A stretch of 63,990 nt of DNA, the filler included, from Lenisia limosa (lineage: Eukaryota > Protista > Breviatea): the NCBI GenBank assembly GCA_001655205.1. It is 17 parts of 17 records of this genome, joined end to end, with 100 filler letters (N's around TTAATTAATTAA, not from the genome) between each part and the next. Parts side by side here need not be neighbours in the genome. Positions count along the whole stretch, not along the records: positions 12,425 to 15,463 come from LPNZ01010641.1; 16 more parts are not named here. One strand, 5' to 3'. Positions within the stretch are counted from its first letter, which is position 1. The number at the start of each line of letters is the position of its first letter. The notes under the pieces were generated by a model. That model was not told where the DNA came from. It was given only the letters and a program-made list of their open reading frames with translations, and did no database searches. The translations under genes and the position numbers were made by a program. This document shows, piece after piece, positions 1-63,990 of this stretch.

Positions 1-610
1 ACCGCGTAGCTGGTAGTGCTACGAGGAAACTACACATAATGACGCAATAGGTGGGAGGTACGTAAAGGTAATACTAGCAAAACAGTAGTAGTATGGACTT
101 GAATTGTGGGTGAAAAGGCGCGCAAAAAGAAGTATCCGGTGAATGCGTTTTATATGGGCCCTATATGCATTTGTAATGGTAAGATGAACATGAAAACGGG
201 CAGTCTGGAGAGAGAAGAATTGAGGAGGACAAGACTCCTGAAAGAGTCCCATAAATATGAAGGTCTGACGCCGCTTACAAGAGTTTTTAAAGCAAACTAA
301 AGTGTTTTTAGACCGGAATAGAACGGAACTCTTGAGGGGGTGAACCAAAGAGCGTTGATCTCGAGACTGTGATGGTGAATTGCCTACCGCTTACCGAATT
401 TACAATAATAAATACACTGACTAACTAAAACCGATGATAGAGACTTTGAAACCGTAAACGATAAAATTCTGTACGAGACCATAATTGTATAGTATTTTAC
501 CCTTAAGGCACCACCCCGTGGCGAGCTGATCCACACTTTTCAATGTTGCATCTCAATTTGTAAAAAAACCTTCCAACAAGATCTTGTGCTGATCTGTCTC
601 GAAAATTGAA

Positions 611-734
611 TTTCTGTAAAAGCCTTACTGAGACATTTTTTTAACTTGTTTTTATAATTTTATTGTATGTATGTAGCTTTTGGTTTAAATTTTGTTGAAA
701 TAGCCGGGTTAAAGTGGAGAAAATAATAATTTAC
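611..734 (-). repeat. ~125-bp dispersed repeat, second copy at 17750-17876 (+)
   Basis: Minus strand GTAAATTATTATTTTCTCCACTTTAACCCGGCTATTTCAACAAAATTTAAACCAAAAGCTACATACATACAATAAAATTATAAAAACAAGTTAAAAAATGTCTCAGTAAGGC aligns by eye along its length with 17750-17876. Confidence 0.85.
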
Positions 735-2420
735 AGCATAAATAAGTAAGATAGGACAAGGGGCAACGTACCGTTTGAGGGCTTTGTGGGCTTTTTCTTC
801 TTCAGTTTCAGCAACCCTCCTTGCTGTATATGGGCCAACATAGAAGATCAGCTTCCAGCATAACAGATATTTCACAGATATTCAGCTTTCTGGTTTTCCG
901 TATTCATCATCACACCCGCTTTATACCATTGAGCATCTTGCGTGGCCTTGGCTCCTTTTTCCGAGTCGTGCTTCTTTATTCTACAGAGTTATTAAATTAT
1001 CAATGATTCTAATACTATTAGAAACAATTTCACAACGTGTCTGTCACCACCAAACCATAGTTCGCTGGTATCGAAACTGATGCATCTCGGTGTGAACTCT
1101 CAGAAACAAGACCATCTGGTTGGGGGTGATAATTCATCAATATGTTTCGATAATTTGTGCTGTATTAATTATTATCAGACATTGACAAGGCTCAGTAATG
1201 ACACTTATGGCATCGTGCAGAGCTTGCAACTCGCAAGTAAGCATTTTGTTTCTAAATTTGGTCAGATATTGTGACAAGAAAATCAACGATGCACAACAGG
1301 TTGAGTTTGATCATTTCTATCATAACTGTACTTTATTGGTGTTTTTGTATACCATACGGACAAAAGATATCATTACCTTTGCAGAAAAATTGCTGTTTGA
1401 TATTGCTGAAATATTTACACAAATTATTTGGTCAAATATAAACAGTGTTGAGGAAAGCAAAGCAATATTACGACAACATCACTCTAAGCTCTACGTAGAT
1501 CTCCCAACAACAATCACACAAAACAAAGGATATACTTACGATTTCCATTTGGTAAAGACAGCAGAGCATGTTGTAGTCTGCTATCACTGTGTTTCGCTTG
1601 AAGGCAGGCGCAGTCGCAAGACTAAACCAGAAAACTGCTCTCCGACATGGAGGTAGAGAGCAGCGAGTGTTTGGTGGTTGGCCTGGAGTTCGGAACTGAC
1701 AATAGCAAGAAACAATAATCTCGCGGCAATAGACATTGTCGAATATGTATTCTTCAAATAGTGACCACAGGAAGTGCAGTTTTCAGAAATATACAGGAAA
1801 GCATAACGGAAACCAACCTTAATGTTCACTATGATCCGTCTTCCTCTTCTGAAACAGGAGCTGCATCGTTGTTTATTCTTTGCGGACTGGAAGAGCAACA
1901 GATAGGACAAGAGCAATCACCAAATAAATCATCCTTGGGGGTAGTGATGCATCTATTCCTGTGTGTAACACCACGTTTCTTTGGGTATTTGACAGCTATT
2001 CTAAGCAGACAATGCATAGGGTAGGCTGGAAAGGAGAAGACATAGTTGTTGAAGCACTCGGGTTGTAATTTATCAACGTGTATCATCAAAAACAATGTAA
2101 ACTCAACAATTAACACTTTTAGCTGCTTCTTCAGTGATGCAATGGCAGATCAGTAGCTGATCAGAGCAGGATCTGTGACACGTCATAATTTTTCATTCCA
2201 ATCTCGGTTTAAAATGCTTATCAGGGAATATGAGCCCAACAGTTAGATGGGTTCTCTCTCTTCCTCTCTGCTTCTCTTCAAATGTTTAACAACAGCTTTG
2301 ATTATATGTTACATCACTATTAATTGGACTCCCGCTTTAAAAAACCGGTTGCTACCAAGTGTTTTTTTTCTCTTTTTTTGGCCTTATTGAACATTATCCA
2401 CTAAGTTTAATTTCCCCGCA
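660..2420 (-). CDS. Putative multi-exon gene(s), product unknown; boundaries approximate
   Basis: Open exon-like segments such as KLHFLWSLFEEYIFDNVYCREIIVSCYCQFR...NMLCCLYQMEI end at a GTAAG donor (about 1538). No family recognised. Confidence 0.3.
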
Positions 2421-3988
2421 TCCCGAAATCAGTAACTTATAAATATCTAGAAGTGGTCAAATTCACAATGTGTGAAAAACTGTTGCTTGTATTTTGTCAA
2501 TAATAGCCCATTGGGTTGATATATGCGCCACACAGGGATTGCTACTGGAGTCGTCTAATGGTTTGATTTGTTCTTAATTATCTTATATATATGATTGTTT
2601 AGAGCAGCTACAATGAAGAAGGCAACTTACTTGTCTTGTTTGCCAACTTTTTCTTCGCTGAGGGTGTATTGTCTCTCTACTTTACGTTTAATATAGTATG
2701 TGAATGTTGTAGGGATTTCTTACACTTTTAATAAGCGCTAACACGAATATGTACTCATTACTAAACAATGATAAATTATTTTGACCAAGCAGGCCTCATC
2801 ATTTCAAGAGCTTGTGTAATGTTTGTTGAAATGCACTATAAGGAAAATTAATAGTATGGAAACTTTGGCAAATCTGCTTTTAACAAAAATGCATTCTTGA
2901 AAATGAAGCACTATTGGGATAATTGATTGTAAAAAAAGAGAACTTTGCTTTTTAACAAAATAATTGGAACCACAAGACAGATATTGATGTCACAGCCAAC
3001 TGGGTGTGATAAATCAACATGCATCAATACAAACCTAAGCATTGGAACAGTGATACGAATAAGTTGGAAGACCCTAAGTCAGAGAGTAAAAAGTATAATA
3101 TGGCTAAGAGGACTATGTTGTAAAAGGGCAAAAGAAAACATGAAATTGACAAAAAAACGTATAGGCCAATAACAACAAAAGGGGGTGGGGTAAAAAAGGT
3201 AGAGACTAGTCACAACCAGGTGATGTTAACTGAGTCTGTAGTCCCACCACCGCTTGATCACCCAGTAACATAAAAAGAGAGGCATGGTAAGATTACCATT
3301 TTAAAAAACAAAATTTGGTTCTTTTAGGTAATCTTTGAGTGAGTAGGCAATGAAATCATTGCTTCAAAAATATCAAATCATAAGATATCAAACACTACCT
3401 CCTGATAATAGCTTGAATTAGGCCAGTGTCTACTTGAAGAAGACTTGTCAACATCTCTGATGTTGTGTGAGATGCAGAAGTAGCTTAAAAATCTCAAATG
3501 GGTTTCAAATTGCCTCCCAATCACCAACACTCAGAAATTTAAAGGTTCAGACTTGACAAGGTGCAAGAATCTTGTTTTTGCTCTTGTTTGTATTTTCTCA
3601 ATGATATAACAACAAGAAACTGACACAAAACCACATCCCTCTATGTAATGCTAACAAATGTCATTTCAATTTTCATCAAACATCAAGGATTGTGTTGGGA
3701 TAATACAGAATGTGATGGAGGAATGGATTCAGATTCACACTATTTAAAGTGCAAATTTAAACCTACGCAGCATTCAACAGAAACAAAAACCAACCCTTCC
3801 TTTCAGAATTTCAAATTCTTTAAATAAGGAGTGCTATATAAGAAATGACCCTCTTACTTAATAGACATTAAGTTGAAGACAACAGAACAATTAAAAAGAG
3901 GCCACTCTTACTTTTTCACTAAAGAGTTTTCTAATATAATAGTTGCTATTATATTTTTATGATTGTTATTTTTGTGTTAGGGTTTTAG

Positions 3989-4279
3989 AAGTTGTCAGTT
4001 CATCTACCAGCTTCTTCAACGTAATTATTTTAATTCAGAAATAGTGCTTACGCCGTGCAGAATTTGGAAGGTCCTCTCAGCAAGGAGTGCTTTGACGAAG
4101 CCAAGAAGTGCGACGTCCACCTCAAGAAGATCGCTTACGACACCTGTCCTCATGTCTCGACTGCGATTGCCGACGTTTCAGATACTTGTTGAGAACGGGT
4201 TGGAAGTAAGCTGAGTTGGGAAATTCTTTTTCACGACATACTTCAGTCTTTGGCAATTGGGTTTCTCCACCGCGAATAA
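3989..4279 (+). CDS. Putative 3' exons of an unknown gene
   Basis: Removing three short GT-AG introns (24, 28 and 41 nt) gives KLSVHLPASSTAYAVQNLEGPLSKECFDEAKKCDVHLKKIAYDTCPHILVENGLESLAIGFLHRE*, with coding-like C-ending codons. Confidence 0.35.
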
Positions 4280-5259
4280 CTGATTGCCAGTACTTGTACA
4301 GGGGATTGGTCAAAATATTAGGGATTACTTTTTCTCGTTTCCATGATTCAATGAAAAATTATTTAACATGGTACCATATTTCGTGGCGTCACCTTAGAAG
4401 TATCGCCAAAATAGAATCCTGAATTATTAAAGTTTTTATTTTTACTCTTGGTGACAAGATCCTGCAATCCGTGATATACGTCCAGACTGAAGACAACCAC
4501 ATAGAGGACAGCAATGACTTATTGACCTCTTATCAAGTAGCGATGGTATGTGGTTTATGAAATCGAACAATGCTCGATTAATGTTAACGGGAACCCTTTN
4601 NNNNNNNNNTCAGTGGACCTTCGGTAGTCCTCAAGCCTTCAGCCTCAGGTTGGTACTGTTACTATGAAGCGCATCTTTTCACCATCTAGTTCCTTCGGAT
4701 GATAAATGCAGTGTGTTTCTTGGAGTGACGAGCCTGAAGACTATATTGGAGTATGCTTCCGGTTCATTACTGCATACTAATATGTGTTTAGAAATTCTGA
4801 ATTCTGGTTTTTAGGGTCGAAGTTTCAAAGTTTTTTGGTTGGTTTTGTTCAATTCTTTTGTATGATAATATTGTCTTTTTACAATACTATGTGATTCACG
4901 AAACATGAGACTTATTGAACAATAGGTTGTGCTTTTGTCTCGTTGAATATGTGAATATGTGAATATGTTGACACGGTGATATAGTATTATAAAGGGAGGG
5001 CTGGCCATGATAACGGAGATGGATCAAGCTATACCTATGCGGAGAAGTCAACATCACTACCTCCAGGGAAACTGCACTTGATTGCCTGAAGGAGGAATGA
5101 AGCAACCAATACAACAGGCATTCAATACACTGTAACCCAAGACCTGGAAAATGACATCAATCAAACCACAACCCTTATTTAAGAAATTAGGAAGAAAATT
5201 AAACGCCGCACACCACTAAAATATAATCAAATAATACCCCTCCACCACCACCAAACGTA

Positions 5260-6442
5260 CAAACCAACACTTACTTTCGCGATATCCTTTGTTGGGATTC
5301 TCTTGTTACCCTGCCATGAATTTTCAGTCCCTATTGAAATAAACAAATCAAATTCAAAACTCCCTACTTTTCGGAGAGATTTCCACCTCGACATTTAGAG
5401 ATGCCGGCGAGAGCAGACATGAACGATTTGTCGTTTTGACAGGCTTCCTTGTCACCCAGTGTCTCCGTGAAATTCGAAGATAAGTCGGCCGCAACCCAAG
5501 CGTACAGTGCTTTGGCTTCCTTTTCGGAACTGCATGTCTTTGAAATCGCAGTAACACTATTAAACGTCAAAATATAGGACACAGTATGTTTTTTTATGAC
5601 GTTAAAAGTGTGAAAAATGCTCACTGCTCAGTATTGGCGCCACGCCAATGGTACAACTTCCTCGTTTTTTGGCAACACCTTGGGGGCTAGGCAGTTTTCG
5701 GGAAGGGTTGCAGCCGTTTCGTCTGAAATCCACTTGTTCCGAGTTCCATCGGGGAGAATAGACGGAATTTTGCCAGTTTCAGGGTCGATTTGTGGAAGGC
5801 CCAATTTGTTCAGAAGTTCCTCCTCAGTCATGACATCGAACTCGAGGCCAGCAAGGCAGTCAGGAGCTCCATAGCGGTCAAGACGTTCAACCATCAACTT
5901 CTGATACTTTTTCAGTATGTTCGGTGCGTCAAGCATTTCGTGGAACAAAGCCTTCCTATCTTTTTTTGGCATCCCCTTGAAGTCAAAATCCCCAGGAGGG
6001 GTGCCACCAACACTTCTGCCTTTCCATAAATCGCGGCCAATTTTCTCAATATTGGGGTCATCAGGATGAACAAGCATGGGATCACCATCTTCCCAGCCAA
6101 AGTACTTCTTGATCTGCATTTTCCTTAATGTGACTATAATCATAGTTCTTCCTTTTCCGACTCTTCCATAATCTCTTTTTCCTTATGTTTATCATGATCA
6201 ACAAACGCATCTTCTTTGGCTTCTTCCTCCAGCTCTCCGAGATATTTTTCTGATTTCTCTTCCTCGTGAGTCCCAAGATCCTCTTCTGACTTCTCCTCTT
6301 CTGTCATCTCGCTGGTGGTTTCGTATTCTGAAGACTCTTCTTCGCTTTCGTCTTTAATCGCTTGCTTGAGTTTGACGAAGGCATCCAGGCCAGCATCTAC
6401 TGGGAGTGATCGACGGACACTCTCTGGCCGTGGGGACTCCAT
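5260..6442 (-). CDS. Multi-exon protein with acidic N-terminus and possible transglutaminase-like (Cyk3/KY-type) C-terminal region; 3' end not defined
   Basis: ORFs 6140-6442, 5628-6143 and 5364-5624 join into one frame if short GT-AG introns (38 nt, 22 nt and a GTGAGC intron) are removed. EKEAKALYAWVAADL...TLGDKEAC resembles the KARAIYxWIAxNI...TLxxxKxVC segment of that family, but the catalytic HAW is seen as NSW. Confidence 0.45.
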
Positions 6443-6589
6443 CTCAGTCCATAACTACAGGGTTAACTAAATGTAACCAATGTCCACCCCCTTCCTCCCC
6501 CGTTGTTGAACGTTAGGAAGCGAAAAAAATATATCAGTTGTGAGATGATACTATTAATAACGCTTGTATATGTGATGATGTGAAACAAA

Positions 6590-7100
6590 TAAAGATACCG
6601 TCAATGTTGGAGGCCCACCTCATGGGGAAGGGGAAACGACTGGAGGATATCAAGAGCCCTGTTCTGGATGTTGTCAACTTCAAAACCAAGACCTTCTTCT
6701 CTGTGTAAACGTTGTTTTCGGGGCAGGAGACAGACTACGCGAATCTATTGGTAGCACGAAGGTGAAAACTTCTGTCTAGTGTATTTGGCGTTGAAGAGTG
6801 ATCCACCCTCAATTGCTGAATGTTGCGGACTTGCGTAAAAGAGCAGGTTCTTGTCTGCTAAAAATGACATTTTGGCCATGAAGGGCAAGGCAGGTTGAAC
6901 TGGAACATAGGAGGATTAATTATATGATGATGGGGTCTGCCCAGTTAGTGTATGGAAGCGCTTTCGAGAATCAAGCTCTACATGGGAATGTAAACGCTTC
7001 AGTCCTTCACCATATTCATACGGAGAGTCAGAAGAGTCACTTTGGGAAGAGGAATCTAACAGAGACTTAGTCATAGAATTGAAATAGTTCATGGCCAAAA
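6590..7100 (-). CDS. Putative gene fragment, product unknown
   Basis: Long near-open frame (...VQPALPFMAKMSFLADKNLLFYASPQH...GFEVDNIQNRALDILQSFPLPHEVGLQH*) interrupted by two stops. Exon structure unresolved. Confidence 0.25.
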
Positions 7101-7899
7101 AGGTAATTTTGAGAACAATAACTGTTCATGTAATTATACAGTTATGAAAGCCGACATACTTTGTCTTTAGAGGACAGAGTCATTGTGCCTGAAACGACTG
7201 GATCTTCAAATAAGAGCATCTTTCAAATATTTCTCATTACCTCCTCTGATCTCTGGACACTCTGACTTTGCTCTGACTTTTTTTTACAAAAAAACAATAA
7301 CGAGCTCTGACAACGAGACAACAAAACAAAAAATGACAAAAAGCGGATTGAAAAGCGTTCCTGATCCGCCGCCGGGTCTTCCTCTGGTTCCAGAAAATCG
7401 GAGTGAGACCCGCCGGCGAACAGGGAAGACCTGACGAGAAGTATAATTTATATACATGGGGTTGTTCACCTCTTCGTTGTTTACAACCAAGACACAGTGC
7501 ACTAAAAACACCTGCTGCTGAGACATTGTCGCGCAGGCAGTGCCTCAGCATTGCCCCATTATTGCGTTTCTGAGGAAGAATGTGCGAGTGTTGGAAATTG
7601 GGATTACTATGATTGACTGATGACTGATTGATAGATTGATGATTGACAAGTCCCCGACAAAACAAGTTTTTCAGCCGATCAGATTCTCAGATTCAGATCA
7701 GATTATATTATTATCATTTTATTATCACAATCACATTATCCCAGTATTCAGGCAGCTTTCACTCCAAACTCCGAAACAAAAAAATCAAACAATATATTAA
7801 CATCCTGCATCTCATAATAATCACAACTAACAAAAAACCCACTTCATTATCCCGATCTACCAACGCTCTTTGTTTTGAGAGTTCCCATTGAAAAGACGT

Positions 7900-8720
7900 C
7901 CATCAGATTATTTTCACGACACGTTTTCTTTGCATTGAAAATAAGAGCCTCTAAAGTTTTCCTGAAGAGTCAACCCAGTAATGGCACTTACTTCAAGAGA
8001 GGAATATACTGGAATAATGATAAAAGGTGCTCCTTTTCCTTTGCCCCTGCACATAGATGTTGAAGTAATTTACAAGATTAGATTGAGTGTTCCCTGAAAG
8101 AGACTTACCTTGTAGTTTTTTGAATGTTTTTTTAACACGACTTCAAACATTACAATGTGTGACCTGACATATAGTCCAACTATTTCAAATCTTGGCGAAA
8201 ACAGGTCAACAAACACCTTGGACTGCCGGACCACCACCATCAAAATTGTTCCTTTCGTCAACTTATCTTTACAAAGGCAAATGAAACTCCATCAAACTTT
8301 TTGTCAGGCTTTTCTTTGGGGAAAATATTGTTAAAGTCAAAATCCAAAGCCGCTTTAACAGTAGAATGGAACACGTCCGTGACTTCAACGATAGCCTGAA
8401 GGTTATGTGACACAAAAAATGAAATGGAAAATAAAAAGGGGAGTAGAACGTCGAAGTAGTTCAATATATCTCGTTTATTAGGGGTGTTTGAGAATAATAC
8501 AAATTAACCCCATTTGCCTTTGCAAATGGACAAACCTGCATAGGATAAGACACACGACACACATACTGAGGAGGAGATGTGGAAAAGGAGGAGGGTTGGG
8601 GCGAGGATGGAAAAGATCTGAAAAGACCCGTCCGTGGCATGGCGATCAATAGGAAAGGCGAGAGCCATTGGCGGCAGTTTAGATGATGGACACCAAACTG
8701 CGTATCTACAGTGTGACAAC
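7900..8720 (-). CDS. Putative multi-exon gene, product unknown
   Basis: Exon-like segments LPPMALAFPIDRHATDGSFQIFSILAPTLLLFHISSS (GTATGT donor), AIVEVTDVFHSTVKAALDFDFNNIFPKEKPDKKFDG and VGLYVRSHIVMFEVVLKKHSKNYK (GTAAGT donor). Confidence 0.35.
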
Positions 8721-9546
8721 TATTTCCAAAGCGTTCACTAACTGTTTCAAGACGTAAGACTCAGGGGTCCGGATAAAAAAAGCTGAAACATTAGACAAGC
8801 AAGAGACAGACAATTTAATTTCTCAGCCATGCACTCGACAAGGCGATTGTGGAGACATTGTCCATTTGACTCTGATAGAAGAACTGCTAATTCTTGGCAG
8901 AGAAGTGCCCACTGACTCTGATTAAGAAGAGCGCGTGAAAAAGAGAGACAGTTTATGAAGCCAAAAATATAATAGAAATATTGAAAATTCACAAGATCAC
9001 CTTGCGGTTTCCAACAGTCTGGGACGAGAAGTGATTTATTTCAGAACTTAAAAATTTGCCAGCGTGAAGTTTGATGGTTGTCCCAAAGTGTCAGCATTGA
9101 CAACATTTTAAAATAAGTGCCTTGAACTTATTTACATTTTGTGTATAAAGGGATGATGTAATATTAAGATGTACATATCTATAGCATTTCAACCCTCAAC
9201 CTGAATGCCCTTCTCTTCTCATCAGTCGATTCGGGTGGGTTAGGGATGACTGGACCTAAACCAACGGGAAGGGGGAGTGGTTGGGCTTGTCTCTAATTTG
9301 GTATTCTTCAAAGGATTCCGTTATAAAAAGGGTATAAAACCATTCTTACGAGATGATTACCAGTAGAGTCGTATCGTCTTTAAATCAGCCCCAATTTTAC
9401 TTCCTTTTTTACTTTCCTGTTACTTTGCTGAATAAATCTGGACTTAAATAGTGATAGTAAAGAACTCACAAGTATTTCCTTGCGCTTCCAGTGATAGCCT
9501 AAAAACATCTCAAATTGTGATGGCGATTTGGTTGGAAACCATATAT

Positions 9547-9577
<31 letters not shown>

Positions 9578-9699
9578 CAATTTCAATGCTTCATCAGTCC
9601 AACTTTGGATTGCAAAGCGACAGGGAAGGGAAAAGTCCGGCTTAAAGAGTTCTAATTTACTGTGGACGCGACTCAGATGGTAACAAAACTTGTTGAAAT

Positions 9700-10620
9700 A
9701 ATGTTTTCTCTATATTACTGCGGAATACTAAAAAGAATGCCAAATAAAGAGATAACTATTCAAAAAAATTATAAAAAATCATTGACATCACAAGAAAAAT
9801 CTTCAGAGATCCGAGATCATGCCTGGTACCGCTCATCCCCGGACCCATTAACAAATACCACCCACCTCAAATGAGGTCAAAGGGATGCACTTATTGAAAC
9901 GCCCCACTCCATTCGGGAATTGGATATGAGGGCTTCCTATCTCAAAGCCATCCATCATAATCTCGGCAAAGATCGTATTATTCCTTGGTTGTGAAATGAC
10001 GAGGCTTACACGAAAAAAAAAACAAAACAAAAACATCATTGTCTCATACCCCGATTGAACGCTCACGGCGTAGTTGACCATTCTTGTAACTTCCTTTTTC
10101 CCAAAGGAAGCATAATCGAAGTCCCTAAATGAGAAAACATTTGCTGTTGCAAGCCTAGGAGATCAGTGAAACCGGACTCCGAGATGGGTCTTAAAGAAAA
10201 ATATTATTACACTTGTACAATATAGTGACTGTAAATCTCATTTTATGCCTTTTGTTCTTCTATAATGTGAACGGTCAAAATTGGATGATCCTCAAAAATC
10301 AAGAGAATGGCATTTTTTTTCATTATAAAAAAGACAAAAGGTGATACTGTTAGACCCATAAAATGATGCCATATATATATCTGAGATACATACACATTAC
10401 GGTTTGCAAGAACTCGGCCAATGAAGTTACCTTTTTGTGAATCTACACATTCCTTATCACTTAGGAAGAATAAAACTGGAAAGTGACAAGATTTTCGTCG
10501 TGCTCATCCAAAGATATCCTAACCTAACATCATTAGAATAGTGGAAGAGAAGTAAACATCTTATTGTTTGGGAAGAGCAGAGGCTACGCAACAGGCAAGC
10601 ACAGCAACACAAAATCAAGA
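9700..10620 (-). CDS. Putative multi-exon gene, possibly a DxD-type glycosyltransferase
   Basis: Spliced DFDYASFGKKEVTRMVNYAVSVQSG|LVISQPRNNTIFAEIM...MGPGM has DxD, GxxxSxPxxxxF and GPG in the order seen in GT32-like enzymes. Resemblance is weak. Confidence 0.25.
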
Positions 10621-10797
10621 GAGATATAGTGACACTGTCGAAACAGATGATCTTTTGAAATCAGAATCGAAGGATGGGGCACCCGAAAGCATTTGTGTAA
10701 TCTATAATTTGAAGATTTATGGATAGTTTAGGGTGGTACGGTAAACCCTATGACGACTAACCCCCATTTGTTTTTATACGAAAAACTACATTGAAAT

Positions 10798-11557
10798 TTA
10801 GTTATTGAATCGCTTGTAAGCTTCTTTCTGTGCTGAAATGTAAAAACTAAAAAAAAAACAAACCTGAAGACTTCTTCACAGCAGACATCTTAACTTTCTT
10901 CATTTGACGTTTACGCTGAAGAGACTGGGGCGTAATTAATCGCTGGATTTTGGGGGCTTTAGTAACAGTTTGTCCAGTCAAGAATAAAAAAAATTAACCG
11001 AACTTTCTTTGAAATAGAACGCCTGATAACATACTTCCTAACATCCTCATCTTTACTCAAGTTAAACAGCTTCCTGATATTATTGGCCCTTTTGGGACCA
11101 AGACGCTGAGCCACAACTCCATCAGTAAGTCCAGGAATAGCTACAGAGCCTTTTTTAACAATGACGCAAGAGAGTACAGAGAGGTCAGCCCCTGTAATAC
11201 AACCTCTAACACTTTTCCTTCTTCTTTCTCCTTGACGCCTTGCACGGTAACATTTATGACGACTGTCAAGAAGCAACCGAACTCGTCTATTTGTCAAGAT
11301 ACCCTGAAATATTAGTTAACAAAGGTTCTTACTTGCATCATTGGAAATCCTTGTTTGTCATTTCCTCCAGAAATTTTGAGAACATATCCAGAAAATTCAT
11401 CTCCAAGACTGTCAGCTTGAACTTCAGCAGAAATGCGTTTTTCCATAAATGGAGCACTGAACTGTCAAAAAAAAATATCATCTTACATTTTAATTTCGTC
11501 AAGTACTTCGATAAGCTTTTGCTTACCAGATGAGGGATCGGCAATATTAAATTTCAT
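10798..11557 (-). CDS. RPS6: 40S ribosomal protein S6 (eS6), 5 exons
   Basis: [18 protein letters not shown]...[41 protein letters not shown]...RRKSVRGCI...[29 protein letters not shown]...[12 protein letters not shown]...*. Introns at 11457-11486 (30 nt), 11304-11332 (29), 10979-11003 (25, ends TG) and 10833-10863 (31). Confidence 0.97.
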
Positions 11558-11789
11558 TTTTAAAAGAGGGTTCGTTTCAAAAACACTCTTTTTATATACT
11601 GATATGGTTCAGTTCGGTTCAGTTCGTTTTATTGATTCCGTGAATTTATAATAATTATTATTTGGATTATTAGTATTTGTTTTCCTCTTCGTGTTAAAAT
11701 AAGCCTTTCCCCTTTTTCTTTTAAATCGGTTGGTGATGTGGTTTAAATGGCTGGGTTTTGATGCCTGTCTCATTTTATTTTAGGAACAA
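11558..11789. promoter_or_regulatory. Putative bidirectional promoter between RPS6 and RPL22
   Basis: 232 bp separate the two divergent start codons. Contains tandem GGTTCAGTTC x2 (11606-11625). Confidence 0.5.
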
Positions 11790-12171
11790 ATGGCAGTTAA
11801 ATCTAAAGTATCAGAAAGGGTTTATTCCATTGACTGCCAGGAAGCAGTTAAGGAAGAAATTTTTGACATTGTTGCATTTGTAAGTGCTAGTGAATATTTT
11901 GATGCACTAATTCTCTTAGGAAAAATATTTAAATGACAAAATTAAAATTAACAACTCAACTCATAATTTGTCTGGAAAAGTTAAAGTGTCTGTAGAAAAA
12001 GCAAAGGTCAATATTGTTTGCAGCTGTGCTTTTTCCAAGCGGCAGTTGAAGTATCTCTCGAGGAAGTTCCTTAAAATGCAACAGTTAAGAAATTTTTTGA
12101 GAATTGTTTCTTCTTCTGAAATGTCTTATGAAGTGAAATTCTTCAATTTTAACAAAGAAGAAGATGAGTAA
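11790..12171 (+). CDS. RPL22: 60S ribosomal protein L22 (eL22), 2 exons
   Basis: MAVKSKVSERVYSIDCQEAVKEEIFDIVAF|EKYLNDKIKINNSTHNLSGKVKV...FSKRQLKYLSRKFLKMQQLRNFLRIVSSSEMSYEVKFFNFNKEEDE* (TAA). 40-nt intron 11880-11919, GTAAGT...CTAA...TAG. Confidence 0.93.
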
Positions 12172-12324
12172 TTTGTTGTGAATGTAAATGAAGTGTTCCA
12201 AATTCAAAGGGTTTTCTCTCATGAAGCGTTTGACCTCCTTTAGATCTATGCTTTTTCTTACTACAAGGGAGCTCGAAAGGGTCACCAAATCTAAGCTTTT
12301 TTTGTATAGGTGACCATACATAAC

Positions 12325-12424
12325 NNNNNNNNNNNNNNNNNNNNNNNNNNNNNNNNNNNNNNNNNNNNTTAATTAATTAANNNNNNNNNNNNNNNNNNNN
12401 NNNNNNNNNNNNNNNNNNNNNNNN
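12325..12424. other. Artificial scaffold linker (44 N + TTAATTAATTAA + 44 N), first of 16
   Basis: The same six-frame-stop 12-mer inside N runs starts at 12369, 15508, 25740, 31156, 33462, 34674, 36317, 39097, 41672, 46396, 47972, 49299, 56860, 58695, 60868 and 62482. It splits the window into 17 independent scaffolds. Confidence 0.98.
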
Positions 12425-12500
12425 TGATGATAAAGGTGATGATGATGATGATGGTGGTGATGATGATGATAAAGGTGATGATGAAGAAGAAGATGATGAT
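12425..12500. repeat. (TGA)n-like microsatellite at scaffold start
   Basis: GATGATGAT/GGTGAT runs; similar CAT-rich runs at 33190-33250 and 62775-62810. Confidence 0.85.
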
Positions 12501-12546
12501 GGTGGAGGTAGTGGTGATCATAAACTGCTCCCCCCCCCCCCATTAC

Positions 12547-15415
12547 CTGCAAATGTGTCTGCAGCCACCTTCCAGCCTGTCCTGAGGGGTCGATGATGAG
12601 GGGTACACGACCGGTTTGAGAAAGCTGCGTAGGGGATGGTAAAATAGCAGGTTCTTACATAGGAAATACCACACATAGAGATATTGGATTATAGTATCAT
12701 ATTAATTCACCCAATCGTTTGCCCCAAATCCTCTTATTCTCAATGTAGCGTCATCATAAAATCCCCCTTACGGAGCCGTCTTCAGCCTCGGTCAGGCCGC
12801 TCGTAATACAAAGCGCATTTTCCAGGGATAAATCGTCACCAGAAAGGCCCTCGGACTGAAAAGTTAGAAATACACAATATTAAAGGTCTCCGTGCAATTA
12901 ATAAATTTGAAGTGGTCCATATTGTAGCCAGAACTCCTTTTCCCTTCTATTTCAAATTCTTTTTATACCCCCCCCCCCCCNNNNNNNNNNNNNNNNNNNN
13001 NNNNNNNNNNNNNNNNNNNNNNNNNNNNNNNNNNNNNNNNNNNNNNNNNNNNNNNNNNNNNNNNNNGGAAATTGAAGTTGTCTTGGCCACATGCCTAATA
13101 TAGTAAGTTGAGAACAAAAAAGCTGCCTAATATAGTCTAGAATTGCTCTAATATTGTTTGAAAAATAGGAGTAATAATAAACCAATAGAGGAATTCGAAT
13201 CCTAATAATAATATGACATATTGTATCTAATATGCATCAACATCAATATCATAATAAGTATGTCATATGATGTGAAACTGCCAAATATAGAAATAGTGAA
13301 GTAAAACAACATATTTGTAAACTATCTTATATAGGGAGCTATATCATGTAATATGACACATTATATGTATGAACTGCCAAATAGGGAACTAATTGCACTG
13401 AACTTACCTGTTTCCACTCCTGGGTGATCTCCATTCGCTGCTTCTCCGGCTTTCTGAAAGGTCATCCATATTAGTTATCATATGTATAAAACATAGAGAT
13501 GAGAGATAAACAAAACATGTTGTCTAAGCCGTCCATACCATCACGCTTATAAGAGNNNNNNNNNNNNNNNNNNNNNNNNNNNNNNNNNNNNNNNNNNNNN
13601 NNNNNNNNNNNNNNNNNNNNNNNNNNNNNNNNNNNNNNNNNNNNNNNNNNNNNNNNNNNNNNNNNNNNNNNNNNAGAACACCCATTTTAGACATGTCATC
13701 GGGACCCTCAAGGCAATTTCTCATCAAAACTATTGCTTTTAAGCGTTTTTAACCCATTATCAAGCATTTTAAACACCTTGTTAAGTGTTTTAAACTCGTT
13801 TTTTAAGACTTAAGTTTCTTAACTCAAGTACCCCCCACTCCGGAAGGTAGGTCTGGAACGCGGCCGCCATGAGAGCGGTGCCTGCCAGTGAGGATTCAGA
13901 GGTCATGAGAGACTTGGCTTGGTCGTCCCACCTGGCTCGTTCATTGGANNNNNNNNNNNNNNNNNNNNNNNNNNNNNNNNNNNNNNNNNNNNNNNNNNNN
14001 NNNNNNNNNNNNNNNNNNNNNNNNNNNNNNNNNNNNNNNNNNNNNNNNNNNNNNNNNNNNNNNNNNNNNNNNNNNNNNNNNNNNNNNNNNNNNNNNNNNN
14101 NNNNNNNNNNNNNNNNNNNNNNNNNNNNNCTGACCTTGAGCACGGTCCTTGACTTCGACCACTTTCTCCAATGAAACCTTGAGCTGCTCTGCCTCGCGCG
14201 TTCGACTTGAGAATTCCTAGGAAGTTTAACTCGGAAATATCAAGGACATTCGACTCAATTTCTAGTCATGACATCAGATATTATCATGACTCAAAAAAAA
14301 GACTGATTTCTCGACAAATCCTCGAAAACTGTCGAGATTTTACCGGTCTTTTTCAGACCGTAGGGAAGCCCTAATCATAACACCCCCCCACCTCCTTCAG
14401 CCCCGCAACGGTTGAATCCACCTTCTCCAGCCCGGCCTGAAGTTTCGCAATTTTGCTTCGAGATTTATCGAGTTTTTTCGTGAGTTTGCTGATCTCGGTT
14501 TCCAGTGGTTCGACCTGTGAGGGGGGAGGGGATGTGAAGGAAATCGATGAAGAATACTGGCATAAAGGTACAAATCACGAACAGAATAATCTGATTTTTT
14601 TTAAAATAAAACGAGGGGGGAAGCAAAAAAAAAGAGGGGAGGGGTATAATTGAATAATTTATGAAACAAAAAAAAAAAGAAGTCCAAATCCACCTGTCAT
14701 GATTTTCATCCTTATCATCATAGTTACTCCCCCCCCCACCACCTTCTGCAAAACATCGCTGTATTGGATATTGGCGGCGAACCAGGCAGCCAAGGGCGCT
14801 GCTGCTACTGAAACTCGGCTGCAAGGAATGGTTAATTACCCCGTTTGCCCCCTTGGATTGCCCAAAGGACGTGTAAGAAATATGATTATATGACGATGAC
14901 ATGTGGGGACCACCATACCCGATTGTTTTTTGGTTGAAACTAGTTGCTTTCTTCTTGAGTAGTTTCTTACAGTCTGCCTTGACCTCCTGGTCTATGCAAC
15001 GTGCATCAAAATGCAGTACTTGCTCCTTCACTCCTCTGGTGGGTGGGTAAAATTACCAGGCCATTAAATAGGAATTATGGCAAGGACATGTATGAAGAGG
15101 GTGAGAGAGGGGATGCGTGACTCTCAGCATACGATTCTTTTTTTTGCAGTAAAGTTTCTATTGAAATAAGGATCATGGAGATCCAGCGGTTGAATGGTGC
15201 ACAAAGAAATACACCGGGAAATCATAGAGCAAATCGGTCAAGACTTATCCCGGTCACTGTGTCAGGGAACACTAATAGTTTCATACAGACTTATTCACCT
15301 CCACCAACAATTTACTAATTGCTAAAAATGCCCCATCATAGTCCCCACCTTTGACCAAGGAATTTCTTCATACTGTTCCAACTCGTGTCATAAATGCCCA
15401 TTAGACGCAGGACTC
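12547..15415 (-). CDS. DYNC2H1: Cytoplasmic dynein 2 (IFT dynein) heavy chain, internal fragment (stalk to AAA5)
   Basis: Exons in the expected order: GVLRLMGIYDTSWNSMKKFLGQR; GVKEQVLHFDARCID; RVSVAAAPLAAWFAANIQYSDVLQK|VEPLETE; SRTREAEQLK; ERARWDDQ...ALMAAAFQTYL; SEGLSGDDLSLENAL; LIIDPSGQAGRWLQTHLQ. The last two fit dynein-2 better than other dyneins. Confidence 0.9.
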
Positions 15416-15629
15416 CTGAGGGGGGGTAAAACGAAGGGAATTTATGAAACAAAAAGCCCAAAANNNNNNNNNNNNNNNNNNNNNNNNNNNNNNNNNNNNN
15501 NNNNNNNTTAATTAATTAANNNNNNNNNNNNNNNNNNNNNNNNNNNNNNNNNNNNNNNNNNNNATGCCCTCTATATAAAAAGATAAAAGTCACACTAATA
15601 GTGCCCACTCCCCTATACGTACGGGCGAG

Positions 15630-16805
15630 GTGGCCGCTCTTTCACGAAACTTCGTGAGAAGCGTTTCGCACGCCTGACTCAACAGCCATCTGACCTCCTC
15701 CAACACAGAATTGGATGAAAAAGCCCAAACGACATAGAAGATTATGAACATTCTTGCAAAATTGCACGACCAACGATTAATCGAATACTCAGTATTTACA
15801 AGGCTATCTCTACCATATTGATACCAAGCACGATAGTATCGAGTGACCCTAGAGCCGACCGGACCGCTGCCTCGCGGGCGTTGTCAGCCGTAGGCACTAC
15901 GAGATTCTTCAGGTCGTTTTTGGCCGAATCTGGGCAGCCTCCTTGAAATAAACTGTAAATACTGGACACAAATGCTTTGAATTTGTCAGGCAAAACCTGA
16001 GTATTCAGAGTCGGTGCCTGTAAAACAGTTTTCAACTCCACATGACATCTTTTGACAGACTGTACAAGCTTTTGATTAGCGTCCTTGTCTGCCAAGGTTA
16101 GTAGTTCCTGTGGTGCTGTGGGAATCGTCAACGAACCATTGCCTACCACACCGGATGGGGCTCAAGGGCCTTCCCCAGCGCGAGGACTCAGATTGTACTG
16201 GCGGTTCAGATCAACGATGGTATTTCGAAGCTCCTCGACCTCCTGTCTCAGCCCCAGGTTCTCATATTCCAACTGGTCCAGACGCTGGCCTTTTTCGCTG
16301 AAGACGCCTTCTCCGTTTTCAAAAGTCCAGCGTAGGTATTCCTCACACCAACTGCCTTGGAAGCCAGCTTCTTCATTTCCGAAGGAATTGATAACTCAGT
16401 AGTCTCTGAGGCTGCAACCCTTTTAGCCGAAGCCTCAGTGGTTGCTGCCTCTTCTTCCACCTCCTCATCCACGGCGATTGGCTCATCGTCAAACAAGGCT
16501 TCTGATTCCACAATCGAAACTTCAGAGTCCTCCAAAGCCTGTTGGGCCTCGGAATCCTCAACGTCGCCCATGGAATTGGCCTTAGCCTCCTCCAACTCTG
16601 TCTCTTCGAACACCTCAATGACCTGCATCACTTCTTGGCGAACGTTCTCTTCATCCAACGAAGCATCCATAGCCATCCAAAGCTTCACGTTATCGTCGGT
16701 AAGGTGCGCGACCAGTGCAGCCTCTAGGTAGGAGGAATGTTTTGTCTTTGGCAAAACTGGATCAGAGTGGGTCTCTGACAAGGTAGTTGAATCTTCCTCT
16801 ACCAT
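15630..16805 (-). pseudogene. Degenerate acidic/coiled-coil ORF flanking the tyrosine recombinase locus
   Basis: ORF 16248-16805 shifts near 16400 into a frame reading GSWCEEYLRWTFENGEGVFSEKGQRLDQLEYENLGLRQEVEELR, then hits an in-frame TGA before continuing as ORF 15796-16149. Confidence 0.45.
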
Positions 16806-16973
16806 CTTTGGACGCGGGCGCCAGGGCCAATGTTACTCTATGATCGGGCTGTAAATGTTAGAAACTACCGTTGAATCGGTTCTCCTCAATCAAATCCTCA
16901 CAAAACCTTGACCCAATACTCCTTTCGAGGCGAACTCCGTCCACGGCGAACGACTCATCAGGAACAGCTGCCT

Positions 16974-17193
16974 TTGTTCAAGATAAGGTTAGTCTCTTGA
17001 TGTTATCTCAAGACGTAAAAGACTCAGGAAATCGGTTGCAACCCTCCTTTTTTTATCTCCTCCAACATAAAACAATGTCTACACACTGTGAGAACACCCG
17101 AAACTACAAACCCGAAAGGAGGAGGGTTGCGACCAATTTCCTGAGTCTTTAAGTCTTGAGATAACATCAAGAGACTAACCTTATCTTGAACAA
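16974..17193. repeat. ~74-bp near-perfect inverted repeat with 71-bp spacer
   Basis: Arm 16974-17048 is the reverse complement of arm 17120-17193 with about 4 differences. Confidence 0.9.
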
Positions 17194-17749
17194 TGGCGGC
17201 GGCACAAACACGTCATCACGTGTCCCAGAAGGATCTTGATGCATCTTGAAGTACTTGGCCATTCATATGTATTATCGTCACTCAAGCGAAAACACCCAGC
17301 AACCTTCAACAGAATATCTCGGGGATCAGTCGAGTTCAACAACATCATTGAGCACAAAGAAGAATGCGACAACCATATAACACATCCGTTTGTATCCGTA
17401 CTCTTTCAAAATTGTCTAGGATAATCTTCGAACTCATGGGATTGTTGAATTCAATATACAGTAATACTCGGGAATATCCTATCACTATATCCTACTTCAC
17501 CACCAATTGCCCTATGGGAGGGGAGCAAAAGTATGGAAGGACAAGCAAAATCAGATAATAATACAAGAAGATATGTGCTTTCTTCATAGATATCATATCA
17601 TGTTAAATAATAATATATTCTCCAATGTATAAGATTACTTTGTCAGATATTTTCAAAAGTGGTGAAATAATATTTTCACGTGGTGCTATGATGCATAAAG
17701 TTTATGTATATGCTACCGCGCAGAATTCCCGTAAATCATCCGTACTTCC

Positions 17750-17876
17750 GTAAATTATTATTTTTTCCACTTAAACCTGGGTATCTCAACAAAATTTAAA
17801 CCAAAAACTACATATTACATACAATAAAATTATAAAAACAAGTTTAAAAAATGTCTCAGCAAGGCTTTTATAGAAA
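17750..17876 (+). repeat. Copy of the ~125-bp repeat at 611-734, just upstream of the YR exons
   Basis: Visual alignment; contains ATGTCTCAGCAAGG at 17851. Confidence 0.85.
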
Positions 17877-18059
17877 GGCTTACTTGGCTTAGTGAAGATG
17901 TCCTTCACTTTTTGATGCTCGCCTTCCGGCCCTTCTCCATGGCTAAATGACTCAGACATTTTCATGATTAACAATCAGAGCGTTCACGTGTAACTTTGTT
18001 ATCGCCGAACTTTCACTTCTTGTCACCTTTTTAGGTTGAGGATCAGCCCTGAGACCGGC

Positions 18060-19950
18060 AGCTCCGAGAGTCTTACTGCAGAAACGTCCAAAATGGGAAT
18101 AGCGTTTCAATCTAAAGGGACTCATAAGGTTGGTGGTTATTTGAATGCTCTATTTGATACGTTTGATGATTAACTTGTTAGATCACCATGACTTTTGTTA
18201 GTGAGTTTGCAGCCTATCTCAAGAAAGTATTACGCCAAAAGAAATTTGAAACAGATTTTTAGCCAAGTGGGTTGGGTGTTTAGTGTTATTAGGAAAGGGG
18301 GCTACGGAAGTAGTCGTCGTTATGCTTTAAACCAACTGCTTTTATTCCTTCAGATGGCTTCATGAGCAAGAAGAAGCGCATCCTGGACAAGCTGTGGACT
18401 TCTTCTTCAAGTATATCAAGGAAAAGTCCAAGTCTGGAAAGTTGACGTTGAGATTTCAACGTTTCTGTTTGAATCCTTGTTATGAATAACTGACCTGATT
18501 TTAGAAAAAGACCATTGGTTCCCGCCGCTCCTCCTGCCAGCGCTTTCTTGGTGCTGCCGGTTTTGACACACTTAAGGTGAAGGCTTCCCTTGGCAACCCA
18601 TCCAACCAGGACAAGTTCATTATCATGCAGGCGAAGGAGACTGCTGCAAGAGTAGGCTTATTTGTTTTTATGATGTTGGGCCTTTTGTTTTCAGTTGGAT
18701 GTTAACCCATATGCACAAGATCATATAGCCGACTTATGAGTCGAAATAATGAAAGAAGGTACGAAGGTTCATCCCGTGTGTATCAAAGTATCATTAAAAC
18801 TTGTCGGAGTGGATATGAGGTATCATATCACTGCGTGGACAATGATAGTTCACGTGAAAAAGATCCAACAAATGATATGAGTGTGAGTGTATTTTGACTG
18901 CTATCAGAATGAACAAGCCAAGCTCGATGAAGTCTTTGAGAGCCGCCAATACAGTGAAGGTATGTACCCGAGTAAACTTAACCTTTTCATTCCTCAAAGT
19001 CAGAACCGATAGGACCAATGTGGAGTCATCGTTTTCTTCTGTTTTGTCTAGTTTTGAAGGTCAGAAATGGCGGTGCAGGACTCTCCTTCCCGGTCATTTG
19101 TGGCTTGCCGTCGCGGCGATCGACCAACTTCCCTCCATCAGATTCCGCTCCTCCGCAGTCAATGACCTGGCCCGGGCGTACTTCAAGGTATTTGGGCTAT
19201 CAGGTTGATCTTCATTCCATAAGAGTTACAACCTCAAGGCCACTTTAGCCCTCAAATTTCAATATAATAGAGCTTTTAATAATTTTGTCATGAAATATTC
19301 TTCACAATGATGTCACTCCTATTCCGTACGTCCAAAAAAGTTTACCTTTGCTGTGGAAAAGCGTATTGTAATTATATTTTTTTTCAAGGCGCTCAACCTA
19401 CTGATGTCCGACCTTGGAATTCGTATCTCATGTGCCATCAGCATTCAGCTCTCGTGGTTGAATGTGTCCGAGAATTCCATTTCCCTCTCCATCACATGGG
19501 GTCCCCACCTCATGAACCATGGAAAGAATGCCAATAAAGCTCGTGAGTGGTGATTTTTGCTATTTAATAAATATCAAACAATTACTACCTCCTCCAAAGG
19601 TATCCTTTTTTTTTGAAAAAGTGGTGATGATTTCCTTGTCCCCATACCCCCTCTAGACAACACATCAACCTTTCTGGAACTAAGAAAGGCCGACCACCAC
19701 GGTGGAGAGAACGGGAAGATCTCCGGCTACCTCTTTCCGGAGCTCGTCAATGGACGGACACGCCCCAGCCTCCATCTCCAACTTGGAAACGTGGATGGCA
19801 CGGGTGTGGAAGTCCGTGCCAGGCTTCGAGGACGTTACCTTCCACTCCACCCAGAAAGGCGCCACCTTTGCCAACATGTGTGAAGGCCTCTCCAATGAGG
19901 ACATTGAGCAGTGGGGGGGGGTTACAATTGGATGTTTTTCCTTCTAAATT
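18060..19950 (+). mobile_element. Degenerate intron-containing tyrosine recombinase (Crypton-like)
   Basis: Spliced AVNDLARAYFK|ALNLLMSDLGIRISCAISIQLSWL matches YR box A (Arg codon 19422-19424). It is followed by HGKNANK, GYLFP and TFHSTQKGATFANMCEGLSNEDIEQWGG (box B with HxxR changed to HxxQ, 19843-19854). There is an in-frame stop near 18259 and a frameshift near 19750; the catalytic Tyr was not found. Confidence 0.65.
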
Positions 19951-20446
19951 TATTGAGCAATACAATTCAAGTGTGTAACTTGAAATAACGATAATTCTTC
20001 AAAACCACCATTTAGAGGGTGGGGGGGATCAATTTATTCAACATCTAATTCAATGTCAAGAAAATTGGTATTACATTTATCTTTTCTTTGTTGTTGTACT
20101 TAAAAAGTAGACTTAGTTTTCCGTAATGTCCGTCCTATTAAGATATAATAGTGTTTATTAAGAGCATTATTAATAAATATAGTGCTTGAAAATAGTGTTT
20201 TCATTATCAAGATCACTACTTCTAAGTAATCATAATTCATAATCATTAATGGCACTAAAAATAATTATTGTTTTGTTAGTGCCCTTCTAAAAATAAATCT
20301 CACTATAATAATAATAAAACTAATAACAACTATTAATATATATCTTAATAGTGCTATATTATGATTTGTATTCCCAACTGTGATTTGATTGTCATCTTGT
20401 TCTGTTATTTTTAGCCAGTATTTAACTTCAAATATTTACATTCTCA

Positions 20447-21230
20447 TGGATTCAGTCTCCAAGGCTGGCTCAGCTCAAACGGGGTCATGTTCGAACCTAT
20501 TTCCAGCCCTCCCTCAATGACCTCACCCTTGGATTGCCAATCCACCTCTCGCTGGTAAACAACTCCGTCTCTCTGCCAGAGTTCCCCTCTGTTGATGCCG
20601 CTTTCGTCGAGGTCAGCCCTTCATCCCCACTTCCCCCATCCGATGAGTTCTTCAAGGCGCACCCGATCCCCCTCATCCCCATCGCGAAGGACTACCTTGG
20701 GCCCGCTGAGGGCATTGAGGTTCCTGAGCCCCCTATTTTGTCAAGTTCTACATCATCACCGGCCCTGTATGAGTGTCCTGCCTTTACCCCTTCCAACACT
20801 GACGTACCTCCTTTTCAAACCAGCTCTTCTCCGCCAAGGCCTTAGATGACTGACTCTCCAAATGTGGTAATTGTTGGTCACTTAGGTTCTTATGAGAAGT
20901 GGACTTCTTCCCAAAAGAAGCAGTTTCGGTGTTTCAAGAGGGTTCAGGAGGGAGTCGACGTCCTCGGCCGCGCACATTTCCCGGAGGATATTGGTTATAG
21001 CTCTCTGGAGAAGATTATAAGGAGGGAGACATTCCGCGATGAAAGTGGGCTGCTTTGCGGCAAGAGTGGAGTTCGGCTGAAGTTCACGCCAAAGGTTGAA
21101 CTCACCATGAGGCCAAGTTTCAATGCCACCCCAGTATCACCATGAGCGCATCTCAGCTGGAAGAGATTGTTGATAAGGCTGCGAAGAAAAGTGTCGAAGG
21201 TTAGTGAGTTGCTCAATTGTCATAAATACG
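20447..21230 (+). pseudogene. Degenerate Pro/Ser-rich ORF downstream of the YR
   Basis: One frame runs across ORFs 20534-20845 and 20846-21145, broken only by TAG and TGA, then shifts into MSASQLEEIVDKAAKKSVE before a GTTAGT donor. Confidence 0.45.
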
Positions 21231-22172
21231 TCATATGCTGTGTCCATCTATTGGTTTAACTTTTTTAGAAGCTGTCCGACTCTTCCGCATGAGTATCTGA
21301 TTGATGTGTGTATCGAAAAACACAAAATGTATCACTCACACTGCTTTTTTTGTTCATTTTTCCTTTGTATCAAATAGTTCAATAAATGAGGTTTATATTC
21401 GTTTTACATACAACACAATAAAAACAATCTGTAGGCCNNNNNNNNNNNNNNNNNNNNNNNNNNNNNNNNNNNNNNNNNNNNNNNNNNNNNNNNNNNNNNN
21501 NNNNNNNNNNNNNNNNNNNNNNNNNNNNNNNNNNNNNNNNNNNNNNNNNNNAATGGTCATTATATCAGTTTGAAGAAAAAGTGAAAGGGGAAAAGATAGC
21601 AGCACAGAATATTAGTGAAATACAACTTTTCAACGAAACTTATAATTACTATAAGCAAAGGGGCGGGAAGGGACGCAATCCTTGTAACAATCACTGCTTT
21701 TGAAAGAGCCACTAGCACCCACAATACCGTCTCTAACGCCCTTGTTTTCTTACTTTTTATCAGTGGCCAAAGGAATGTCTTACTGCCGCTTGAATGAGCC
21801 AATCTCCAAAAAATGGTTTTGAAAGCTGCTCGGGAAGTTTTTTATCAATTCTCAAGTTTTTTCTCTCTCATTTTCCCCTCTCTTCTCTTATTCTTTATGT
21901 GGCAATGAAGATTTCTATTTTTTCACTTTACAAACTTTGATATCGAATGAATACAGCGCGTATGTAATATACTATTTGACTTTGATTGAATGATAAACTA
22001 AAGAAAGATTGGGGTTGGATTGGGGGACAATGGAAAGAGGCAAGTTGGAGTAGTGGTTGGGTTGGGTATACACAATTGCTACGCACAAACGATATAACAA
22101 ATTAAAAACAAAGCTGCAACAAAAGAGAAGAAGAAAATAAGTGAAAAAAAAGAAAAAAGTAAAAAATAAAGA

Positions 22173-23200
22173 TCAGGCCAAGATTGGACGAAGATCGTGG
22201 AGATCCGGGGAGGAAAAAATCCTGGGTATGCTGGAATTTGTTGTAGAAGGAGAAGTTGAGCTGTTTGCTGTCTCAAAAAGGTCACTGTTTATGCCAACAA
22301 CCGATGAGTTGGAGGAAAATCCTGATTTGTTGTCACAGCGAATAAAGCTGGAGCTTAGAGGTGAGACTACTTCATTTAATTGTGGCATCCTTGTTCCAAA
22401 TATCTCATCAAGCCAGTTGTCAACGACCAAGTGAAGGCAATATTTTGTCAAGATTAATGGATGTTCAGAAGAATCAAGCCGTTTCTTACGTGCATACGTG
22501 AACACAAGCACCAGCGGCTATTCCTCATGTAGTACGCCTTCAACCTTAAGGGTCAAGGAGTGGCCAGCAATGTAAGTGAATATTTCTTTTTGTGACTATT
22601 AAGCTGATTGAATCGCTGTCCAAAACCGGTATGACTATGACGTCTGGCCACATCAACAAAACCTGTATTGTCCGCCTTAAGACCGGAGCTGACGCAGAGA
22701 AAAGAAAGGAGAAAGAGAAGAAAATGAAGAAAAGAGAAAACGAAAGAAAAGGAAGGAAAGGGAGTCGCGCCTCCAGCCAGGGCAAGAAGGAGTTCCCAGC
22801 GAACAATGGTTTCTGTAGCGGAGCACAACATCTCAAATTTGTTTCGTTTTTATTTATTTTTCTTGTATCTGTTTCTTGTATATATCCCTCTAATTATGTT
22901 GCCCAAATGTGTATCGGAACCCCAGGTTCTTGGGAAAATTATTCTTCCCAGATATTTTGATACATTTCAAGTTCAAGTTCAAGTTCAAGTTCAAGTTGTT
23001 GGCTAGAAGGCGTAAAAATGAGATGAAGAAGAGAGTTCCAACCGATACAGTTAATAGTAAGTGGGCGATGCGAAATATTTCCTGTAATGTTCTAGCCTCT
23101 TCAGAAGGCCGACCACCAAAGCAGTCTGAAGAGGATCACCTGAGTTGCCAGGAAGATGTCAAGTTCCAAAATGAAGTCTGATTCAAATTGCATATTTACC
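22173..23200 (-). CDS. Putative multi-exon gene with Ser-rich C-terminus, unknown
   Basis: Terminal ORF VDNWLDEIFGTRMPQLNEVVSPLSSS...HDLRPILA* plus upstream exon-like segments. Confidence 0.3.
22966..22995. repeat. (TTCAAG)5 microsatellite
   Basis: Directly visible. Confidence 0.95.
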
Positions 23201-25660
23201 CCTTTAGATAATCATGAGGAGTGGTTTAGAGCGACAGGCAACGTCTTGGGTTGTTCTTGTGTTGCAACTGATTTCTGTGCTTACTGAACAAGGTGGGGGT
23301 CTTATTGGTTAATATTTAGCTATTGGAACACTCACTCCTTCATGGGACTCTTTAAACTTGGCAATGTTTCTGAGGCTTACGGGTATACTGTTGTTTTTAG
23401 TTTCAATGGCCTGGGCACAACTGGGTGTGGGTTTGTTTCAAAAAACACAGGTATGTCTTGGGTATATCAGCGAAGCTGTTTCTTACAGTATTTAGTGTTT
23501 TTTGACGTGTGTCGGAATGGCTTGTATTGTTTCGGCTTTGTCTGACGTAAAAACGCCCCCTGGATACCTGCTAATCCAGTTTTATTTTCTTTTTTCTTCA
23601 ATTGTTATGTCGTATGGTACGCAAGGGCGCTTGTCTGAGGAGCTTTTCCTTATGTATTCCTCAATATTAGTTCATTTGCCTCATTAAGTTTTCTGGAAAA
23701 GTTATGATCTTTTTAGATTACAACCTCAGCTTTGTTTTACTTCTTTCAGGTTTTTCGTTTTTCTATGGAGTCATTGCTACCACACCTTCAACTGTAATTC
23801 TATTGATTGGGCTTGTTATTAACCGGCAATACACATGGTCACCAATCCTATTAATTAGTCATTGTGTCGTTTTGGTAGTCCTCATTTTGTTTGCTGGTCG
23901 AAGAGCTGTTGGTATACCGTGTCTTAACATTTTAGATGGTTGATTTTGAACTTTCATTCTATGCTCGACAAAATTTTTCCAAGAGAGTTAGGGCAATATC
24001 AGTTTGTAGTCCTTCTTCTTTACTTTTTTTAGTCCGTTGTAATGGAAGTTGTCCCGTCATCTGTAACCTCAAGGCTTCTCCAATCACCTGGCTCAAGACC
24101 GGCTGATCATTTCAAAAGCGTTGGAATTGACACATCGTAATATTTTAGACAACTATTATTCACATCCAAATTGATGGGCTTGCTGGAAGTGCTGATAATC
24201 CAGATATGTTAGCATGTTTTATTGGTTTGTGTTTTGAGTTTATTCATTGTGTAGCTCAGACATTTCTTTTAATTGATCATGTAATTAATGCTGATAGGAG
24301 AGTTTTTAAGGTTTATAGTTGGGATTCTTATTTTCCAGGCTGAACAGGTCAATGATAGTATAGTTGCAGTGGTGGGTTCACTTTCAAATGAAGTGAGGCT
24401 TCGGTGCAAAGTTTCTGAACAATTGGCAGTGGAATTCGGCCTCAATGTGCTGCTTGCTGTGAGTCTGATCTGCTTAATTTTACTCTACAAGGCCAGAGCA
24501 TCAATACACCTCACAAAAGCTTCCACAAGGATACGTTGTGGAATTGTCAGTGGCAGGTATGCAGCAGTGTTCTGTTTAATATTACTAAGTGTTCATGCTG
24601 GAATTATTGGTGGAAAGCGCTCCTTACAATATCAAATGGCAGGTGATATTCTCAATTTCGCACGCCAGCTTTGTAATACCACTCAATGGGGTATGTAACA
24701 ATTGTGCATTTATTTTAGGACAACTGCAAGTGTGTCAGGTGACAGCCGCTTTTCTTGCAGCCCAACCTTCATTACCCCGTCGTCCTGAGTCTGTCATGGC
24801 CATTCATATCAGGGCGGTTCATCCCTTCACTCCTGTCCCACCATCAAATGATTTATGTCTTCTGGTTCAATCTAGTGGATATTTAGCGCTCAAGGGAAAA
24901 GGTGACTAGGAGGAAATGATTTCATAGATAATTTTATCAGAATACATAGGCACTTGATACTCTTAGGTCTCCAGCTTGCATTTTTGGTTCAGTACCCCCC
25001 TGACTGCCGACCAACATCTTTACCTCATATTACTGAACTTCTTGTACCGAAAGTCACCCCAGTTATAGAAGCGTCTGACATGATGGGTCCAAACTACCAG
25101 CCTATTAACACACGGGTAAGTAGAAAGGTTGAGTAGTTGACATAAAGGTATTACGACCACCTTCAGCCCAAGCAATTGCGGACCAGAGAAGGTCTCGTAG
25201 ACGGCATCGAACTCCTCTTCCTGGTGAAGCGTTTTGCAACTCACCAAAACCAACGAACTTTACCCCAAATGTTAGTGCTCTCAATCTCCCCCCATTCATC
25301 TGTCTAGTCCCTCTTCAAACAAGAATACAGCGCTGACTCCTGGTTTGTCTTATTTTTTGTAATGTCCGGGTGAATAGGAAAATTTTTTTGTTATGTTTAA
25401 TTATACTCCCTGCTCCCCTACTTCAATCATTTACCCCCCCCCCCTGGTATGCTTGGGACGGNNNNNNNNNNNNNNNNNNNNNNNNNNNNNNNNNNNNNNN
25501 NNNNNNNNNNNNNNNNNNNNNNNNNNNNNNNNNNNNNNNNNNNNNNNNNNTATGACCGTTAATAAGTCGAATTTTTTAACATTTCCCTTACTTTTTTAAC
25601 GCCTCACAGGTTTGTTTGGGTGATCGAGCGGTGGTGGGACTCTTCAAAGGCTGGCTCGGG
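23200..25660 (+). CDS. Putative multi-pass membrane protein; weak resemblance to a degenerate hybrid histidine kinase
   Basis: Several hydrophobic exons (23340-23940), then VVGSLSNEVR, GDILNFAR, VHPFT and a final WVIERWWD, loosely matching the HisKA/HATPase/receiver order. Confidence 0.3.
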
Positions 25661-25799
25661 CTTATTTTTGTTTTTTTGCGGTTGTCATCTGCTTTNNNNN
25701 NNNNNNNNNNNNNNNNNNNNNNNNNNNNNNNNNNNNNNNTTAATTAATTAANNNNNNNNNNNNNNNNNNNNNNNNNNNNNNNNNNNNNNNNNNNNATCA

Positions 25800-27150
25800 C
25801 CACACTCCATTTGACACAGTCAGGACCAGCATCAGGACTAGCAACAGGACTAGCATCAGGAGGTCATCATCTTGAGAACATCAGAACACATGTCAGATTA
25901 ACTCACATTTTAATCTTTTCACCTCCTGGCATATGGATAGTTTCTGGCTGTATTCAACGAAGTGAATTCTTTTTGCAGTCTTTCCCAATCCTATGTGATC
26001 ATCCAACTCAAGATGTCAATGTCGTCCATTAACTCTTGGACTGGGGTCGCATTATGGGCCGTTTGTGGAGTCTTCATTCGCCTCAGTAAGGTGGTTTAGC
26101 GTCTATGTCAGCTATTCCTTTTGACTGCGTTTCTTCTGACATCGTAGTTCTTCACTTTGTTCTTTACAAGAGCTCTGTGCCTGGTGGAGGGATATATTTG
26201 GATTGGTGGGTCGACGTGTGGCGGTTTATTCATATTGAAATATTTGACGGATACCTGGTCTTGGCCTTAGCCTCACCAAATTGAAATGACAATCAAGGTG
26301 GGCCAATTTGCTGGGATGCTTCTCCATCGGCTTCATAAATCTTTTGATCAAGCAAACACGAGAAGATGACCCAAAGAGGTGTGTGCCGCCTTGGGTGTGT
26401 GTGACCTTTTCACATTTTGTCTCTTGACTTTCGATGTGACTAATCCTCCAGAAAAATGTTCTTTCAGAGTGTGTCACGTGGCCTCTGTGGCTCTTTGACC
26501 ACTTTCAGTGCATTCGCTGTTTTTGTTGGAAATGAGCTTTATGAATTAAAAGTAAGATGGTCAGATGATGAGTTAAATTGAAATGTTGCCCAAATTTGTC
26601 CATTATCGTGTAGGTTGCCCTTGTAATGAACGCACTACTTGTGACGGTTTTTTGTGACAACTTTGTGTCATATGGGGAACATTTTCTGAAGTACTTACAG
26701 TCTAATAAAGTCGCTTTTGCGGACGTTCAAAACGAACACTACATTGAGGTTGGGCCATTTCAAAATCCATTACAAGTTAAAGATTTCCATTTCCCAGCTT
26801 TATTAATTGGAAACAGGAAAAGAATATAAAACCATCCAAATTTGGCATAATATTCGCACTACATCCTCTTCTTTTGTCAAGCGCCATCATAGGTAAGGAA
26901 AATGAAGGAATTTCTTTTCATATCACTGATCCAATTTTGCCAATTTCAACTTTTTCATGTTTAGCTTTAATTTTCTTGTCACAAGTTGGCGAGTACAGGG
27001 GACTCTCTTTTGTCCTTCTTATGGCGATTCCCGGGTGAGTTGTAATAGATCAATTAGGTTTACTATTCGTAGATCATTAACAAGAGTACTGCTCTCGAAA
27101 ATGAATGCCCCAATTTGGCCACTGTAGGGGGGGTCTGGGGGTCTTTATTG
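25800..27150 (+). CDS. Putative multi-exon gene, unknown
   Basis: Exon-like segments such as LSQSYVIIQLKMSMSSINSWTGVALWAVCGVFIRL (GTAAG donor) and ORF 26626-26829. Confidence 0.3.
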
Positions 27151-28065
27151 ACTAGAATTTGACCCCTTATGGATACACTTACTGCCAAAACCGAAACAAT
27201 CAAGCTTTATTGGCAATATAATTTGACTTTTATTGTAGTGGAACGTTTGTCGCCAATATGATAGGTACCGCGCTGTCTGCATTTGTGTTTTATTATGTCA
27301 ATGACAATACAGTTGACACTGCAATTCATAAGTAGGGGTGTTCGTGTTCAATTTAATCCCAGTACTTTGTTCTGAACTGAAGCTTATGAATTAGATTTGG
27401 GGTGAACCTAACTTTTGAAGGCGATATCTTGGCTGCAATCAGTATTGGTCTTTGCGGTATGTCTTTTGAAATATGTTGCATATAATTTGTTTGACTATTC
27501 TAAAATGACTGCTGTCAGGGTCGCTAACAACGCTCTCAACATTCATGGCTGAAATTCGAAATCTTGGAGGAATGTCTTCTAAGGGTGGTGTATATTTCTT
27601 TGTTTCTTTATCTACAGCAGTTTCAGTTGTCTGTGGTGTTTCGTTTTGGTTTCATGAGTCCTTCATCATTGAGTGAATTGAAGGGGGTACAAGAGATATA
27701 CATGAAGTTTCAAAACTGGATTGGGGGGTGTGATATTTGTTGCGAGAATTTATAGTCTTCAAATGAAGCTTAAAAAATCATAGGGTTGTCAAAAAAAAAC
27801 CCAAAAATAAATGAATGTGAGGTTTGAGAAAGGAGAAGTAATGCATTTTGTTATATGGTATATTATAGTATATCAGATGTAGAAAAACCCAATAAAATAG
27901 ATGACACATCTACAACTTAGAGACTTGATCTGCCTGATCAGCTCTCTGATGTGGATAGTTTAATAGAATAGTATTCATATTCGAATAAATCTGAGAAGGA
28001 TTGCCTCATGATAGCTATCAAATGTACATTAAATCAGCAAATGAAATCAGAATCATCCCAAGCCT

Positions 28066-29346
28066 TTACTCAACCTCCATCACAGTTCGCCTCCTCTTGG
28101 CTTGTCGCTCATTTTTGGCTTGGCGTTCTTTTCTCTTCTTATCTTGCTGGAGTTTCATTTGCTCCGTCACCTTGGCAGCCTAATTTGTCACAAGTTGAGG
28201 GGAAATTAAAGTGAGAATATAATCATTAATCACTTAAAATTGTTTAAGCTAAAGAAGAGATTTAGAAGGAGTACAGGAAATACATAATAAAAAGGCTCTA
28301 TTAAGTAAATGGAAAAGGCGTGGAAGGAAGGGATTAGAAGATCCTGAAACAGACTCCCTCAACTTATTTTAAGCGTAATTGCCCGTGGGTTCGACCCAAT
28401 AAGTGCCTCACCAACAGGAAATTTATTTCTCAACTTAGCATTGAATTCCAGAAAAGGTGAAACGTTTATTATGTACTTTTCACTCGTCATTGTGAGACAT
28501 TACTACCCTCAAACAAAGCCAAAGACCTATTTAATGTTCTTTTTTTAAGGAAAATAAAAACAAAACAAAAAAAAATAGCGGGGTGAGGTGAATTGCATTG
28601 TTGAAATAAAGCTGGTAATTATAAAATCATAAGAACAGTTCACTCGTCTTGTATGAAGATAAAGAGAGAAAGAAACACCTCACCCACAGCAGCGTGGAAC
28701 TCGGGAGTGTCCAGCTTCTTAGCAGACGTCTTTTTCATCTAACAGGTTAGTAATTAGTTGAGTTAAAACACAATAATCGGCCCAGAATAGTTTCAAAACC
28801 TTTAAAATGGATTCAGACTGCAATGTAGTTTAGGTCAATACGTTCAATCAAACCTCTCTAATAATCTTATTGTGATTCCTTCTTCGGTTCTTCAGAAGTG
28901 ACTTCGTCTTCTCTTTCAGAGAAAGATGGCTTTTGGGATGGAAGACAAATCCAGCATCAGCCTCAGCTTCGTCCTCTTCAGGCTCCTAGAAGGGGTGATA
29001 AAATTTGGGACAGGTACAATTGAAGACAGCGGATTAGGCTCAAATACTTAAATACTTTTTGAATAATACTGAAAAGTTCAGGAGGGAGAGAAGAATAAAA
29101 AGAGAACAAAACCACAACCATGTCATCTGCACGGCGCTTGAGACTGCGCGGAGCGGTATCCTCCTCCTCTTCTTCCGCCATTGTAGTATTCTCTGTAGCA
29201 GCAAGAGTCTCACTAGCCTTCTGCGCTTCCCTACGCTTTGCTCTCTTTTCAGACTTCTTCTTCATTTCGGCATCGTGCTTTTGCTCGAGCAAAATAAGAT
29301 CTTTGCTTCGTGCTTTCATATTCTTTCTGTTGTTTTTCCGTGACAT
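28066..29346 (-). CDS. Lys/Arg/Glu-rich small protein, 4 exons, family not recognised
   Basis: MSRKNNRKNMKARSK...RRADDM|EPEEDEAEADAGFVFHPKSHLSLKEKTKSLLKNRRRNHNKIIRE|MKKTSAKKLDTPEFHAA|AAKVTEQMKLQQDKKRKERQAKNERQAKRRRTVMEVE*, with phase-0 GT-AG junctions. Confidence 0.6.
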
Positions 29347-29667
29347 ATTGGAGAAAACGTAAAAAAAAGTGTGTGAAGGGAGAGGTGTGTGCCGGTGCCG
29401 GGAGTGCCGGGGAGACTNNNNNNNNNNNNNNNNNNNNNNNNNNNNNNNNNNNNNNNNNNNNNNNNNNNNNNNNNNNNNNNNNNNNNNNNNNNNNNNNNNN
29501 NNNNNNNNNNNNNNNNNNNNNNNNNNNNNNNNAGTGCTTTGCAGATTTGTTGCGGATATGCAGATATGTTGTCATGTCTCGCACCAACCTCACACAAGCG
29601 TAGTGAATACAATATGACAAATATTTCCTCAAAATGCATATCATACTACATATGACATCGCTTTGGG

Positions 29668-31000
29668 ATGGAATGGAAGAATGGAAGAGGCTATATTTGT
29701 GAAACCAATAACGACTCCAACCCAAAATATTACAAAAAAAACAGCATAAGACCAATTCGATTCAAGAGACTGTGGGTAACACAAGCTGCTGAGGAGACAG
29801 ACCTACACAATAGCTACAACAAAAGACTTATGAAAGCAAGAGGAAGAGAAACAATTAGGGCAGTTGAAGGTGATGAGTACGAGACGCAGAATTCATCATC
29901 GATCTTGGCAACAAACCCATCAGCAACCAAGTTTTCACATTGCTGGGCGGTCTAAAGAAATAAGACATGTACATTCTTCTTGAAATAGTGACAAAACATT
30001 ATATGATATGTAAATAAAATATGATATGATATATTGACCCAAATCCACTTGTGATTTGCTCAAACAACCGTTTGAGTCGAAATGATGAACGGAGATACCA
30101 GAGCTTCATTGACACTTTTAGATCAGTTGTCATACAAGTGGATATGAGGTATCACATCACTACCGTTGAACAAAGATATACTATGTGTACTTCTGAAAAT
30201 AACCCGAAATTTGATACGATGATCAAGTAAGAAATACAATTATTTATTCATTTTTACTCTTGAGTAGTATTAGTGATCTATTATTATTCGAATGTGAAAC
30301 ACAGTAGGGTATCAATTACTCACTTTGCACATTCTGCAGTCTGAGTAACACTGAAGTTGTGCCTTCAAGCAGTCATTATCGGAAGTACACTTAATTATAA
30401 GATCCATCATCATCCAGATTTAATGCAAACCAAATCACCAATTCCGTTTTCATTTGGAGTCAACTTGAGAGGCTTGCAGAACTCCTCCACACTAAACAAA
30501 CAAACGGCTTGATGCCGAGTCTTTGAACACTCCAATTGAATAGGGCTATAATTATTTATCAAAGGTTCAAAGAAAGCTGTCATCAGGAATCTTATGCTCA
30601 TACTCACCATTCCTCCTTACACGCTGCATCAAAAGAGGAAGCGGAGTTGGCACAAAGCTCCTCATTATGAGACGCCTTCAGGTCATATTGTGTTGAAGAG
30701 TATTTACTGAGGTCCTTGCCTCCCTATGCGGTTACTCAGAAGGCACCAAAGAAGCGACAAACTGAGTAGGAACAAAACTTGTCAGACCGTGCTGCTCCAC
30801 AGAAATCGTCATATATGATGGGTGCTTGGATGTTAAGAAAAAAGCAACACCAGGTGTGTCTGTTATTAGTTTTAAAAATAGCACTGCTAAGTAACTGAAC
30901 ATCAATATCACTCAACACAAAATATACTCCTACCAATGCAACTGGGAACTGGCGCTGCAAGGCAAACGGACGACAATAACACAATGATTGCTCCAATAAC
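29668..31000 (+). pseudogene. Degenerate coding relic, probably of a repeated element
   Basis: Stop-riddled frames. Segment 30066-30226 (RLSRNDERRY...VDMRYHIT) is homologous to 18725-18890. Confidence 0.35.
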
Positions 31001-31211
31001 CAAAGGTCTCATTGTTAAGATAAAACGAGAAAACTGTGACATATGATATTCCTCCTACACAACAGAAATTTGGACTCCATACCTGGCCCCCCATTATAAC
31101 CTGGAAATAAANNNNNNNNNNNNNNNNNNNNNNNNNNNNNNNNNNNNNNNNNNNNTTAATTAATTAANNNNNNNNNNNNNNNNNNNNNNNNNNNNNNNNN
31201 NNNNNNNNNNN

Positions 31212-31860
31212 TTTACCCCGTAGTTGGCCCGGATGTGGTGAAGACGGTGACAACGCTCCCCCCTCTCTCGCATCTGCCCCTCGCGACAATCCATCGCTTG
31301 ATCAAGGTCGGTGTGAAAGAATAGGCTAGTTAATTGAAAGGCAAAATAAGAATCCGTATGGACGGCTTCGGCCAGATACATAATCCAATATCACCTAAAA
31401 TTAATATGATGTGAATTTAACAAAACTAATTTCACTTTCTAGAATCGAGAAGATTACTCCATGATCAAAAACTTGTTCCCAAAATGATGAGGCTGTCTGA
31501 ACCCCCAAGACGCCCTCAAACTATACCCCTGATGTTTTGTTTGCAGTTTTACTTCGTATATGAGTGTTATTTATTTATTTGTTTCTGGGGGGAAGGAGAC
31601 GTTTGCTATCCTTATATTTTATGCTCATGCTAAATAAAATAATAATTGCGAACTGTGAAATGTTTTTGTGCTGAAATGGAGCTCTAATTGTTTCGTTCCC
31701 ATCCGTGATGACCATGACAGACGAGGTGGCCGGGGGGTGAACAAAAAATAAAGGCTGGGACGTGAAGAATACGGCTATTTTGTGGATGCGACGAATCGCC
31801 TTTTCTTCACAGAAGCAGAATAACACACTACTATGCATGTCCACCTGTAACTCCTCCCTT
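31212..31860 (-). CDS. Putative gene fragment, unknown
   Basis: GC-richer exon-like blocks at about 31216-31325 and 31680-31740 between AT-rich segments. Confidence 0.25.
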
Positions 31861-32089
31861 TAACGATAAATATTGACTCAATGTAACTAATTTAACTGTT
31901 TATACTTTTCTAATTGACTAGCTCAAACAAAAAAAAAACGTTGTAAGGCTCTATAATCTGCTGAATTGTGACGTCTGGAAATCGAAAATTCTACATTCAA
32001 AGATCAAAACAACACAAAACATCCCCAAAAACACACCACAAAGCCACAACAAAGATATCACAAAAGCAACACAAAAGCAAAACAATTTC

Positions 32090-33350
32090 TTAGATGGCAG
32101 CGGGGGATGTCCAAACTCTGATGAAGGGCTCAGATCCAGCNNNNNNNNNNNNNNNNNNNNNNNNNNNNNNNNNNNNNNNNNNNNNNNNNNNNNNNNNNNN
32201 NNNNNNNNNNNNNNNNNNNNNNNNNNNNNNNNNNNNNNNNNNNNNNNNNNNNNNNNNNNNNNNNNNNNNNNNNNNNNNNNNNAAAACTCCTTACAAAAGT
32301 TTAATAACGACTTTAACAACTACAACTACTTTAACTACCACGAACTACTATAATAACTACTTTAATAATAATTCCATGAAGAGCACACCCATTCCCCCCC
32401 ACGTATTTGCCATCCGGAGTAAACATCATTTGCGCCACGGAGTCGCCAACACTGCCAATGCCGATGCTGTCCACTTCATCCCCGGTCTGGACGGAGTAGA
32501 AGGCAATTCGAGAACTGTGGAAGGCCGCGATGACCTAGGGGGGGTAAAATTGGAAAATTAGCACATGGAATTATGTAAATTGTTAATTCACAATCATTTG
32601 CCTAGCTTTCTGCGTGCTGCATAAAAATAGCAATGAGAAATAATAAAAAAAAAAATACGGTTGTATCTGGCCGAAGCCTTCCACACCATCACGCTTACTA
32701 TTCATATTCCATCCCCACCTTAGAGCACGGTGAAACTGCCAGGCGCATGACGGGCTCATTAGTAGTAAACGCCTTGATCTTCTTGGCATCGGCTCCACGG
32801 TCAAACTCAACTGTGGAGTGAAATTCATAGAAAAATGAATACAATTAAAGAAAAATTGGTATAATTGTATTTGTTAAATGGGATGGCTAATATTCGAAGC
32901 TCTCACCATCATGGCTTCACTAGGGTTACAAAATAAGCCTGAATTCTCGATAAATCGGATAATTATCGATATTTTACCGGTCTTTTTGGGACCGGAGTGA
33001 AGCCCTACTACTCACCATCAATGATAACATTTCGAACACTCTCGATATTTTACTGTTTCATTACCGGGCCTACTAACCATCAATGTCCCAAATAGCTACG
33101 CCTTCTTTGTTGCCGGTGATGATCTGAATAGTAAAGGGGGTTATTTTTGACATATTATTAGTATCACATCATTATAAACAACAACAACAACATCATCATC
33201 ATCATAACATCATTGTAAAAAAACACGAAAACAACATCATCATCATTAACACCATCACTCAGTACCTTGGTCTCATCATCAGTAAAAACGAGAGTTTGGC
33301 AACTCTTTGAGGGGAGTACCATAACCTTTTCCGGCTAAATCGGTGAGAGG
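32090..33350 (-). CDS. TBL2: WD40-repeat protein, TBL2-like C-terminal part
   Basis: Spliced ...CQTLVFTDDETK|IITGNKEGVAIWDID|VEFDRGADAKKIKAFTTNEPVMRLAVSPCSK|VIAAFHSSRIAFYSVQTGDEVD...MMFTPDGKY...GSEPFIRVWTSPAAI*. The WDxDVEF/Y...RLAxSP pattern is typical of TBL2. Confidence 0.6.
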
Positions 33351-34301
33351 GGGAGGGGATAAAAGAAAAATACAAGAAAAAAAACGGTAAACCCCCGCTA
33401 AAATCAGAAGGGGGAGGNNNNNNNNNNNNNNNNNNNNNNNNNNNNNNNNNNNNNNNNNNNNTTAATTAATTAANNNNNNNNNNNNNNNNNNNNNNNNNNN
33501 NNNNNNNNNNNNNNNNNTCACGCTTATAAGAGATATTGGATTATAGTTTTTATTAATTCACCCAATCAATTGCAACTCTGTGTACACAGTTTTCCTCGTG
33601 CCTCCCCAGCATAATAATTTTAGTCCATATGGCTGTTAACACACGAATGTGCCCCTTCACCTGTGATAGCATCCATTTCAGCTCTTCCGGTTGCACGTGT
33701 AATTCTGAAAAGTAATGGAGAAAGGATAAATCAAAAAGTTAACGTCATCTCAGTTGAAAAAAGACAGATTAGAAAACAACAAAAAACACAAATAAAACAC
33801 TATTTGAAAACCCATCCCATGTTGAACCCACTGCAAAACGGAGTGTTGAACTGCAGCATCTTTGCGAGGGTGCTGGAAAGCACTAATGGTGGTGATCCTA
33901 AGACGGGTGATCCCTCCATTTGGAATACGACAAGGCGTACAGCCCGTGGGCTAGTTCCTTTCGTCTATCCTTTGTGAAGTTGTATTATTAATTACTTGCC
34001 AGCCAGTGTGAGGAGAATGGGAAGGTAGATGGAAAGTTTTCAGTCTTCCTAATCTGAATCAACTTTTCTTCTTTTTTATATTATACCCTCATCAGCAGCT
34101 CTACTACTAATGTTTGTTGAAAAGAGAGCTGTTGTGGAAAAGGCGATTGATAACGAATATATTGGAAAGACGAATCCCTAGGTTTTAGCTCATTTTATGT
34201 TTAATTTAGAAAATTCCATCCTCCTTAGCATCACCCATGAACCGAACACCAGATTTGTATTTATAAAAGAATATATAAATATATTAATAGGGGAAGGAAC
34301 A

Positions 34302-34629
34302 ATGGCATCAGTAGCCCAATATTGCCAGCGCCTGAGACAGTGCGTCGATGCTCAAGACGTTAGCACGCTTACTAAGATGCTGTCATTGAATATTTCAATA
34401 CGTTCAATCCAAGGAGCCCTTGCTGAGGTTTGAGGAGCTTTTCCCTCTCCTTCCCTTTCACTTTTGGCTCTTCTGTTGCTACTCTCCACTGATGCGCTCT
34501 TTTTGTAATTCTACTCAATAATATCATCTAATATGCCTTCCAGCCTGAGCAGAGCCTTGTACAATGCTCACGCTACCTCCCCAACCCTTGGGATCAAGTG
34601 GCGATCAACTTCCTCAAATCAATGGGTTA
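34302..34629 (+). CDS. PCID2: PCI-domain protein 2 / CSN12-like N-terminus, truncated by scaffold end
   Basis: MASVAQYCQRLRQCVDAQDVSTLTKMLSL...|PEQSLVQCSRYLPNPWDQVAINFLKSM resembles the PCID2 start (QYLQQV..AID..DG; PEE.C...LxxP(Y/W)DE). Confidence 0.55.
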
Positions 34630-34879
34630 NNNNNNNNNNNNNNNNNNNNNNNNNNNNNNNNNNNNNNNNNNNNTTAATTAATTAANNNNNNNNNNNNNNN
34701 NNNNNNNNNNNNNNNNNNNNNNNNNNNNNGACGGCACCTTTTTTTTTCCTCATTGCTATATACTATTGTATATATAGTACATACTATATGTAGTAATAAC
34801 GTAATATTGGATGGAGGAGGGGTATAATGTGATAGGGTGCTGCGAAAAACATGGAATCCCATTATCCTAATTTGTTCAG

Positions 34880-36272
34880 CTACCAGCAGGCGGTTCAGTC
34901 AGTTCAACAAGGCTCTAAGTCCGTAAAAAATGCCGATTTGTACAGTACAGTCAAGACCCACCCCGTGACTACTACTCTCAAGTTGGATGGGGGGGGGGGG
35001 NNNNNNNNNNNNNNNNNNNNNNNNNNNNNNNNNNNNNNNNNNNNNNNNNNNNNNNNNNNNNNNNNNNNNNNNNNNNNNNNNNNNNNNNNNNNNNNNNNNN
35101 NNNNNNNNNNNNNNNNNNNNNNNNNNNNNNNGGATAAAAAAAGTACCAAACAGTTGCGAGCTAGTGAGAAGCGTATTTTTTACTCCAATTTATGATACGC
35201 ATCTAGTATATGATATGTAGGGCTTCCTACGGCCCCGAAATAGAATTTTTCGATAATTTCTCGATTAATATCGATAAATTATCAGTCTTTTTCGGACTGT
35301 AAGAAACTCTTAGTATGTATAATGTTGTTTAGGAAGGCCGCAGTCCAGACCGGCAAAGGAACAGCCAAAATCGGCAAAAAGGTGAGCGAATAGTGTGCTT
35401 TAGTTTGGAGTTTCAGATTATTTGGTTCATGATGATTANNNNNNNNNNNNNNNNNNNNNNNNNNNNNNNNNNNNNNNNNNNNNNNNNNNNNNNNNNNNNN
35501 NNNNNNNNNNNNNNNNNNNNNNNNNNNNNNNNNNNNNNNNNNNNNNNNNNNNNNNNNNNNNNNNNNNNNNNNNNNNNNNNNNNNNNNNNNNNNNNNNNNN
35601 NNNNNNNNNNNNNNNNNNNNNNNNNNNNNNNNNNNNNNNNNNNNNNNNNNNNNNNNNNNNNNNNNNNTGACTGCCATGACGTCGTTAACTCAGACCGCTT
35701 ACAAACCCGCTTCGGAAGAGGAAATCAAGAAGAGGGAAATTGCCACCCTTAAGGCCGAGTATAAGGTTGGGGGGTGGGGTAAAATTGAGCCCCATTTTCT
35801 TGAATTTCAGGCCAAGAAGAAGGACACGAAAGCTTAATTTTTTCTTTTCAGTTTTTTTTAATTTGTTATTTTTGTATAATTTTCCTACAAATTATTTTTA
35901 CTCTCATTTATTAAATTTTAGGCCAAGAAGAAGGAAGACAAGAAGATCCAGAAAGAGGAATCTGGGGCATCGTCACCATCTCTCTTCAGTCGCATTGCAG
36001 GCATGACCGTTGCTATGACTGGAAAGGGTGGGGAGTTTGTTCGCAGATTATGCTGTATTGTGTTACCGTATGAGGCAAGTCCACACTTCAAACTTACCAT
36101 AGTAGGCAAGTCCACGCCTCCAGCCGAGCCGTCGGAAGCGAATTCCGAGGCTTCCGAGCCCTCACAGCCCCCGGCCGTCCAAACCGCCGCCAGCCCGGCC
36201 TCCACACCTTCTTACGCCACTCCTTCCTACTCCACTCCTTCATATGGGTCAAAGCCGAGTACCCCTCAACAG
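34880..36272 (+). CDS. Multi-exon gene fragment with Lys-rich and Pro/Ser/Thr-rich segments, unknown
   Basis: Exons YQQAVQSVQQGSK...; TAMTSLTQTAYKPASEEEIKKREIATLKAE; AKKKEDKKIQKEESG...MTGK; KSTPPAEPSEANSEASEP... Confidence 0.5.
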
Positions 36273-36372
36273 NNNNNNNNNNNNNNNNNNNNNNNNNNNN
36301 NNNNNNNNNNNNNNNNTTAATTAATTAANNNNNNNNNNNNNNNNNNNNNNNNNNNNNNNNNNNNNNNNNNNN

Positions 36373-38700
36373 GTCTGCTGATGGCGGAGTACCCCGTAGC
36401 CCCACGATACGCTAAAATGTGGGAGGGGAGATGATTGATTGTTTTTATTATAATTATTATTTATTATTGTTATTATTATTATTATTTATTTTTTAAAGTT
36501 TTATTATTGTTATTGTTTATCATCCAAAAACACCAACACCCCTCCACAGAGTTGATTTTGGTACTTTTTTTTGTTTCATACAGTATATTTTCCAATTTTA
36601 CTNNNNNNNNNNNNNNNNNNNNNNNNNNNNNNNNNNNNNNNNNNNNNNNNNNNNNNNNNNNNNNNNNNNNNNNNNNNNNNNNNNNNNNNNNNNNNNNNNN
36701 NNNNNNNNNNNNNNNNNNNNNNNNTCAGGTCTGTGGGGGCTTCCCTACAGTCCTATAATATTGGTATTAATGTCAAGAAATTCGGTCTCTTCTATGACCG
36801 TAGAATCACAAGTTATATTAATAGGAGGGGGTATCAAGTTTAAGATGATTGGCTTACGGAGGTGATATTGTGTTATTCTGGGATAGTGTGTCATTCTGGG
36901 GGTTCATTGCACTGTGCATACATCAGAATCTTGAATTTCTCATTTCCCTTGCATTACCGCCCATTTCACCCCGTTAGACTCCTCGATATCACGTCGACGT
37001 TCGGCGAGGTTACTATGGACAATTTACAGGAGAGCAAGAGGACGGTGGCTGACACGCTTGGCCATGCGAAACAGAAGCAATCGGTGGGGGGGTAAAGGAA
37101 GGTTAACAGAAAGGGAAACAGTGGCAAAAGCAAAAATGAGAGTTAAAAAGCAACAAAAAGCATAAGGAAAGGTGGTATTCGGGGATGCTGTTGCACAGTC
37201 CCAACATCCCCGGATTAAGTGGGAGAGAGGCACTCGTCCTATCATCTCATTCCTATTATTGGAAGGGGGAGTTATTAGGAGAGAACAAGGCAAAACCCAA
37301 ATACCTTGCGGACCGGACGAGTGGGGATCCTCATCCTCAATAAAGAAAGGGGGAGGGGATCTGAAAAAACAGGCTTATAAACCCGGACACCATAGAGTAA
37401 GTAGGCCTGTTTTTTGAAAAACTAGAACCGGTTTGCACTCAGTCGAAAATACAGATTGTATTATTGTATTGTACTAGTTATCTTCTTGTTCTTTTCTTAT
37501 TTTCTCTGTACAGAATGCGTACTGTTTGTATTTGTCTTACCTTTAATTACTTGATACATCTAGCATTCTTTTTCTTAAAAAAAGATAAAAAAAAAAACAA
37601 AATGTTCTTCGTCATTTCTTTCTCGTTACAGCTGTTTCCTGTACCAAGGAGTTATTCCGATACATGTCTTCGTAAAACAATACAGTTTATAATAGCAATG
37701 TTTTCAATTCTTGTTCCTCCTCATTGTATCCCAATTTTTTTTATTTTTTTTTTAAGAAAAAAGAAAGAAAAAATCCTTACAGTATCAGGTCTTCAAGCAC
37801 CCCTCCAGCGACCTTCTTACGATGTTGAACGCAGTGGCGGCCTCCTCTAAGGCGGCCAACCTCGAGACCTTCTGCAAAGAAAACTTCCTTCATTACAAGG
37901 TGGGCGGGGATATTTAGATTATTCGGTTCGTGATTAGTACCAACCTTTACGCCAATATTCTTCATCGAATTTTACCCCCCACCCTCCCCCAGTCCCTGCA
38001 AGAAATCCATCTCCTACGCAGTCAGCTCACTCGTTTGGCTAACGTTAACTCGAGCCTTGCCATCACAGAAACCGACATCACAACCGTCAAGCCGCAGCAT
38101 GTGGGAGGGGGTTGTTGTGTGTTGTCAGCCAACAAAGTTGATTTTGGCTTCTTTTTGTCTTTTTTTTTTCATAAATTTTCCAATTTTACTCACCCCCCCC
38201 CCCCCNNNNNNNNNNNNNNNNNNNNNNNNNNNNNNNNNNNNNNNNNNNNNNNNNNNNNNNNNNNNNNNNNNNNNNNNNNNNNNNNNNNNNNNNNNNNNNN
38301 NNNNNNNNNNNNNNNNNNNNNNNNNNNNNNNNNNNNNNNNGTGAGTTCTTGTTAGTATCTTTATTATCATTGTTATTATCTTTATTATCATTGGGGTTGG
38401 TAATTCTTTTTTCATGCTGCTATTCAAATATGGATCCCCATCTTTGATTTCGGGCTTTTTTGTTTCACAAATTTTCCAATTGGCTTGTTTTTTGTTTGGA
38501 GTTTTCGGTTCGTAATTAGTACATTATTCCTCATCAAAATTTCCTTCGTTTTACCCCCCCCCCCTAGGTTCCAGTCAGTTGACCCCTCTCTGCCGCTTGC
38601 CTCCCTTGAACGTTCGTCTGTTTTGCAGAAGAAGAACCCAGCTTATGTGTGCTACACTGAGATTGTTGTCAACCAGAACGGCAATACTATCATTAAGGGT
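36373..38700 (+). CDS. DHX37: DEAH-box RNA helicase C-terminal region (HA2 + OB fold), DHX37/Dhr1-like
   Basis: Exons LLMAEYPVAPRYAKM; VFKHPSSDLLTMLNAVAA...FCKENFLHYK|SLQEIHLLRSQLTRLAN; LERSSVLQKKNPAYVCYTEIVVNQNGNTIIKG. Confidence 0.75.
37900..37992 (+). repeat. Representative G-run/C-run intron carrying shared block B
   Basis: 93-nt intron GTGGGCGGGG...AGATTATTCGGTTCGTGATTAGTACCAACCTTTACGCCAATATTCTTCATCGAATTTTACCCCCCACCCTCCCCCAG. The same block lies in the DYNC2H1 intron 14515-14742. Confidence 0.8.
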
Positions 38701-39299
38701 GGGGGGATTCTGGGGTTTTGGGGGCGCCAAGGAGCGTGGGCGCGCGGAAGTATGATAATTTGTTTATGGTATCCCTATGTACACTCATAATACATATTTA
38801 TTTGTTTCCATAGATTTCTAAGGTGTCATATATAGGGCTTCACTTCGGTTCGAAATAAGCCAAGAAAACTATCGATATTTCACCGGTCTTTTTCGAACGA
38901 AATATTATTTATCTTGTTCAAAAAATTCAAAAAAAAAATCCAGAGTTGATTTTGGCTTTTTTTTTGTTTCATCAATGTTCAAATATTATTCCCACCACCA
39001 CTATATTTCATAACACACATATAACCACCCACCAACTCCACAATATAACATANNNNNNNNNNNNNNNNNNNNNNNNNNNNNNNNNNNNNNNNNNNNTTAA
39101 TTAATTAANNNNNNNNNNNNNNNNNNNNNNNNNNNNNNNNNNNNNNNNNNNNATATACACACTGTATACTATCTATATCATATATTATACATACATAGTA
39201 TATCAAGACCCCCGCCACCAAAGAATACTAACAAAAACCACTGTGTTGGAATTAACATGTATGAATGCAAACAATTTTTGACAAGCTGACGCTTTTTAT

Positions 39300-41430
39300 T
39301 GTGTAGGTTAACCAGGTGATCGGTATAATACATGGAGTTTGAATTTTGGGGTGTATGCAAAAACGTATCAAACCTCAAGACCGACTTGTCAAACCTATTT
39401 ACTTATAAACACCCACAAAAGAAGTTGCGTTGTATGAAGAAGCTCCCGGAACTCACGGGGTAATAGACCTTCCGCAAAGCTCTTAGTATATAACATCAAA
39501 AATCATTGCTGTACACTGCGCAACATTATATGATAAAAACTCTGATATTCAACTATCGAGGATTTGGTTTGTTTTCAGAGAGATATATGGACGGTGTGAT
39601 ATATGTTTTTTCTATTTTCACCCAAGTTCGACAAGAAACAAGAGATTAAAGAAGTTTACTTCGCTTCTCATGTTACAACATTATTTCCTTCAAAATACAC
39701 CAAAAACAAGGAATGGGCATTAATATTTTTTATTGTATCTAGCCGAAGCCGAAGCCGATCACGCCTAAAAGAGGTATTAAATTATAGAATACTAATTCAA
39801 TCTCTAACAATCCTATAATTCAACCAATCATTTTACAACTCTGTCACAGCTTTCTGCATGCCTCCCCAGCATATTAATTCACCTAATCATTTGCCTTACA
39901 GCTCTGTGCACACAGCTTTCTGCGTGCCGGCATATCCACCATGATTGAGGAATATCCACCATGAATAACAAAAGCTAAGCAAAACAAGAAAACACAAGAA
40001 GAAAGCACACGCTGCTGTTGAAATTAGTTGAGGTTGTGTGTGAAGGCATTTTCAGTGAACACAGCCTTTTCGGTTGTGAGAGCCACATATCTAGACTGGT
40101 TAGGGAGATCAAATGCTCGTCCACCTCCTGCGATTGAGTATTACAATAATGCAAAATATCTCAAAATGACGAATCACCTCCCCCCATACTCCGGCAGTTT
40201 CTGCCTTACTGCAAGCCATTCTGGTGAGCGTTCATAGTAATAGCCCCGTAAGACGAAGTTCGCCTCTTTGGCGGAACCGTCTTCGACTTTCATTGTTACT
40301 TGTACGGTGGTTGTTGCGTTCTGAATGAAATGAAACACCCAGAAAGCGAGTTTTTATCCCCCCACCCCCTTACGGTCAGAATAGTATATGTATACAATAA
40401 CTTAGTATATGTACAATATATATATATCTTATATAGCTATATCATAGTATATATATACGTGCTATATGAATAGGGTTTCACTTCGGTTCGAAAAAAGACT
40501 GAATTTCTCGAAACATCCTCGAAAACTATCGATATTATACCTGTCTTTTTCGAACCGAAGTGAATCCCAAGTTATCACAGTTCTTATGAGGGCAATTTTA
40601 ATGGTTTTATGTTGTCCCATATCCACTAGTGATATCGAGAAATACTCGAAAACTATCGATATTATATCGGTCCTTTTCGAACCGAAGTAAAGCCTTATGT
40701 ATGAAATATCAAAAAAACAACATATTACGAGGTCTTATTGAATTGGATATCTATAAACCCTGGGTATACTATCACCCCAAACAGTAGCAAGGTACGGCTG
40801 CGTGTTCTGGATTAGATAACCGCCGCCCTCCTCATTATCGCGTTTTGTGGGGTTGGTCACAGAATACGATCCCACCTAAAACAAAATTAATGTATTATGA
40901 GTTTGCTTTAAAATATAATTACAATTTTTAATACCTAGAAAAGAAATTAAAAAACAAGTCTCCAAAATAAATATTTTGTTACATTTTTGATTAAAAAATA
41001 TACTGTGATTTTGAGAGTCCTCCCCATATCAACAAATAGCAATGAAAAATCTTATTTTACCCAATCTCTTGCCTACCAACTCTTTGCACAGGTCGTTATT
41101 TACGATAATAATTACAGGTATTGGAATATGTTCCAAGCAAAAGAAATACAACGTACCGCCAAATGTTGAAGTGTAACCCCTTGGATTTCCAGTTCCCAAA
41201 TGAAGGCACCATGATTCTCAATGGTCACTCTAATTCGGGTTAAAACACGATTTAGCTGCAAACGTGTGGTTAAGATTTAGAGAATGACACCACAAAAAGA
41301 ACAACCTTACCACAGTATCACATAGAAGGAAGTTGGAATATTTGTGTGCAATAACAAGAAGAATAAAAAAGGGTATGCAATTGCAAACTGGCTCGGTCGA
41401 AGGACAAAAGAACCGGAACCGACCGGCGGA
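39300..41430 (-). CDS. Multi-exon gene fragment, unknown
   Basis: GT/AG-bounded exons such as VGSYSVTNPTKRDNEEGGGYLIQNTQPYLATVW (about 40760-40860) and NATTTVQVTMKVEDGSAKEANFVLRGYYYERSPEW (about 40185-40325). Confidence 0.4.
40471..40570. mobile_element. ~96-bp MITE family (TA-flanked, TIR GGGCTTCACTTCGGTTCGAAAAAGAC); representative copy
   Basis: Other copies at about 14292-14373, 32912-33007, 35218-35312, 38833-38900, 40630-40696, 45463-45545, 47543-47642, 48353-48452 and 53773-53857. All share TIR sequence and the core CTCGAAAACTATCGATATT. Confidence 0.85.
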
Positions 41431-41478
41431 ATGTAAGTAATTATTATTGACAAAATTGAACCAAAGCTGAATTATATA

Positions 41479-41548
41479 CAGTGACCGGGTTAGCAGATTT
41501 GCATGTGATTTCCCAAGGAAAAACGGTCAAGACTTATCCCGGTCACTG
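41479..41548. mobile_element. 70-bp mini-element with CAGTGACCGGG inverted termini
   Basis: TA-CAGTGACCGGG ... CCCGGTCACTG; a 30-bp segment is identical at 15235-15264. Confidence 0.55.
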
Positions 41549-41727
41549 TGTCAATCGTCGGCCAACAGTTATCAGGGAAATGATTAAACGAATTAATGTT
41601 ATCGATAACTTTCTCTTTTAAGCGTGANNNNNNNNNNNNNNNNNNNNNNNNNNNNNNNNNNNNNNNNNNNNTTAATTAATTAANNNNNNNNNNNNNNNNN
41701 NNNNNNNNNNNNNNNNNNNNNNNNNNN

Positions 41728-44700
41728 AACACTCGAAGTCCATGGTGTCCAATGCGTCTGGTGTGACATTGTCCTCAGCACCGCGCCAAGTATGCTTGGC
41801 ATGGATATTGTCGTATAACTTCACAAGGATATGGCAGGTCATATGATCTTATTTATAAATAGTATATTTTCTACCCACCGTCAGCTTCTTACCCCCCTCC
41901 CCCAGGATAGTGAAATTGCCGCTGTAGGGTTTCATTTTGAGGCTGTGGAGAGGCTGAAGAAACTCTTCGAAGCATGGGATGCGGTAGGTTGCGTGCGTGC
42001 GTCTTTCCGAAAGTTGTATTATCATGCATTTCATCACATACATTAAAGAGGGTCTTTTTTTGAGTCACCCGGAACCCCTGTGAACAGCATTCCAATGCAT
42101 TTTTTCTGAGTTTTCACATTCCAGATTCTACTCAAACATCCGAACATCTTCAAACTGGAGAATGTGGATCACAGCTACGTCATTGTTGCAGGCATGCCGC
42201 GATACAGCAAAGGACAGGTACGCATTTCTCTAATGTAATTATCTTTGAGACAGAATAATATATTATACATATATTTGATGTTACGTTCGGTTTATAACCG
42301 TTGACACCACAGGCTAAGTATGCGATGAATTGTGTTGACGACCTGCTGAAAGTCGCCAAGCAGCAGAAGGGAAATGAAGTCAAAGTAACCGGGCGGTATT
42401 AATAACACCTCATTGGCAAATATCACTCTTGTTCTAACCATCAGGTTGGCCTCCACTCCGGACAGTTGGTTGCGGGCATTGTCGGAGATACCCACCCCCG
42501 CTTCAAGGCTTTCGGCAATACAATGAACTACGCTTCCAGGTCAGTGCAACGACTGATTATTACAGACACCATTCTCGTGTATACTTTTAGCTCTTGGATG
42601 ATTTCCCCCACTATTCAGGATGATGACGCTCTCTGATTGGGGCCGCGTGCAGGTGTCTGCTGACTTCTTCAACAATGCTCCAGACAGCATCAAAATGAGA
42701 TGTCGTGAAAGAGGTTTGTTTCGGTTATTTGTCGATTTATGTGTTCTTATCAATGTTGGTCACCCCCCCCCCNNNNNNNNNNNNNNNNNNNNNNNNNNNN
42801 NNNNNNNNNNNNNNNNNNNNNNNNNNNNNNNNNNNNNNNATCATATTGGGTAATATTGACAGGAACGATTTTCGTCAAGGGCAGTGGCAACGACCTGACG
42901 TACTGGGTCAGCCCCTTGAATGCGATGGGGATGGGGCGCTCCACAACATGGCAGCGCGGACTGTCAGGGTCTCTCATGACACCGCCTGAATCTCCAGCAA
43001 AAAACACGCGTGGGTGGCCTGGTGATCGTAGCTTTTTTATTTCGCTTTTGTACTTTCCTGTGTACGAGATAGAAATATCAAAGGATATCAAACTACCGCT
43101 GAATTTGACCCATTTAGCGCCAGCGACTCCTCCTCACGCGCTATCTTCACGCCAACAGCTCTACAAGCCTGCGCAACAGACAATGGTGGAGGACACGTCA
43201 TACTCAAATCAGCCGTCCGAGAGAGCCTCCACCATCGCTCCAATCTGCCATAAAGGTGTGTGGTTGTGTCTGGACTTCACTTCAGACCAAAATAACGCAA
43301 GATCTCGCAATATGTTTAATATAATGAGTCAAGTCCACAGGATGACACCCTCGTTTGAGACCAATTATCACATTCTTCTATAGAATTTGAAGCTAAGATT
43401 TTTAATTCTGGTCTCTACAGCTCTTCACAACACTACCAGTGGAAGGTCTGCTTAACACTGTAGAAAGTGCCATTGGAGCCCATAAGGACTACGTTGCCAT
43501 CCAGACCTTGGGAGGCAAGGCGTTCAGAGAGCCGGTGATCGAACGCATTTACATGAAACTGCGCCAATCTAACGTTGCCAAAGCCAAAGTGGGCTTTGCA
43601 ATAGCAGGGTAATACAAGAGTTTTGATATGAAATGAATAAGAATGGGGCTTTTTTTGTCATGCATATTAATATTTGGCAGGGCTTTCAGGAACTCAGTAT
43701 AGTTTGGGAGCTGAAATGAAGCTATTCACCTAACATTCAACTATTTAGCTCTACATCCCACTGGCATACATCTTTTGGTTCGTGACTCACCTCGACCTTT
43801 TCAGTACAAATTCTTATGCAGCAAGTGTGTGGGGTCATGTCATATACAGTACATCATAAGAGATAAACAATTGCCTTTGTTTCTTCTTCCCGTCTCTTGC
43901 ATCTCGGACAGTTGATAATGTGAGATTTATTCACATTGGTGGAGTCGACAACTGACACCTGTGTAGTGTACATCATCGGTGGAACTGTCAGTAACCTTTT
44001 CATGTTTTGTGTATGTGGGGGTGTTGAATGCGTGTACATGGAGTTGGAGGGCAACGCTTGTTTTTCAGAACATCTCTTACCCTATTCTTGCTTTACTGTT
44101 ACATTTGCGTATTTTCTCATTTCAAACACAGCACGTTCCTCCACTGTTCTGTGTTCTAACCAGTTAGTTGAGCCTTGTCACGAACCGACATACCCTCCTT
44201 GCCCCCGTATTCGACCTCATTGGCACCTCGCTGGTCAACTTCGCCGTGTTCCCGGCCTTGCTGCTGGCCAGTCGCCAATGGATTAAGGTGAAAGAGCATT
44301 GCCATAAATCTCCCCAATCAATCACTCTTTTCCCTGGTACAAAGATACCCCCCCCCTCTTCCCCTTTCAATGAGCATTTTTCCGGTTTACTTGTCTCAAC
44401 CACACAGGACGAAAACCCAAACGCCATCATGGCCAACGACGTTGACGGCCACGAGTACGCGGTGGCTGAGATGACTGCTGGCATCGCGGGCGTCCTCATT
44501 ATCTTCGTACACTACCGAGCGTTCCAGGTTTGTCTCCCAAGGGTGTCACTTTTCCTTATTGTTCATGTTGACGACATATCAGATTTACTAGGCTTCTTAG
44601 CACTGAGCAGTAGAATAGACATGATTGACAGCTTCGGCTTGAGGCATTATTTGGTTGCTTTCCCCTATTACACTAACACGCTTAGTCGGTGCCCTTCCTC

Positions 44701-46227
44701 ACAATGTCGGTCATCTCACTGTGGTTTTACATTTGGTACTCTTTCCCGGTAGCAAGCCCCGTTATGCTCAGTGAGCTCTTGTTCTTATCAATGACCAAAT
44801 TGAAATATTCTTTTGATAGACCGTAGGGGGCATTTAATTGATCTTCCGCATTATCACAAAAATATCCAATTATAGAGCTACCTCATACACACCATCATCC
44901 CCCATTCCATGACCTTGGCAGTTTCCTTCCTGGCTGTTGTGGCGTGGCTGTTTACGCGATTTGCGCGTACCTTGGACGGCAGTTGGAGGTCCATCTTCAT
45001 CCTTTCCGAAGCTCTTGGTGCTGAGCTGAATAGAAACACTGATTTGGTGAACATGGCATCCTATTATCTTCAATATTGGAACCTCAGTAGTGAATGTGTT
45101 CATAGCGCTCTTGACATCTTGATGTTAATATCGCAGCTGCTCATGCTCCTCCCTGTGCACGTTGTGGAGCCAATGCTGATCTCTTCTGCGTCAGAAGCTG
45201 TTGCGGACTATTTCGACGACATAACCGTCATGCAGGTTGGGGGGGTACTGTACGGGCTTAATGGCTCAAATGGAAGCTATGTGCTGATTATTAAGGGTTT
45301 GAAACGTTAGCTGACATATTAGGCTGACGCTGTTGGCTTCACGAGGATTGCGTCTACAATTACTCCTTTCCAAGTGGGTGTTTTCTCTTGATACTTCAAA
45401 TATTCTTCTATCTGGCTGATTGAAATCTTGAAGCGGTACAAATGAGCTTATTGAAGTATGATTAGGGCTTCCGGTAAAATATCGATAGTTTTCGAGGATT
45501 TATCGAGAAATTCAGTCTTTTTTTTGGGAGAGCAGGAAAGCCCTAGTTGTGATAATTTCAACTTTCCTGAGGTGAACTTTTTCTTCCATTTCCACATATT
45601 TCACCCCCCCCCCCCNNNNNNNNNNNNNNNNNNNNNNNNNNNNNNNNNNNNNNNNNNNNNNNNNNNNNNNNNNNNNNNNNNNNNNNNNNNNNNNNNNCCT
45701 CCCAACTCGACTGTTACCATATCTGTACCATTGGAGGTGAGACCACCATGACCTTTCATTGCTGTAACTCTTTTCTTTTGAGACAAAGCTCTCAGGAAGC
45801 ACAACAAGTACTTCAGCCTGCTAATACTCTTTGTCTGGAATTCCACATGAGATCCGCTTCACCATGATCCACTTATCCTGCATTACCTTATTTGGAACCT
45901 ACTTTACCACCATTCAGACGCCTACCTTGTCACAGCTGGAATCCCAAACACTGCGGAAAGCCACACTGTGACCATTGCAAGTATGTAGAGAGTCTGTGAC
46001 TATCTAGATACTCGGTATTTGATTTGTTGGATTCAACTCGCTGACTTGCAACTGACAAGCTCCTTTTTTTTTTGAATACTAGTTTTGCTAATGTCATGGG
46101 ATAGCAGAACATGGATATGACCCATCAGGCCTATGCATTATGATGCAAATGTCGTTGAAGGAACTCGGGGCTGAATTTGCCAAAAACAAACTGCCAGAAT
46201 TCATCATGCGCATTGGCTTCGCAAGTG
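41728..46227 (+). CDS. Membrane class III nucleotidyl cyclase (C1-TM-C2), probably guanylyl cyclase; partial at both ends
   Basis: C1: LKKLFEAWDA|ILLKHPNIFKLENVDHSYVIVAGMP...VGLHSGQLVAGIVGDTHPRFKAFGNTMNYASR|MMTLSDWGRVQVS...IFVKGSG. Hydrophobic exons follow at 44170-45130. C2: LLMLLPVHV...DDITVMQ|ADAVGFTRIAS...YHICTIG|DAYLVTAGIP...MRIGFASG. Confidence 0.85.
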
Positions 46228-47130
46228 GTATGTGGACGTTTGTTGTAGATTCTGTGCTTAAATTATACTTACAGCGAGGGCATTTTTATGATTCATACAG
46301 TATATATGTGATGGTGCTATTACTGACATTTTACATTTGCCTATACATTTCNNNNNNNNNNNNNNNNNNNNNNNNNNNNNNNNNNNNNNNNNNNNTTAAT
46401 TAATTAANNNNNNNNNNNNNNNNNNNNNNNNNNNNNNNNNNNNNNNNNNNNGGGTTTTACTCCATGAGTTTACTTCATAAATTTTCCATCTACCCCCTTC
46501 TCCCCTCCCTCGGCTGGCTCGGACTATGTGCTGTATTTTTGTCATCAGATTTGTGTCTTGTTTTGGCGAGGGTTGTTCTTTTTAATTCCTTTAAAATTTC
46601 TGTTGTTTATTTGGAGTTTCACATTATTTGGTTCATTATTAATACCTTTACTGACCTTATTCTTTACATCTTTTACAGGAGTGACTAGTCTAGGCGTTGT
46701 TTGTTTTTGTTTCATAAATTTTCCAATTTTAAACTTCAATATTTTTCTTCAAAATTTCCTTCGTTTTACTCCGTACGTTGGAGTGATGGGATGCGGTGCT
46801 GCGCTGGCCTGAGCTTTGTTTGTTTTGTAATTAAACCTCGTATGTTGTCAGCTAAAAGAGTTGATTTGGGCTTTTTTTTTTATTCATAAATTTTCCAATT
46901 TCACCCNNNNNNNNNNNNNNNNNNNNNNNNNNNNNNNNNNNNNNNNNNNNNNNNNNNNNNNNNNNNNNNNNNNNNNNNNNNNNNNNNNNNNNNNNNNNNN
47001 NNNNNNNNNNNNNCAGACAGCGCACAAAGAATCCTTTCAGACACACCCAGTCCTGGAGGTGGGGAGGCTTCTCCTGGAGGTGGGGAGGCTTATTATGCTA
47101 TGTGTGAAATCTGTGTTAATTGATTGCTTT

Positions 47131-47200
47131 GATTGCTTTGAATGCTTCGATGTGTGAATTGAATGCTTCGATGTGTGAATTGAATGGTTTGATGTGTGAA
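47131..47200. repeat. ~21-bp tandem repeat (GAATGCTTCGATGTGTGAATT) x3
   Basis: Directly visible. A (TACAACCTTGTT)x4 array is nearby at about 47743-47790. Confidence 0.85.
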
Positions 47201-47403
47201 TGCATTCTAGTTCACACAGCTACCAAGAGGTGTCTATTTATATTTGTGGAGGATCATATGACTCACTTTAGAGTCAAAAATGATGAACGAAGATGACACG
47301 ACCCCCCCCCCCCCTTNNNNNNNNNNNNNNNNNNNNNNNNNNNNNNNNNNNNNNNNNNNNNNNNNNNNNNNNNNNNNNNNNNNNNNNNNNNNNNNNNNNN
47401 NNN

Positions 47404-47536
47404 GGCTTCGTGCAATTAATTGAAAAATATAATTGCAAAATTTGAAGTGCGACATATTTTCATGTCAACTCAATTTGAGACTCTAATTTCAAATTTTGTC
47501 AATTAATTTCTTCAAAAAATTAATTGCACGGAGCCC
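47404..47536. mobile_element. ~135-bp MITE with TIR GGGCTCCGTGCAATTAAT
   Basis: Inverted termini with one mismatch; partial related copy at 12885-12920. Confidence 0.7.
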
Positions 47537-48749
47537 AACAATGAGGGCTTCCCTGCGGTCACAAAACAGACTGAATTTATCTATAAATCCTCGATAAATA
47601 TCGCTATTTTCACGGTCTTTTTTGGACCGAAGGGAAGCCCTACACACAAGATCAAAAAGTACGTATCATTGCAGGGAAGGAACGCAGAAAGCTGGTGCAC
47701 AGAGTTGTAAGGCAAATTATTGGGTGATATACTTCAATAGATACAACCTTGTTTACAACCTTATTTACAACCTTGTTTACAACCTTGTTTTTTATTTCTC
47801 ATTGCTATTACATCATATCATATTATAGATATCTGTACAGTTCTCATAAGTGCGATGGCTTCGGCCAGATCCTACTAATTTATTCTTTTTATTTTCTACA
47901 CTCCTCACTGGGGCCGGGGGGGGGGGGNNNNNNNNNNNNNNNNNNNNNNNNNNNNNNNNNNNNNNNNNNNNTTAATTAATTAANNNNNNNNNNNNNNNNN
48001 NNNNNNNNNNNNNNNNNNNNNNNNNNNTGGCTTTGGCCAGATACAACCTTTTTTTGTATTTCTCGTTGCTATATATACCGTAGGATATGTTGTGATGGGA
48101 TTGTCCCATCGCAGCCAGTTAGTTATTATGCATATGGTATGATATATAGAGATTAGACATTAAAATATACTGTATAGCATTAGGGGGGGTGGGATATAAT
48201 AGGTTTTGAGTAGTTCATTTATCCATACTCGCCCTCATATTAATTTGACTCTTTACACAACTTTTGTCTCATATTAAGTTGACCCTTTACCCAGCTAATT
48301 TCTCCAGATATGTTCGGCAACGAGAAAGAAGCTCGTAATGTTGGTGGATTCTTAGGCTTTCCCTCCTGTCCGAAAAAGACCGAGATGATACCGATATTTT
48401 CTCGAGGATTTATCGAGAAATTCAGACTCTTTTCGGACTGAAGTGAAGCCTTCCTGCAACTTGATTTTGTTTTCTTTACCCCCTTCATTTTTCCGATATT
48501 TCGCATTAGTGCACTCCAAGCTACTTGTTGTTTCTTTGGGGTCATACCTCCCTCGGGACGGCAAAGTACACAAGCTTGATATGCGTGCATTTTTGCCTGA
48601 TTTGAGTGCGTATTGCCTATAATATACGCATTATTCAAAACCTATAAGGTTTTTTTTATTATGTTTTTAAGTAATAATTATATGTGTAGTCTGTGATTAT
48701 GTGCATCAAAGAACTTTTTTTTTGAACTTGTTGACGACATATGTTGCTA

Positions 48750-49254
48750 ACTTCGCCTCTGATGAGAGAAAATTTTAAAAGAGAAAGGTAAAATAACCCA
48801 AACCTTGAAGAGTGATACATCTTGAAGGTGGGACTCGAGGTCCAGTAGTCTTTGCATTGACGACAAATTTGGAAGCCATCTAATTAAATGAAAATATGTC
48901 AGCATCAAAAAAAAACCCTTTTCTCCACGGTGTAAATAAACTTGAGGGCTCTTCGCAAGCTTCGATCTGGTATCTTTCAACACCTTTCCGAATGGTTCCA
49001 GATTTGAAGATGTCACCAAACCGCTCAACAACCGCTTTGCGTGACGGTCAACAAGAGATGTGGGTCTATTGGACAAATTGACTCTGTGAACTGCGTTGTT
49101 GCCATTTTTACTGGCTACTTCTTCACAAAGCAACCACCAATTTTCACAGCCTTTGGCAACGTGTACGCGCAGTGTAGTTCGAAAGTGGAAATTTGGTGGG
49201 AACTCCTCCAGCTTTTGCTCAATGGCGGGGATATCTTCATCAGGTTCTTCAGCC
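48750..49254 (-). CDS. Gene fragment, unknown
   Basis: AEEPDEDIPAIEQKLEEFPPNFHFRTTLRVHVAKG plus a downstream open segment. Confidence 0.3.
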
Positions 49255-49370
49255 NNNNNNNNNNNNNNNNNNNNNNNNNNNNNNNNNNNNNNNNNNNNTT
49301 AATTAATTAANNNNNNNNNNNNNNNNNNNNNNNNNNNNNNNNNNNNNNNNNNNNCCCCCCCCCCCCCCAG

Positions 49371-52300
49371 TGGTTCGCTGTTTGCTTGGCCCCGAGGTGC
49401 CTGCCGGGCTGACCCTCGCGATATCCAACATCAAACGTATTGCTGGTGGCAGCCAGGCCGATTTCACCGTCGCGGTGAGGGGGGGATGTATCCAGATAGA
49501 TTCCTAAAAGAGCCAGGTAAATCCTATCAATATCGACTGTCATAACTGACGCAAGCAATGACTTTGTACAGGGATCATGTCCGGTTGGATACGAGATGAC
49601 TTACACCACCAAAGCGGCTGTAGATTGTTCCTTTGAATCGGGATGGGCAAGTGCACCTTCTTGCGTCCCGGGTAGGTGGCTTTTACTTTTTTATTATGTC
49701 TCTTGTCTCAATATTGTTATGGGATATCATTGGGATACAAATTGGGAAATTTGTGTGAGTACATAACATAATATTAAACCAAGGGCTACAACAATAATCA
49801 ATTTGTTTTCTATCAAAAATTTCGCGATTTTGTGAAAGTAAGAAGGGACAATAGCGGTACCACTAATAGGAACAATTTATTCTAAAATAACCATGGCAAG
49901 TCTTCTTCTGTTAAGATTGATTTTGAGACATGATGATCAAGGCCTTTTAGTGGTACCGCTATTGTATTTTTGTTTTCTTATTCGAAAAACTATTCCCTCT
50001 GTGACCTAACACTTTCAGTGACATGCAATGCCGCGTTTGTAGCCAAAGCTGAAACCTCAAATTGTACAGCAAGTGGGAAGGGCTCTACTATGGGTTGTTT
50101 ACAAGACGTCAAATTAAATTCCACATCTCTAACTATACTTTAAGGTAATTAACGTTTTTACTCTAGGTGATTATGACTATGGCACACTGTGCGCCTTTAC
50201 GTGCTCAGGTGACCCCACCCCAAGATCAATGGTGGGTACTGGTGGTGTTATGACTTTCACTACGTCCGCATAAAACAAACTAATAGGGGGTTCATCGAGA
50301 CATTCTTTCTTTTCTGGGAGTTTACCGGAATATCATTGGTGCTCTATGATTCATTGAAGATAATTGCTCACGTGATGTAGACCTGTACGGAAACGAAGAA
50401 TTTTGCTGGAGACAAAGCATGTGGTGACGGTTCGTTGGTTTACCCCCCCCCCCATAGAGAGGGGGGAGGGGTAGACGTGGGTGGTTTCGTTGGGCTTTAA
50501 CAAGTCGCTTAAAGCAGGGTGACAAACCAGAAGAAGACTCGGCACAACCGAGCCTCTGCAGACTTTTTGTCTTTTGTTTGACGAAATTAACAATACATTT
50601 TCCTTTTCTTTGCATAAATCACACATCAAAATTATATACTATAATATTTATATTACTCTACTCTTGTGTTTATTTCGTGAAGCAAGGGACAAACTATCTG
50701 CAGAGGCTCGGTTGTTGCCGAGTCTTCTTCCGGTTTGGCACCGTGTTTTAGCAAATTCCAGAATAGAATCTCGAGAAACAACCATCTTTGAATTACTTCT
50801 CTCTTTTTTGTGGTGAAAGGCCTAAGTCATAACGTCCCACAGGTGGCACTCTGCTGACGTGTGGTTTGGGTACATACCATGCTACTGGGCAGGTATGCTG
50901 CTTTGACAATGCCACCAAAGCTTCTGAATTGATTAAATTTCTCAGACAACAACCGACCATGTTTATTCGCCGGCATTGTTTCAGTTATCGGCAGCAAACG
51001 GCTGGTCTGTGGGTCGATATAAAGTAATAGATTTCCCTTTAGAAATCTGTCAAGAGCTACTTATTACTTATTTCTACAAATGGGGCTTCCCTTTGTTTTA
51101 AATATAGCCTGGTTTCAATCTTGTTTCAGGACGGTTAATAAATTCCACCGTTATTGAAGTGAACATGTTGTTGTCACTTTCCAGGACCGACCAAGTCGTT
51201 CACGTGGCCAACATGGCAGATACCCTCTGTATTTCTGACGAAAATGGTATTTATTGTGATTTCGAGAATATAGTACATACGTATCGATATTTGTTTTTTG
51301 TAGAAGGCCTCAGTCACTCAATTTCCTTCAGAATATTGTGTTACTAGGGATGTTGTCCACGGCTTAGGCGAGATACCACTTGTGTCACTAGGGATGTTGT
51401 CCACGGCTTAGGCCAGATACCACGGCTTAGGCCAGATACCACGGCTTAGGCCAGATACCACTTGTTTTTATCTCATCCCTACATACATAAATCCTTTTTC
51501 ATTTCTCAGGAGTTGTGAAGTGTATCGGACGCAATGAGCAATACCAGGTGTGGATGGGGGCATGATGAGAAAAAGGACCTGGGACAAATTGGAGACAAAT
51601 CGAGACAAATCTGACCATTTTAGGCACAAAATTCAGCATCCCCTTTGATCAGTACCCCTTCACCTTATATCAATATGGGAGCAATGGGCGAGGTTATTCA
51701 GGCCATGAAGGCTGGTAGAGCACATGCAGCAATCATGACAGGTTGGAATGAAGAGGGCTGTTATACTGGAATTTTTATCCTTTCTTTTTGATGTTCACTG
51801 TGATGACTGACGATGACCATCACGTAATAAGGCGTAATATGATATGATATAGTATGGAAGTAGCGTCATTTTGCAATATAAGTCTCCCAGTCTGAGTGCG
51901 ATCGCAAGTATGAGTGCGATCACAGAAGAGCTGAATTTAGGGAATATGCAAAAAAAAGCAAGCAGTACATGAATGGAAACCACCATTTTGTCCTCAAACC
52001 TATCATTATTAAATCATACTCAGAGTAGAAACAACACAAAATTAGACACCGCAGGCACGTCCGCGTCCACGTGCTCCTTCATCATTCTTTTCTTTCTCCA
52101 TCCATCCTAGCTTTCTCTTATCTACGCGCCTTTGCCATTTCAGCTGCAACTTCAAGACGGCGTTTGTCAAAGTCCTCTGCAGTCTCAACAACATCAATTG
52201 AAGTTCGACCAGGGCCAAGTTCAGGGGATAATGGTCTGCCAAAATTGATCAGAAACAAGGGGCTGTTGTGCCAAGGTAGAAGACCGTGATGCTTCCGCAT

Positions 52301-55300
52301 TTTGTAGTCAGCTTACTCAGGAGCAATAAGTGATTGCGCAATATTCAGTAAAACAGCAGTTTTGCTACTGTCTCCTTGTGTAGTGCCTTCCTTGCAATCT
52401 TTCTGGAAGGGGTGTCGTTGAGAACAGTGCTTTCCAAAGGCTTCCGCTTCAGTGGAGATAGAGGTTTGTCAGAATCGGTCACACCAGGAACCAGGGCAAC
52501 GCTTGGGTAGAACTGACAGTCTAATCGCAACACGTGGGTCATCAGAAGTAGCAAAGATCGCTCAAATGCACTCTGAACAGAAATCGGGTCCAAAACCTGC
52601 GTAAGTGCGGAGAGACTGGCTGCAAGAAGCAGAACACGCAGCCCCAAAGGCTTGCTGAGGGGAATTCAAGAAAAAAACCCACCATCCTGGGATTAGAACC
52701 ACATTTCCGGGACAGTGGGTCATTTTTGTTTCCTGTTAACAGCTTTAGAGAGGTTAAATGGGTGGTTGAATGAATGAAATTACACTATTTGTTCATGGGC
52801 TTTGTTCTTGTGTGCTGCCAAATGAAGGACACCTCAATAACAATGCTGTAAAAAAACTTTTTCATTAACTTTAAAAGGGGGTTTTTTTCAAAAAGGCTAA
52901 AAGGAAATTGGGTGACCACGTAGTTCAGTTCAAAATTAGTCTCTGAAATTTTTCATTCATTGCCTCTTCGGAAATTATAATATAGTGGAAAATTGTCGTT
53001 TTTTTTAGGAATTTTTATTGAATTTTGTCGAAATAAGAATTTTGCATCACAAGTGGCAGCTCTGTGATCGCACTCACACTGGTGATCGCACTCATACTTG
53101 CGATCGCACTCAGACCGGGGGACTTATATATGATATATGATAGTCATGTATATAATTTTATAATATGTAAATAAATCTTCATAGGATTTGCACTTCATTG
53201 TAAACATCTTTAGAAAGCGGAAAGCTGTTTACATGGGGCCTGAATTCCAACAAGCAACTAGGAAGAGACTACGCGCAGGCCAAGTCACCGGTGCCTTCTC
53301 TGGTATGGTTGACACAGATGGAATACCCAAGATGAAGCTCGTTTTCTCTGTTTTCTTATCTTCTTGACACAACATCATTGTATCCTCCAAGCATATATCA
53401 TGATATGTGCATACTAAGTAGTATATATTATATCATATCATATATTATATAACATTATACAAACCCTCGTACCACATACAGATAGCAAACCGCCCGGCGC
53501 CGCTTACACTTTTCTAAGTTTTTCTCACGTTTAGGTCACATTACCTCCCAGTCGCACGGCTGTTGAGTTGATTGTTCAATCATATGCAACCTCAGTCAAA
53601 TTAGGTTTGATTACTGGTGTCATATTGAGTCTTGTTAAACAGGGGAGGCTTGTACCAACTCTTGTTTCGCTGTTCAATTTTGAGTATCCCAATCGAAGAG
53701 AGTGAACTCACTCACAAGTGCGCCCACTCTATATTCTATATTTTTTTATCCCTTGAATAAATGCGTTGGGAATAGGGCTTCACTTCATTTCGAAAAATAC
53801 CAGTAAAATATCGTTTTCGAGGATATCCCGTCTTTGTCGAACCGAAGTGAATACCTAAATGTGAATGGCTTCCTACACCCTTTTTCTAAGTCCAATTTTT
53901 GATAAATAAATGAGACATGATAGATATAATTTATCACATTATACTTTGGGGATTTTTCAGTTCATCAAGATGAGATGCAGAACTATTTCACAATTAACAA
54001 CGAATTAAATTGGAAGGTGTTTGGCTGATCACGGTACAGACGACACCACCTATTTCGGCATGGGCTACGATGGAAATCATGGTCTCGGACCTGTTCCTAA
54101 TGATGACTCCAATATGCGCGGCTCAGTTCTTGACATGACTTTGCCTGGTGGAGAGGTGGGGGGGGTGGAATCGATTTTACAATTGAGTTTTGAAGTGTCA
54201 ATTGGATTCAGTTATGGTGCATATTAGAACCCAGTGATTAAAAAAATAATCAACAAATTTCCTACCATATGTCTCATTTCAAATTTCAAAATTATTACTC
54301 AATTAATGCCTCAGAGTCTTAGTTCTCATGATTTAGACGTCACCAATTAAACTGGCTATTCTTGACGGTTACTCGTCAATTGTTCTTACAGGTCAGCATG
54401 TTTCCATTATCCACTAGTGATATGATAATATGACCGACTTTGGAGTCGATCTGAACGAAGATAACACGATGGTTCACTCCGAGTGTTTCTGAGTATAATT
54501 GAAACGTGTTGGCCAATTGTCAAATGAGTTTATTCATGAAACATACATAAATACATGATATCATAATCATATGTGTATGTCANNNNNNNNNNNNNNNNNN
54601 NNNNNNNNNNNNNNNNNNNNNNNNNNNNNNNNNNNNNNNNNNNNNNNNNNNNNNNNNNNNNNNNTAATAATACATATATATGCATATGATATATATAGTA
54701 TATCATATGATATGTATAATAATATATAATATAGTATATTATTATATGCATAGATATACATATATATATGTATATAATAATATACTATATGATATGTATA
54801 ATAATATATAATATATATACATACTATATATTGTATAATATATCATATGATATGTATAATAATATATAATATAGTATATTATTATATACATATCATATGA
54901 TATATTATATGCATATGATATATAATGTATGATAACATGATAAAATATGTCCATATGATATGCTATATATGCATATGATATACTGTATATAGTAGTATAT
55001 AGTATATATAATATATCATATGATATGCTATAATGTATGGTATATTATAACATATCATATGGACATATTTTATCATGTTATCATACATTTTTAACCAACA
55101 AGAGAGCGGAAATGCTTACGGAAGATCAACCCATAGCGTTTACCACAACAACCTTTGTATGCCAAATATAGCGTCTTCCTTTATCAATGTGAGCATGGTG
55201 GTTCAACATTTGTCCTGGCCAAATGGCGCTTCGTGATTTCCAAGTGCCCCCATCCTCTCATTTATGACTATTTCCAGATTCACGCTACATTGGATGGTGT

Positions 55301-56590
55301 TGTGTCGCAGATTGCATGTAGCTCATCAGGACCGTGTGCTTTCCTAACCAGTTGGGGGGAAGATTCTGTATAGGATATACTATGATACATTCAACTCTAT
55401 TAATGCTTCCCTTCGCTTTTAAAAATGTTTGATAAATATTGACACTCGCTGAAACAAAAATGCCCAGGTTTTCTAAAAATTAATCCACTATATTTTAAAT
55501 GCGTGACGGTGCGAATATCTTCAGCTAGACGTTACCTTGTTTTATGTATCGTTTCTACTCGTATAATTGTGTTACATATTCGGTTATGGACCCGTGTGGG
55601 TGGGTTATGTTATTACCTTTTTACACTATCATAATTGCACAGGTCATTGATTCGATTTTCATAGTGTAGCTGGAGGTTCTGTCTTCATGTGCTCGGGTGC
55701 TCCAAATAGAATACCTGGAATGTCTTCGACCACCAATGTTCCGGTAAGTAAAGTGAACAAGAAACTCTTCACAATCGATAATTAGGACGTGCGATAATTG
55801 TTTGTATGTGACGAATTGAAATTTCAGAGTCCAATGTTACAATTTGTTCCACTTCAATTATTTTCCTCAAATTTAGGTGGACGTAACAACAGCTGTTAAT
55901 GCGGGTTGTGATGCTGGTAAAAAGGTCACACAAATTGCTGCGTCACATACCTATGGTCATGCATTCTGGGGAGGTTGGTGGATTCATGACGCCTAGCTTG
56001 TATATATGATATCTGGATTTTTGTATTACCTGTATTTTGGACGGAATCCTCTCTGAAACATTTTTGAACAGTACCAAAAGATGACACCCGTTGACCCCTT
56101 AGAGTGCAGTGTTACCAAGGTGTTTGCAATGTCTGTGAATTCCCCTGCTGTTTGCCGTGCCTCTGCCAATCCTGATGAGGTACTGAAGGGGGAGGGTGTT
56201 GTTTTTGTGTTTTTTTGTTTGTTGTTGTTTTTGGAGGGGGTTGCGTGTTCAATTTGCTGGACTTTTATATCATATTCGAAGGAAGGACACAAGTACCAGT
56301 ATTAACATAATACCAATTATGCAGAAGCTTGTGTACAGACCCTGGTAGACCTGAGAAGGGGGTGTGGAGTGGTGCCAAAAAGCCATCTCCCACATGGGTT
56401 ATAGCGAATTATTGTTTAAATTAATATTTTCTTTGCTTGATGGTGTGGAAGGCTTCGATCTGACACATAGTATGCGATGCGTGTACTATTTTGTGATCAG
56501 ATTTATTGTCCAGATTTACCTTGCGCTGACAACAACTACGGCAATTAAGGACGTTTTCGTAGGGGATCAGACCCTCACTGTACTCCAGGA
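49371..56590 (+). CDS. Large multi-exon protein with Cys-rich sushi-like segments and RCC1/BLIP-II-like propeller repeats
   Basis: GSCPVGYEMTYTTKAAVDCSFESGWASAPSCVP; GDYDYGTLCAFTCSG; GVVKCIGRNEQYQ; PYINMGAMGEVIQAMKAGRAHAAIMT; SGKLFTWGLNSNKQLGRDY; KKVTQIAASHTYGHAF. May be more than one gene. Confidence 0.5.
49848..49965. repeat. 19-bp perfect inverted repeat with ~80-bp spacer
   Basis: ACAATAGCGGTACCACTAA ... TTAGTGGTACCGCTATTGT. Confidence 0.85.
50484..50768. repeat. Foldback element with ~55-bp imperfect inverted arms
   Basis: GAAGAAGACTCGGCACAACCGAGCCTCTGCAGA (about 50530-50562) pairs with TCTGCAGAGGCTCGGTTGTTGCCGAGTCTTCTTC (about 50697-50730); weaker similarity extends outward. Confidence 0.8.
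51346..51480 (+). repeat. Tandem 19-bp units GGCTTAGGCCAGATACCAC, part of a dispersed hairpin repeat family
   Basis: Four units here; related single copies at 13524-13555, 31356-31380, 32659-32697, 47843-47871 and 48028-48070. Confidence 0.85.
51876..53129. mobile_element. ~1.25-kb TIR DNA transposon relic inside an intron
   Basis: TIR of about 48 bp (ATATAAGTCYCCCRGTCTGAGTGCGATCGCAAGTATGAGTGCGATCAC) at 51876-51923 and 53082-53129, with repeated GAGTGCGATC motifs. Stop-interrupted minus-strand ORF remnants lie at 52042-52647. Confidence 0.8.
54665..55088. repeat. AT-rich low-complexity tract containing a perfect 38-bp inverted repeat
   Basis: 54925-54962 is the exact reverse complement of 55051-55088. 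The surrounding CATATGATATGTATAATAATATAT units are repeated. Confidence 0.85.
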
Positions 56591-56979
56591 GTAGAGGATT
56601 GTTTGCTTTTTTGTGTTCTTGCTATTTATTATTATATTATATTAATACATATCTTATATTATTGACAGGGAGAGGGGCTGGAGAAACACCCATTACGAGA
56701 GTGGAGTTCAAACTAGTATTGTCGTTGGGACGAGGGGGAACTGGATATTGATAATTGACCAAATCTCATTTGTTGGCTGACAACACACGAGGGTTGAGAA
56801 CAAAACAAAGCCCAGNNNNNNNNNNNNNNNNNNNNNNNNNNNNNNNNNNNNNNNNNNNNTTAATTAATTAANNNNNNNNNNNNNNNNNNNNNNNNNNNNN
56901 NNNNNNNNNNNNNNNCTATTTACAGTTTACCGCCAGATCTTTATGATCCTTGTTTTCATAGAGACTTTACTGCAAAAGA

Positions 56980-58560
56980 AGTACTGATCCTATTTAGGTC
57001 GGCTTCGCCATCTACAAGAAGCACTAAGCACTTTGGTACCGCTGTTGTCTCCACCAGTAGTGTATACTGTGGCTGATCAATAGAGCTTATTATTTATATA
57101 TTGTAGTAGTGTGATATTATGATATTATGTTATCAGCATATTATTTCATAGTTTCTATTTGGTAGCTGATTGTTTATTTATCAACTTATTTAGATTTTTT
57201 TTAATGAAAATGAATAAATATGGAAATGAAGACATGCAGTGAAACAATGAAGATGATTGGACAAGTGGATAGTGCTTGTGGAGCTGCACTGTTCGAAGTC
57301 GGAGGAATTATTATCACGCTGCCTTTTTTCGTTCCCTTTTTCCCCTGTTTTTTTCAGCAGACCAAGCAGAGACATAACCCACAAGAAGAAAGAAATTGGA
57401 AAGAAAGAAAATCCGAGAAAAGCAGAAAGAAACCTTGAAACCTTACCGTCATTATGAGCAGCCCTACTACTCCCCCTTTCGCTGTTTTCCTCTGCGTCTT
57501 CCTGTATGTGGCAAAGGAGGGCTAATCATGCTTGGAGGAAACAGGAGGTGGCATCCTTCCACACCTTCAACCAGGCGTAACATGGAATATTTGTCCAATT
57601 CACTTTTAATTCACACTACTAATTTCTCATTGCTATATTATATATTATATATTATGTAATAATATCTATTATTAGTACTGTTAATAGTTGCTACTGACTA
57701 GGCATATGTATTCTGAATACGTTTGTAAAAACATGCAGTGATAGTAAGTCCTGACACGATTTACTAAAGATAAAGCTCAATATTCGTGTCTGGACTAATC
57801 GCGGTCAGTATATATGCTTCCTTGGTTGAGGAATTTCTTTCATATTATTAAAGTTGTTTTGTTTGGAGTTTCAGATTATTAGGATCGAGATTTGTACATT
57901 TCCACCAATATGCTTCATTGAAATTTCTTTCATTTTACCCCCCCCCCNNNNNNNNNNNNNNNNNNNNNNNNNNNNNNNNNNNNNNNNNNNNNNNNNNNNN
58001 NNNNNTATTTTTGGTTTTTTGTTTCTTCACCCTTGTGTGTTTCCAAATGCTAGTCAACAGAGTTGGTTTATATGTTTCATAAGTTTTCCCCCCCTGTAGA
58101 GCGTAAAATTTCCACTCTTAATCTGTTTAGGATGGTTTATTGCACTGGAGGGGCGCACTCATTGCACATGGCAGCAGACAGCTCAGTTATTTTTCCTGCT
58201 AATATGTATGTTGGGACGCAGAAAGCTGTGTTAGCGTTTTCGTAACAATGTTATAAAACTTACATTTCAAGCATCCTTCTTTCCTTATTTTTTTTTTTTG
58301 ATAGAAACAGCAAATGGGATTCGATTAGGTTCTGCTTTCTTTTTTTTTCTTTTCTCACATCTTTTCGCAGAGTCATAGCTATTTGGCTCAATTATTTTAA
58401 ATGTTCAATTTTTTATTTTAAATGTTCAATTTTCTTACATATCTTCCAAAGTTCAGCTTTCTTTTCCCTTATCTCTTTGTAGAACTGCAGCAAATGTTGT
58501 CAACATTGAAAACCGAGTCCAAGCTATAGAGGCGGAAGATATCGGCGCTCTCAAACAGCA
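56980..58560 (+). CDS. Multi-exon gene fragment, unknown
   Basis: AG/GT-bounded exons such as GRLRHLQEALSTLVPLLSP, and TAANVVNIENRVQAIEAEDIGALKQQ (frame uncertain). Confidence 0.35.
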
Positions 58561-58849
58561 GTATGAGCTTAATATGATACAGTTTGATCCATATTATATA
58601 TGGGCTTTATATGATATATGAGGGGCTTTGTGTGATATATGAGGGGCTTTNNNNNNNNNNNNNNNNNNNNNNNNNNNNNNNNNNNNNNNNNNNNTTAATT
58701 AATTAANNNNNNNNNNNNNNNNNNNNNNNNNNNNNNNNNNNNNNNNNNNNGGTGATTTCAGAAAAGTGATGTTTTAGTGACAATTTTTTAATTATGATCT
58801 CTTATAAGTCTCTTCTATTCTGTATATCGCATGAAGTAATTTTCTAAAG

Positions 58850-60410
58850 GATTGGCGAAAGCAAACGCTGCTCTTTGGAGGAGGTCGCCCCATGGTGGTA
58901 ACAAGGTGAGCCCTCTATTCTAAGAAAGCAATTTGAATCTTGAGAGTCATTTCCATTATCATTTGGAGAAATAAAGGTTATGAGCTTATCACTTCAGGGT
59001 CAATGAACTCGGCACTATGGACACTTTCAAATCAATCAGCAAAACAATGCCTCTCTCCCAGGACGACTATGACGCTGATGAAATGCCTGTGCTACTACCA
59101 GGNNNNNNNNNNNNNNNNNNNNNNNNNNNNNNNNNNNNNNNNNNNNNNNNNNNNNNNNNNNNNTATTTTAAGCTTCGCTCTTCTTTACATGGGAGCATAT
59201 AACGAAGAAAATGGCATCTTTGTTGAAAGGAAGCCATTGATATCTGTCATTTTTGGTACTTGCTATCTCACTATCTAATAGGTTGGAGTGTACTTCCATT
59301 CCGTATTCAGTGATGCACAAATCGACATTGGAATCCAGGTAAATGCCTGGAAGTGGCCTGCTTGTGCTGTACAAGATGTGGCTTGTTTGGAGACAAGAAA
59401 GGGGAGGGAGGCGAATTACAATGTGTCGCAACTCTGTTATCACTCAGAATGATCTACTTTGAATTGACTCCCGTCTCCCTATTGTTTTTTGTTTCGAATC
59501 TTCTATTTTTACTTCCTCCCTCCCCTCCCTAATGACACAGTACCGACTCGTGCATGATGACGCAGCTGAGGTGGTGACCATTGCTGACACGTCTGTCCTG
59601 GATACTTTCGCTGTAATTGAGGTAATGCATTGAACTCACTCCTCGTATACTCATTACCTCAATTCCCATGCCCCTCAAACGGCCGTGCTGTGATGCGGTG
59701 CTACAGAATTGACTGACTTGTTTTTGTTTTCAACCCTCATGTGTTCCTAGCCAACTGGAGTTGATTTTGGTACTTTTTTGTTTCATCAATTCTCCATGTT
59801 TAACCTTCCCAGGCAACTGCGCGTTCTGTCCGTCCAACAATGGCAGCACCACCAGTTGTTCCATTCGGTGTTATCCCTGCCACAAGGTGGGGGGGGGGGC
59901 TTTGNNNNNNNNNNNNNNNNNNNNNNNNNNNNNNNNNNNNNNNNNNNNNNNNNNNNNNNNNCACCTCTAGTGTTTGTATGTTTAAAGGAAGTTTGCTCTT
60001 TTTTTGTTGTTTTAACTTCTAAAACTGTGTTTCAAGGTTCTCTTTTCTCTTTTTTTTTTCTTTTATATCACACGGAGATATAAAATTCTTGTCAAACTAG
60101 CAATAGAATAATAACCAAATCCATCGTCTTGCTCTAATTACTTGTTGCTCAACATTTCTTGACAGAAGGACTTTGTGAAGACACTATGCTTGTCATTTTC
60201 ATATGTCATTCAAATATGGATTTTACAATATGTTTTTTTGATATTTTCCACTCCTGTTGATTTTAGGTTTTGTTAGCATTATTCTCTTTTGACAACCTCC
60301 CTCCCCCAGGTTAATGAACCCTGGGCAGGCTCTCGTGGCGAATGAGCCGAAATCCAATGACCCAGTTCGACCAATAAAGCACTCTTCCCCGGGGGTTCCA
60401 ACAAGAGTTC
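58850..60410 (+). CDS. Multi-exon gene fragment, unknown
   Basis: Phase-consistent exons VGVYFHSVFSDAQIDIGIQ|YRLVHDDAAEVVTIADTSVLDTFAVIE|ATARSVRPTMAAPPVVPFGVIPAT. Confidence 0.5.
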
Positions 60411-60994
60411 AGCAGGGTTGAATTATTAAGAGAGAGATGTCAACCGCAATATTTTTCAAGTTACTGTATTTTATTATTTCACGAGTAGAGCTGATTATGT
60501 TTTACTGTAATGGGGCCTGGAATTTTTCTTTTCTTCAGCCCTCGTGTGTTTCCGACATATTTAACCAACAAAGTAGATCAGGGTTTTGTTTTTGTTTCAT
60601 TTTCATTTACCCCCCCATCATATTATGCTCTTTATTCATGAAAGAACGGGATTTGAGGGGATTTTCGATACCCTCCCCCCCTCCGGCTTAGTTTGTTTTG
60701 TTGTTTTCACTTGCGTATGTTTCTCAAATGCTGAGCCAACAGAATGGATTGTGGGTTTCTTCTTCGTCATAAGTTGTCCATTTACCCGTACGTTGGAGTG
60801 ATGGATGCGGTGCTGCAGAAGCGNNNNNNNNNNNNNNNNNNNNNNNNNNNNNNNNNNNNNNNNNNNNTTAATTAATTAANNNNNNNNNNNNNNNNNNNNN
60901 NNNNNNNNNNNNNNNNNNNNNNNCTTGTGTATTTCTAGCCGACAGAGTGGATTTTGGGCTTTGTTTTTCCTTCCCCCTATTCCTCACACTCCAG

Positions 60995-62001
60995 TCCGCC
61001 CCGGCCGTAGAGGTAGAGGAAGAACCTCAGGCGCCCTCCATAATACAGGAGGCCGAGCCGATCCCGGAACCAGAAGATGATAAGAATGTTCAAGAAGATG
61101 ATAGGAATGTTCAAGAAGATGATAGGAATGTTCAAGAAGATGATAGGAATGTTCAAGAAGATGATAGGAATGCTCAAGAAGATGATAGGAATGTTCAAGA
61201 GGATGATAGGAATGTTCAAGAAGATGATAGGAATGTTCAAGAAGATGATAGGAATGCTCCAGAAGATGATAAGAATGCTCCGGAGCAACCAGTCCAAGTC
61301 TCGCCTCCTCTAAAAGCGGAACCGAACCCAGAGCCTCCCGATGGCAACTTACCACATTCGGCAGCTTCTTCTTCGGGAACGCTAAAGCGGCCAGCCTCGC
61401 CCGGTTCGGAATCGGAAGCCGGACTTGCGATGACGCGCCAACGCAGACGCAAAGAGCGGGTCAGATGGCGTCAGCAGCTGAGCGAGGACGACGAAGAGGA
61501 CTTTTCTGAAGTCTACACTTCCGAGGCATTTTCGCGGATTGTTGAAGTGGATGAAATGGAGTACGAATCTGATGATGATGAAGAGGAGAAGGCGGATACA
61601 AAGTGGGGGGTTCGGCTAATCTTCTGTAGTTAAAAAAAAATAAAAAGTGGTAACAGTGGTAACAGTGGTATTTTTATGAACAAAATTACAAAATAAAAGG
61701 TTAATTTTTATAAATACAGACGTTTTTTAAGGAGCCCCATTTTTAGGCAAGCAGTATTTCCTGTTCAAAGAAAGGAGGATTTTTTGTATTAGTGTGGAGG
61801 GATTCAAAGTGGTGCAAGAAAAATGATGGAATTGGGGGGAAGTCCCATTTACTTGACATTCACAATTATCTATATTTACGATATTTACCGCCTAGGAACA
61901 TGGATCTCAAACAAAAACGGCAAGTCGAACGACAAAAGAGGCGAGACAAGCTCAAGAGGGAAAAAACCAACATTCGCAAGAAGTCCGACGTAGGGCCACA
62001 G
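60995..62001 (+). CDS. Acidic repeat-containing protein fragment, unknown
   Basis: Exon 60995-61602 (CAG acceptor, GTGGGGGG donor) encodes (EDDRNVQ)10 and acidic tracts. The next exon encodes MDLKQKRQVERQKRRDKLKREK. Confidence 0.6.
61073..61282 (+). repeat. Coding minisatellite, 10 x 21 bp (GAAGATGATAGGAATGTTCAA)
   Basis: Directly visible tandem array encoding EDD(R/K)N(V/A)(Q/P). Confidence 0.97.
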
Positions 62002-62609
62002 GTACACACAGAGATTGATGATTTTTTTTTTTTTGTTGTTGTTGTTTTTGGGAATTATTTCAAAAAGATGGGTTTTTTTTTTGTTTTTTTGGTGTGTGTT
62101 TCTTTTTTGAAAGAAAAGAATGTTTTCCCTAGACCAACTGCTTTGGCAAATTTGATTTAAAGTGGCTGCAACGGAGTTCTTGTCCCACTCCCAATTTTGT
62201 TTTAATTTCTCAATAAATATTGCGGCTTATTTCTTGGTTCTAAAAAACCTCGTTTTCTTGTTTTTTCTTGTTGTCGTTTTTTTGGTTTGCCTTTTTGGAA
62301 AGCTTCACTTTTAGCTCCAAAGTGTCGAGGACTAATCAAGAAACCTGTCTTAGAAGTTTAGTGTTCAATTATTTTTTGTTTTCTTTTTTCTTTGTTTTTA
62401 ACCACTTTAGCCCGGCACTCCGAATGATGCTATTGACNNNNNNNNNNNNNNNNNNNNNNNNNNNNNNNNNNNNNNNNNNNNTTAATTAATTAANNNNNNN
62501 NNNNNNNNNNNNNNNNNNNNNNNNNNNNNNNNNNNNNAAAAAAGCTTGATCCTCTATATTCTTATAATTGAACTTAATTTCCAATAATCTCTGTTGACAA
62601 ACCTCTTCG

Positions 62610-63990
62610 TAAAGAATAGCTCGAGGAATTTCGGGTTTGGACAGCTTCGGCCGGAGGTGGATCAGCGCATCCCTAGATAGTCAAAGAAATAATAATAATA
62701 TTACCAAAATCTCATAACTTAACCCATCATCACCCTAACTCCCTAACTCCCTAACTCCCCCCCCAAACCATCCCATCATCATATCATAGTCATCATTATC
62801 ACCATCACACACCTGAAAGCAACCGCATCAATTAGGCCGAGGTTTTCAGTCGTCCAGCCGCTTCGAGCGATCATTTGGGCCTAATTAGGTAAGATGGGGG
62901 GGGGGGNNNNNNNNNNNNNNNNNNNNNNNNNNNNNNNNNNNNNNNNNNNNNNNNNNNNNNNNNNNNNNNNNNNNNNNNNNNNNNNNNNNNNNNNNNNNNN
63001 NNNNNNNNNNNNNNNNNNNNNNNNNNNNNNNNNNNNNNNNNNNNNNNNNNNNNNNNNNNNNNNNNNNNNNNNNNNNNNNNNNNAGAGGGGGTTCCCAAAA
63101 TATGAGTCAAAGCATGCATATAAACCCCCCACCTCGGGCGACAGTTGTCGGACGGCAGCTTCCATGCGAAGACTAAACTCAACCGGTGCGGGTGGAGACG
63201 CCGCGCCAAGCCGGGCTGAAGACCTCCGGCGTAACCCGGGGCTGTCCGGGGTACCCTCGTCACGGATTTGGATTGGCTCTTCAATTTCAATGTGCCGGCG
63301 GCCTGTTAAGGTTCGGAGTTGCTGGTCTTGGCGTTCGTCATCGATGACAGCTTTGACAGCATTATTTGACCACCACGCATTATACAGTTCGGGGAGGCAA
63401 GGATTGGTCAGGGGTCCCGGCATAGGAATGAGAGTTTCTAAAGACGATCTTGATCTAATCCGAGCCTGTTGCATTTTGCGGCTATTTGTCGGGCCAAGAG
63501 ACGAAAGGAACACGTCACGCTCATGGCATTCCGATGAAAAATGCCGACGGCTGAAAGCCTCTTCCGACATGTCTTCCTCATCTTCCGAATCCTCATCACC
63601 TTCGGCTCTTTTCCGAGCCTTTATCTCCTGGCGGTTCTCGTTGAACCGCTTCATTGACCGTCGGGTACGTCGGATCGGCTCATCCACTTCCGACCCGCTT
63701 TGCACTTCCGACAATGACGGCGTTAAAGGTTCCGATGACCGGACGGGTTTGTCCGATACGCCGGCGGCGATGTTTGCGGTGGAGGAGATGGATGGCGTGG
63801 GCGTAGTGCACGTGTCAACTGGCGTTGTGAGTGTCGGTGTGGGGGACTGGGGCGGCGGGATAGCGGCAAGTTTCTTTCCGGGGAACACGGGGACATGTGA
63901 CTTTTCCAAACTCTGCTCGGAGGGTCGTGATGGCGGTGGCGATGAGATGGACGGAAGAGATGCAGCTCGGAGGGAGAGAGAAAGGGCGGG
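62610..63990 (-). CDS. Protein fragment with long low-complexity Ser/Pro/Thr and acidic region, unknown
   Basis: Frame open from the window end through ORF 62881-63909 to a GTGGGGGG donor near 63130. Later exons encode AQMIARSGWTTENLGLIDAVAF and RDALIHLRPKLSKPEIPRAILYEE. Confidence 0.55.

Follow-up and report, generated by a model that had tools for sequence, protein, structure and literature searches.

A probable introner-like repeat family with G-run and C-run ends in the dynein-2 heavy chain gene of Lenisia limosa

The dynein-2 heavy chain locus and its introns

The window analysed here is a 63,990-nt stretch of Lenisia limosa DNA (GCA_001655205.1), filler included, in which positions 12,425 to 15,463 (LPNZ01010641.1) carry part of the dynein-2 heavy chain gene, DYNC2H1, on the minus strand (Table 1). 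A gap-free version of the same locus, ENA contig L004, adds 1.7 kb upstream. The spliced product of 358 amino acids, encoded by 11 exons, aligns to residues 2855-3214 of an intronless DYNC2H1 orthologue (P0039) with 42% identity and two 1-residue gaps, none of which falls at any of the 10 junctions in L004; its best protein relatives are 35-49% identical. All junctions in the gene stretch are GT..AG. The gene has 9.3 introns per kb of coding sequence, and both DYNC2H1 orthologues with retrievable DNA are intronless. Human DYNC2H1 has about 7 introns per kb.

An intron with a G run at its donor and a C run at its acceptor had been proposed at 14742->14515 in a sequence-only reading of the window. 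This intron (I3) is present on the minus strand with GT..AG borders, and reading frame and homology establish it as real: the exons at 14818-14743 and 14514-14392 form one open frame once the intron is spliced out and not otherwise, and the alignment to P0039 passes without a gap across the junction between DVLQK and VEPLE. The upstream exon, E3, matches dynein-2 residues 3287-3310 in the PDB (E 3e-4). The I3 donor at 14742 reads GTGGTGGGGGGGGG in the window, and the intron ends in C4-T-C6-TCACAG. Position 14738 is T in the window and G in both the Logan contigs (A>C, 4/4) and L004; because these two further assemblies of the locus have G there, we take the donor to be GT followed by G12.

RNA contigs fix the junctions of the neighbouring introns I0 and I1, and none spans I3 itself. 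One contig splices 15035 to 15349 exactly and then continues into the upstream exon, which confirms the splicing of I0 and I1. RNA contig record 11 contains both junctions of I0 (L004 1637-1778, with four G4-5 tracts at its 5' end), and its loose end corresponds to L004 exon X6. The exons flanking I6 align to orthologues.

The same reading had held that N gaps sit directly on the runs. Of the three gaps present in the piece, this applies to one (12981-13066, which adjoins at least 13 G). According to RNA contig record 10, in which 13096-13067 and 39 letters absent from the window are joined to 12857, an exon end is hidden within that gap. Homopolymer runs break short-read assemblies and conceal exons.

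The chance that the poly-G runs are spurious products of sequencing or assembly is negligible. Such an artefact would fit with the tendency of homopolymers to break assemblies, with the N gap beside a G run and with contigs that end in T runs. Against it, the runs agree in two independent assemblies, lie within unique sequence on the same strand relative to the gene throughout, and are removed from RNA contigs by precise splicing.

Table 1. Exons, introns and intron modules of the DYNC2H1 piece, in window positions
Feature	Position	Strand	Remarks
I0 3' module	15416..15463	-	Ends TTCGTTTTAC7TCAG; used in building the HMM
I1	15036..15348	-	GTGGGGACTATGATGGGG ... TAATTTTACCCACCCACCAG
I2	14819..14918	-	Outside the class; own ends complementary; cognate duplex rank 1 of 14
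Exon E3	14743..14818	-	End of microtubule-binding domain, AAAPLAAW motif
I3	14515..14742	-	228 nt, GT..AG, phase 0, DYNC2H1, between exons E3 and E4
I3 donor, GT + G run	14729..14742	-	G12 in two other assemblies; window T at 14738
I3 TATGAT motif	14717..14722	-	Motif of the 5' module GT-Gn-N(2-7)-TATGA
I3 internal 3'-module copy	14636..14693	-	Ends CCCCTCCCC; no usable AG afterwards
I3 acceptor region	14515..14534	-	Window sequence CATCCCCTCCCCCCTCACAG
Exon E4	14392..14514	-	Stalk coiled coil 2; open frame; aligned to P0039 and P0086
I4	14217..14391	-	Donor GT-G7-TGTTATGAT; acceptor without C run
I6	13454..13838	-	Donor GT-G6-TACTTGAG; plain TTTCAG acceptor; N gap within
I7a	13095..13407	-	Outside the class; complementary ends GTAAGTTCAG and CTCAACTTAC
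I7b, 3' part	12856..12980	-	Begins with at least 13 G, adjoining N gap 12981-13066; donor inside gap
I8	12625..12771	-	GTAA-G5-ATTTTATGATG ... TATTTTACCATCCCCTACGCAG
I9, 5' part	12425..12546	-	GTAAT-G12-AGCAGTTTATGAT, then (CAT/CAC)n; cut off at piece edge

Runs at splice sites and modules shared between introns

Runs of at least 5 were counted on the sense strand of 4,443 non-N bases of the dynein gene. Eight of 12 G runs begin within the 12 nt that follow a donor, where a share of 0.044 is expected (binomial p 6e-9), and 6/8 C runs end within 12 nt before an acceptor (p 2e-7). Exons contain none of these runs, donors have no C run and acceptors no G run. Placement of the runs in this gene is strongly tied to splice site and strand, well beyond chance, and bears out the observation of the earlier reading. 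A G run of at least 4 occurs in the first 15 nt of 11/14 complete introns. In the family modules the G run begins 0-5 nt past GT, and 0-10 nt separate the C run from AG. TTTTAC occurs nine times in the stretch, eight times with its A 4-21 nt before AG.

The introns share more than these runs. Donors have in common a 5' module, GT-Gn-(2-7 nt)-TATGA, and 5 of the 9 sense-strand occurrences of TATGAT stand 8-24 nt after donors; the antisense strand has only 2. Five introns of the gene share a 3' module of 50-95 nt (72-86% identical; 80% over 91 nt between IA and IB) that ends in TTTTA-Cn with AG 0-10 nt on. Much of this module, such as CAACCCTCGTGTGTTGT.AGCC..AGAGTTGATTTGGGCTT, is without a known splicing role. 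An HMM built from the five copies retrieved a sixth inside I3 (nhmmer, L004 2501-2558, E 1.4e-5, sense strand), and an HMM search of the locus for antisense copies gave none; all six copies are in sense orientation. The internal copy is 81% identical to I0, with an exact 17-mer in common with the I0 3' end, and together with 14694-14742 it forms a complete mini-element of ~106 nt. The end of I3 at 14515-14585 looks by eye like a second, more diverged 3' module, the nhmmer score of the 3' module over 14535-14585 being below significance. Copies occur nested or in tandem, and both IC and I3 hold nested ones. The intron ID, 92 nt long, consists of the element throughout, with no further sequence.

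Similarity among the introns runs to the splice sites and ends there; the flanking exon sequences are unrelated. The alignments of intron ends extend as far as GT-Gn on one side and Cn-(0-10 nt)-AG on the other, although copies differ in the final 0-10 nt ahead of AG. All aligned copies come from one gene, where they occupy different places in non-homologous exon contexts. Moreover, the two end modules are imperfect inverted repeats of each other, Gn-(A)GTAA..TTATGA against TCATAA..TTTTA-Cn: GGGATTTTATGA at the 5' end of I8 agrees at 11/12 positions with the reverse complement of TCATAAATTCCC from the I0 3' module, and G9-TATAA and TTATACCCCTCCCC are 93% complementary. The modules combine as a mosaic. 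IE, IF, I4, I6 and I7b have G-run donors without the 3' module, which obliges us to assume either several families or heavy decay.

In vertebrates, G runs beside donors are known splicing enhancers. Lineage-specific splice signals of this kind, in which GTGGGG donors or G-run enhancers and C-rich acceptors form a general consensus that arose within the introns themselves, independent of any repeat, would explain why G-rich donors are near-universal in the gene (11/14 complete introns) and also occur in introns without the 3' module. We regard this explanation as quite improbable. I2 and I7a use ordinary donors (GTATGG and GTAAGT) and plain acceptors, TATGA accompanies the G runs, and the C runs carry up to 90 nt of common upstream sequence without a splicing role. 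This shared sequence therefore points to copying rather than convergence, and comparison of the modules suggests that they probably reflect a family by descent and not convergent signals.

Intron interiors are repeated far beyond this gene. Onto 3 kb of the locus, 3,459 contigs align at 90% identity or more, and for the interiors, matching contigs from the rest of the genome number in the hundreds to thousands. Summed contig depth is 1,300-63,000 in intron bins and ~22 in exon-only bins. It reaches 63,000 in bin 14261-14362 within I4, the most repeated stretch of the piece, and up to 43,000 in I1 (single-copy ~25), which harbours a very high-copy palindromic unit at ~15216-15260. Copies in unrelated genes are inferred from this summed depth alone, which peaks over interior units and not over the termini. 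TTTTA-C7 is also present in 7 contigs from other parts of the genome, where it passes directly into the palindromic unit beginning at window 15260; a C run therefore need not mark the end of an element.

Ordinary MITEs inserted secondarily into pre-existing introns, their match to the intron ends being incidental, are a very improbable source of this pattern. They would account for the other very high-copy palindromic units, which lie in intron interiors short of the splice sites, and for the nested copies in IC and I3. By contrast, the family modules adjoin the splice sites (the G run 0-5 nt and the C run 0-10 nt away), 6/6 copies are sense, ID consists of the element alone, and the density is 9.3 introns per kb of coding sequence, against about 7 in human DYNC2H1.

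The G-run/C-run introns are probably introner-like, that is, a MITE-like repeat with inverted G/C termini and its own splice signals. That the ends are the inverted termini of an intron-generating transposon had been offered as an alternative in the sequence-only reading, and it is the one favoured here by the shared modules, the sense-only orientation, the whole-element intron and the repeated interiors. The element would be short (~90-150 nt), non-coding and high-copy, and would create an intron wherever it is inserted in sense orientation. Its left end is GT, a G run and usually TATGA, and its right end the 50-95 nt module with TTTTA-Cn, followed by AG; copies occupy most introns of this gene, which has ~9 introns per kb of coding sequence. 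GUGGGG may be usable as a 5' splice site, since its G at +3 and +4 could form wobble pairs with pseudouridine of U1 and +5 is G. TTTTAC fits yUnAy as a putative branch point, and the C run may act as the pyrimidine tract. If donor, TTTTAC branch point and C tract are read in this way, the element would therefore supply every signal for its own removal.

No transposase partner was seen. In known introner families, terminal inverted repeats and/or target-site duplications are present in only some. Exons end in AG in 10/16 cases by hand count, which we estimate to be about the usual splice consensus, so that any target-site duplication would look the same as AG|GT. An Rfam search of the piece returned no RNA family, a phage DNA search with the piece no match, and a comparison of translated intron ORFs with the protein collection, made for further repeat copies, nothing besides the query's own product. 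Three metagenome matches to the palindromic unit GGATAAGTCTTGACCNATTT cover 20-22 nt, where similarity stops, and were taken as chance. The one 3'-module pattern match in IMG/VR (L007) lies on the start of a phage-like ORF and was likewise set aside, about one chance match being expected by our estimate.

Pairing between the ends of the same intron

The sequence-only reading had further suggested that G-run donors and C-run acceptors go together and mark the longer introns. Neither point was borne out. Among 14 introns of this one gene, 5 have both runs, 6 the G run only, 1 the C run only and 2 neither (Fisher p 0.62), and no length dependence is apparent, one member being 92 nt long.

The G run and C run form a closing stem in the minimum-energy and centroid structures predicted for both I3 and the RNA-confirmed I0, but the overall folding energy is no better than that of shuffled sequences (z -1.3 and -0.4, respectively). 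The predicted fold of I4 shows no pairing between its ends. When cognate ends were compared with swapped ends, the cognate pair was somewhat better, with a permutation p of 0.012 in a set of 8 introns and of 0.026 in the set of 14.

These data bear on the idea that the introns are structure-defined, like the (AC)m-(GT)n introns of fish, with G and C runs under selection because their pairing bridges the intron and reduces the need for protein factors. We consider this unlikely, and it could coexist with a transposon origin. It draws on the precedent of Lin et al. 2016 (PMC4691745), on the closing stem in both predicted structures and on the advantage of cognate over swapped ends; additionally, I2 and I7a, outside the class, are complementary at their own ends, the duplex energy of the I7a ends being reached by 0/500 shuffles and its cognate duplex ranking 1 of 14. 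On the other side, only 5/11 introns with a G-run donor have a C-run acceptor, the fold energies stand at shuffle level, and the predicted stem covers the GU of the 5' splice site, which is expected to hinder U1. The C run and TTTTAC already resemble an ordinary branch point and pyrimidine tract, and inverted transposon ends yield the same complementarity without selection. Under the introner-like reading, the G:C complementarity would derive from the inverted termini; such ends could zip the intron ends of the pre-mRNA together, seemingly without this being required.

There is also a small chance that the element is a self-defining intron cassette, whose G:C closing stem is selected and functional, perhaps with a G-quadruplex switch at the donor. 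If so, thousands of young introns in this protist would rely on RNA structure and not on protein-mediated pairing of splice sites, and a transposon would have delivered here what the (AC)m-(GT)n introns are in fish.

Relation to known introners and significance

Introners are recognised by sequence similarity that reaches the exon-intron boundaries, each 5' end aligning with other 5' ends and each 3' end with other 3' ends, but leaves out the exons (PMC12130899). Introners with terminal inverted repeats and complementary intron ends are described from Micromonas, stramenopiles, dinoflagellates and Amoebophrya (PMC11282704, PMC7789003, PMC9860276). The elements reported here are like introners (Micromonas pusilla, Aureococcus, dinoflagellates; Gozashti et al. 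2022, 2025; PMC11282704) in being short non-coding repeats that form whole introns, with similarity up to the splice sites but not in the exons, inverted termini, sense orientation, many copies, intron-dense genes and splice signals from the element. They differ in that the termini are homopolymers, G at one end and C at the other, whose length varies from 4 to at least 13, the right end has a branch-point-like TTTTAC with the C run as putative pyrimidine tract, and the modules are mosaic. Our literature search found no paper linking introners with G/C homopolymer ends.

In Amoebophrya, inverted repeats of 8-20 nt pair the ends of the same intron in a predicted hairpin that joins the exon borders, and 1-15% of canonical introns have the same inverted-end organisation (PMC7789003; Farhat et al. 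2021). The Lenisia elements likewise have complementary 5' and 3' ends within the intron. However, Amoebophrya introns of this type mostly have non-canonical, variable splice sites, with U1 apparently missing, whereas all those here are GT..AG, and the inverted repeat here is based on G/C runs and accompanied by a long conserved 3' module. The nonconventional introns of euglenids and the MITE-derived introns of Fritillaria borealis also have inverted ends that join the termini, with a MITE-like origin proposed (PMC11282704). The present family resembles them in these respects but has GT..AG borders and a C-rich tract, whereas theirs are non-canonical borders without a pyrimidine tract.

In the structure-bridged introns of teleosts and lamprey, the (AC)m-(GT)n repeats are dinucleotide microsatellites, and their function, independence from U2AF2, was shown experimentally (Lin et al. 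2016, PMC4691745). A lamprey precedent with G/C repeats, cited in the earlier reading, does not appear in the main text of that paper, which gives AC/GT for lamprey. As in those introns, simple complementary repeats near donor and acceptor could bridge the intron. Unlike those microsatellites, which have no tie to a repeat family, the runs here are part of a copied element; in addition, the predicted stem covers GU, and co-occurrence of the runs in the same intron is not significant among the 14 introns.

Taken together, the family looks like previously undescribed introners and not like a new mode of splicing. Among sources of sudden intron gain, introners have the best support, but few families plainly show splicing signals that they supply themselves. 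The element in L. limosa appears to pack donor, branch-point-like motif, pyrimidine tract and acceptor region into ~100 nt, and its homopolymer ends give the intron complementary termini. Its natural variants within one gene, with or without a C-run partner, nested, or differing in run length, constitute a potential test series for the question of whether end pairing aids the splicing of young introns.

The dynein-2 gene and the reality of its introns

The minus strand of LPNZ01010641.1 holds a partial gene whose exon translations match the human dynein-2 heavy chain (6rla_A) collinearly (E2, 3248-3283; E3, 3287-3310; E9, 3481-3501). E6 matches dynein heavy chains, and E4 is a generic coiled coil, in keeping with the stalk. 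An exact-product lookup with a window ORF retrieved L004 (ENA assembly ERZ3820729; 3,124 nt), a contig that covers this locus independently and without gaps. It shows a single difference from the window over the shared segment and extends the gene upstream by 1,730 nt. Introns I0-I9 belong to the window, except that the 5' end of I0 lies upstream of LPNZ01010641.1, in L004; IA-IF and exon X6 come from L004.

Features of the locus (window position = 17194 - L004 position)
Feature	Window	Contig position
Partial gene, minus strand	12425-15463	
Segment shared with L004	15463-14130	L004 1731-3064
I3, minus strand, between E3 and E4	14742-14515	
Sixth 3' module copy, in I3	14693-14636	L004 2501-2558
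Remainder of I3	14635-14515	
Discordant base in I3 donor	14738	
Exact join in poly(A) RNA contig, which extends past 15417	15035-15349	
N gap	12981-13066	
G run beside the gap	12968-12980	
Exon begun at ~13094, its end hidden in the gap	12981-13094	
I7a	13095-13407	
E8/E9 junction	12625-12780	
High-copy units	15216-15260; 14339-14375	
Microsatellites of I9, IE, IF	12425-12520	L004 1110-1150, 1320-1500
G tracts at the 5' end of I0		L004 1637-1660
Rejected module match		L007 203-271

The intron under study, I3, is genuine. Its excision puts E3 and E4 in one frame, and splicing of 11 exons at GT..AG yields a single open frame, the remaining two frames containing 13 and 18 stops. The spliced 358-aa product is 42% identical to residues 2855-3214 of an intronless DYNC2H1 orthologue (P0039), with only two one-residue gaps, and all ten junctions are gap-free. 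Among the RNA contigs matched to the piece, none covers I3. An exact join is present in a poly(A) RNA contig of the same study, and this contig extends upstream to match the end of X6 in L004, thus confirming both I0 junctions and the removal of I1. In another RNA contig, an exon terminates within an N gap, and therefore a run of at least 13 G directly follows a donor hidden by the gap. By the RNA contig, this exon is 69 nt long, in agreement with exon spacing in human DYNC2H1. Some 41 nt at its end fall within the gap, and coding sequence at this G run is hidden in the assembly. The donor G run of I3 is interrupted in the window by a plus-strand A (sense T), which is likely a homopolymer assembly error or variant; the Logan contigs and L004 have C (sense G) here, making the donor GT+G12. 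At the E8/E9 junction, 10-12 extra residues (about GLTEAEDGSLSQTG) are present relative to two DYNC2H1 orthologues, and RNA coverage of E8 reaches 3 nt short of its end. These residues may be exonised intron-end sequence or reflect a shifted splice site beside an element-derived intron.

Run placement and shared end modules

The sequence-only reading noted that longer introns here often begin with G runs and end with C runs, and this placement is far from chance. Across the gene's 4,443 non-N bases there are 12 sense-strand G runs of at least 5, of which 8 begin no more than 12 nt past a donor (binomial p 6e-9); of the 8 C runs of this length, 6 end at most 12 nt from an acceptor (p 2e-7). Exons contain no such run, and no run sits at the wrong side of an intron. 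The remaining G runs are the N-gap run, a later tract of the G-rich I0 start, a nested element in IC and one inside I2, and the remaining two C runs are ends of internal mini-elements. TTTTAC occurs nine times, in eight with its A 4-21 nt upstream of the AG.

The ends share more than their runs. In the donors of I1, I3, I4, I8, I9 and IB, GT and a G run are followed after 2-7 nt by TATGA; TATGAT occurs 9 times sense and 2 times antisense, and five of the sense copies lie 8-24 nt downstream of a donor. A 3' module of 50-95 nt is common to IA, IB, IC, ID and I0, in the order AGAGTTGATTTGGGCTT, T run, GTTTCATAAATTCC and a terminal TTTTA-Cn, with AG 0-10 nt past the C run after variable sequence. 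Its copies are 72-86% identical (IA and IB, 80% over 91 nt). An HMM built from these five copies found a sixth within I3 (E 1.4e-5) and no significant antisense match, and therefore the first ~106 nt of I3 constitute a complete mini-element. On visual inspection the rest of I3, which supplies the working acceptor, resembles another 3' module that has diverged further. The whole of ID (92 nt), from GT to AG, consists of the element, and IC contains a nested copy that has a GT-G11 of its own. Taken together, the introns contain a copied element that abuts the splice sites and is sense-oriented.

Outside the locus, a 65-nt likeness to the 3' module in an IMG/VR contig, L007 (nhmmer, 17.6 bits), was judged a chance match; it lies where a phage-like ORF begins, and the pattern used is expected to give about one match by chance. 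Within the gene, I9, IE and IF carry (CAT)n and (CAC)n microsatellites after their G-run donors and may be a second sub-family, one that lacks the TTTTA-Cn module. The I0 donor continues as GGGG-CT-GGGG-CT-GGGGG-A-GGGG, by sequence a textbook G-quadruplex motif (four G tracts, 1-2 nt loops) at an RNA-confirmed 5' splice site.

Copies elsewhere in the genome

DNA-like contigs of the source run were mapped to the 3-kb piece, and 3,459 matched at ≥90% identity. Bins with exon and the short intron I2 only have a depth of ~22, that of single-copy sequence, and bins over other introns reach summed depths of 1,300-63,000. According to contig joints and loose ends, pieces from different introns here adjoin one another in other genomic copies, and a unit of I1, CCGGGATAAGTCTTGACCGATTT, is one palindrome arm elsewhere. 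Depth peaks mostly over interior units; the short run-bearing termini would map poorly in any case. Two units of very high copy number (summed depth 43,000-63,000) are joined together in other copies, opposite strands included, and occur in poly(A) RNA contigs too; they look like a separate MITE-like family within introns.

Inverted ends, end pairing and origin

Judged from their sequence, the two element ends are imperfect inverted repeats: GGGATTTTATGA (I8 start) and TCATAAATTCCC (I0 module) are reverse complements at 11/12 positions, and G9-TATAA (I7b) and TTATACCCCTCCCC, which lies within I3, show 93% complementarity. Such ends could also define introns through G:C pairing. Minimum-energy and centroid structures of I3 and I0 place the G run and C run in a closing stem, and in duplex energies (first 25 against last 40 nt) cognate ends pair better than permuted ones (p 0.012, 8 introns; 0.026, 14 introns), an excess due in part to I2 and I7a, which lie outside the G/C class and are complementary in their own way. 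However, total folding energy is no better than that of dinucleotide shuffles (z -1.3 for I3, -0.4 for I0), and the predicted stem takes in the donor GU, where it should compete with U1. Nor do the counts support co-occurrence of the two runs in the same intron: G-run donors are near-universal in the gene, but only 5/11 have a C run of at least 4 at the acceptor (Fisher p 0.62). Definition by structure is a minority possibility; G:C end pairing may occur as a natural consequence of inverted termini, and may not be needed for splicing. In I7a itself, the ends GTAAGTTCAG and CTCAACTTAC are complementary, with 0/500 shuffles reaching their duplex energy, and the acceptor carries the 12-mer CTATATTAGGCA twice, 30 nt apart.

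The alternative, that the runs are inverted termini of an intron-generating transposon, is supported by the copied, sense-oriented element and is the probable one. The element may move as a DNA transposon; at the gene's intron junctions no target-site duplication is separable from the AG|G consensus, and no transposase partner was seen. GUGGGG would match the 5' splice-site consensus at +1, +2 and +5 and could wobble-pair at +3/+4 with two pseudouridines of U1. TTTTAC, which fits yUnAy at the usual distance, would be the branch point, and the C run would serve as pyrimidine tract; thus the element would carry its own needs for being spliced out, as introners do (PMC11282704, PMC9860276; criteria, PMC12130899).

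Inverted repeats likewise make intron ends complementary in Amoebophrya introner elements (PMC7789003) and euglenid nonconventional introns (PMC11282704), although borders in Amoebophrya are mostly non-canonical, whereas here they are GT..AG. The precedent in fish and lamprey concerns AC/GT repeats (PMC4691745); the G/C repeats attributed to lamprey do not appear in the main text of that paper. Our literature search found no paper linking introners with G-rich or homopolymer ends. We consider it likely that the elements of L. limosa are introners, with unusual homopolymer termini.

Follow-up and report, generated by a model that had tools for sequence, protein, structure and literature searches.

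What kind of gene lies at the centre of positions 15630-21230 of the window (the whole 63,990-nt stretch of Lenisia limosa DNA, filler included), and how much of the DNA around it belonged to the same element? The initial annotation saw there a tyrosine recombinase (YR) gene split by introns and, on either side, a decayed open reading frame (ORF), the whole being possibly a composite element, now dead, at least 5.6 kb long. The reading that we favour, with a little over even confidence, is more modest, namely that a tyrosine recombinase gene of eukaryotic transposon type, with spliceosomal introns and Crypton-like in character, survives at the locus as a non-functional relic. Its coding region would span at least exons E4-E9, at about 18505-20845 on the plus strand.

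Exon–intron architecture

Between 18505 and 19910 on the plus strand, GC-richer exons (GC content 0.46-0.60) alternate with AT-rich GT..AG introns (0.26-0.39), and successive exons join in frame at four junctions, E4 through E8. E4 itself has a GC content of 0.53 vs 0.34-0.38 in the adjoining introns. The gene is split, as first annotated, although more than one set of phase-consistent junctions can be drawn.

18093-18128 (E1, ATG start), from 18182 (E2) and 18354-18440 (E3), plus strand: candidate 5' exons placed by phase bookkeeping, for which the model is unsure
18505-18651, plus strand: exon E4, N-terminal domain; AG acceptor, GTAGGC donor, phase 0 to 0
18908-18959, plus strand: exon E5, in phase with E4 and E6
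19060-19187, plus strand: exon E6; junction codon GGT, GC 0.60
19389-19549, plus strand: exon E7, box I; alternative donors at 19543 (GTGAGT) or 19550 (GTGATT)
19622-19920, plus strand: exon E8, box II; acceptor at 19622 or 19657, donor at 19911 (GTGGGG) or 19921 (GTTACA)
19911-20455, plus strand: intron 8, long and AT-rich (545 nt; GC 0.27); contains short AT-rich repeats
20456-20845, plus strand: exon E9, opening part of the right-hand ORF; splice CA/GT...AG/T in phase
20846-21300, plus strand: downstream open frames, a 99-aa ORF (20846-21145) and a two-exon frame (21142-21200 and 21269-21300)

At the 5' end, phase bookkeeping found no in-frame join from E1-E3 to E4 via GT-AG sites, and no choice of sites fits E3-E4. 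A SAM-like reading of E3 was dropped for want of an in-frame join from this exon to E4.

Catalytic motifs of the putative recombinase

Box I falls in E7, where the string LLMSDLGIRISC, previously called YR box A, lies within exon 19389-19542 with its Arg codon at 19422-19424. The exon carries GIRIS and LSWLNV (19416-19466), that is, the box I Arg in G-x-R-x-S/E followed by L-x-W-x-D/N-I/V as in tyrosine recombinases, and a candidate Lys at 19524-19526. In shuffles of the six-frame pieces (13,633 residues) the patterns G[LIVM]R.S and L.W.[DN][LIVM] turn up about once or less apiece, and here both stand only 11 residues apart within one exon. Counted from the Arg on, 8 of 24 residues of this box are identical, ungapped, to those of DIRS-1_DPu (by eye; PMC3212892 Additional file 4). 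The box I exon drew no match in the language-model atlas search, no relative in a word search (length window 0.55-1.75, blind to full-length kin) and none in metagenome scans.

Box II is carried by E8, in which the box-B-like strings reported earlier were located at 19843-19863 (HSTQKGA) and 19903-19920 (IEQWGG). The H-x-x-R of tyrosine recombinases reads HSTQ here (19843-19854), with the His codon at 19843-19845 and, in agreement with the initial annotation, a Gln codon at 19852-19854 where the second Arg is expected. E8 further contains a YLFPEL stretch and a frame change near a C-run, at about 19759-19773. Independent recognition as a tyrosine recombinase came from the atlas, a lead-grade feature search, in which the piece 19768-19929 found PF00589 clusters at the top (0.94, 178 shared features, recognition 3142), with PF00589 in 20 of 30 matches and the ten best named matches all in agreement. 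When the box II exon was compared with Cre by BLASTP, the best HSP (Cre 289-316, 11 of 28 residues identical, E 0.021) coincided with box II, from H289 to G314. A phmmer search of the box II piece against 1.84 billion proteins gave no conserved relative; its six matches (NACHT-LRR, Flg_new, BNR) were rejected as spurious summed repeats, as was a viral-scan match, L168, a picorna-like RdRp polyprotein that shares only the 8-mer VPGFEDVT.

The initial annotation had found no exon for the catalytic Tyr and had treated the right-hand ORF as a separate unit. That ORF (20456-21145, plus strand) contains an in-frame TAG at 20843-20845 and a further frame change near 21140, and its first part, E9, opens with G-W at 20463-20468, followed by L-S-S and a Pro/Ser-rich tail. 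With a modelled splice from 19910 to 20456, G and W come to lie 25 and 26 residues beyond the His, like Cre H289/G314/W315; tyrosine recombinases in general have a His or Trp about 26 residues past the box II His, and the Tyr nucleophile 9-11 residues further on. A frame change in a G-run lies at about 20476-20481, and behind it, at 20498-20500, is a candidate catalytic Tyr, 10-11 residues past the Trp; the W-x-S and the W-to-Y spacing fit the Crypton/DIRS rows by eye. The G-W is reached only through this splice, whose site was picked after the motif was seen, and the Tyr only after the frame change; alignment tools gave no support for the placement of either. Because the splice is in phase and the G-W...Y motif is present, the right-hand ORF most likely supplies the recombinase gene with its last (3') coding exon and tail and is not separate cargo. 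The TAG at 20843-20845 may be the gene's normal stop codon, and the frames at 20846-21300 would be either the tail of its transcript or a small separate ORF, with an AATAAA at 21381-21386 downstream. The 99-aa ORF showed no family, homologue or fold (Pfam, PHROGs, NCBIfam, word search), its AF2 model being too low in confidence for a fold search (pLDDT 37).

Box I, Lys, box II, G-W and Tyr follow in the right order and at family-typical spacing when set by eye against the published Crypton/DIRS alignment, and both boxes resemble the rows of DIRS-1_DPu and the Cryptons (PMC3212892 Additional file 4). We infer that the gene encoded a recombinase, that E9 carries its Tyr and that it came from a transposon; the exon–intron structure, the lesions and the lack of RT are direct observations.

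Profile searches and mobile-element hallmarks

Profile methods applied exon by exon did not match PF00589 or its relatives. Pfam, PHROGs and NCBIfam gave nothing above noise on any exon or flanking piece, and phmmer against the PDB returned nothing for exons or ORFs. With a local six-seed YR HMM (--max) the recombinase exons did not stand out among 309 pieces, and E8 read through with X gave no signal; hhalign on single exons likewise found no recombinase. Viral-contig scans for Cre and lambda Int yielded near-identical copies only, of no use for a profile. The initial call of a YR gene finds indirect backing in the atlas matches to PF00589, the Cre alignment (E 0.02) and the motif spacing, and none in profile HMMs run on single exons.

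The gene has no reverse transcriptase (RT) beside it: no RT, RNase H, integrase or DDE domain was detected on any open piece of 15564-21437 (~5.9 kb, up to the gap at 21438), in line with the earlier remark that RT/RNase H was not seen. Within these limits the putative YR stands without RT or DDE, as in a Crypton. The adjoining RT/RNase H/methyltransferase ORF and the ITRs/ICRs of a DIRS1-like element were not found at the locus, and neither PF11917 (DUF3435, the Starship Captain) nor PF12012 (DUF3504, as in the domesticated genes) was matched. The 5.6 kb are not framed by repeats. The sole bracketing repeat, 17815/21404 (24 nt at 79%), surrounds just the recombinase gene and does not exceed chance level, and a palindrome upstream of the gene is the one large inverted repeat; it is local and does not bracket the gene. 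Crypton copies are bounded by direct repeats of 4-6 bp; neither another copy nor an element end was found in the 10-kb piece covered.

The left-hand gene and the palindrome

15796-16805, minus strand: left neighbour, a divergent gene in a three-frame reading
16967-17200: near-perfect palindrome of 234 nt (arms ~90 nt, loop ~60 nt), flanked by the two divergent genes

The left-hand gene has an acidic N-terminal ORF, P0001 (16248-16805), continues with a coiled coil resembling a leucine zipper (16165-16395) and finishes in a helical C-terminal part (15799-16161), with its stop at 15796-15798. Its frame changes between 16395 and 16251, and a TGA stands in frame at 16162-16164. Damage is present in both neighbours, as first described. 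Tiny GT-AG introns that would erase the frame change and TGA here (38 and 45 nt), or remove the TAG of the right-hand ORF (42 nt), were rejected, since their GC content is high (0.47-0.67 by hand count) and does not resemble that of the real introns at this locus. Pfam produced only sub-threshold coiled-coil matches and the PDB none; a word search with the left ORF matched only itself, on a single contig (length window 0.55-1.75, blind to full-length kin), and AF2 folded the C-terminal part as a helical bundle too poor for a fold search (pLDDT 61). We propose that this is a separate, divergently oriented and also damaged orphan gene. The palindrome, with a DNA fold of -84 kcal/mol (z -18) and no copy of its arm in JGI metagenomes, is probably a foldback or MITE-like insertion.

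Discussion

The locus shares individual features with several families of recombinase-bearing elements. Crypton DNA transposons (CryptonA/I/S/F; Goodwin 2003; Kojima and Jurka 2011, PMC3212892) resemble it in that the recombinase is the only recognisable enzyme, without RT, and in the spliceosomal introns of the gene; the series G-x-R-x-S ... K ... H-S-x-R ... G-x-W-x-S ... Y is also shared, as is a C-terminal extension past the Tyr, comparable to that of CryptonS and CryptonF. In contrast to the Cryptons, the locus lacks a Pfam match to DUF3504 or GCR1_C, its frame is broken, Gln replaces the second Arg, and its box II has the form HST(R/Q) of the DIRS1 group, whereas the Crypton rows read HS[FLA]R or H-x-x-R.

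Indeed, the best by-eye match in box I and box II (HST, GLS, W-x-S) is DIRS-1_DPu, a DIRS1-like element of Daphnia pulex (PMC3266345), whose spacings equal those of the locus (35 residues from LF to HST, 26 from His to Trp, 11 from Trp to Tyr). However, the locus is without the GAG-YR-RT/RH/MT arrangement and without an ITR/ICR pair around the gene, and the gene has introns, which would be unexpected for a retroelement. Introns are lost when an element is copied by way of RNA, and their presence here argues against a retroelement copy. Cre of phage P1 shares, in addition to the aligned box II, Trp instead of His as the fifth active-site residue, at an equal distance from the His; there is no other detectable similarity, box I gave no HSP, and Cre is prokaryotic and intronless. 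Compared with the Starship Captains (DUF3435), the motifs of the locus are Crypton/DIRS-like in form.

If intact, the encoded protein would cut and rejoin DNA through an R-K-H-R-W-Y active site and move a Crypton-like DNA element via a circular intermediate. On this reading the present copy is no longer capable of this: its second Arg is read as Gln, its catalytic exons are broken by one or two frame changes, and its 5' exons do not join any more.

ZMYM and KCTD1 genes were domesticated from Cryptons, and the locus could be such a case, a host gene derived from a transposon recombinase and kept for DNA binding, which is now a pseudogene or else intact with homopolymer assembly errors. We regard this as unlikely, although it would account for the many introns, the ATG-started 5' exon and the AATAAA downstream, for the TAG at 20843 as a normal stop, and for the short homopolymer runs (C4, G4, A5) in each interval to which a frame change was assigned; the neighbouring P0001 ORF, on one contig and without relatives, also agrees with it. 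Domesticated DUF3504 genes (ZMYM2-4, KCTD1, QRICH1, WOC) are similarly intron-rich and have lost the second catalytic Arg (PMC3212892), as Gln replaces it here. Against this, the locus matches no PF12012, has no conserved orthologues, with the box II exon lacking a conserved relative among the 1.84 billion proteins, and contains frame changes and an E3 that cannot be joined to E4 in frame; moreover, four-base runs are seldom mis-assembled. That there is no recombinase at all, only an unrelated decayed multi-exon gene with accidental YR-like strings, seems improbable to us. The blank HMM, hhalign and phmmer tests and the empty atlas search on box I would favour it, and the failed SAM-like reading of E3 shows how easily motifs are over-read, but the atlas returned for box II the very family, PF00589, that had been stated beforehand, the HSP with Cre lies where homology would place it, and the five motifs keep their order and spacing.

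Least probable of all, in our view, is that the left and right ORFs travelled as cargo of one YR-mobilised element, now dead and at least 5.6 kb long. Stops or frame changes do affect the left gene, the recombinase gene and the tail alike, the left gene lacks relatives, as is often so for orphan TE genes, and a large palindrome separates it from the recombinase gene. The right-hand ORF, however, is in phase with the recombinase gene and bears the G-W...Y motif, the left gene lies on the opposite strand with its own start, and the one repeat pair encloses only the recombinase gene. Of the composite element first annotated the damage remains, but the right-hand ORF is better assigned to the recombinase gene and no repeats delimit the whole. 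We ourselves read the locus as a YR relic, Crypton-like or domesticated, and as an ordinary remnant of a transposon, with no sign of a larger cargo-carrying element. A bolder version, which we consider rather improbable, would place this RT-less, intron-bearing gene, whose catalytic motifs are most like those of the DIRS1 group, in a lineage of Crypton-like DNA transposons that is sister to the DIRS1 recombinases and would shed light on how YR retrotransposons arose, or would make it the first domesticated DIRS recombinase, possibly in association with the palindrome and the coiled-coil gene.

If the favoured reading of a Crypton-like relic is true, the locus adds one further decayed Crypton/DIRS-type recombinase copy in a eukaryotic genome, which helps repeat annotation and little else. 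It would gain larger weight if copies across the genome proved to be intron-bearing and RT-less and to encode a recombinase of DIRS1 type, since the descent of YR retrotransposons from Crypton-like DNA elements is an open question. The locus also illustrates that exon-sized pieces of divergent recombinases, missed by all profile searches, can still be caught by a language-model search.

A split gene of probable tyrosine recombinase origin

The region analysed, 15564-25695, is eukaryotic and unlike human DNA, with short, AT-rich introns (53-256 nt, plus one of 545 nt); tRNA and Rfam searches returned no match. The strings that the initial annotation had likened to a tyrosine recombinase (YR) are present on the sequence where it placed them, and the gene is modelled as follows.

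Exons of the recombinase gene and adjoining open frames
18093-18128, plus strand: candidate 5' exon with ATG; two more candidate exons lie upstream of E4
18505-18651, plus strand: exon E4, AG/GT bounded
18908-18959, plus strand: exon E5, AG/GT bounded
19060-19187, plus strand: exon E6, AG/GT bounded
19389-19542, plus strand: exon E7 (box I), AG/GT bounded; alternative donor 19550
from 19657, plus strand: exon E8 (box II), AG/GT bounded; alternative acceptor 19622
20846-21145, plus strand: ORF99, an open frame of 99 aa after TAG 20843-20845, followed by a short two-exon frame

The recombinase exons have a GC content of 0.46-0.60, against 0.26-0.39 in the DNA between them, and join in frame at all four junctions from E4 to E8. 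Because intron 7 offers a second in-phase choice (donor 19550 with acceptor 19622, retaining a DFLVPIPP stretch), this phase agreement is supportive rather than decisive. No GT-AG pair links the upstream candidate exons to E4 in frame, reflecting either a wrong model upstream of E4 or one further lesion. A SAM-like reading of E3 was dropped, as E3 fails to join E4 in frame.

Judged from its motifs and sequence features, the gene is very probably of tyrosine recombinase origin. A language-model (atlas) feature search with 19768-19929 ranked PF00589 clusters first (0.94 with 178 shared features; recognition 3142), with PF00589 in 20 of 30 matches and agreement among all ten best named ones; since this family had been named beforehand, a chance match to exactly PF00589 is unlikely. 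Additionally, the strongest local match that BLASTP gives against Cre falls on box II, H289 to G314 (11/28 identical, E 0.021), and in box I LSWLNV follows GIRIS by 11 residues; each of these two patterns should occur no more than about once by chance across all six translated frames. Exon-by-exon searches of Pfam, PHROGs, NCBIfam and the PDB gave no recombinase match. Nor did recombinase signal come from the exons with a local YR HMM (seeds Cre, lambda Int, XerC, XerD, FimE and HP1 Int; --max) run over all 309 open pieces, from E8 with its frame break bridged by X, or from hhalign of single exons. A phmmer search of 1.84 billion proteins with the box-II fragment returned repeat proteins only, rejected because their scores sum many weak stretches.

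The right-hand open frame

Exon E8 can end at 19910 (CA|GTGGGG), which keeps phase with the AG acceptor that comes next, ahead of 20456. Spliced there, the sequence runs ...DIEH-LQGWLSS and places Gly and Trp at 25 and 26 residues from the box II His, exactly the spacing of H289, G314 and W315 in Cre. A frame change at a G-run near 20478 then leads into ...VRTYF, whose Tyr (20498-20500) lies 10-11 residues past the Trp, as in the CryptonS and DIRS-1_DPu rows of a published alignment (Additional file 4 of PMC3212892). An alternative splice from donor 19921 is lesion-free and reaches the same Tyr, with the G-W register lost. The initial annotation had found no exon for the catalytic Tyr; 20498-20500 is now a candidate for it by in-phase splicing, and independent tool support for the exon from 20456 was not found. 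Under either splice, the right-hand frame is most likely the last coding exon of the recombinase gene plus a Pro/Ser-rich tail, rather than the separate cargo it had been taken for. TAG 20843-20845 may be the plain stop codon of this gene, and an AATAAA lies at 21381, downstream of ORF99 and the two-exon frame. The intron at 19911-20455, the longest (545 nt, GC 0.27), holds several short AT-rich repeats (AATAGTG-type motif, TAATCA, ATA runs) and may contain an old insertion.

Kind of element

Compared by eye with the PMC3212892 alignment, the exons share with the DIRS-1_DPu (Daphnia) row 8 of 24 residues, ungapped, from the box I Arg on, the HST, GLS and W-x-S of box II, and an equal LF-to-HST distance of 35 residues; the W-x-S form is present in all Crypton and DIRS rows. 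Despite these DIRS1-like motifs, a DIRS-type retroelement copy is unlikely, because the gene has introns and no RT, RNase H, methyltransferase or DDE domain was found on any open piece of 15564-21437, which upholds the lack of RT and RNase H noted initially. By exclusion, the locus fits best with a Crypton-like DNA element or a domesticated derivative of such an element. The sole repeat flanking the gene, a 24-nt direct repeat (17815-17838 and 21404-21427, 79% identical, core TTACATACAA, 3589 nt apart) whose right copy abuts an assembly gap, is at about chance level for AT-rich DNA. Metagenome and viral-contig scans gave no other copy of the recombinase gene. The IMG/VR contig L168 (1-3002) was rejected as a box-II relative: its single open frame carries RNA_helicase and RdRP_1 domains, as of a picorna-like RNA virus, and shares one 8-residue word only.

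The proposal of a composite element with cargo also depended on the left neighbour. This minus-strand gene opens with ATG at 16805 into an acidic 185-aa ORF, shifts frame within 16395-16251, continues as a clear coiled coil of leucine-zipper-like type, and meets an in-frame TGA (16162-16164) before a helical 121-aa end. Both lesions would disappear if GT-AG "introns" of 38 and 45 nt were assumed; these were rejected for a GC-richness that the real introns of the region lack, so the lesions are taken as real. Pfam gave coiled-coil noise only, PDB searches and AF2 nothing usable, and a word search matched the ORF only to itself, on one 30,995-bp contig. Nothing but proximity and shared decay ties this gene to the recombinase. 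With the right-hand frame better read as the gene's own exon, the composite element is unsupported, and the locus reads as the decayed remains of a recombinase gene with introns, of the Crypton/DIRS kind.

Neighbouring sequence

Between the divergent genes lies a 234-nt near-perfect palindrome (16967-17200; arms about 90 nt, -84 kcal/mol, z -18). On hand reading, its removal would place the minus-strand open frames 17181-17372 and 16861-16977 in one frame, as for a foldback or MITE that might have inserted into an ORF. A 74-aa open piece (17184-17405, minus) matches the Pfam family SNAD1, of AID/APOBEC-like deaminases, below threshold (E 0.011; 16 bits where the cutoff is 25). Further right, a multi-exon plus-strand gene at 23200-25300 has several hydrophobic, membrane-span-like exons and no Pfam match and, unlike the genes to its left, is apparently without obvious lesions. 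Low-complexity, purine-rich arrays of AAGAAA type, together with a perfect (TTCAAG)x5 microsatellite, occupy 22102-22181, 22698-22761 and 22966-22997.
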